Source: Nonlabens ponticola | Lineage (GTDB): Bacteria > Bacteroidota > Bacteroidia > Flavobacteriales > Flavobacteriaceae | Direction: 5' to 3' | NCBI RefSeq assembly: GCF_003966335.1 | Contig: NZ_CP034549.1 | Location: 870,001-902,000 of the forward strand | DNA length: 32,000 nt | Shown: positions 1 to 32,000 of the stretch, in pieces | How the letters are laid out: each line of letters starts with the position of its first letter | Numbering within the stretch: position 1 is the stretch's first letter | Notes under the pieces: model-generated | Seen by the model: only the letters and a program-made list of their open reading frames with translations | Databases searched by the model: none | What the model was told of the DNA's origin: nothing | Position numbers and translations under genes: made by a program

Positions 1-824
1 ATAGCAAAATCTGGAACCACTTGCTCCACAATGCGTGTGCTGCCGCCAGCATAGGAGCTACCAGGCTTAGGGTTTAAGTGGCTTATCTCATCAATGGCAT
101 CGCGCAATTGAATCTCGTCAATGTTATACTTTGCGAGTAACTTCTTGTAATGCTTCTTGCTAAATGCATCAAAGGATTCACTCACCATCTTCAAGGCAAG
201 ATCTGTTGTTGGATTGTTACGCTTTCGCGAAAGCTGAATCACTAAACACTCCTTCAAATCTCTAGCGCCTACACCAGCTGGATCCAGATCGTGCACGACT
301 TTAAGAACGCGCTCCACGGTCTCAACATCAGTATAGATGTTCATGGTGAAGGCAAGATCATCTGTAATATCCTCGAGCGATCGTCGTATGTAACCACTAC
401 TGTCGATACTGCCCACAAGAAACTCTGCGATGGCACGATCGTTATCACTCAACCTGCGCGTGTTTAATTGATCTTTAAGCGTTTGGGTAAAGGATTTGCC
501 GGATGCATACGGTATGCTGGTTTCCTCATCGTCCGCGCTGTAATTATTGGCTCTGGTGCGATATTCTGGTATCTCATCGTCACTCAGGTAGTCATCGACA
601 TTGATTTCAGGCTCTGGTGCCTCGTCATAATCATTCTCGTTTGAGAACTCGTCATACTCATCATCACTTTTTTCCTTGCCGTTATCCAGCGCTGGATTTT
701 CCTCAAGCTCTGACTTAACGCGCTGTTCAAAAGCCTGTGTAGGCAGCTGTATCAACTTCATGAGTTGTATTTGCTGCGGCGATAGCTTTTGACTGAGCTT
801 GAAATTTAAGGACTGTTTAAGCAT
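1..824 (-). CDS. rpoN: RNA polymerase sigma-54 factor, N-terminal ~274 codons (3' end runs off the left edge)
   Basis: Absent from the ORF track because it is truncated. My translation from the ATG at 822-824 reads MLKQSLNFKLSQKLSPQQIQLMKLIQLPTQAFEQRVKSELEENPALD, then an acidic linker, then DLKECLVIQLSRKRNNPTTDLALKMVSESFDAFSKKHYKKLLAKYNIDEIQLRDAIDEISHLNPKPGSSYAGG. The Gln/Leu-rich region I and the core-binding region are typical of sigma-54. Confidence 0.9.
   Translation of the reverse strand, partial: MLKQSLNFKLSQKLSPQQIQLMKLIQLPTQAFEQRVKSELEENPALDNGKEKSDDEYDEFSNENDYDEAPEPEINVDDYLSDDEIPEYRTRANNYSADDEETSIPYASGKSFTQTLKDQLNTRRLSDNDRAIAEFLVGSIDSSGYIRRSLEDITDDLAFTMNIYTDVETVERVLKVVHDLDPAGVGARDLKECLVIQLSRKRNNPTTDLALKMVSESFDAFSKKHYKKLLAKYNIDEIQLRDAIDEISHLNPKPGSSYAGGSTRIVEQVVPDFA
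216..255 (+). repeat. palindromic element copy 1 (inside the rpoN CDS, antisense to it)
   Basis: GTTACGCTTTCGCGAAAGC lies at 216-234, with the 14-nt perfect palindrome at 221-234. Positions 209-234 match the copy at 14611-14636 at 25 of 26 positions. The right flank TGAATCACTAAACAC resembles the family flank. Confidence 0.8.
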
Positions 825-950
825 GTTGGTTTACTTGGACTGCTAAAAATAGAGAAAGCGATCAGGAATTAGGGTAACGAAATTATAAATTAATCCTTTC
901 AGCTTTTTTTCTACCATCATGATATGAATTCGTTGAAATTTTATTTTTAC

Positions 951-984
951 CAAAAAGCCCAATCGCTTGAGATTGGGCTTTTGT
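951..984 (-). terminator. rho-independent terminator downstream of asnS
   Basis: A perfect 10-bp stem AAGCCCAATC (955-964) pairs with GATTGGGCTT (971-980) around a 6-nt loop. On the minus-strand RNA it is followed by a U-rich tract. Confidence 0.8.
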
Positions 985-1011
985 TATTTAAGACGTGACA
1001 GTAACCAGCTT

Positions 1012-2460
1012 TTAAAAAGCCGCATTACCAGGTGTGCGAGGATAAGGAATTACATCTCGTACATTGCCCATGCCTGTAACAAACATCACTAGACGCTCAA
1101 ATCCTAGTCCAAAACCGCTGTGCGTCACACTACCAAATTTGCGCATTTCCAGATACCACCATAGTTCTTCTTCTGGGATGCCCATGGTATCCATTTTTTG
1201 CTTGAGCACATCATAACGTTCCTCACGCTGTGATCCACCTACAATCTCACCAATTCCTGGGAACAAGATGTCCATCGCTCGCACGGTCTCGCGACCTTCG
1301 TTATCCTTATCATTAAGCCGCATGTAAAATGCCTTGATTTTAGCAGGATAATCAAACAGAATTACAGGGCATTTAAAGTGCTTCTCTACTAGAAAACGTT
1401 CATGTTCTGATTGTAGATCTGCGCCCCATTCTTCAATCAGGTATTGGAATTTCTTCTTTTTGTTAGGCTTCGAGTTTTTGAGAATGTCAATCGCCTCAGT
1501 ATAACTCACACGCTTAAAGTTGTTCTTAAGAACGAACTCCAGTTTTTCCTTGAGTGGCATCGGGCTACGCTCTGCTTGCGGCTTTGACTTCTCTTCTTGT
1601 GTGAGTCTGTTTTCTAAAAAGTCAATATCATCAGCACAGTTCTCCATGACATACTGGATCACATCCTTGATAAAATCCTCAGCAAGATCCATGTTGTCCT
1701 GCAGGTCATTAAAGGCCACCTCGGGCTCAATCATCCAGAATTCTGCTAGGTGGCGTGAGGTGTTTGAATTCTCTGCCCTAAAAGTTGGACCAAAGGTGTA
1801 CACCTGACCCAAGCCCATCGCATATGTTTCGGCTTCCAGTTGCCCAGAAACTGTGAGATTAGATTCCTTACCAAAAAAATCCTTCTTATAATCAATAGCG
1901 CCATCATCAGTAAGCGGTGGATTTTTAGGATCCAGCGTCGAGATACGGAACATCTCGCCAGCGCCTTCTGCATCGCTACCAGTAATGATTGGCGTGTGCG
2001 CTTGATAAAAACCTTGTTCTTGAAAATAGCGGTGTATCGCAAACGATAATGCGGCACGCACTCTCATCACCGCGCCAAAGGTATTGGTACGCACCCTCAA
2101 ATGCGCCTGTTCTCTAAGCGTTTCAAGATTGTGACGTTTAGGCGAGAGTACCGTTTTCTTCACATCTTCAGGATCAGCTGGTGCGAGAACCTTTACCTCA
2201 CTAGCCTGCAATTCTACTCGTTGACCTTTTCCTTCACTTTCTACCAGTGTTCCTTTAACAGCAACGGCTGCGGCGATGTTGATTTGATCCAGTAACTCAC
2301 GATCCATAGTTTCTGGATCAACCACACACTGTAAGTTATGGATGGTCGAGCCATCATTAACGGCAATAAATCGGTCATTTCTAAAACTGCGCACCCAACC
2401 CTTTACAGTTATTTCCTGCATGCTAGGATCAGATTTAAGTAGAGCGGCTATTCGTTTCAT
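1012..2460 (-). CDS. asnS: asparagine--tRNA ligase
   Basis: The ORF-track protein shows class IIb aaRS features (N-terminal OB fold KGWVRSFR, FRAENSNTSRHLAEFWMIEPE, GGSQREER, GFGLGFERL). I prefer the ATG at 2460 (MKRIAALLK) because the track's TTG start at 2484 lies inside a TATATTTG -7 promoter box. Confidence 0.95.
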   Translation of the reverse strand: MKRIAALLKSDPSMQEITVKGWVRSFRNDRFIAVNDGSTIHNLQCVVDPETMDRELLDQINIAAAVAVKGTLVESEGKGQRVELQASEVKVLAPADPEDVKKTVLSPKRHNLETLREQAHLRVRTNTFGAVMRVRAALSFAIHRYFQEQGFYQAHTPIITGSDAEGAGEMFRISTLDPKNPPLTDDGAIDYKKDFFGKESNLTVSGQLEAETYAMGLGQVYTFGPTFRAENSNTSRHLAEFWMIEPEVAFNDLQDNMDLAEDFIKDVIQYVMENCADDIDFLENRLTQEEKSKPQAERSPMPLKEKLEFVLKNNFKRVSYTEAIDILKNSKPNKKKKFQYLIEEWGADLQSEHERFLVEKHFKCPVILFDYPAKIKAFYMRLNDKDNEGRETVRAMDILFPGIGEIVGGSQREERYDVLKQKMDTMGIPEEELWWYLEMRKFGSVTHSGFGLGFERLVMFVTGMGNVRDVIPYPRTPGNAAF

Positions 2461-2481
2461 ATAGGTTGCTTGTGAGTGCGG

Positions 2482-2512
2482 CAAATATAAATTTAATGAC
2501 CGCCATTGTCAA
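2482..2512 (-). promoter_or_regulatory. Bacteroidota sigma-A type promoter for asnS (TTG-N20-TATATTTG)
   Basis: The minus strand reads TTGACAATGGCGGTCATTAAATTTATATTTG. The -7 box TATATTTG (plus-strand 2482-2489) matches TAnnTTTG exactly and lies 21 nt upstream of the ATG at 2460. Confidence 0.5.
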
Positions 2513-2561
2513 TCAATCAACCCATAAATAGCGGTTGATGTGTTTGTAGGGTAGTTGTTGC

Positions 2562-2604
2562 GGTTACGCTTTCGCGAAAGCAAAATTATCACCATCTCAA
2601 AAGG
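2562..2604 (+). repeat. palindromic element copy 2 (intergenic, between the MMPL gene and asnS)
   Basis: GGTTACGCTTTCGCGAAAGC lies at 2562-2581, followed by the flank AAAATTATCACCATCTCAAAAGG. Confidence 0.85.
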
Positions 2605-2694
2605 CTCGAGATAGTCACTGTTCATATCTCAAAATCATTCAAACAAACTTGATGACTGGTAAGTAACATAGCAAAGAAACTAGAATTATGAAAA

Positions 2695-2736
2695 TCGAAC
2701 TTGAACTTGAACTTGAATTTGAACCCGAATTTGAAA
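2695..2736. repeat. imperfect hexanucleotide tandem repeat, 7 units of the TTGAAC type
   Basis: The sequence reads directly as TCGAAC TTGAAC TTGAAC TTGAAT TTGAAC CCGAAT TTGAAA. It is intergenic, about 100 bp 3' of the MMPL stop and about 235 bp 5' of the asnS start. Confidence 0.85.
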
Positions 2737-2834
2737 ATCCCGGAAAATCATTCTCGAAAAATGCCTAATACCTCTAATAATATTGCCTGCTTCAATTTAA
2801 AACAGAGCCTGAGGTTACGCCTGCAGATTAAATA

Positions 2835-5225
2835 CTATTCTTCCTCATCAGCATCCTTAGCGATAATTTGCATTGCTGGTTTTTTGAACGTCTTTTTATT
2901 AGCGATATTCCTTTCTAGGGATAACAGCATACTAGGCAGCAACAGTAAATTAGCAAGCATGGCAAACAACAGTGTTGCACTTACCAAAGCACCTAGAGCC
3001 ACCGTGCCACCAAAACTTGAAATCGTAAACGTACTGAATCCAAAAAACAGCACTATCGAGGTATAAAACATACTCACACCAGTCTCACGCAGCGCACCAT
3101 AGACAGACTTTTTGATGGCCCATTTATTGGCGATGAGCTCTTGACGATATTTTGCCAAAAAGTGAATCGTATCATCCACTGAAATTCCAAAGGCAATAGA
3201 AAACACGAGAATCGTTGATGGTTTGATAGGCACACCTATGTAACCCATAAGTCCAGCGGTAATCAACAGTGGTAGTAAATTAGGAACCAGCGACACCAAT
3301 ATCATCCTAAAACTGCGGAACATCCACGCCATAAATAGCGCGATCAACACGATCGCAAGTGATAAAGACAATACCAGATTATTGATCAGGTAATTAGTTC
3401 CTTTTTGGAAAACAAGTGCCTTACCTGTAAGTAGAACGTCGTATTTGTCCGCTGGAAAAACCTTTTCAATTTCTTCCTGTAAATTTTCCTCGACGCGTAC
3501 CATGCGATCGGTGCCCATGTCTTTCATAAACGTTGTGATCCTAGCATAGCGACCGGTGCTATCAACATAGCTATTCATGAGTCCTATATCACCGCTATTA
3601 TTTTCAAGCAGCGGCGCAATGAATAAACGCTCATTGCTACTAGGTAAATCATAGAATTCTGGGTCGCCGCCGTAGAAAGCCTGTTTAGTATACTTGACCA
3701 GACTAACAATCGATAACGGTCTTGAAAGTTCGGGTGTTTCAATAATGTGTTCCTCAAGTTTGTTGAGTTTCTTGAGATTTTTGGCTTGGGTGACACCTTC
3801 TTTTCTGCGAGTGTCGACAAGTATTTCTAGTGGCATGATACCGTTATAGCTTTCCTCAAAAAACTTGATGTCTTTGTAGAATTGCTTGCCTTTGGGCATG
3901 TCCTCAATAAGACTTCCCGAAACGCGTATTTGATAAATACCTATGATGCTGGCGATTAATACCAGCAAACTAGAAATGTAAATGGCAATACGATAATTGC
4001 GCACCATGCGTTCCATCCAGTCAACAAATCCACCTATCCATTGCTTTCTCAAGTGCTCTAAGTGGCGATCCTTAGGTAACGGCAGGTAGCTGTAAATAAT
4101 GGGTATGACCATCAAACTAATAAGGAAAATACTGATAATACAAATTGAGGCGACCGTACCAAATTCTGCTAGTAGTGTACTATCGGTAAAAATGAACGTT
4201 GCAAAACCACTAGCCGTGGTAATGTTTGTCATGAGTGTGGCATTCCCAACTTTGGTAATGACGCGTTGCAGCGATTTTGCTTGATTACCATGCTTCTTTA
4301 TTTCTTGCTGGTACTTATTGATCAGGAAAATGCAGTTGGGAATCCCAATGACAATGATTAATGGCGGAATCAAAGCTGTCAAAACTGTGATCTCATACCG
4401 CAATAATCCTAGTATCCCAAAAGCCCACATCACGCCAATGACTACGGTGACTATAGAGATAAATGTCGCACGCCACGACCTAAAGAAAAAGAAGAATATA
4501 CCTGAAGTAATTAACAATGCTGCAAGCAAGAAGATACCTATCTCATCTACAATGTTCTGGGCATTGAGTGTACGTATGTAAGGCATACCAGAAACCTTGA
4601 TATCTATTCCTTGTTCCTCGCTAATGCGCTGGATCATAGGCTCTAGATCATCCAGAACAAATTCCTTGCGTTCAATGGTATTAACGACATCTTTTTTAAG
4701 GTAGATCGCTGTGCGCAGCACGCTATCCTTTTCTGAATAGATTAGGTTTTTATAGAACGGTAAATCGGTAAACAGTTTTGTCTTGAACTTGTCAAATTGC
4801 TCATCGCTGGTGAGCGGCTCGCTGATAAGGTTGCGTATCTCAAACTTAGTTGCCTCTTCATTCTTAACGAGTTCAGGCAGGTCTGCAGTAGAGAGCGTGA
4901 AATCTACTTCATTGAAAGTTGCTAGACTATCAGCAATGGCATTCCATGTATTGAAGTCTTTATAGCTCTTGAGTTCGCTTTGTTCTACACCTAGAATGAT
5001 CAAGTTTCCTTCTTCACCAAAAAGCGACAGGAACTCATTATATTCTTGATTAACTGGATGATCGTCTGGTAAAAGGTTAGCCTCGGTATGCGAGAACTGC
5101 ATGTATTTCCATTGCGTGGCAAGCGCGATGGTGATAAGAATTACAGCACTCAAAATGGTGATTCTATTGCGCAGGATCAATCGTGCTACATAATTCCAAA
5201 AACCAAAACTGAATAATTTATGCAT
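2835..5225 (-). CDS. MMPL/RND-superfamily (HpnN-like, sterol-sensing-domain type) membrane transporter
   Basis: 796 aa with two blocks of about 6 TM helices, each preceded by a large soluble loop. This is the typical length and architecture of MMPL-type RND exporters rather than AcrB-type ones. Confidence 0.8.
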   Translation of the reverse strand: MHKLFSFGFWNYVARLILRNRITILSAVILITIALATQWKYMQFSHTEANLLPDDHPVNQEYNEFLSLFGEEGNLIILGVEQSELKSYKDFNTWNAIADSLATFNEVDFTLSTADLPELVKNEEATKFEIRNLISEPLTSDEQFDKFKTKLFTDLPFYKNLIYSEKDSVLRTAIYLKKDVVNTIERKEFVLDDLEPMIQRISEEQGIDIKVSGMPYIRTLNAQNIVDEIGIFLLAALLITSGIFFFFFRSWRATFISIVTVVIGVMWAFGILGLLRYEITVLTALIPPLIIVIGIPNCIFLINKYQQEIKKHGNQAKSLQRVITKVGNATLMTNITTASGFATFIFTDSTLLAEFGTVASICIISIFLISLMVIPIIYSYLPLPKDRHLEHLRKQWIGGFVDWMERMVRNYRIAIYISSLLVLIASIIGIYQIRVSGSLIEDMPKGKQFYKDIKFFEESYNGIMPLEILVDTRRKEGVTQAKNLKKLNKLEEHIIETPELSRPLSIVSLVKYTKQAFYGGDPEFYDLPSSNERLFIAPLLENNSGDIGLMNSYVDSTGRYARITTFMKDMGTDRMVRVEENLQEEIEKVFPADKYDVLLTGKALVFQKGTNYLINNLVLSLSLAIVLIALFMAWMFRSFRMILVSLVPNLLPLLITAGLMGYIGVPIKPSTILVFSIAFGISVDDTIHFLAKYRQELIANKWAIKKSVYGALRETGVSMFYTSIVLFFGFSTFTISSFGGTVALGALVSATLLFAMLANLLLLPSMLLSLERNIANKKTFKKPAMQIIAKDADEEE

Positions 5226-5242
5226 GTAGAAATAACTGGCTG

Positions 5243-5250
5243 CAAAGGTA
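5243..5250 (-). promoter_or_regulatory. candidate -7 box (TACCTTTG) for the MMPL transporter gene
   Basis: The minus strand reads TACCTTTGCAGCC, 17 nt upstream of the ATG at 5225. No clear -33 TTG is seen. Confidence 0.4.
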
Positions 5251-5308
5251 CAGGATAATTGCAGCTTCTACCAGTTTGCTTGAATAGGCAAGTGGTTGAA
5301 TTGCGGTC

Positions 5309-5875
5309 TTATTCTTCTGTTTGATTGAGCTTAAATAATACTGAACCAAAATAAAGCGTTGCGGCAGTTATCATTATGCTGGGTACTGCAAGTTTCAACG
5401 TGATTCCAGATAAACGAAAATTGATCAGTATTATGATCATGAAAATAAAGCATCCTGAACCAAATTTCAAGAGGCGTTCAAGTCCAGACATAAATCGACT
5501 GTTATAAACGATAAACGCAGGAATGAGAAATGACAGAAGGATTGAGGCTATGTAAGAATTAACACTAGCACCATGGTCAAAATTCATATAGGAAATGAGA
5601 GTTATGTAACTCATATTGAAAACAGTTAGGAAGAAGATGTTGGCAATACGTTTTCCTATAGGTACAGAAGTGCCGTCATCTACGGTTCTCAAATCTTCAA
5701 CATCTAGATCCAGCGCATCACATATTAATTGAAGCGTCTGACCTCGTGGCTCGTTTTTGGAATTTTCAATGCGCTGTATGGTTCTTAAGTTCACACCAGC
5801 AAGTTCTGCTAGTTTGTGTTGTGTTAGACCTTTAAGTTTGCGTTGCTTGATGATTTTTTGCGATGCCATGTTCAT
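5309..5875 (-). CDS. membrane-anchored XRE-family helix-turn-helix transcriptional regulator
   Basis: The N-terminus KQRKLKGLTQHKLAELAGVNLRTIQRIENSKNEPRGQTLQLICDAL is a classic Cro/C1 HTH, and the C-terminal ~110 aa contain 3-4 hydrophobic helices. The start is ambiguous (ATG at 5875 or 5869; the track's longest ORF starts at 5908). Confidence 0.75.
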   Translation of the reverse strand: MNMASQKIIKQRKLKGLTQHKLAELAGVNLRTIQRIENSKNEPRGQTLQLICDALDLDVEDLRTVDDGTSVPIGKRIANIFFLTVFNMSYITLISYMNFDHGASVNSYIASILLSFLIPAFIVYNSRFMSGLERLLKFGSGCFIFMIIILINFRLSGITLKLAVPSIMITAATLYFGSVLFKLNQTEE

Positions 5876-5894
5876 TGAATTTTGTTGACCACAA

Positions 5895-5922
5895 TCTAGG
5901 AAACTCATGGCTCAATCCTAGA
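5895..5922. promoter_or_regulatory. inverted repeat TCTAGGA-N14-TCCTAGA upstream of the XRE-HTH gene (candidate operator)
   Basis: Perfect 7-bp arms lie at 5895-5901 and 5916-5922, that is 20-47 nt upstream of the ATG at 5875. Confidence 0.3.
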
Positions 5923-5999
5923 ACAAAAAGACGACACTTTTGCGACATTTCAATTGCCGTAGCTGACAATCAATCGTTTGTCAAAGTATTAGCAGGTGT

Positions 6000-8237
6000 T
6001 TACAGTTCTAGGTAGAAAGTAAACTTAACCGAAATATTATCCTCAAAGTTAGGCAAGTGATAAGCGCCATAACGATAAGAGGTGCTTAGTCCAAATCCAA
6101 AAAGTAATTTATTGAGCTCAAAACCACTTTCTAGATAACCATGTTCCAGCGTGTCAAATTCTACATTGATATGCTGTTGTTGATCGTCCAGATTTCCAAT
6201 CGCAAATCTTGAAATCAACACTAACTCTGGTTGTAGATAAGAGGCAATTTTAAATGGAGCAAAGGAGTGCTTTCCTTGAAATATGGCAATCCTATCAGAG
6301 AAAAATTCATTGAAATACATGGTCTCAAAACTGCGACGACCAGCCACTGAAAATCGCTGTAAAATAGTTTCCTTATTAGGTGCATTAGGGTAGGCATGAA
6401 ATAAGTGTGTTAGTGGCACTTCACCGCTGGCATAGTGACCTTCTACCATAAACTGCGTGCGTGATTTGTCCTCGTTGAGCAACTCATAAGAAGCCTTGGC
6501 AGATACTTTCACATAATTAAAGTCAGAATCAATAACGTCCTTGAAACCTTTGGTAAGCTGCGCGCTCAATACAGGAAAACCATTGGTGCGCTCCTGATAG
6601 CCATTTGGCGATCGCATATACGTGCTGTAAGGGCTCCAGCGCGCGCCTATCTTCAATTCTGACAGTGCATACTCTGATAACTGGATGTCACCAGGCTGGA
6701 ATCGGTACGCGGTGGTTTGTGCAATACGCTTTCGCGAAAGCGAGACCTCACTAAGCACCGATGGTAGCAATCGTTGTTGTAAGGATGTCCCGTATTCTCT
6801 ATACAAGTAGAATGTTGGGATGTTGACTAGGCGCGGTTCAAATAGCGAGTACACTCGTGCATCAGTCAAGAAAGATTCTGCAGCAAACTCTTGAATGTCG
6901 TCGGTATGATAAACGTTGATCCAGGTATTTTTTTCACGACTCAATCGATAGCCAGCATTCACATTATATTTGATGGCCTTATCCTTAGTTCCATAAGCGA
7001 TGTAACCGCCTAGCCTGAATTTTTCTGAAAACTTCTCGTTCGTCGTACCACCTATACCTAACCTAAATGCCTCGTAATCATTGAATTTGACCAAGTACTT
7101 GAGGTCAATATCAAAGAAGCCAATAGGGTAGTAGCCTACCTTGAATTTATCAAGTGTTTCCAATTTTTTAGTGACATTGGTAGCTGCAACTACGCTGTCG
7201 ATTTGCTGATAGCTTTCAAATTGAGCATTATCTGCATCTACTTTGTCTCTGTAATCATCCCAGTAATTTACAGGTTTGTTGATGGCCTTATCGAGTACTT
7301 CAATCACTAGCCCTTTACGGCCGTAATCTGTATCAAGTGAGTTTTGGAAGTCATTATTTGCCGCCTTCAAGAAAACATACAAATCTTCATTGGTGTTTTT
7401 CTTTTTCTCCGTTTTTTCAGTTCCTACCTGTAAACGCGCGCCAAATAGCTCAAACTCCTTTTTGTCCTTTTCTTTTTTAATAAAAAGTTGCCTGCTGGTA
7501 TTGAACCATAGATTTAAGTCCTGATTGTATTTAAAATCATGTCGTGCGTCCACTTGAAGATCACCTGACTTAGAAAAATGAGCGCTAGCGATGGCTAGAC
7601 TTTGCTTGTCTAGATAAAAATGGCCTTGAATAGTTGATGGATTGCGATCGTTGATAGGGTCAAAACGCACCTTTTGAACCGCTCTACCATTGATAGTGGA
7701 ATCTTTGACAATACTATAGATATAGGTTTTGAGGCCTTTATTGCTTATTGGGTTGACAAACTTTCTATCAAAGATGATGTAGTGCTTATCATAAATACTG
7801 GTTGACTGGAAGTTTATGTTGTAGATAGGGTAGACAGGTTCTTCAAAACCTGGCATGTCAGCGCCTATGATTTGTTCTTTGAAACCGTATTTCTCATCAT
7901 ATATATAAGTCGATGTTTTTTCTGCAAAGAATACTCGAGTTTGTTTGAGTGTTTTTCTAAGCTCCGTTTTTTTGTAACCTGGACCTGTGATTGCTTCTGG
8001 ATCGCCTGTAATTTTCAAATTTTCATAGCTATCATAAGAAAATTGATTCAGAGCATGCAAAGGATCATTGTCGTTGACAGCGTTGAGAACCTGTTTCATC
8101 AAGATAATATCTTCAGGAAAATCAGTTTGTTGTGCGCTGACATTTAAAATTGTCAAAAGCGCTAACACTAGCAACGCTAACCGCAAGTAGTGCTTGCGTC
8201 CTGAAGGAATAATGGCGATACGTTGAGAGATGCTCAT
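6000..8237 (-). CDS. DUF5686-like outer-membrane beta-barrel protein without a CarboxypepD_reg-like N-terminal domain
   Basis: It has a signal peptide (LLVLALLTILNVSAQQ) and an aromatic-rich beta-strand C-terminus (KFTFYLEL). It shares blocks with the 863-aa ORF at 21892-24483, for example IYDKHYIIFDRKFVNPISNKGLKTYIYSI vs IYDRHIKFFDKSFVSPIGRAGIDSYNYVL. The family name is from memory of Bacteroidota annotations. Confidence 0.65.
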   Translation of the reverse strand: MSISQRIAIIPSGRKHYLRLALLVLALLTILNVSAQQTDFPEDIILMKQVLNAVNDNDPLHALNQFSYDSYENLKITGDPEAITGPGYKKTELRKTLKQTRVFFAEKTSTYIYDEKYGFKEQIIGADMPGFEEPVYPIYNINFQSTSIYDKHYIIFDRKFVNPISNKGLKTYIYSIVKDSTINGRAVQKVRFDPINDRNPSTIQGHFYLDKQSLAIASAHFSKSGDLQVDARHDFKYNQDLNLWFNTSRQLFIKKEKDKKEFELFGARLQVGTEKTEKKKNTNEDLYVFLKAANNDFQNSLDTDYGRKGLVIEVLDKAINKPVNYWDDYRDKVDADNAQFESYQQIDSVVAATNVTKKLETLDKFKVGYYPIGFFDIDLKYLVKFNDYEAFRLGIGGTTNEKFSEKFRLGGYIAYGTKDKAIKYNVNAGYRLSREKNTWINVYHTDDIQEFAAESFLTDARVYSLFEPRLVNIPTFYLYREYGTSLQQRLLPSVLSEVSLSRKRIAQTTAYRFQPGDIQLSEYALSELKIGARWSPYSTYMRSPNGYQERTNGFPVLSAQLTKGFKDVIDSDFNYVKVSAKASYELLNEDKSRTQFMVEGHYASGEVPLTHLFHAYPNAPNKETILQRFSVAGRRSFETMYFNEFFSDRIAIFQGKHSFAPFKIASYLQPELVLISRFAIGNLDDQQQHINVEFDTLEHGYLESGFELNKLLFGFGLSTSYRYGAYHLPNFEDNISVKFTFYLEL
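6725..6760 (+). repeat. palindromic element copy 3 (inside the DUF5686-like CDS, antisense to it)
   Basis: TACGCTTTCGCGAAAGCG lies at 6725-6742, with the 16-nt perfect palindrome at 6727-6742. The flank CCTCACTAAGCACC resembles the rpoN copy's flank ATCACTAAACAC. Confidence 0.75.
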
Positions 8238-8260
8238 GATTAATCTAAGTAGGTAATAGT

Positions 8261-8286
8261 AAAAACGCCAGCCGATAGGCTGGCGT
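8261..8286 (-). terminator. rho-independent terminator downstream of frr
   Basis: The stem ACGCCAGCC (8265-8273) pairs with GGCTGGCGT (8278-8286) around a GATA loop. The A-run at 8261-8265 gives a U-tract on the minus-strand RNA. Confidence 0.8.
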
Positions 8287-8305
8287 CGTGTAATCTGGAC
8301 ATGAC

Positions 8306-8860
8306 TTAAACGGTCATGATTTCCTTTTCTTTGACGGCAAACATTTCATCCACCTTAGCTATATATTTATCAGTGAGCTGCTGTACGTCATCTTCAGCAT
8401 TCTTGAGCATGTCCTCGCTTATATCTAACTTTTTCAAGTCATTCATGGCGACCTTGCGGTCGTTGCGTATTCCTATTTTTGTTTCTTCGCCTTCGGCTTT
8501 AGCCTGTTTGGCAAGTTGCTGTCTGCGTTCCTCAGTCAAAACAGGAACGTTGATGATGACGCTTTCACCATTATTCATTGGGTTCAAACCGAGGTTTGCG
8601 ACCATAATTCCCTTTTCAATTTCAGGAATAAGATTTTTTTCCCATGGTTGTACGCTTATGGTACGTGCGTCAGGTGTGTTGACGTTTGCTACTCTAGAAA
8701 GTGGTGTTTGACTACCATAGTAATCAACCATCACGCCACCTAGCATGGCTGGGTTCGCTTTACCAGCACGTATGTTAAGCAAGGCTTTTCCTAGGTGTTT
8801 TATAGCGTTGTCCATATTTTCTTTGGCGCTATCTATGACAAAATCTACTTCTTCATTCAT
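8306..8860 (-). CDS. frr: ribosome recycling factor
   Basis: 184 aa containing LNIRAGKANPAMLGGVMVDYYGSQTPL and PVLTEERRQQLAKQAK, which are canonical RRF motifs. It lies immediately downstream of pyrH. Confidence 0.95.
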   Translation of the reverse strand: MNEEVDFVIDSAKENMDNAIKHLGKALLNIRAGKANPAMLGGVMVDYYGSQTPLSRVANVNTPDARTISVQPWEKNLIPEIEKGIMVANLGLNPMNNGESVIINVPVLTEERRQQLAKQAKAEGEETKIGIRNDRKVAMNDLKKLDISEDMLKNAEDDVQQLTDKYIAKVDEMFAVKEKEIMTV

Positions 8861-8896
8861 GGTAATAAATTTATAATAAACTCGAGCGAGGCTCTT

Positions 8897-9604
8897 TTAC
8901 AATTGTACTTTGGTTCCTATGGATTCTCCTTGAATCAATTTGATCAAGTTACCCGGAGTATTCATATCAAACACGATGATTGGCAACTCATTTTCCTGAC
9001 TTAATGTAAATGCAGTGGTGTCCATTACCTTGAGACCCTTTGTCAACACATCGTCAAAACTGATAAAATCAAATTTTGTTGCGTTCTTATCTTTCTCAGG
9101 ATCTGCTGTGTAAATTCCATCCACGCGTGTTCCTTTTAGGATCACATCTGCCTCTATTTCAATTGCTCTTAGCACAGCGGCACTATCAGTTGTGAAATAA
9201 GGATTACCAGTACCACCACCAAAAATGACCACACGGCCTTTCTCCAGATGGCGCATGGCTTTACGTCTTATAAACGGCTCTGCGACCTCGTTTATTTGAA
9301 TGGCGCTTTGTAGTCTGGTAGGTATTCCGGCATCTTCACAAGCACTTTGTAGGGCAAGGCCGTTTATAACGGTGGCCAGCATACCCATGTGATCACCTTG
9401 AACGCGATCCATACCATTACTAGCGCCAGCAACACCTCTAAAGATATTACCACCACCTATGACAACAGCCACTTGAGTTCCTTGATCAACAACTTGCTTG
9501 ATTTCTGCCGCATAATCTGCGAGTCTTTTAGGGTCAATACCGTATTGACGGTCGCCCATAAGAGCCTCTCCAGAAAGTTTGAGCAGTATTCTATTGTATT
9601 TCAT
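8897..9604 (-). CDS. pyrH: UMP kinase
   Basis: 235 aa containing [21 protein letters not shown] and [17 protein letters not shown], typical of the amino-acid-kinase-fold UMP kinase. Confidence 0.95.
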
Positions 9605-9621
9605 AGGATCGATGTGTGCTG

Positions 9622-9629
9622 CAAATATA
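9622..9629 (-). promoter_or_regulatory. candidate -7 box (TATATTTG) for pyrH-frr
   Basis: The minus strand reads TTAAATTATATTTGCAGCAC, 17 nt upstream of the pyrH ATG. The block is nearly identical to the one upstream of asnS. Confidence 0.45.
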
Positions 9630-9658
9630 ATTTAATCGCCAGCAACTTATTTGTAGCG

Positions 9659-10567
9659 TTATTGAGCTTTTAACGTTATACGATAGAGCTGGCCATTTGT
9701 TTTGGCTTCATCTTCACCTAATTTCAAATTGATTGCTTCACTCGTCAAATAATAAATCTCATTATCATCAACAGTTTTATAATAAGTTATAGCCTCGATT
9801 TGGGCACCACTATCAAGTGGTAGTTCAATGCGCTCGATCATACTCAAATTATTATTTGCATCAACGTTAAGAACCGCAATGAAAGGCACCAGTGCAGAAT
9901 CATATCCACAAAGTACTATTCTATCAATACCGTTGTAAGTTGCGCCTGTTACCAGGCCATTCACATCAATGGGTTGATTAGTGGATAGTTGTTGTATACG
10001 TTCATCAGTCAATCTGTAAACTGAGCTTTCAAAATCTACCCAATTTTTTGAGAATAGAAACAGCTGGTCTTTTGCATAAACGATAGCCTCTGCATCGTGG
10101 CGGTGATCTTGATTCTTATAGGTGAAATCGGTTTGCGATGTGTAGGATATTCTGATCTTCTCTGGAAAAATGTTGGGATCTTCAATAGATTCAAGTGGTA
10201 TCTTGTAAATAGTGGGATCCTCACGATTGCCGTGGTTGTTGCCTATATCTGCAATGTAAAAGTGCGTATTGCTGCGAGCGATATCTTCCCAATCGACATT
10301 TTTCATATTCACAAACTGCGTTTGTGATTGAATTTGCCCATTGACATTCAAAAAGTAAATCACTGGCGCAGCGTCACTATCGTTATGAGTAACCAATTGA
10401 TTGCCTATCGTTTCAAGTCCAGAAGTCTCAGTGATTTCAAGACTCAATGTGGAGATGACCTCGACGGACTGTAATAATTTTTTCTCGCTAATTTCCTTGC
10501 TCGATACACAGCTTTGGATGATAACTGCTAAGATTGCAAGGATCTTTAATCTAAATAATAACTTCAT
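9659..10567 (-). CDS. hypothetical lipoprotein, paralog A (possibly beta-propeller fold; family not confidently recognised)
   Basis: It has a lipoprotein signal ending AVIIQSC. Conserved blocks shared with the upstream paralog are ETSGL, DWEDI, YIADIGNN, HDAEA, SKNW, GLVTGAT, CGY, QIEAITY and YYLTSE. Confidence 0.8.
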   Translation of the reverse strand: MKLLFRLKILAILAVIIQSCVSSKEISEKKLLQSVEVISTLSLEITETSGLETIGNQLVTHNDSDAAPVIYFLNVNGQIQSQTQFVNMKNVDWEDIARSNTHFYIADIGNNHGNREDPTIYKIPLESIEDPNIFPEKIRISYTSQTDFTYKNQDHRHDAEAIVYAKDQLFLFSKNWVDFESSVYRLTDERIQQLSTNQPIDVNGLVTGATYNGIDRIVLCGYDSALVPFIAVLNVDANNNLSMIERIELPLDSGAQIEAITYYKTVDDNEIYYLTSEAINLKLGEDEAKTNGQLYRITLKAQ

Positions 10568-10591
10568 TTCTTGTAAAGAGGATTTTGAGGA

Positions 10592-10609
10592 TTACGCTTT
10601 CGCGAAAGC
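10592..10609 (+). repeat. palindromic element copy 4 (between the two paralogous lipoprotein genes)
   Basis: TTACGCTTTCGCGAAAGC lies at 10592-10609. Its right flank is the most divergent of the family. Confidence 0.8.
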
Positions 10610-10618
10610 TACCTTATT

Positions 10619-11509
10619 CTATCGCCATCGCAACTTATACAATGCGGCTTCTAGTTCTATAGATTTTCTAAACACGGTCTTTTCAAATCGCTCGCTGGTC
10701 AAGTAAAAGGTGTCGATATCATTATCGTCTGTACCGGCATAGGTGATGCCCTCAATTTGCGAGCTGCCCTGCAACAGTTCTGACAGCATGACTTTTTCTT
10801 GTAGCTTGAAACCATCATCGGTTATAGATATACGCGCTACGAAAGGTGCGAGTGCAATATTATAGCCGCAAACGATGATTTTCTTAGGGTTTGAAGTATG
10901 GGTCGCGCCCGTGACTAGACCGCCCATATTGAGTGTTTCCAAGGGTTGCAATTGCTGCAGGACGTCGGGCGTTGATAAATCCAGCTGGTAAATCGTGCTA
11001 TTAAGTGTTTGCCAGTCCTTACTCAAGATATATGCTTTATCATCAATGACTGCAAGTGCCTCTGCATCGTGGCTGGTCTCGTTGTACGCGGTACGATCAA
11101 AAACCTGCTGATCTGCATATTCATAGGGGAATTTTGTCATATCCACTGCAGTCGTACCATCAAATTTATAGGCGTAAACGGCTAGATCGCGACGTCTGCC
11201 TAGATTGTTACCTATATCGCCTACGTATAACGTATCGTTGCTTATCTCAATATCTTCCCAATCTCTCAATCTAGGCAATTGCGGTAATGTAATGCTTTGG
11301 ACGGAAGATCCAGACTTGTCAATTTCAATAAGATTAAGTTGGTCACGGCTATCTGCATGCGTGAAGATCTTGCCATTGTAAAAAGCAATTCCAGACGATT
11401 CTAGAAGATCAGCGTCCAAATCACCGATTTTTTCAATCTCAAAAACTGGCTCTTTGACCTCGTCGCTGCATGAGATGACAAGCAGCGCCAATAATATAAT
11501 TCTATACAT
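10619..11509 (-). CDS. hypothetical lipoprotein, paralog B of 9659-10567
   Basis: It has a lipoprotein signal ending LLVISC and the same block order (ESSGI, DWEDI, YVGDIGNN, HDAEA, SKDW, GLVTGAT, CGY, QIEGITY, FYLTSE). By eye it is roughly one-third identical to paralog A. Confidence 0.8.
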   Translation of the reverse strand: MYRIILLALLVISCSDEVKEPVFEIEKIGDLDADLLESSGIAFYNGKIFTHADSRDQLNLIEIDKSGSSVQSITLPQLPRLRDWEDIEISNDTLYVGDIGNNLGRRRDLAVYAYKFDGTTAVDMTKFPYEYADQQVFDRTAYNETSHDAEALAVIDDKAYILSKDWQTLNSTIYQLDLSTPDVLQQLQPLETLNMGGLVTGATHTSNPKKIIVCGYNIALAPFVARISITDDGFKLQEKVMLSELLQGSSQIEGITYAGTDDNDIDTFYLTSERFEKTVFRKSIELEAALYKLRWR

Positions 11510-11588
11510 ACCGGTAAGTTATTATTAAAGGCGAAGATTAATGTTAATCATCTTAAAAAGCTATGGTCGATAAAAGTTTGAGCAATAA

Positions 11589-11614
11589 AAAAGCCGCTTG
11601 AAAAAGCGGCTTTT
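11589..11614 (-). terminator. rho-independent (bidirectional-looking) terminator downstream of tsf
   Basis: AAAAGCCGCTT (11589-11599), a GAAA loop, and AAGCGGCTTTT (11604-11614) form the hairpin. A and T runs are present on both sides. Confidence 0.8.
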
Positions 11615-11635
11615 GAATTATTGTGCTGTACAGTA

Positions 11636-12598
11636 TTAAGCGATAGAAACTCGCTTAAATCCTACTACTGCTGCATTTTTTGAATCTACGTATTGAGAAA
11701 CAGTTTTCTTGTCGTCCATGATAAAATCCTGGTCAAGAAGTGCCTGCTCTTTATCTAGAGATACATTATCAGAGATGAAACGCTCTAGCTTTCCTGGGAT
11801 AATCTTGTCCCAGATTGCTTCTGGCTTACCTTCTTCCTTAAGCTCTGCCTCAAATCGAGTCTTAGCTTCAGCAAGTGCTTCATCAGTTACTTGTGATCTA
11901 GAGATAAACAAAGGAATGTTCTTCATAGGCTTGCCCAGACGACCTCTTTCGATGTTATCTTTCTCGATAGCTGCGATGCGAGCTTCAGTTTCTGACTTTA
12001 CATATTCTGGGTCAAAGTCCTTGTAAGATAAAGTAGTGGCACCCATAGATGCCACTTGCATGCTTACAGATTTTGCTACTTCTTCCTTATTCTCACTTTC
12101 AGTAGTTAGACCAGTCAATGCTCCAATCTTGCCACCGTGAACATAAGCACCTATGTAAGGAGCCTCAAATACCTCAAAGCCACCTATTTCTAGTTTCTCA
12201 CCTATCACACCTGTTTGCTCGATCAGTTTCTCTTCAACGGTCATACCGTCAAGATCTGCTGCAAGAACTTCTTCCTTAGTATTGTGATGTAATGCAACGT
12301 CTGCAATCTTGTTTGCTAGCTCTACATAAGAGTCATTCTTTGCAACAAAGTCTGTCTCACAGTTAAGTGAAAGTAAGATCGCTCTTGTGTTATCATCGTT
12401 GATTTTTGCAACAACTACACCTTCAGAAGAGTCACGGTCAGCACGCTTTGCAGCGACTTTTTGACCTTTCTTTCTTAGGATCTCAATTGCTTTATCAAAA
12501 TCGCCATCTGCTTCAACGAGGGCTTTTTTACAGTCCATCATACCAGCACCAGTGGTTTTTCTTAATTTACCTACTTCAGCGGCGGTTATTTTTGCCAT
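11636..12598 (-). CDS. tsf: translation elongation factor Ts
   Basis: The N-terminal UBA-like motif ITAAEVGKLRKTTGAGMMDCKKALVEADGDFDKAIEILRKKG is present, and the gene is immediately downstream of rpsB. Confidence 0.95.
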   Translation of the reverse strand: MAKITAAEVGKLRKTTGAGMMDCKKALVEADGDFDKAIEILRKKGQKVAAKRADRDSSEGVVVAKINDDNTRAILLSLNCETDFVAKNDSYVELANKIADVALHHNTKEEVLAADLDGMTVEEKLIEQTGVIGEKLEIGGFEVFEAPYIGAYVHGGKIGALTGLTTESENKEEVAKSVSMQVASMGATTLSYKDFDPEYVKSETEARIAAIEKDNIERGRLGKPMKNIPLFISRSQVTDEALAEAKTRFEAELKEEGKPEAIWDKIIPGKLERFISDNVSLDKEQALLDQDFIMDDKKTVSQYVDSKNAAVVGFKRVSIA

Positions 12599-12636
12599 GT
12601 TATAGTATTTTAAATTCTAGATTTCTAGAGTGAATG

Positions 12637-13413
12637 TTATTCTTCTTCTTCAGAGCTTGCTGCAACCTTCTTCTTTGCTGCCTTCTTCTCTGGTTTAGAT
12701 TGATCGTCAGACGATTTCTCGTTCTTACGCTCTTCTAGACCAGCCTTGATAGCATCAGTAGCTGCTTTTACAACAATCTCTATAGATTTTGAAGCATCAT
12801 CGTTTGATGGGATCACAAAATCAATGTCACGTGGGTTTGCATTAGTATCAACCATTGCAAAAATTGGAATACCCAATTTCAAAGCTTCTTTTACAGCGAT
12901 GTGCTCACGTACTGTGTCAACGATAAACAATGCTGCAGGCATACGCGTCATGTCACTGATAGAACCTAGGTTCTTCTCAAGCTTTGCACGCATACGATCT
13001 ACTTGTAAACGTTCTTTCTTAGAAAGTGTCTCGTAGCGACCATCTTTTTTCATGCGGTCAACAAGTGCCATTTTTTTAACAGCTTTACGTATAGTGACAA
13101 AGTTTGTCAACATACCACCAGGCCATCTCTCTGTGATGTAAGGCATGTTAGCATCACCAGCTAGTTGAGCCACGATGTCTTTTGCCTGCTTCTTTGTAGC
13201 AACAAAAAGAACCTTGCGTCCAGATGCAGCAATCTTGTGTAGTGCATCCTTTGCCTCGTCTAACTTTGCAGTAGTCTTGTAAAGGTTGATAATATGGATC
13301 CCGTTGCGCTCCATATAGATGTAAGGAGCCATGTTAGGATCCCATTTGCGGGTAAGGTGACCAAAGTGGACACCGGCGTCAAGTAAATCCTTGACCTCAA
13401 TTGTATTTGCCAT
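12637..13413 (-). CDS. rpsB: 30S ribosomal protein S2
   Basis: LLDAGVHFGHLTRKWDPNMAPYIYMERNGIHIINL is the canonical S2 N-terminus. The protein has a Lys/Glu-rich C-terminal tail. Confidence 0.97.
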   Translation of the reverse strand: MANTIEVKDLLDAGVHFGHLTRKWDPNMAPYIYMERNGIHIINLYKTTAKLDEAKDALHKIAASGRKVLFVATKKQAKDIVAQLAGDANMPYITERWPGGMLTNFVTIRKAVKKMALVDRMKKDGRYETLSKKERLQVDRMRAKLEKNLGSISDMTRMPAALFIVDTVREHIAVKEALKLGIPIFAMVDTNANPRDIDFVIPSNDDASKSIEIVVKAATDAIKAGLEERKNEKSSDDQSKPEKKAAKKKVAASSEEEE

Positions 13414-13530
13414 TGTTAATAGTTTACGTTCTGTCAGATAGCAATAATCAAGTGGTCATCCCCACGATGGGAACTCGCCAAGACTATTTAGATGCTAAAC
13501 TAGCGCCCGACGGCAATCGAGCTGACAGCA
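13414..13530 (-). promoter_or_regulatory. structured 5' leader of rpsB-tsf (candidate ribosomal-protein autoregulatory leader)
   Basis: The leader is about 115 nt, between the rpsI terminator with a promoter-like TTAATTTG and the rpsB ATG. A closing helix CTGTCAG (13431-13437) / CTGACAG (13522-13528) brackets two small hairpins near 13458-13471 and 13503-13514. Confidence 0.35.
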
Positions 13531-13539
13531 AATTAAAAA

Positions 13540-13578
13540 ATAAATAAAGAACAAATCCCACCAGTAAACTGATGGGAC
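13540..13578 (-). terminator. rho-independent terminator downstream of rpsI
   Basis: The hairpin is TCCCACCAG (13556-13564) with CTGATGGGA (13569-13577). The single mismatch becomes a G-U wobble only on the minus-strand RNA, and that RNA then continues with a long U-rich tract (the plus-strand A-rich run 13531-13555). Confidence 0.7.
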
Positions 13579-13592
13579 ATTGTGTTGTTGTA

Positions 13593-13979
13593 TTAACGCT
13601 TTGAGAATTGGAATTTCTTTCTCGCTTTCTTTTGACCAAATTTCTTGCGCTCGACCATTCTTGGGTCACGAGTCATAAGACCTTCTGGTTTGAGAAGTGG
13701 TTTGTTTTCTTCATCAAGTTCCACCAACGCTCTAGAAATCGCTAGGCGTATAGCTTCTGCCTGGCCAGTAATACCACCACCAAATACATTGACAGTAACG
13801 TCAAATGCATTTACATTCTCAGTCAAAGAAAATGGTTGTCTTACTTTATATTGTAGGGTACCTGTAGTAAAGTACTCATCAAGTGGCTTGTTATTGATCG
13901 TAATATTTCCTTTACCTTCTGATAAATAGATACGAGCTACGGCAGTTTTTCTTCTACCTATTTTGTGTACTGTCTCCAT
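13593..13979 (-). CDS. rpsI: 30S ribosomal protein S9
   Basis: 128 aa containing GRRKTAVARIYL and ending GQKKARKKFQFSKR, the canonical S9 C-terminus. Confidence 0.97.
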   Translation of the reverse strand: METVHKIGRRKTAVARIYLSEGKGNITINNKPLDEYFTTGTLQYKVRQPFSLTENVNAFDVTVNVFGGGITGQAEAIRLAISRALVELDEENKPLLKPEGLMTRDPRMVERKKFGQKKARKKFQFSKR

Positions 13980-13982
13980 GGG

Positions 13983-14438
13983 TTACTTTACCTCGTTAAG
14001 ATTAATAGTTCTAGGTTGCTGTGCGCCTTGCTCATGCTCTGCACCAGCATATACTTTAAGGTTGCGATAGATAGCAGCACCTAACTTGTTCTTAGGTAAC
14101 ATACCTTTAACGGCATTCTCAACTACTCTCGCAGGATCCTTACCATAAAGTTCTCTTGCAGTAAGACTGCGCTGTCCACCTGGGTAGCCAGTGTGTCTTA
14201 TGTAAGACTTCTCGTCCCATTTGTTACCGCTCAAGCTTACCTTACTAGCGTTGATAATGATCACGTTATCACCACAGTCAACATGCGGTGTAAAGTTAGT
14301 CTTGTATTTACCTCTCAAAAACTTTGCAGCGATAGAGGACATACGTCCTAGCGGTTGATCAGCAGCATCAATCAGTACCCATTCTTTGTTTACTGTGGCG
14401 CTATTTGCCGATACGGTTTTGTAACTTAAAGTATTCAC
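13983..14438 (-). CDS. rplM: 50S ribosomal protein L13
   Basis: 151 aa containing WVLIDAADQPLGRMSSIAAKFLRGK and HTGYPGG. It uses a GTG start at 14438 and is followed 3 nt later by rpsI, the conserved rplM-rpsI operon arrangement. Confidence 0.97.
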   Translation of the reverse strand: MNTLSYKTVSANSATVNKEWVLIDAADQPLGRMSSIAAKFLRGKYKTNFTPHVDCGDNVIIINASKVSLSGNKWDEKSYIRHTGYPGGQRSLTARELYGKDPARVVENAVKGMLPKNKLGAAIYRNLKVYAGAEHEQGAQQPRTINLNEVK

Positions 14439-14489
14439 CTTGAAATAGTTTTAATTCTATGTACGACTTTACTAACTAAAATCGGGCTG

Positions 14490-14519
14490 CAAATGTAGTA
14501 TTTAAAATTTGATTGACAA
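14490..14519 (-). promoter_or_regulatory. Bacteroidota sigma-A type promoter for rplM-rpsI (TTG-N19-TACATTTG)
   Basis: The minus strand reads TTGTCAATCAAATTTTAAATACTACATTTG. This is an exact TAnnTTTG with a -33 TTG at 19-nt spacing, 51 nt upstream of the GTG start. Confidence 0.5.
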
Positions 14520-14597
14520 GCAGCGTTCTAACAATTTTATTGACTTTATTTCCAACCAGCGTGCAGGTAATAATCTGGCAATCGTTACTTTAGTAGT

Positions 14598-15503
14598 TTG
14601 CACGACAATTTTGGGTTGTTACGCTTTCGCGAAAGCATAATCATTAAAAGCATCATCATCTTACCAGCATCTTATATATTAAAGAGCATTCCTGCACGAT
14701 GGCTGTTAGGGTTGTTCTCTCTTTGTACCATTATGACTAGTTGTATTGCGCAAAACAAAGCAACGACTGCTCGCACTGATTATAAATTAAATGCTGATGT
14801 TTTTTACGGCATCGATGATTTTGACAACCTGTTTTATAGTAAGGATAATGTGCTTTACAAGCGACCAGCGGCTGGTAATGCTCAACCCATGGAGTTTTAT
14901 GATGTCCAGTTGGGTGATCTCACCAGTGTCGATTTAATCAACCCATTGCGTGCATGTTTATTTTATAAAGACTCACAAACAGTGGTGTTGCTGGATAATC
15001 GTTTGAATGAAAGCGTGCGCATTTCTTTAAACGAGCTAGAGCCCTATAGATATATTGAACACGCTCGACTAGCTGGTGAGCGCAGGCTATGGCTATATAA
15101 TCAAGACCAGCAACGACTGGAATTGTATGATTACATACAGGATAAATTAATCGTTGCATCGCCAGTTGTCAAATCACAAGTGAATCAAATGCTGTCAGAT
15201 TACAATTATTGTCATCTCTTCACTGGCGATCAAGTCATCACTTTTAATAACTATGCCAGTAGGACAGGTGTGTTGTCAACTGGTGCCGCAGTCCTTGCAG
15301 ACTTTGACTTTGATAAGCTCGTTTTATTGAATGATGATGGCTGGCGTGCGTATAGGTTTAATAAGGACTATATCTTTGAGCCGCTGGACGATTGGTTGCC
15401 TGAAAATATGCCACAAGCTGCAGAATCCTTTTACCTAAAGAGCGGAAAACTCTATATTTACCGCCAGAACCAGATCGAGGTTCATACCACTAATCAAGAC
15501 TAG
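14598..15503 (+). CDS. hypothetical protein, probable lipoprotein (start codon uncertain)
   Basis: This is a long ORF that ends 6 nt before the kinase gene. The hydrophobic stretch WLLGLFSLCTIMTSC looks like a signal peptide with a lipobox. The track's 5' end (TTG at 14598) overlaps a promoter-like TAGTTTG and reads through the palindromic repeat at 14618-14636, so the true start is probably downstream of about 14640. The first in-frame ATG is at 14733. Confidence 0.7.
   Translation: MHDNFGLLRFRESIIIKSIIILPASYILKSIPARWLLGLFSLCTIMTSCIAQNKATTARTDYKLNADVFYGIDDFDNLFYSKDNVLYKRPAAGNAQPMEFYDVQLGDLTSVDLINPLRACLFYKDSQTVVLLDNRLNESVRISLNELEPYRYIEHARLAGERRLWLYNQDQQRLELYDYIQDKLIVASPVVKSQVNQMLSDYNYCHLFTGDQVITFNNYASRTGVLSTGAAVLADFDFDKLVLLNDDGWRAYRFNKDYIFEPLDDWLPENMPQAAESFYLKSGKLYIYRQNQIEVHTTNQD
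14618..14657 (+). repeat. palindromic element copy 5 (divergent region between rplM and the 14598 gene; probable 5' UTR)
   Basis: GTTACGCTTTCGCGAAAGC lies at 14618-14636, followed by the flank ATAATCATTAAAAGCATCATC. Confidence 0.85.
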
Positions 15504-15509
15504 AGTCAC

Positions 15510-16127
15510 ATGCATATTGCCGTCGCCGGAAACATAGGAGCTGGAAAAACAACGCTTACCAAATTACTTGCAAAACACTACCGCTGGACACCTCAATTTG
15601 AGGACGTTCTTGAAAATCCTTACCTAGAGGATTTTTATACAGATATGGAACGCTGGTCGTTCAACCTGCAGGTTTATTTCTTGAATTCCCGTTTTAGACA
15701 AGTACTCGAGATACGTGAGAGTGGCAAGAAGATCATTCAGGATCGTACGATTTATGAAGATGCCAGCATTTTTGCACCCAACTTGCATGCAATGGGTTTG
15801 TTATCACAACGTGATTTTGATAATTACAGCTCGCTTTTTGACTTGATGGAAAAGCTGGTCGCGGCACCTGATTTATTGATTTACTTGCGCAGTTCCATTC
15901 CCAATCTTGTGAATCAAATCCACAAGCGCGGTCGTGATTATGAGAACACGATCTCTATAGACTACTTAAGTCGATTGAACGAGCGTTATGAAGCCTGGAT
16001 TCATGGTTATGATAAAGGTAATTTGTTGATCATCGATGTAGATGATATCGACTTTGTCAACAACCCAGAAGATCTAGGTGCGATCATCAATAAGATCGAT
16101 GCAGAGATGACCGGGTTGTTTGCATAA
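15510..16127 (+). CDS. deoxynucleoside kinase (dAK/dGK/dCK family)
   Basis: It has the P-loop IAVAGNIGAGKTTL, followed by ENPYLEDFY, the ERS-like DRTIYED motif and the LIYLR arginine-rich lid region. The 205-aa length is typical. Confidence 0.9.
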   Translation: MHIAVAGNIGAGKTTLTKLLAKHYRWTPQFEDVLENPYLEDFYTDMERWSFNLQVYFLNSRFRQVLEIRESGKKIIQDRTIYEDASIFAPNLHAMGLLSQRDFDNYSSLFDLMEKLVAAPDLLIYLRSSIPNLVNQIHKRGRDYENTISIDYLSRLNERYEAWIHGYDKGNLLIIDVDDIDFVNNPEDLGAIINKIDAEMTGLFA

Positions 16128-16207
16128 GGTAAATTTTCAATTGGCGACGATGTTTTTAGGTTCGAGAATATTTTTACATTTAATTTAAGTTCTTACAAAC
16201 AATCGAA

Positions 16208-16807
16208 ATGATTAAAAACCTCAATTTCGTGCTCTGCTTTTTTATTCTTTTGACTTCTTGTAGGTCAATACAAAAAGAAGAAAAAACGGACAGTCCAATG
16301 TTAGCCTTACGAGATAAAGTTGCTTTTGAGCTCTGTGAGCTATACGGAGCTGATCAATCTGTAAGAAAAACGCCAGGATTTGAAAACAAATTTAACCTAG
16401 CCATTTTACCTACGGATACAGTTGTTTTTGATCGATTCATTAAAGTCGTTAAGGAATATGGCTATCCAACGATAGAGCTAGTGGGTGAAAAGAATTGGAA
16501 AAATGAATGCGTTGAATCAAGCAGTGTTTCAATTTTACTTCACAATCCTCACCGCTTGATAAACAATGATGAATACATGTCACTCTTTTTGAGCGAGGTG
16601 GAAGCTGGGCGTATGAATAGAGAATTTCTTGCAGCAGTTTTAGATAAATACTATTGGGTACGTCGGGATGAACAAGGTAATAAAAAGCTTTTGTACGGTA
16701 GCGGCTTTGGCAAGCCATGTCTAAAATATAGAAAAGAATCAGATGCTGCGCGACAAGAAATTGGATTAGAACCTTTAAAAGAATCTGATTTTATCCAGTG
16801 CAAATAA
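16208..16807 (+). CDS. hypothetical lipoprotein
   Basis: The signal peptide ends ILLTSC. I recognise no catalytic motif. The gene appears more AT-rich than its neighbours by eye. Confidence 0.7.
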   Translation: MIKNLNFVLCFFILLTSCRSIQKEEKTDSPMLALRDKVAFELCELYGADQSVRKTPGFENKFNLAILPTDTVVFDRFIKVVKEYGYPTIELVGEKNWKNECVESSSVSILLHNPHRLINNDEYMSLFLSEVEAGRMNREFLAAVLDKYYWVRRDEQGNKKLLYGSGFGKPCLKYRKESDAARQEIGLEPLKESDFIQCK

Positions 16808-16819
16808 TGATTTTTTCTT

Positions 16820-17872
16820 TTAAACAATCCATCCATTCTCTCGAGCATGCTCGAGAGCTTCGCGAGATTCTTCTACAATTAAAATAGGGCAGATGTCAAA
16901 GGCATCAGCTAGTGCCTGATTGGCAGCCACTTTTTTAGCATTGCTTACCGCTCGTATGTAGATGGCTTTGATGCGATCAGGATACAGTTTTGCAGCGTTA
17001 GTGTAGTACTTGGCATCATGCTCGCCGGCATCACCAATCAGGATGAACTTTTGATCTGGATAATGTTTTAGGATATTGATGAGTTCGTGTTCCTTGTGTG
17101 GTCGTTTCAGTTTTTTAGTACGATCCCATGGCGTGGGAAAATCGCGCAGTAGGATAGGACCCTTGGGAAAACCATGAAAATCAATGAATTTCTCCAGATA
17201 GCGGTATAAATTCCATGGGCTGTTACTCAAATAGAACATTGGATTTTGATCCTTGCCACTCGCGCCTCGATGGAGTAATTGATAAAAGCTTGCGGCACCT
17301 TTAAAAGGGATGCGCTGATCATAATTGCGGAAAAACGTATTAAAAGCAACCCTTAATTTCAAGAAACTGGTCACGCCTGTTTGCATGATGGTGTCATCAA
17401 TATCGCTGATCACACCGTATGCCGTGGTTTCAGGTGGCACAAGCGTCTCACCGGTAAACGAATTAAGCGCAATGCGGTTTTGGGACTTAGCTTTCGCGTA
17501 AGCGGAATCATCCTCATCAAAAGCTATGTTGAGCGAAACATAACCTTCTTCATCTGCGATGTCTTGCAAATCGGTTTTTGTGGTGATGTCAAACAGGAAA
17601 TAACCTTCTTTATCGGTTATAGTTTTGTGCTTGTCGCCATTAGGTAATGTCAATACTACAGGAATCTCACGTATCTCGTCTGTTTTAAAGGCGCGCCAAG
17701 TATTGCGCAACGTTTGATAAAAGGTTTGCTGCTCATAGTGTTTGAGCGGTTGATCCTGCAACGCACGACCTCTTAAATACAAATGATGTTCACCACTATA
17801 GGTACGGAAAACATCAATAATCCACGGATCGCGCTGAAATATGCTCATAGGATTGGAAAAATACAAAAGCAT
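16820..17872 (-). CDS. App1-family (DUF2183) phosphatidate-phosphatase-like HAD/LNS2 protein
   Basis: It carries the DxDxT motif in VISDIDDTIMQTGV, followed by LSNSPWNLY and IGDAGEHDAKYY, which fits the App1/DUF2183 pattern (GDSGExD). An alternative ATG start lies at 17848. Confidence 0.75.
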   Translation of the reverse strand: MLLYFSNPMSIFQRDPWIIDVFRTYSGEHHLYLRGRALQDQPLKHYEQQTFYQTLRNTWRAFKTDEIREIPVVLTLPNGDKHKTITDKEGYFLFDITTKTDLQDIADEEGYVSLNIAFDEDDSAYAKAKSQNRIALNSFTGETLVPPETTAYGVISDIDDTIMQTGVTSFLKLRVAFNTFFRNYDQRIPFKGAASFYQLLHRGASGKDQNPMFYLSNSPWNLYRYLEKFIDFHGFPKGPILLRDFPTPWDRTKKLKRPHKEHELINILKHYPDQKFILIGDAGEHDAKYYTNAAKLYPDRIKAIYIRAVSNAKKVAANQALADAFDICPILIVEESREALEHARENGWIV

Positions 17873-17900
17873 GGCCTAAAGCCGTCAATATTGACTCAAT

Positions 17901-17930
17901 AAAAAACCCGCTAGATATTTCTAGCGGGTT
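17901..17930 (-). terminator. rho-independent terminator downstream of hppA
   Basis: The stem AACCCGCTAG (17905-17914) pairs with CTAGCGGGTT (17921-17930). The plus-strand A-run at 17901-17906 gives a U-tract on the minus-strand RNA. Confidence 0.8.
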
Positions 17931-17953
17931 GAATTGTAAATAGCAATTAGTTT

Positions 17954-20281
17954 CTAGCAGCCCAACTCCTCTTGTGGATATATGAATTCTAGATTTTCAG
18001 TCAAATCAGCTTCGGTTTCTTCAACCTCAATCTCTATAGTTTCTGCCGTGTCTACGGTTCCTACTTCATCCGTATCGCTATGACCACCTAGTATTGGTGC
18101 AATCACAAGACCTATCAAACATGTCAATTTGATCAAAATATTCATCGATGGTCCAGAAGTATCCTTGAATGGATCACCAACCGTATCACCAGTCACGGCT
18201 GCTTTGTGAGCATCAGAACCTTTATAGGTCATTTCACCATTGATTTCTACACCAGCTTCAAAGGATTTTTTTGCATTATCCCAGGCGCCACCAGCATTAT
18301 TCTGGAAAATCGCCCAAAGAACACCACTTACCGTAACACCAGCCATGTAACCACCTAGCATTTCTGCAATGGTTAATGTTTCCATGCCAAATGCCAGCGG
18401 AACAAAAGCAATAACTAATGGGAAACCAATGGTTAACAATCCTGGCAACATCATTTGCTTCAAGGAAGCTTGTGTGCTAATTGCGACACATTTATCGTAT
18501 TCTGGCTTTCCCGTGCCTTCCATAATTCCAGGAATATCACGGAATTGTCTGCGAACTTCTTGCACCATTTCCATAGCTGCTTTACCTACCGCATTCATCG
18601 CTAGTGCGCTAAAAACAACAGGCACCATACCACCAACAAATAACATGGCTAGTACTGGCGCTTTAAAAATATTGATACCGTCAATTCCTGTAAACGTTAC
18701 ATAGGCTGCAAATAAGGCAAGAGATGTCAACGCCGCACTCGCAATAGCAAAACCTTTACCAGTTGCTGCTGTAGTGTTACCTACAGAGTCTAGAATATCC
18801 GTACGCTCTCGTACTATAGGGTCTTGCTCACTCATTTCTGCAATACCACCGGCATTATCTGCAATAGGACCAAAGGCGTCGATAGCCAGTTGCATGGCAG
18901 TCGTTGCCATCATGGCACTAGCGGCAAGCGCTACACCATAAAAGCCTGCAAAAGCATAAGATGCCCAGATCGCACCTGCGAAAAGCAACACTGATGGAAA
19001 TGTCGAAATCATACCTGTGGCAAGTCCAGCGATGATATTTGTCCCTGCACCAGTAGATGATTGTTGTACTATTTTCAAAATAGGTGCTTTACCTAATCCA
19101 GTGTAATATTCAGTAACAGAAGAAATTACGGCACCTACCACAAGACCTACCATGGTCGCAAAGAATACATCCAGATAAGTAACTGTTTTCAAACCTACAC
19201 CGTAGAAGTCCATGGTCATGGATTCAGGCAGCATATAATAACAAAGTCCGAAACAAGCCGCAGCAACAATAATAATCGATGTCCAGTTACCAACGTTGAG
19301 CGCACCCATCACTTGAGCTTCTTTTGCATCGTTACTAGAAATCTTAACTAACATGGTGCCAATGACTGATATAATAATACCAGCGCCAGCAATCGCCATA
19401 GGCAATAGAATCGTACCGATACCGCCAAAACCAGCATCAATAATATCGCCACCCATGTCTCGTATCACATAGTTACCCAACACCATGGCCGCAAGAACCG
19501 TTGCCACATAAGAACCAAATAAGTCGGCACCCATTCCTGCCACGTCGCCTACATTATCACCCACATTGTCTGCAATAGTTGCAGGATTACGAGGATCATC
19601 TTCAGGAATACCAGCTTCTACCTTACCTACAAGATCTGCGCCTACATCGGCAGCCTTAGTATAAATACCACCACCTACACGTGCAAAAAGTGCGATGGAT
19701 TCTGCACCTAGAGAGAATCCAGCCAGCGTTTCAAGAACAATAGTCATGAGCTCGCCTGGTGATTTAATGCCGCCGCCATATTCTGCCGCAGCCCATTCAC
19801 CATTCATGAATAGATGGTAGAAAAGAATGAAAAATCCTGTAAGACCCAGCACCGCAAGAACTGCAACACCCAATCCCATTACCGTACCACCGCCAAAACT
19901 AATTTTCAATGCCTTAGGCAAACTAGTGCGAGCCGCCTGAGTAGTGCGTACATTGGTTTTGGTAGCGATTTTCATACCTACATTTCCAGCATATGCACTA
20001 AACAATGCCCCAAAGATGAAAGCGATAACAATCATCCAGTGCGTGGTAGGCACGATGAACGATACTACTAGGAGCAACGCACTTACTATGACTACAAAAA
20101 TGGCAAGTAACTTATATTCTGCTTTAAGAAACGCCAGCGCGCCCTCATAAATATGATCAGATATCTCCTTCATTTTTCCATCACCGGCATCCTGTTTCAA
20201 TACCCAAGATCTTTTGACCAGCATAAACACAAAGCCTAAAATTGCCGCCGCAATAGGCACATAAATCATAATATCTTCCAT
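17954..20281 (-). CDS. hppA: membrane-bound K+-dependent-type pyrophosphate-energised cation pump (H+ or Na+ translocating PPase)
   Basis: 775 aa with about 16 TM helices. Hallmark motifs are [51 protein letters not shown] and [14 protein letters not shown]. Confidence 0.95.
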
Positions 20282-20587
20282 TTACTTTTTGATTTAAAAT
20301 TCCGGCTAATGTAATAAAATTATGTTAACAGCAATTTCTCATCCATACGACAAGCCATATGACTCCTTTTTCTAGTGAGTCAATGAAGTTGCGATACCGT
20401 TAATCGATAGGTAGGTTAAATAACAAGAGAGTTGATATAATACATAATCCATTTAAATGGCCGTTTATCGATCAATCAAATAACCACCATTAAATGCTGT
20501 TAACTCATTAGGTAAGAAGCTTGCTATCATAGAGTTTTGCAACTATTAGATTCAATCATGCAAACGGATCTTATAAATTGTTACAAT

Positions 20588-21748
20588 ATGAACATTAGTT
20601 ATATAAAGTACTTTCTTATTGTCATTCTAGCCGTTCCTACCATCGGTATTGCGCAGGTTGGTATTCAAACTGTCAATCCTCAAGCGACGCTAGACATATC
20701 CAGTACCGATAGCGGTATTCTTATTCCACGTGTAGCTTTATCTTCTTACACTGACATTACAACTGTAGTCAATCCAGATGGTGGTGCCTTAGTAGAAAGT
20801 ACGTTGGTTTACAATAATGGAGTTGGTGCTTTATCACCAGCAGGATTTTACTATTGGTCTGGCACGCAATGGATCGCGGTTCAAACAAGTAATGAACCAG
20901 ACTGGAAACTCGCTGGTAATTCAGCTGTTGATAGGACTACAGATTTTTTAGGGACGACTGATGCAAATCCAGTAGTAATGCGTACGGACAATACAGAACG
21001 TCTCAGACTTAACGAAACGGGACAATTACTTATAGGATTGACAGCGCCTAGATCAACGACAGATCTTTTGCAGGTAGCTAGTGATGTTGAAATGGGCGGT
21101 GGTGCGGCAAACTCTGATGGCGAGCGAGAAAATATAAGTATACAGGCGCAGTCTGCGGAGTTTATCCTTGGGGTTCAAAACGAGGCTACATTAGAAGATT
21201 CGTATTTCGGACTTTATCAAGATGATCGTGATGTAACCTTATTGACTGTTCAATCCAACGGTTTTGTTTCCATAGGTGAAGATGACATTGATCCTAATGC
21301 ACTTTTGCATATTACTCGGGATCAAGAAGCGACAACCGCCGTGAGAATTGATAACACTGAGCGCAGCACAGATGTGGTGCATACAGCATTACAGCTTTGG
21401 GATGGCTCAACGCAAAAAGGTTTTTTTAGGCATAACAACTTTTCTGATGTTTTAGACCTTGGCCATACTGAAAGTGATGGTATTGTAAACATTTACGCCG
21501 GTAGTGCAACATCTACTACCTCAGAGGTTGCTCTGTCCATTGATGCAAGCGGTGATACCAACATTAGTAATGACTTGAAGGTGCTAGGAACCTCGACCAG
21601 CCAGCAGTATGTACTCAGTGATCTTAATACCGCACCGGCAAGCGCGACCGCACCTGGAATTAAAGGTGAGATACGTGTTACCACTGATTTTATTTATGTG
21701 TGTATCGCAACAAACACATGGGTTAGATCGCCATTATCAACGTGGTAA
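20588..21748 (+). CDS. secreted tail-fibre-like repeat protein (hypothetical)
   Basis: The start is placed at the ATG giving the signal peptide MNISYIKYFLIVILAVPTIGIAQ. A module of the form hh-IG..P..L.h recurs three times (VGIQTVNPQATLDIS, LLIGLTAPRSTTDLLQV, VSIGEDDIDPNALLHIT). The C-terminus GEIRVTTDFIYVCIATNTWVRSPLSTW resembles tail-fibre-domain proteins common in Bacteroidota; this comparison is from memory, not from a search. Confidence 0.7.
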   Translation: MNISYIKYFLIVILAVPTIGIAQVGIQTVNPQATLDISSTDSGILIPRVALSSYTDITTVVNPDGGALVESTLVYNNGVGALSPAGFYYWSGTQWIAVQTSNEPDWKLAGNSAVDRTTDFLGTTDANPVVMRTDNTERLRLNETGQLLIGLTAPRSTTDLLQVASDVEMGGGAANSDGERENISIQAQSAEFILGVQNEATLEDSYFGLYQDDRDVTLLTVQSNGFVSIGEDDIDPNALLHITRDQEATTAVRIDNTERSTDVVHTALQLWDGSTQKGFFRHNNFSDVLDLGHTESDGIVNIYAGSATSTTSEVALSIDASGDTNISNDLKVLGTSTSQQYVLSDLNTAPASATAPGIKGEIRVTTDFIYVCIATNTWVRSPLSTW

Positions 21749-21780
21749 ATCTTACTGTGTGAGAAGGCATTTTTTTAATC

Positions 21781-21817
21781 ACGCTTTCGCGAAAGCAAAA
21801 TTCTTAAAAGCATCACT
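21781..21817 (+). repeat. palindromic element copy 6 (convergent intergenic region)
   Basis: ACGCTTTCGCGAAAGC lies at 21781-21796. Its flank AAAATTCTTAAAAGCATCACT is identical at 16 of 21 positions to the flank of copy 5. Confidence 0.85.
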
Positions 21818-21891
21818 CTAAAAAAGAAGAAAGTGTTGCTCTTCAAGCACAATGCACGACGGCTTCTCTATTCTTAAACAAAGCTGCTGCT

Positions 21892-24408
21892 TTAAAAACT
21901 GAAACCAAAACTACCCGTAATCGCAAAATTCCGAGCATCTGGTAAATCGTTGTAGTTACCTCTAAAACTAGCATCGATACGCAGTATACGGAAGATATTC
22001 CCGATGCCAAAACTGTATTCGTAGTAGATATCCTCTGGTGCTAGGTAGTCGATGTTGCTGCGATTAATTGCAACGTTATCAGCGCTTATGCTGCCATAAA
22101 CTGCCTTAAAGCCTATCAATTCTCTTAAGTCAAGGTCACGCAATCCAGGAATGCGTGAGAACAGGCGACCATTGAAGTTGTGATCTAGGTGCAGCGTCAC
22201 GTATTCATCAGTCACAAATTCATAGAAATTCATAGTATTGAACGATCCTGCAATATTGAACAACGTCTGGTTTCCAGGAACTACATTGAGCAACGCCAGC
22301 GGTACCTCGCCAAAAGTTTTTCCAGCCTCGACTCTCGCACGTAATCTACCAAATCCACCTATCTGCAATGGATGCTCATAGTAAATTTGAAACTTGTCAT
22401 AGTTGAAATCGCTATTGAGAACATCTTCTAGACCGCGCGTATAATTTGCATACAGGATAGGATATTGAAATGGATTGATGATGCTGCGATCCACACCATA
22501 ATTAGAAGTCTTGCGACCAGGTGTGTAGGTCATGGTGAGGCCTACCTCGCTTTGGTTGACTTGACTTTTTTCAACACCAGAGTCATCCAGATAATTAAGA
22601 CTAAAAAAGTCAGGATTAGCACTTTTGATCGTTCGATAGCTACCACCTAATCTAAATTCCAAATTATACAACGGCTCAAAACTAAGAGACACTGTAGATA
22701 AATTGATTGAGGAAAGCCTACCATTATTTCCCGTGCTTATCAACGCGCTTGAAGCAAGGCTGCGACCCAACACATCATCAGTGTTAGTAAGACTAGCTGC
22801 CAGTTGCTCAATATCGCGACGATTTCCAGCTTGAATGGTAAGTCTACTGCGTTTGTCAAGCAGGTACTTTCCAGATAACCCGTATTTAACCTGATCATCC
22901 CTAAATCCGTATGCGAGATAACCTTCAATTCTCCATGGGTCGTTAGGACCAAAGTAGGTGCGGCCACCACCGCGCAAGCGCAAACCTTCTACATCATTAA
23001 ATCCAAAAATTGAAAACACGGGTCCAATGTCAAAGTTGTTCACCTCGTAGTATCCAGAGGAAAGGATGGATCCTATATTGTAGATACGATTGAATTTTTT
23101 GTTCTGGCGCAAGGTGTCCAGCATCGTATAGATTTGCTTCTCGTCCTTGTTCAGTTTCTCCAGTCGGTTCTCATCCCAATATTGCTCGCTGCGGTTGTAT
23201 GTTTCTGGATCATAGTCGTTCACACGACGGCGGTAGAAATCATCAGGTTTCTTGATGTCAAATTGATACTGGTCATACAAGGTCGTACGCTTGCCGTAAA
23301 CTCCTTTACCTTCTTCCTTTTTATTAAAGGCAAAATCACTTTGGAAGTAATCACGGGTGATCAAGAACAAGCTGTCATTGAGTACTTGATATTCTTGTTC
23401 TAGGTAAATGTCCTTGACCCAATTTACGTTGGCACTTTTAGTTGCTTGCAAGTTAATTTCTTTGATAGCAAATGTGGAATCTGCTACCCAGAAATCTCCT
23501 TTAAAAGTGAGCTCACCTTTACGTCGCGGATAGTAAACTATATTAAAAGACCGCACACCATCGATGGCTGCGGTATCTCGTAGCACATAATTATAGGAAT
23601 CAATCCCAGCACGACCTATGGGACTCACAAAACTCTTGTCAAAAAACTTGATATGCCGGTCGTAGATATCGATATCGGTGTACAGATCTTTAACCAGCGC
23701 AATAAGCGTTTGATTATTGGAGAATCCAGAATTTTTATTGGCTTTAAGGACGTCCTTTTCTTTGTTCAATTTGTTGTCACCGTATACCGTTGACAAAGCT
23801 TCATTAATGAATATAGGTAGGTAGGTTTTACCGCTGGTACTACTGGTGTCGGCATAATTGAAGATAAATTCCATTCCCTCAAAAAGCCTGGAATTAATCA
23901 TGGTGCTGTCGATTGTGTTGAGATCAAATTCTAGCTTCTCGTATTTCTCATACTGGTATTGATCAAATTGGGACAAACCATTTTTTCTTCGGTTTTCCCA
24001 GATCTTTCTCAAGATGTCTAGTGCAGGATTAGTCTTTTTAGAAGTCTTACCAGAGTAAACAACCACCGCATCGAGTTGTGCCTCATCGCTTTCAAGCGTT
24101 ATCTCAAAATCTAGCGTGACTTGACTTTCTAACTTTACCAGCTTTGTCTTATAACCTATAAACGATACTTCAATGGCATCATAGCTGTTGTCAGACTGTA
24201 GGTAGAACCTACCATCATCATTGGTAATGGTTCCTTCGCTAGAATTGGGAAATACAACATTTGCAAATGGCACTGTGACACCATCTGTATCATATACAAC
24301 GCCACCTACTTTGGTCTGTGCTATCGAGATGGCAGAAATGCAAAAAGCCGCAACTAGCGAAATCGTAAGCGAAAACCTACGGTCAAATTCAATAAAGGAT
24401 ACTATCAT
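21892..24408 (-). CDS. DUF5686 outer-membrane protein with N-terminal CarboxypepD_reg-like domain
   Basis: The start is placed at the ATG giving the signal MIVSFIEFDRRFSLTISLVAAFCISAISIAQ; the track's longest ORF starts at 24483. The segment VGGVVYDTDGVTVPFANVVFPNSSEGTITNDDGRFYLQ is a typical carboxypeptidase-regulatory-like beta-sandwich. The C-terminus FAITGSFGFSF is a beta-barrel terminal-Phe signature. Confidence 0.75.
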   Translation of the reverse strand: MIVSFIEFDRRFSLTISLVAAFCISAISIAQTKVGGVVYDTDGVTVPFANVVFPNSSEGTITNDDGRFYLQSDNSYDAIEVSFIGYKTKLVKLESQVTLDFEITLESDEAQLDAVVVYSGKTSKKTNPALDILRKIWENRRKNGLSQFDQYQYEKYEKLEFDLNTIDSTMINSRLFEGMEFIFNYADTSSTSGKTYLPIFINEALSTVYGDNKLNKEKDVLKANKNSGFSNNQTLIALVKDLYTDIDIYDRHIKFFDKSFVSPIGRAGIDSYNYVLRDTAAIDGVRSFNIVYYPRRKGELTFKGDFWVADSTFAIKEINLQATKSANVNWVKDIYLEQEYQVLNDSLFLITRDYFQSDFAFNKKEEGKGVYGKRTTLYDQYQFDIKKPDDFYRRRVNDYDPETYNRSEQYWDENRLEKLNKDEKQIYTMLDTLRQNKKFNRIYNIGSILSSGYYEVNNFDIGPVFSIFGFNDVEGLRLRGGGRTYFGPNDPWRIEGYLAYGFRDDQVKYGLSGKYLLDKRSRLTIQAGNRRDIEQLAASLTNTDDVLGRSLASSALISTGNNGRLSSINLSTVSLSFEPLYNLEFRLGGSYRTIKSANPDFFSLNYLDDSGVEKSQVNQSEVGLTMTYTPGRKTSNYGVDRSIINPFQYPILYANYTRGLEDVLNSDFNYDKFQIYYEHPLQIGGFGRLRARVEAGKTFGEVPLALLNVVPGNQTLFNIAGSFNTMNFYEFVTDEYVTLHLDHNFNGRLFSRIPGLRDLDLRELIGFKAVYGSISADNVAINRSNIDYLAPEDIYYEYSFGIGNIFRILRIDASFRGNYNDLPDARNFAITGSFGFSF

Positions 24409-24522
24409 GGTGCGGTTGATACAAGTGGCGAATATATAACGACAATAATCAGGAATGGTTTTCTTTTCCATCGCTTTTTTCAATAGTAGAACTAGTGGCT
24501 ATTCAATCTGACCCTGATAAAT

Positions 24523-24554
24523 AAAAAATCCCAACTCATAAGAATTGGGATTTT
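24523..24554 (-). terminator. rho-independent terminator downstream of pdhB
   Basis: AAAATCCCAA (24525-24534) pairs with TTGGGATTTT (24545-24554) around a 10-nt loop. An A-run precedes it on the plus strand. Confidence 0.75.
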
Positions 24555-24582
24555 CAAATTTTTAAATTCTGTCAACTGTCAA

Positions 24583-25563
24583 CTACTTCCTATACATCAC
24601 CTTTTTGACGCCATCAATCACATCTTGATGATTAGGCAACCATTCTTCTAGTAATACAGGAGAGTAAGGTGCTGGCGTGTCTGCAGTGTTGATCTTATAA
24701 ATAGGAGCATCTAGGTAGTCAAAGGCTTCAGCTTGTACCATGTGTGATATTTCTGTAGATACGTTACCAAATGGCCATGCCTCTTCAAGAACCACAAGTC
24801 TGTTGGTTTTCTTGACTGATTTCAAAATCGCCTCTTTATCATAAGGACGCACGGTGCGCAGATCAATGATCTCGCATGAGATACCATCTTTTTCAAGTTC
24901 ATCGGCAGCTTTGTAGGCATCCTTGATGATTTTACCAAAGGATACGATGGTCACATCCGTTCCTTCGCGCTTGATTTCGGCTACACCTATTGGTAATGTG
25001 TACTCATCCTCTGGCACTTCACCTTTATCGCCATACATCTGCTCACTTTCCATAAAAATGACAGGATCGTCATCACGTATGGCAGCTTTCAGCAGTCCTT
25101 TGGCGTCATAAGGATTTGATGGTACAATTACTTTAAGACCTGGCGTGTTTGCAAACCAGCTTTCAAAAGCTTGTGAGTGCGTCGCTGCTAGTTGTCCAGC
25201 ACTTGCAGTTGGACCACGGAAAACGATAGGACACTTCAATTGTCCACCAGACATCTGGCGTATTTTTGCAGCGTTATTAATGATCTGGTCAATTCCCACA
25301 AGTGAGAAGTTAAAGGTCATGTATTCAACAATAGGTCTGTTCCCGGTCATGGTAGAGCCTATCGCGATACCAGCAAAACCTAACTCTGAAATAGGAGTAT
25401 CGATTACACGCTTTGCGCCAAATTCATCCAGCATCCCTTTTGATGCCTTATAGGCGCCATTATATTCTGCTACCTCTTCACCCATCAGGTAAACAGATTC
25501 ATCACGGCGCATTTCTTCACTCATGGCCTCGGCGATCGCCTCACGGAATTGTATAGTCTTCAT
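24583..25563 (-). CDS. pdhB: pyruvate (2-oxoacid) dehydrogenase E1 component, beta subunit
   Basis: FREAIAEAMSEEMRRDESVYLMGEEVAEYNGAYK and VIDTPISELGFAGIAIG are typical of the transketolase-like E1-beta. The start is set at the ATG at 25563 (MKTIQF) because the track's TTG start at 25593 is part of a TATTTTTG -7 box. Confidence 0.85.
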   Translation of the reverse strand: MKTIQFREAIAEAMSEEMRRDESVYLMGEEVAEYNGAYKASKGMLDEFGAKRVIDTPISELGFAGIAIGSTMTGNRPIVEYMTFNFSLVGIDQIINNAAKIRQMSGGQLKCPIVFRGPTASAGQLAATHSQAFESWFANTPGLKVIVPSNPYDAKGLLKAAIRDDDPVIFMESEQMYGDKGEVPEDEYTLPIGVAEIKREGTDVTIVSFGKIIKDAYKAADELEKDGISCEIIDLRTVRPYDKEAILKSVKKTNRLVVLEEAWPFGNVSTEISHMVQAEAFDYLDAPIYKINTADTPAPYSPVLLEEWLPNHQDVIDGVKKVMYRK

Positions 25564-25590
25564 AAAGTATGTACTTCTTAGAACAGTAGA

Positions 25591-25598
25591 CAAAAATA
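25591..25598 (-). promoter_or_regulatory. candidate -7 box (TATTTTTG) for pdhB
   Basis: The plus strand reads CAAAAATA at 25591-25598, 27 nt upstream of the ATG at 25563. Confidence 0.4.
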
Positions 25599-25718
25599 GG
25601 TGATAGGTAGGTAAGCGGTGAAAAAGTCTAACAAAATTTTATTATGCATGCATAGTTTATTTGGACCTTTTTCAGTAACTTCGCAAACGTTTGAAAATTG
25701 ACTAAAAGCCTATAAAAC

Positions 25719-26465
25719 ATGAAGATATTAGTATGCATCAGCCACGTGCCAGATACAACTTCAAAGATTAATTTTACAGATAACGATACTCAGTTTGACA
25801 CAAATGGAGTTCAATTTGTAATTAATCCTAATGATGAATTTGGTCTGACCAGAGCCATGTGGTTTAAAGAAAAGCAAGGTGCTAGCGTTGAGGTTGTCAC
25901 AGTAGGTGGCGCTGAGGTAGAGCCTACATTGAGAAAAGCACTTGCAATAGGAGCAGATACAGCTATAAGAGTAGATACACCAGCAGTTGATGGTTATGCC
26001 GTTGCCAAAGAGCTTGCAGATGTTGTGAAAAATGGCGGTTATGATTTAGTGATCGCTGGTCGTGAATCCATTGACTACAATGGTGGTATGGTACCAGGAA
26101 TGGTGGCTGCCATGACTGGAGCTAGTTTTGTGAACACTTGTATTTCACTTGAGATAGATGGTGATAAAGCCACAGCCGTTAGAGAAATCGATGGTGGTAA
26201 GGAAACGGTTACTGCAACTTTGCCATTGATCATAGGTGGTCAAAAAGGTCTTGTAGAAGAGAGTGACTTGAGAATTCCTAACATGCGTGGTATCATGATG
26301 GCTCGTAAAAAGCAACTGGATGTAAAACCATCAGTCAACGCAACACCAGAAACCACTACGGTAAAGTTTGAAAAGCCAGCGCCTAAAGGTGAGGTAACAC
26401 TTGTCGATGCAGATAACCTGGACAAGTTGATCGATTTGCTACACAACGAGGCAAAAGCCATCTAG
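25719..26465 (+). CDS. etfB: electron transfer flavoprotein, beta subunit
   Basis: MKILVCISHVPDTTSKI, NPNDEFGLTRA and DLVIAGRESIDYNGGMV are canonical EtfB motifs. The gene lies upstream of etfA. Confidence 0.93.
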   Translation: MKILVCISHVPDTTSKINFTDNDTQFDTNGVQFVINPNDEFGLTRAMWFKEKQGASVEVVTVGGAEVEPTLRKALAIGADTAIRVDTPAVDGYAVAKELADVVKNGGYDLVIAGRESIDYNGGMVPGMVAAMTGASFVNTCISLEIDGDKATAVREIDGGKETVTATLPLIIGGQKGLVEESDLRIPNMRGIMMARKKQLDVKPSVNATPETTTVKFEKPAPKGEVTLVDADNLDKLIDLLHNEAKAI

Positions 26466-26485
26466 TAGCAGGATTTTTTTAAAAA

Positions 26486-26524
26486 GTTAGCTTTCGCGAA
26501 AGCGTAATAATCAAAAACATCACG
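26486..26524 (+). repeat. palindromic element copy 7 (inside the etfB-etfA spacer)
   Basis: GTTAGCTTTCGCGAAAGCGTAA lies at 26486-26507, followed by the flank TAATCAAAAACATCAC. Confidence 0.85.
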
Positions 26525-26566
26525 GCAACTACCATCATTAAGTAGAGCCAATTAAATTTTAACAAC

Positions 26567-27535
26567 ATGTCAGTACTCGTATATACAGAATCAGAACAAG
26601 GGACATTTAAAAAGACAGCTTATGAAGTAGCTAGTTATGCAAAAGGCATTGCAGATATGCTAGGTACAGATGTGGCTGCCATTTCATTTCACGCTGCAGA
26701 TGCAGGTGAGCTAGGAACATATGGAGTAAGCAGACTGCACAATTGTACAGATGCTAAACTTGAGAAATTTCAAGCAGCAGCTTACGCCGATGCTATTGCT
26801 CAAGCAGCGCAAGCAGAAGATGCAAAGGTGATCGTGATTTCCAGCAGTGCAGATTCTAAATATTTAGGATCATTGTTGAGTGTACACCTAGATGCAGGTT
26901 ATGTGAGCAACGTGGTAGAATTGCCATCAAGCGCAGATCCTTTTACAGTTAAGCGCAGTGTTTTCACAAACAAAGCGTTTAGTAACACTCAAATCTCTAC
27001 AGACCGCAAACTAGTGGGTCTTTCTAAAAACGCTTACGGTTTGAAAGAAAACCCGACCGATTGTGCCGTTCAGGATTTTGCACCAACATTGAAAGATGAA
27101 GATTTCAAAGTAAATGTACAGTCAGTTGATAAAGCAACAGATAAGGTTACCATCGCAGATGCTGAGGTAGTTGTGAGCGCAGGTCGTGGTATGAAAGGTC
27201 CAGAAAACTGGCACATGATTGAAGAGTTGGCAGATGTTCTGGGAGCCGCAACAGCATGTTCCAAACCTGTGAGTGATATGGGCTGGAGACCACATGGAGA
27301 GCACGTAGGTCAAACAGGAAAGCCAGTAGCCTCAAATCTTTATATCGCTATAGGTATATCAGGAGCGATACAGCACCTTGCGGGAATCAATTCTAGTAAG
27401 GTAAAAGTGGTTATCAATACTGATCCAGAAGCACCTTTCTTTAAGGCCGCAGACTATGGTGTTGTAGGTGATGCGTTTGAAGTAGTGCCAGCATTGACTG
27501 AAAAGCTAAAGGCTTTCAAAGCGGCAAATGCTTAA
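26567..27535 (+). CDS. etfA: electron transfer flavoprotein, alpha subunit
   Basis: The C-terminal FAD-binding signature is present (VVSAGRGM, GQTGKPVASNLYIAIGISGAIQHLAGI, VVINTDPEAPFF). Confidence 0.93.
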   Translation: MSVLVYTESEQGTFKKTAYEVASYAKGIADMLGTDVAAISFHAADAGELGTYGVSRLHNCTDAKLEKFQAAAYADAIAQAAQAEDAKVIVISSSADSKYLGSLLSVHLDAGYVSNVVELPSSADPFTVKRSVFTNKAFSNTQISTDRKLVGLSKNAYGLKENPTDCAVQDFAPTLKDEDFKVNVQSVDKATDKVTIADAEVVVSAGRGMKGPENWHMIEELADVLGAATACSKPVSDMGWRPHGEHVGQTGKPVASNLYIAIGISGAIQHLAGINSSKVKVVINTDPEAPFFKAADYGVVGDAFEVVPALTEKLKAFKAANA

Positions 27536-27560
27536 TAGCTAAATAATACTTAAGTTTAAG

Positions 27561-27606
27561 GCTGTGCAATTTGAGAAAATCACTCATTTTTGCACAGCTT
27601 TTTTAT
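27561..27606 (+). terminator. rho-independent terminator downstream of etfA
   Basis: GCTGTGCA (27561-27568) pairs with TGCACAGC (27591-27598) and is followed by TTTTTTATT. The loop is large (about 22 nt), so confidence is moderate. Confidence 0.6.
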
Positions 27607-27625
27607 TCCTAGCAAATCAATGTTC

Positions 27626-28237
27626 ATGAGTCTAAAAAGACTGCACATAAGAGGTATTTCATACAGCCAGACACAAAATGGTGCTTATGCGCTTATACTT
27701 AAAGAATCTGGTGGTGATCGTCAATTACCTATTGTAATTGGCGCATTTGAAGCTCAAAGTATTGCCATTGCTCTTGAAAAAGAGATCAGTCCACCTAGAC
27801 CGCTAACACATGATTTGTTCAAAAGTTTTGCTCAGCGATACGCAATCGTGGTAAAACAGGTCATTATTCATAAACTGGTAGATGGTGTTTTCTACAGCAG
27901 TTTGATTTGTGAAAAAGACAAAATCGAGGAAATTATTGATGCGCGCACCAGCGATGCCATCGCACTTGCCGTTCGATTTAAAGCGCCCGTTTTTACGTAT
28001 GAAAATATTTTAGACGAGGCTGGAATACAACAACACATCACTGCAGATAAAGAGTTGAGTGATCCAGATGAGGACAGCGATGACATTATTGAGGAATTGA
28101 TCAACACACCAATCACAGATAAAGAGGACTACTCAAAACTGTCCATGACTGAGCTGCAAAAGATGCTGAAGGAAGCAGTGAATAACGAGAATTATGAACT
28201 TGCCGCTGGCATACGAGACGAGATCTCACGTCGATAA
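27626..28237 (+). CDS. bifunctional nuclease family protein (DUF151/BFN) with C-terminal UVR motif
   Basis: LPIVIGAFEAQSIAIALEKEISPPRPLTHDLF and DARTSDAIALAVRFKAPVF match the BFN domain. The C-terminal YELAAGIRDEISRR is a UvrB/UvrC-type motif. The start could also be the ATG at 27620. Confidence 0.8.
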   Translation: MSLKRLHIRGISYSQTQNGAYALILKESGGDRQLPIVIGAFEAQSIAIALEKEISPPRPLTHDLFKSFAQRYAIVVKQVIIHKLVDGVFYSSLICEKDKIEEIIDARTSDAIALAVRFKAPVFTYENILDEAGIQQHITADKELSDPDEDSDDIIEELINTPITDKEDYSKLSMTELQKMLKEAVNNENYELAAGIRDEISRR

Positions 28238-28249
28238 CCTACTAATTAT

Positions 28250-29998
28250 ATGATTTCTAGAAAGACTGTTTGTTATCTATCGCTCATCGCGATGTTTTTA
28301 TTGACACTAACAGGTCAAGCACAAACAGATCAAGTATCACTCAACGGGTTATGGACGGTCGAACGATCAGGAACCAGCGATGATGCAGTGACCTATCAAG
28401 GAACTGCCATCGATTCAGTATCGTTTACCGATTCTAGTTTCACTTACTACCTTGCTAGCGATTCTACTGCAACTGGAAACTATTTCCTAGATGCAGATCA
28501 ATTGACATTCTACTTTGTAGAACCAGCGATGAGTGCTTCTAGATATACAATTGAAGAGTTGACGCTAGACCTACTCGTTTACGGTAACGATTCAGACCAC
28601 TTCGGTTTTACTAGAACGACCGCACCACTAGCTGCACCAACGGCAGACGCTGCTGATGGCGATTTTGCCATAGATCCTTCCAAAGGTTTCGGATTCACCT
28701 TTACGAGTTTCTACCGTGGTATGATAGGAATCATATTTATTCTAGGTCTTTGCTTTTTATTGAGCTCCAGCCGCAGGAAGATCGACTGGAAACTGGTAGG
28801 AACTGGATTGGGACTTCAAATCCTGTTTGCCGTGCTCGTATTGAAAGTTCCAGCGGTCGCTTACGTTTTTGATTTTGCGTCAGATAAAGTGGTGGATTTT
28901 TTAAATGTTTCAGAAGCTGGAGCTGAGTTTGTTTTTGGAAACTTAATCGATACCTCATCAAGTTGGGGTTATATTTTTGCCTTTAAAGTATTGCCTACCA
29001 TTGTATTTTTCAGTGCTTTTACCTCATTGCTTTATTATCTAGGTATCCTGCAAAAAGTGGTTTATGTCTTTGCTTGGGTCATGAGTAAAACCATGCGTTT
29101 GAGTGGATCTGAATCACTTGCTGCTGCAGCCAACATTTTCATAGGTCAGACTGAGGCACCACTAGTCGTCAAACCGTATCTGGATAAAATGACAAAGTCA
29201 GAGATCTTGTGTCTCATGGTAGGTGGTATGGCTACAATTGCTGGTGGCGTGCTTGCAGCTTTTATAGCATTTTTAGGTGGTGATAGCGATGCCGAGAAAA
29301 TCATCTTTACCAAACACCTGTTGACCGCATCTATTATGAGTGCGCCGGCAGCGGTAATCATTGCCAAGATGCTTTTTCCGGAAGTCAATAAGGATCAGAT
29401 CAATCGCAAGCTGGACATTTCTAAAGAAAAAATAGGTTCTAATATCCTCGATGCCGTATCTCGTGGTACCACAGATGGATTGAAACTGGCGGTCAATGTA
29501 GGAGCCATGCTACTAGTTTTTACCGCAATTATGGCGGTTCTCAATTGGATGCTGGGCGATTTGATCGGTGCACCTACAGGACTTAATGACCTCATAGCAG
29601 AAAACACTGGTGGTCGCTATCAAGCCTTTTCCATGCAGTATATTCTAGGTAATATTTTTGCACCAGTTGCCTGGTTGATTGGTGTGCCGTTGGAAGATAT
29701 CGTTGCAGTAGGTCAGCTGTTGGGTGAGAAAACTATTCTCAACGAATTCTTTGCCTATGGCTCATTGGCTACTTTAAAAAGTACAGGCGTCTTAGTTAAT
29801 TATCGTTCCATTGTTATATCCACATACGCTCTTTGCGGTTTTGCAAACTTTGCTTCCATAGGAATCCAGATAGGTGGTATAGGCGTGCTGGCACCATCAC
29901 AGCGCAAGGTTCTGGCAGGATTTGGTATAAAGGCTTTGATAGGTGGTACTTGCGCTGCACTGCTAACAGCGACTATAGCTGGAATGTTGTTTGGTTAA
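28250..29998 (+). CDS. NupC/CNT-family nucleoside transporter with a ~155-aa N-terminal extracytoplasmic extension
   Basis: Residues from about 155 to 582 show CNT hallmarks (GAEFVFG, IFIGQTEAPLVVKPY, EILCLMVGGMATIAGGVLAAF, LNEFFAY, YALCGFANFASIGIQIGG). The first ~155 aa are a signal or anchor helix followed by a soluble beta-rich segment beginning LNGLWTVE. Confidence 0.85.
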   Translation: MISRKTVCYLSLIAMFLLTLTGQAQTDQVSLNGLWTVERSGTSDDAVTYQGTAIDSVSFTDSSFTYYLASDSTATGNYFLDADQLTFYFVEPAMSASRYTIEELTLDLLVYGNDSDHFGFTRTTAPLAAPTADAADGDFAIDPSKGFGFTFTSFYRGMIGIIFILGLCFLLSSSRRKIDWKLVGTGLGLQILFAVLVLKVPAVAYVFDFASDKVVDFLNVSEAGAEFVFGNLIDTSSSWGYIFAFKVLPTIVFFSAFTSLLYYLGILQKVVYVFAWVMSKTMRLSGSESLAAAANIFIGQTEAPLVVKPYLDKMTKSEILCLMVGGMATIAGGVLAAFIAFLGGDSDAEKIIFTKHLLTASIMSAPAAVIIAKMLFPEVNKDQINRKLDISKEKIGSNILDAVSRGTTDGLKLAVNVGAMLLVFTAIMAVLNWMLGDLIGAPTGLNDLIAENTGGRYQAFSMQYILGNIFAPVAWLIGVPLEDIVAVGQLLGEKTILNEFFAYGSLATLKSTGVLVNYRSIVISTYALCGFANFASIGIQIGGIGVLAPSQRKVLAGFGIKALIGGTCAALLTATIAGMLFG

Positions 29999-30080
29999 AC
30001 TTGTGATATTTTAACAAACGTCTTAACAAAGACTTGTGATTTGAATTATCTTTGTTCAAAAATATCTCTGTAGTTGAACA

Positions 30081-30464
30081 ATGAAGCCTAACAAAACTAT
30101 TGAATATCATTTTGGAAAGGTCGAGTATTATGACCACTACGTTATAGGTCGAGTCAATCAAGATCATACGGTAGATACAGCAGTTGCCAAAGCAATCCTC
30201 ACAGATTTAAACAGCCATTATGGTAAAGAGCCATTTGTTTACATATCTAATCGCGCTTTTCATCATGACGTGGATATCTCTGTCTATAAGTTAGTCAATC
30301 CTCGCCGTATTATAGGTATTGCCATAATCACGCCTAATAGGCATGAGATCATACCAAAAGCTTCTCAAGAGCAAGCCGCTTATGAGGGTTCTTTTGGGAT
30401 ATTCCCTAATGAGGAAAGTGCAGTTTCCTGGGCTCAATCTTTTTTTGAGGACGACGATTCATAA
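30081..30464 (+). CDS. hypothetical protein (127 aa)
   Basis: This is a clean ORF with an ATG start, an acidic C-terminus and no signal peptide. I do not recognise a family. Confidence 0.6.
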   Translation: MKPNKTIEYHFGKVEYYDHYVIGRVNQDHTVDTAVAKAILTDLNSHYGKEPFVYISNRAFHHDVDISVYKLVNPRRIIGIAIITPNRHEIIPKASQEQAAYEGSFGIFPNEESAVSWAQSFFEDDDS

Positions 30465-30563
30465 TAGGCATATCTACTCACTGTTCATATTTTTATCTGC
30501 ATTGTTGATTACATTCTAGCTATAGACCTCACGCATCACCTACTAATCTTTTAAGTTTATGGT

Positions 30564-31388
30564 ATGAAGCAATACCACGACTTACTTAAACTTATACTGG
30601 AAGAAGGAAACGATAAGGGCGACCGCACAGGTACTGGTACGCGCAGTATTTTTGGCCATCAAATGCGCTTCAATCTGCAGGATGGTTTCCCGCTGGTCAC
30701 GACCAAAAAAGTGCATCTCAAGTCCATCATTTATGAGCTGCTGTGGTTGCTCAAGGGCGATACCAATGTCAAGTATTTACAAGAAAATGGCGTGCGCATC
30801 TGGAATGAGTGGGCAAATAGTGATGGCGATTTAGGACCCGTTTATGGGCACCAATGGCGCAACTGGAATAGTGAGGAAATTGACCAGATCAAGGATGTGA
30901 TCCGTACACTCAAGAATAATCCCAACAGCCGTCGCATGATGGTCACCGCGTGGAATCCCAGCGTGATGCCCGACACCAGCCAGAGTTTTGAGGCTAACGT
31001 CGCAGCAGGCAAAGCTGCCTTACCGCCATGTCATGCGTTTTTTCAGTTTTATGTAGCAAACAATAAATTGAGCTGCCAGTTATACCAGCGCAGTGCAGAT
31101 GTTTTCCTGGGCGTGCCATTCAATATTGCCAGCTATGCGCTGCTCACCATGATGATGGCGCAGGTTTGTGGCTATGAGTACGGTGATTTCATTCACTCTT
31201 TTGGCGATGTGCATATCTATGCAAACCACCACGAGCAGGTCAAGCTGCAGCTTTCAAGAGAGCCACGCACATTACCTACCATAAAGCTCAATCCAGAGAT
31301 CAAGGACTTGTTTGATTTTGATTATGAGGATTTCATGCTTGAAAATTACGATCCGCATCCTGCGATAAAGGGTAAGGTAGCTGTTTAA
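30564..31388 (+). CDS. thyA: thymidylate synthase (ThyA type)
   Basis: [24 protein letters not shown] (catalytic Cys), [21 protein letters not shown] and the terminal AV are canonical ThyA features. Confidence 0.97.
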
Positions 31389-31510
31389 AAATTGGTTGAC
31401 CTGAGTGCGGCTGGTCATACCTTGTTTTCTTGATAAGAATTCATGAGGCAATCTTGCAGCGCAGTATAATTGTAGCACCGATTTATTTTGTTGTTCTCAA
31501 ACGGTTTGAT

Positions 31511-31548
31511 GGTTACGCTTTCGCGAAAGCGTAATTACAAAAACCATA
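31511..31548 (+). repeat. palindromic element copy 8 (between thyA and the egtB-like gene)
   Basis: GGTTACGCTTTCGCGAAAGCGTAA is present, with the 22-nt perfect palindrome TTACGCTTTCGCGAAAGCGTAA at 31513-31534. It is followed by the flank TTACAAAAACCATA. Confidence 0.85.
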
Positions 31549-31631
31549 TTGCATCGTTTAGGTCACGCCTTTAACGCCAGCTTAGCACATCGCCGTTTTT
31601 TCTTATAGCTACAATATTCTAACTTTGAGAG

Positions 31632-32000
31632 GTGAACCGACCAGAATCCTACCTAGACTTTTTCAATCAGACGCGTGCCGCTACTGAAAATCTATGCAAG
31701 CCACTAGCTACCGAAGATTATGTGGTGCAGCCCATCGTTGATGTGTCGCCGCCCAAATGGCATCTGGGTCACACGACCTGGTTTTTTGAGGAGTTCTTGC
31801 TAGTGCCTTATTTGCCGCATTACGAGCGTTATGATGAGCGCTATGCCTACGTTTTTAATAGTTATTATGAGAGTATGGGCAAGCGTGTGGTGCGCACTGA
31901 TCGTGGTAATTTATCACGGCCTAGTGTTGCAGATGTTTACAAATATCGAGCGCACGTCAATGAACATATGCAAAAGTTACTGGCGAGCGAGCTGGCTACT
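31632..32000 (+). CDS. egtB: EgtB-like sulfoxide synthase (ergothioneine biosynthesis), N-terminal DinB-like domain; 3' end beyond the window
   Basis: My translation from the GTG at 31632 (in-frame TGA at 31626) reads VNRPESYLDFFNQTRAATENLCKPLATEDYVVQPIVDVSPPKWHLGHTTWFFEEFLLVPYLPHYERYDERYAYVFNSYYESMGK. The SPPKWHLGHTTWFFE block is the iron-binding DinB motif of EgtB/OvoA-type enzymes. The ORF is not in the track because it is truncated. Confidence 0.75.
   Translation, partial: MNRPESYLDFFNQTRAATENLCKPLATEDYVVQPIVDVSPPKWHLGHTTWFFEEFLLVPYLPHYERYDERYAYVFNSYYESMGKRVVRTDRGNLSRPSVADVYKYRAHVNEHMQKLLASELAT

Follow-up and report, generated by a model that had tools for sequence, protein, structure and literature searches.

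In Rickettsia, the palindromic elements known as RPE reportedly enlarge their host proteins by tens of residues, being insertions of some 100-150 bp (Ogata et al. 2000). HIP1, a word of cyanobacterial genomes with cognate orphan methyltransferases, reportedly spread by substitution and not by transposition (in the account attributed to Robinson et al. 1997), and uptake sequences are said to have been found evenly spaced by Karlin et al. 1996. HIP1 (GCGATCGC) is a short, enormously over-represented palindrome that occurs in coding and non-coding DNA, is conserved within and between ORFs, and is periodically spaced, while nothing points to a role as peptide, as RNA, or in gene regulation (PMC5861425). 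The word can also be extended beyond its core, in a manner that varies between lineages (PMC4390886). The uptake sequences USS and DUS number in the hundreds per genome, and 35-65% of copies fall within ORFs, where they raise the frequency of the encoded peptides and favour poorly conserved residues (PMC2817400). Natural competence, with a preference for self DNA, is known from some Flavobacteriaceae, although no uptake sequence has been identified in them (PMC7965970).

Here we describe a palindromic word found within rpoN, the gene for sigma-54, of the marine flavobacterium Nonlabens ponticola. The data consist of 32 kb of this genome—the whole stretch analysed, hereafter the window—and of loci from relatives, none longer than about 20 kb. 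We consider it likely that the rpoN stretch is a single instance of a palindromic DNA word that is specific to the clade, hyper-abundant, and evenly spaced, is written by point substitution, and is of the HIP1 or uptake-sequence type. This reading is drawn from the lack of an indel, the embedding of the word at the codon level, its conservation at orthologous sites, the enrichment of the peptides it encodes, its even spacing, and the lack of a terminator or RNA signature.

The palindrome in rpoN and in the window

Window positions 209-234 (TTGGATTGTTACGCTTTCGCGAAAGC) are identical to positions 14611-14636 at 25 of 26 nucleotides, and two further stretches, 26490-26515 on the minus strand and 31505-31530, match at 24 of 26. 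Matches of that kind were absent from 100 shuffles; the 25/26 match, which a first-pass annotation of this DNA had singled out, is therefore real and far beyond chance. The annotation had also placed the copy in frame within rpoN, where the conserved CLxIQL block gives way to a variable stretch, and both placements were borne out: the minus-strand translation is KECLVIQLSRKRNNPTTD, read in frame as QLSRKRNNPT, and the host ORF carries Sigma54_AID and Sigma54_CBD domains, its best RpoN relatives being 77-81% identical. On the minus strand the codons over the core are Gln CAG (236-234), Leu CTT (233-231), Ser TCG (230-228), Arg CGA (227-225), Lys AAG (224-222), and Arg CGT (221-219).

The core, GCTTTCGCGAAAGC, occurs eight times exactly in the 32 kb and once more at 13 of 14 positions (Table 1). 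Rfam gave no match at any copy, either in a gathering-threshold scan of the whole window or in a permissive scan of positions 1-3000, and Pfam scans of the ORFs in the 32 kb window returned no Y1 transposase.

Table 1. Positions of the rpoN site, its flanks, and the other copies of the palindrome in the window.
Feature	Position	Strand	Remarks
rpoN (sigma-54), N-terminal 274 codons	1..824	-	ATG at 824-822; gene runs off the window start
Core palindrome GCTTTCGCGAAAGC in rpoN	221..234		Spans last base of Gln to first base of Arg
Variable-side flank	209..220	-	Outward from the core GTAACAATCCAA; encodes (R)NNP(T)
Conserved-side flank	235..255	-	Encodes KECLVI(Q); arm resemblance intrinsic to rpoN and ancestral
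Family copy, intergenic, MMPL/RND gene and asnS	2568..2581		Orthologous site in L003 and L002; decayed (12/14) in L201
Family copy in DUF5686 gene (6000-8237, minus)	6728..6741		Read SLSRK; same site in L002, L003, and L201
Family copy, intergenic	10596..10609
Family copy, divergent region of rplM and the 14598 ORF	14623..14636		25/26 partner of rpoN
13/14 copy in APP1-family phosphatase gene (16820-17872, minus)	17490..17503		Read AYAKA; exact orthologous copy, AFAKA, in L001
Family copy, intergenic, convergent gene pair	21783..21796
Family copy, intergenic, etfB and etfA	26490..26503
Family copy, intergenic, 3' of thyA	31517..31530		Sole copy with a strong extended hairpin

Origin of the rpoN site

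All 80 flavobacterial rpoN orthologues align without gaps across the site, with residues at fixed offsets kept almost throughout (R in 80/80, L in 78/80, A in 79/80, and F in 80/80), and solved sigma-54 structures (PDB) likewise align ungapped. The corresponding loop of enteric sigma-54 (DCLLIQLSQFAKETPW) is one residue longer than the flavobacterial loop, not shorter, which agrees with the initial statement that sigma-54 carries no extra segment here. The only residue changed by the core is the x of QLxRK, a position that is variable among the 80 orthologues (H in 27, K in 14, S in 13, and others in the rest).

These alignments weigh heavily against a selfish element, RPE-like or MITE-like, that entered a tolerant sigma-54 loop in frame. 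The family is multi-copy, palindromic, and present both inside and outside genes, as such an element would be; however, colonisation in the manner of RPE, one of the origins first suggested, requires inserted residues in the host protein, and not one of the 80 orthologues has them, the flavobacterial loop being if anything the shorter. Copies also stay at orthologous positions across species despite diverged flanks, and neither a target duplication nor element boundaries were seen, so that we give an insertion practically no chance of being correct. A discrete element of ~100 bp or more with defined ends was rejected as well: conservation across species is confined to 14-16 bp, and the flanks of orthologous sites cannot be aligned.

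The palindrome resides in the choice of codons. Those of QLSRK spell the core exactly in rpoN of the window and of the relatives L002, L201, and L202, and at 13 of 14 positions in L001; with the adjoining G (15 nt in all) the word is exact in L002, L201, and L202 and nearly so in L001. Four Dokdonia rpoN genes have 12 of the 14 core positions, with all five codons identical. In contrast, genomes that lack the family but have QLSRK spell it CAA TTA AGT/TCT AGA AAA; the same nucleotide sequence in family-less relatives, which would have pointed to ancestral coding sequence, is not what they carry. By the codon usage of its own genome, the chance of QLSRK spelling the palindrome is P=3e-4. Synonymous-site conservation, which the first-pass annotation had proposed as informative around this site, shows its strongest peak in the first 280 rpoN codons here (observed/expected up to 1.6), and when 280 five-codon windows are ordered by excess synonymous identity, those covering the site fill ranks one to four and six of the first seven.

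The site is kept or lost as a whole: four of the five codons have drifted in L003, which keeps the family but has lost the rpoN site (S to K), and four of five also in the Dokdonia-like L017, whose locus holds no family copies and which is also without the orthologous histidine-kinase copy. As a test of accelerated decay, L017 is no more than suggestive (P about 0.1), since overall synonymous divergence there is already about 43%. Parsimony does not decide between one ancient rpoN origin with later losses and gains made in parallel by Nonlabens and Dokdonia.

The 26 nt themselves fall into three parts: 15 nt (the core and G) are shared with rpoN of family-bearing relatives, 4 nt (TAAC) are lineage-specific, and 7 nt (AATCCAA) are ancestral. 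The last of these, at 209-215, are ordinary ancestral Asn-Pro-Thr codons, identical in the family-less Aquimarina locus L004. The pentamer GTAAC (216-220) matches the preferred TTAC/GTAA extension of its own genome, and this proximal part of the flank occurs in 0/80 orthologues; its RNN residues are also present in L201, where the sequence is GCAAC (CGC AAC), one synonymous change away. A collapse of the similarity upon proper alignment had been foreseen as a possible outcome, and it is partly what we find.

An intergenic arm could have been copied into the rpoN of this lineage by gene conversion over a short patch, or by template switching at the core that both have in common, to give the 26-nt identity. 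The variable-side flank (209-220) is what argues for this: the flank scores 10.2 bits against a PWM of own-genome arms (p=2e-4), with no orthologue close (0/80), and is identical to one family arm at 11 of 12 positions (p=2.3e-4). Against this, only GTAAC is lineage-specific, L201 being a single synonymous change off, AATCCAA is ancestral and the same in a family-less genome, and the core predates the species. The rpoN flanks of relatives, moreover, bear no resemblance to their own family arms, which led us to reject conversion as a general mechanism. Conversion of the entire 26-nt stretch, as initially envisaged, is not needed because the core and G are already in the rpoN of relatives and the distal codons are ancestral; a short patch in this lineage we regard as unlikely. 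The arm match of GTAAC (p about 2e-4) hints that homogenisation among copies, and not selection, may account for part of the conservation.

On the other side of the core, the likeness of some 20 nt (235-255) to the family flank, reported at first pass, is measurable, at 6.6-8.7 bits against the family arms (p about 0.001-0.002), but not element-derived: this stretch is universally conserved ECLxIQ coding sequence, and family-less orthologues score about equally (mean -0.1, sd 5.0, maximum 8.2 bits). That the ECLxIQ side resembles a family arm even in family-less genomes, and that the rpoN site is common to both genera, could suggest that the family arose from this segment, with rpoN as source and not recipient—a further origin put forward in the first-pass annotation. 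However, the two family arms share a single symmetric consensus that has C/G at +-1, where rpoN has A on its conserved side; the core is absent from family-less relatives; other in-gene copies are equally conserved; and the likeness to the arm is a modest one (p about 1e-3), as expected if sites settle preferentially where flanks fit. With the symmetry of the arms and the equal conservation of other copies both arguing otherwise, we consider an origin in rpoN extremely unlikely.

The palindrome family across relatives

In family copies the core is usually extended to CGC...GCG, and the arms are G-poor and A-rich. Across 210 kb of loci that bear the family, the word TTTCGCGAAA has 44 copies (39 within the full 14-mer), as opposed to 0 in 1.32 Mb from family-less relatives; base composition predicts about 4e-4 copies of the 14-mer in that family-bearing DNA, though the counts are not fully independent because several loci are orthologous. 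Other genera among the 80 loci have no abundant 10-mer palindrome of their own. Viral contigs mostly give single matches of a chance-like kind, 22/129 having the C..G extension, and a few contigs carry 2-3 family-like copies. Literature searches on the exact 14-mer and 12-mer, on repeats in Flavobacteria, on HIPs in Bacteroidetes, and on palindromes in Nonlabens and Dokdonia did not find the word described.

Of 87 classified copies, 45 fall within ORFs of 200 aa or longer, where they are read in three frames (AFAKA, xLSRK, and xFRES); intergenic DNA, a small fraction of the sequence, holds about half of the copies and is thus strongly enriched. The 34 intergenic copies whose context was fully classified comprise 23 in tandem, 7 in divergent, and 4 in convergent regions. 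In-gene copies recur at orthologous sites in the genes for DUF5686 (four species), APP1 (two), and a histidine kinase (five), and the intergenic MMPL-asnS copy is kept in 3-4 species with flanks that cannot be aligned; this conservation is limited to 14-16 bp.

The word leaves its mark on the encoded peptides, with AFAKA, LSRK, and FRES enriched at least 7-fold. AFAKA occurs 12 times in the 210 kb of family-bearing DNA and 0 times in family-less DNA, while per 1e5 aa LSRK reaches 18.7 versus 2.6 and FRES 4.7 versus 0.24. The palindrome encodes 22 of the 27 such peptides in family-bearing DNA and none of the 12 in family-less DNA.

Copies are also spaced more evenly than uniform placement predicts, both in the window alone (CV 0.21, P=1e-4) and when 45 spacings from 14 loci are pooled (SD 0.38 vs 0.73, P<5e-5). 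A metagenome-only replicate gave P=5e-5, and a null model with an 800-bp exclusion still gave P=0.001. Even spacing could partly reflect the architecture of genes and operons.

RNA-level explanations

Plus-strand RNA that crosses 14611-14636 could form a 26-nt duplex with rpoN mRNA, one G-U pair included, and together with the synonymous constraint at the rpoN site this would fit an rpoN-specific RNA element—an mRNA hairpin, or an antisense target for transcripts of intergenic copies, that controls the synthesis of sigma-54. The fold of the rpoN mRNA is unremarkable, however (z=-1.1, with most copies between 0 and -1.8), copies in unrelated genes are under the same constraint, and the constraint is gone where the family is absent. 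Orthologues conserve the self-complementary core only and not the arms, which also tells against the trans-antisense pairing with rpoN mRNA that had been raised speculatively at first pass. We find an RNA element of this kind very unlikely.

Two related candidates were rejected. Complementarity between the arms exceeds expectation only out to +-4, which excludes a long-stem extended hairpin. Intrinsic terminators fit poorly with 3' arms that are A-rich rather than T-rich, with weak folds, with the 7 of 34 intergenic copies that lie in divergent regions, and with the location of about half of all copies inside genes.

Proposed model and its significance

In the model that we propose, point substitutions and not an insertion would have written the site into rpoN. 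For the conserved Q, L, R, and K, the gene uses the sole set of synonymous codons able to write the palindrome (CAG CTT .. CGA AAG), and the freely variable residue between them is Ser, with the rare codon TCG. The site would be old and kept as a unit where the family exists, and loss of the family or of the site would leave the synonymous positions to drift. The family would act as a double-stranded DNA signal, most likely recognised by a symmetric factor, with sites that may have to recur regularly, about every 2-5 kb. From these patterns we infer that selection, or a biased process, acts on the DNA to maintain the sites and that a protein recognises them.

A constraint at the DNA level appears to compete here with protein and translational optimisation, as happens with HIP1 and uptake sequences, since rpoN, an essential and conserved gene, keeps the rare codons TCG and CGA along with a particular residue, and since these positions drift in L017 and L003, the two site-lacking lineages examined. 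What began as a one-gene curiosity would then argue for a sequence signal that operates at the level of the chromosome in marine bacteria of an abundant group.

More broadly, Nonlabens-like and Dokdonia-like marine Flavobacteriaceae may possess an undescribed genome-wide signal, (C)GCTTTCGCGAAAGC(G), of 14-16 bp with G-poor arms and even 2-5 kb spacing, whose orthologous coding and non-coding sites are kept across genera, overriding codon usage and dictating AFAKA, LSRK, or FRES in essential genes such as rpoN. It might be the first system of the HIP1 or uptake-signal type in Bacteroidota, with an uptake receptor, a nucleoid or repair protein, or a methylase as its putative recogniser; our confidence in this fuller description is evenly divided. 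The function of the word is directly approachable thanks to its even spacing and to close relatives that have lost the family (L017). Words of this type can also mislead the annotation of repeats, mobile elements, and gene conversion.

Comparison with known systems

The palindrome shares with REP/BIME sequences, which are mobilised by RAYT transposases, the form of a short palindromic repeat, copy numbers in the hundreds per genome, and intergenic enrichment. REPs, however, are extragenic by definition, imperfect, and often paired, whereas 45/87 copies of the present word lie inside ORFs at conserved positions, and the extragenic definition does not apply to it. Like RPE, it is a palindromic repeat family that sits in frame within conserved protein genes; unlike RPE, it adds nothing to the protein, and the match is made by codon choice.

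Parallels are also found among the uptake sequences, which direct preferential uptake of the DNA that bears them through a competence machinery with a specific receptor; competence is known only from other Flavobacteriaceae (PMC7965970). Both USS (Pasteurellaceae) and DUS (Neisseria) have AT-rich flanks, akin to the A-rich arms described here, and as with those sequences copies in ORFs inflate the encoded peptides, the rpoN copy changing only the variable x of QLxRK. The present word is a perfect palindrome, in contrast to USS and DUS, which are oriented, and its peptide enrichment of at least 7-fold exceeds the roughly 2-fold reported for USS.

With HIP1 the word shares several features: it is a short palindrome that exceeds the expectation from base composition by orders of magnitude (44 copies in 210 kb versus 0 in 1.32 Mb), present in coding DNA in several frames as well as in non-coding DNA, with an rpoN site that involves no indel, conserved at orthologous sites (rpoN, DUF5686, APP1, histidine kinase, and MMPL-asnS), and regularly spaced (P<5e-5 pooled, long-range periodicity lying beyond the 32-kb scale). 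The flavobacterial word differs in its length of 14-16 bp or more as opposed to 8, in its lower density of about 1 per 2-5 kb, and in its strong intergenic enrichment and G-poor, A-rich arms. Since both the word and the phylum are different, the flavobacterial palindrome is an analogue of HIP1 and not a member of that family.

A composite match inside rpoN

Read on the minus strand, window positions 1-824 code for the first 274 residues of sigma-54 (domains Sigma54_AID and Sigma54_CBD), whose closest proteins are the sigma-54 factors of Nonlabens-like flavobacteria at 77-81% identity; the stretch of interest is translated as ...KECLVIQLSRKRNNPTTD.... The match between positions 209-234 and the intergenic copy at 14611-14636 reported in the first-pass annotation holds at 25 of 26 positions (TTGGATTGTTACGCTTTCGCGAAAGC), with no matches in shuffled sequence, and the same 26 nt agree with two further window sites at 24/26.

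Three origins had been proposed for this copy: gene conversion from the repeat family, in-frame colonisation like that of Rickettsia palindromic elements (RPEs), and rpoN itself as the source. From L-x-E-C onward, 40 residues stand in perfect register in 80 flavobacterial sigma-54 orthologues, with R (80/80), K/R (80/80), L (78/80), A (79/80) and F (80/80) at fixed offsets. There are no added residues, as had been claimed; solved enteric sigma-54 (DCLLIQLSQFAKETPW) even has one residue more in this loop than the flavobacterial protein, and an RPE-like insertion is excluded on these two grounds. Within QLxRK, the Q, L, R and K are conserved among the orthologues and x is variable (H in 27, K in 14, S in 13 and Q in 5 of the 80 orthologues, besides others).

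The core with its adjoining G (15 nt), spelled CAG CTT TCG CGA AAG CGN, is exact in the rpoN of three comparison loci (L002, L201 and L202), differs by a single change (TTG) in a fourth (L001), and reads CAG CTT TCG CGA AAA in four Dokdonia species; genomes with an exact or near palindrome spelling in rpoN all carry the same repeat family in flanking DNA. The same rpoN sequence in family-less relatives would have pointed to rpoN as the source, but those that have QLSRK spell it CAA TTA AGT/AGC/TCT AGA/CGT AAA. By the window genome's codon usage, QLSRK spells the palindrome with a probability of 3e-4, a low value because TCG makes up 8% of Ser codons and CGA 12% of Arg codons.

The GTAAC adjoining the rpoN core finds a similar sequence in 0/80 orthologues and fits the TTAC/GTAA extension favoured by the window genome's copies; the RNN residues are common to L201, whose CGC AAC implies one synonymous C-to-T change within GTAAC. 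AATCCAA consists of ordinary Asn-Pro-Thr codons of the loop, identical in a family-less Aquimarina (L004), and AATCCA occurs in 6/80 rpoN orthologues. The likeness said to continue beyond the core is real, in that positions 235-255 (the ECLxIQ coding block) resemble the family arm (p ~1e-3); however, family-less orthologues resemble it likewise, so this segment is ancestral rpoN sequence rather than element-derived. Each relative's rpoN flank is unlike the family arms of its own genome, the best agreement being 8/12, which equals the cross-species background. Given this dissection and these flanks, the 25/26 match is a composite: its conserved core is old, one or two substitutions are specific to this lineage, and the rest agrees with ancestral codons by coincidence. 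The lineage-specific GTAAC and the G-poor arms could stem from selection on an extended site, from copies homogenising one another, or from chance.

Two further observations concern rpoN. Near-matches (GCTTTCGCAAAAGC or ACTTTCGCAAAAGC) at rpoN codons about 9-13 in two family-less genomes are chance look-alikes from the peptide LSQK in the universal N-terminal KLSQKL of sigma-54. In L201 (Logan DRR018033_209), asnS and rpoN are each broken into two ORFs with the rpoN palindrome intact—probably assembly frameshifts, possibly pseudogenes.

Coordinates of palindrome copies and neighbouring features
Feature	Window	Comparison loci	Sequence or reading
Exact copies (8 in 32 kb)	221, 2568, 6728, 10596, 14623, 21783, 26490, 31517		GCTTTCGCGAAAGC (perfect palindrome)
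13/14 copy	17490		
DUF5686 orthologous copy	6728	L002 1313; L003 5048; L201 256	SLSRKRIxQTT
APP1-type phosphatase orthologous copy	17490	L001 9292	
Histidine kinase orthologous copy		five Dokdonia species	
Copy in another gene		common to L047 and L065	
Evenly spaced loci	window	L001-L003, L082, L083, L136, L164	
Tandem repeats	2699-2740		TTGAAC/TTGAAT-like
Tandem repeats		L002 about 4540-4640	TGATTTG, GAATTTG, GAACTTG
Box 5' of asnS	about 2490-2510 (minus)	L002, L003, L201	AAATTATATTTGCC
DUF5686 paralogues	6000-8237; 21892-24483		
ORF with TTG start	14598-15503		RFRES, read through the palindrome (region 14598-14720)
Near-matches in rpoN		L009 10024; L017 10027	
Split asnS and rpoN		L201 3566-5019, 5180-6638	

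Constraint at the nucleotide level

Synonymous sites around the rpoN copy, to which the first-pass annotation had drawn attention, were compared among 11 rpoN sequences from two genera, with normalisation for each amino acid's degeneracy. Five-codon windows over the palindrome rank as the top 4, and as 6 of the top 7, among 280 windows, with synonymous identity exceeding expectation up to 1.6-fold. The pattern among relatives is all-or-none: N. xylanidelens (L003) keeps the family elsewhere and has S replaced by K at this site (CAA TTA AAA CGC AAA), where all other synonymous positions have drifted. The Dokdonia-like L017 (a MAG, uncultured Flavobacteriaceae SRP065251_co1_41; rpoN 83% identical in nucleotides to locus L023) has no family copies in 13.5 kb; its QLSRK reads CAA TTA TCT CGT AAA, and both orthologous in-gene sites have decayed, the histidine-kinase copy now being GTTTTTGCGAAAGC. 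The L017 drift supports a family-dependent constraint, suggestively and short of significance when taken alone (P about 0.1). L017 is a naturally occurring family-less comparison for phylogenetic profiling. Overall, the rpoN site is under a constraint that acts on the nucleotide sequence itself and is tied to the presence of the family.

A genomic word within and between genes

The family is a genomic word rather than a mobile element. Copies were classified in loci that have two or more of them, namely the window, loci anchored on rpoN and metagenome contigs; ORFs of 200 aa or longer contain 45 of the 87, and in-gene copies occupy all three frames (AFAKA, xLSRK and xFRES). Exact copies far outnumber those with one mismatch; there are 44 instances of TTTCGCGAAA in 210 kb of family-bearing DNA vs 0 in 1.32 Mb of family-less DNA, counts that come from only short stretches per genome and from orthologous loci that are not independent. 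The full 14-mer accounts for 39 of these; of the other five, four are the rpoN sites of Dokdonia. Among 80 loci, no other genus showed an abundant palindrome of its own. The intergenic MMPL-asnS copy is shared by the window, L003 and L002, and L201 retains a decayed version of it (12/14); the flanks of this copy are unalignable.

The word also leaves its mark on proteins: AFAKA occurs 12 times in 64,000 residues of family-bearing loci vs 0 in 417,000 of family-less ones, and per 1e5 residues LSRK stands at 18.7 vs 2.6 and FRES at 4.7 vs 0.24. The palindrome encodes 22/27 instances of these peptides in family-bearing loci and 0/12 in family-less ones.

Of the two DUF5686 paralogues in the window, only the first holds an in-gene palindrome; asnS, frr, pyrH, tsf, rpsB, rpsI, rplM, H+-pyrophosphatase, etfBA and thyA are the housekeeping genes in the rest of the window. 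Nine viral loci, IMG/VR contigs with 36-47% GC (L224, L238, L255, L280, L288, L291, L310, L316 and L319), carry 2-3 copies each, mostly with family-like flanks. They may represent prophages, or host DNA from this clade; most other viral matches are single and chance-like.

Even spacing

Gaps between the nine copies in the window measure 2347, 4160, 3868, 4027, 2867, 4293, 4707 and 5027 bp (CV 0.21; P=1e-4 vs uniform placement); without in-gene copies 6728 and 17490 there would be gaps of 7-8 kb. Pooling 14 loci and 45 spacings, conditioned on each locus's first and last site, yields a normalised SD of 0.38 where 0.73 would be expected (P<5e-5). Restricting the test to the eight metagenome loci gives P=5e-5, and a null that forbids gaps <800 bp gives P=0.001. 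Copies lie about 2-5 kb apart, none nearer than ~870 bp in loci with at least three, and the rpoN copy takes its place in this evenly spaced series.

Anatomy of the word

Positions ±1 are C/G in about two-thirds of copies, genic and intergenic alike, giving a 16-mer (CGCTTTCGCGAAAGCG), and arm complementarity exceeds expectation only as far as ±4. Moving outward along either strand, G is strongly depleted over ~20 nt of arm (often <10% G), and A is favoured at +3, +4, +7, +10 (82% between genes) and +13, near period 3; in-gene copies show similar but weaker preferences. This pattern could be a mutational signature or the extended footprint of a protein.

A terminator or a structured RNA is a poor fit for the copies: RNA folds are weak (z mostly 0 to -1.8; -1.1 for rpoN mRNA; a strong hairpin at copy 31517 only), 3' arms are A-rich rather than U-rich, intergenic contexts are mixed (tandem 23, divergent 7, convergent 4), and Rfam scans at the copies gave no match. 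For these reasons the evidence argues for a word that would be recognised on DNA.

Tandem 6-7-mer repeats with differing units adjoin the MMPL-asnS palindrome in two species; in L003 and L201 it lies ~12 nt after the stop codon instead. The box 5' of asnS, conserved in four species, agrees with TAnnTTTG, the -7 promoter motif of Bacteroidetes. The palindrome lies at a varying distance from this box (about 40-90 nt) and is therefore not a fixed-spacing operator. Elsewhere, the true start of ORF 14598 is uncertain because of its TTG start and a sequence (...KSIPARWLLGLFSLCTIMTSC) resembling a lipoprotein signal peptide, and the 14623 copy may belong to the 5' leader instead of the coding sequence.

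Comparison with known systems

The favoured reading of the rpoN site is an ancient occurrence, created by substitutions, of a signal that works at the level of DNA and is kept up wherever the family is found. The word sits where the conserved QL.RK block and a free residue permit 15/16 positions, the sixteenth being ruled out by the conserved Gln codon (CAG); a rough RpoN tree fits equally one origin with losses or parallel gains. A description of this palindromic word was not found in the searchable literature, the coverage of which is incomplete.

Among the closest analogues is the cyanobacterial highly iterated palindrome HIP1—more abundant than expected, conserved in ORFs as well as between them, spaced in a non-random way, and without peptide, RNA or regulatory role (PMC5861425), with lineage-specific variants and extensions (PMC4390886)—although sequence and phylum differ. 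DNA uptake sequences (USS/DUS) are equally among them; 35-65% lie in ORFs, they inflate the peptides that they encode, and their positions are poorly conserved residues (PMC2817400), but the Nonlabens/Dokdonia word, unlike these, is a palindrome. It may be regarded as an analogue of both, with membership in neither claimable; a role as an uptake signal is conceivable, since natural competence with a preference for own DNA is known in some Flavobacteriaceae, for which no uptake sequence has been identified (PMC7965970).
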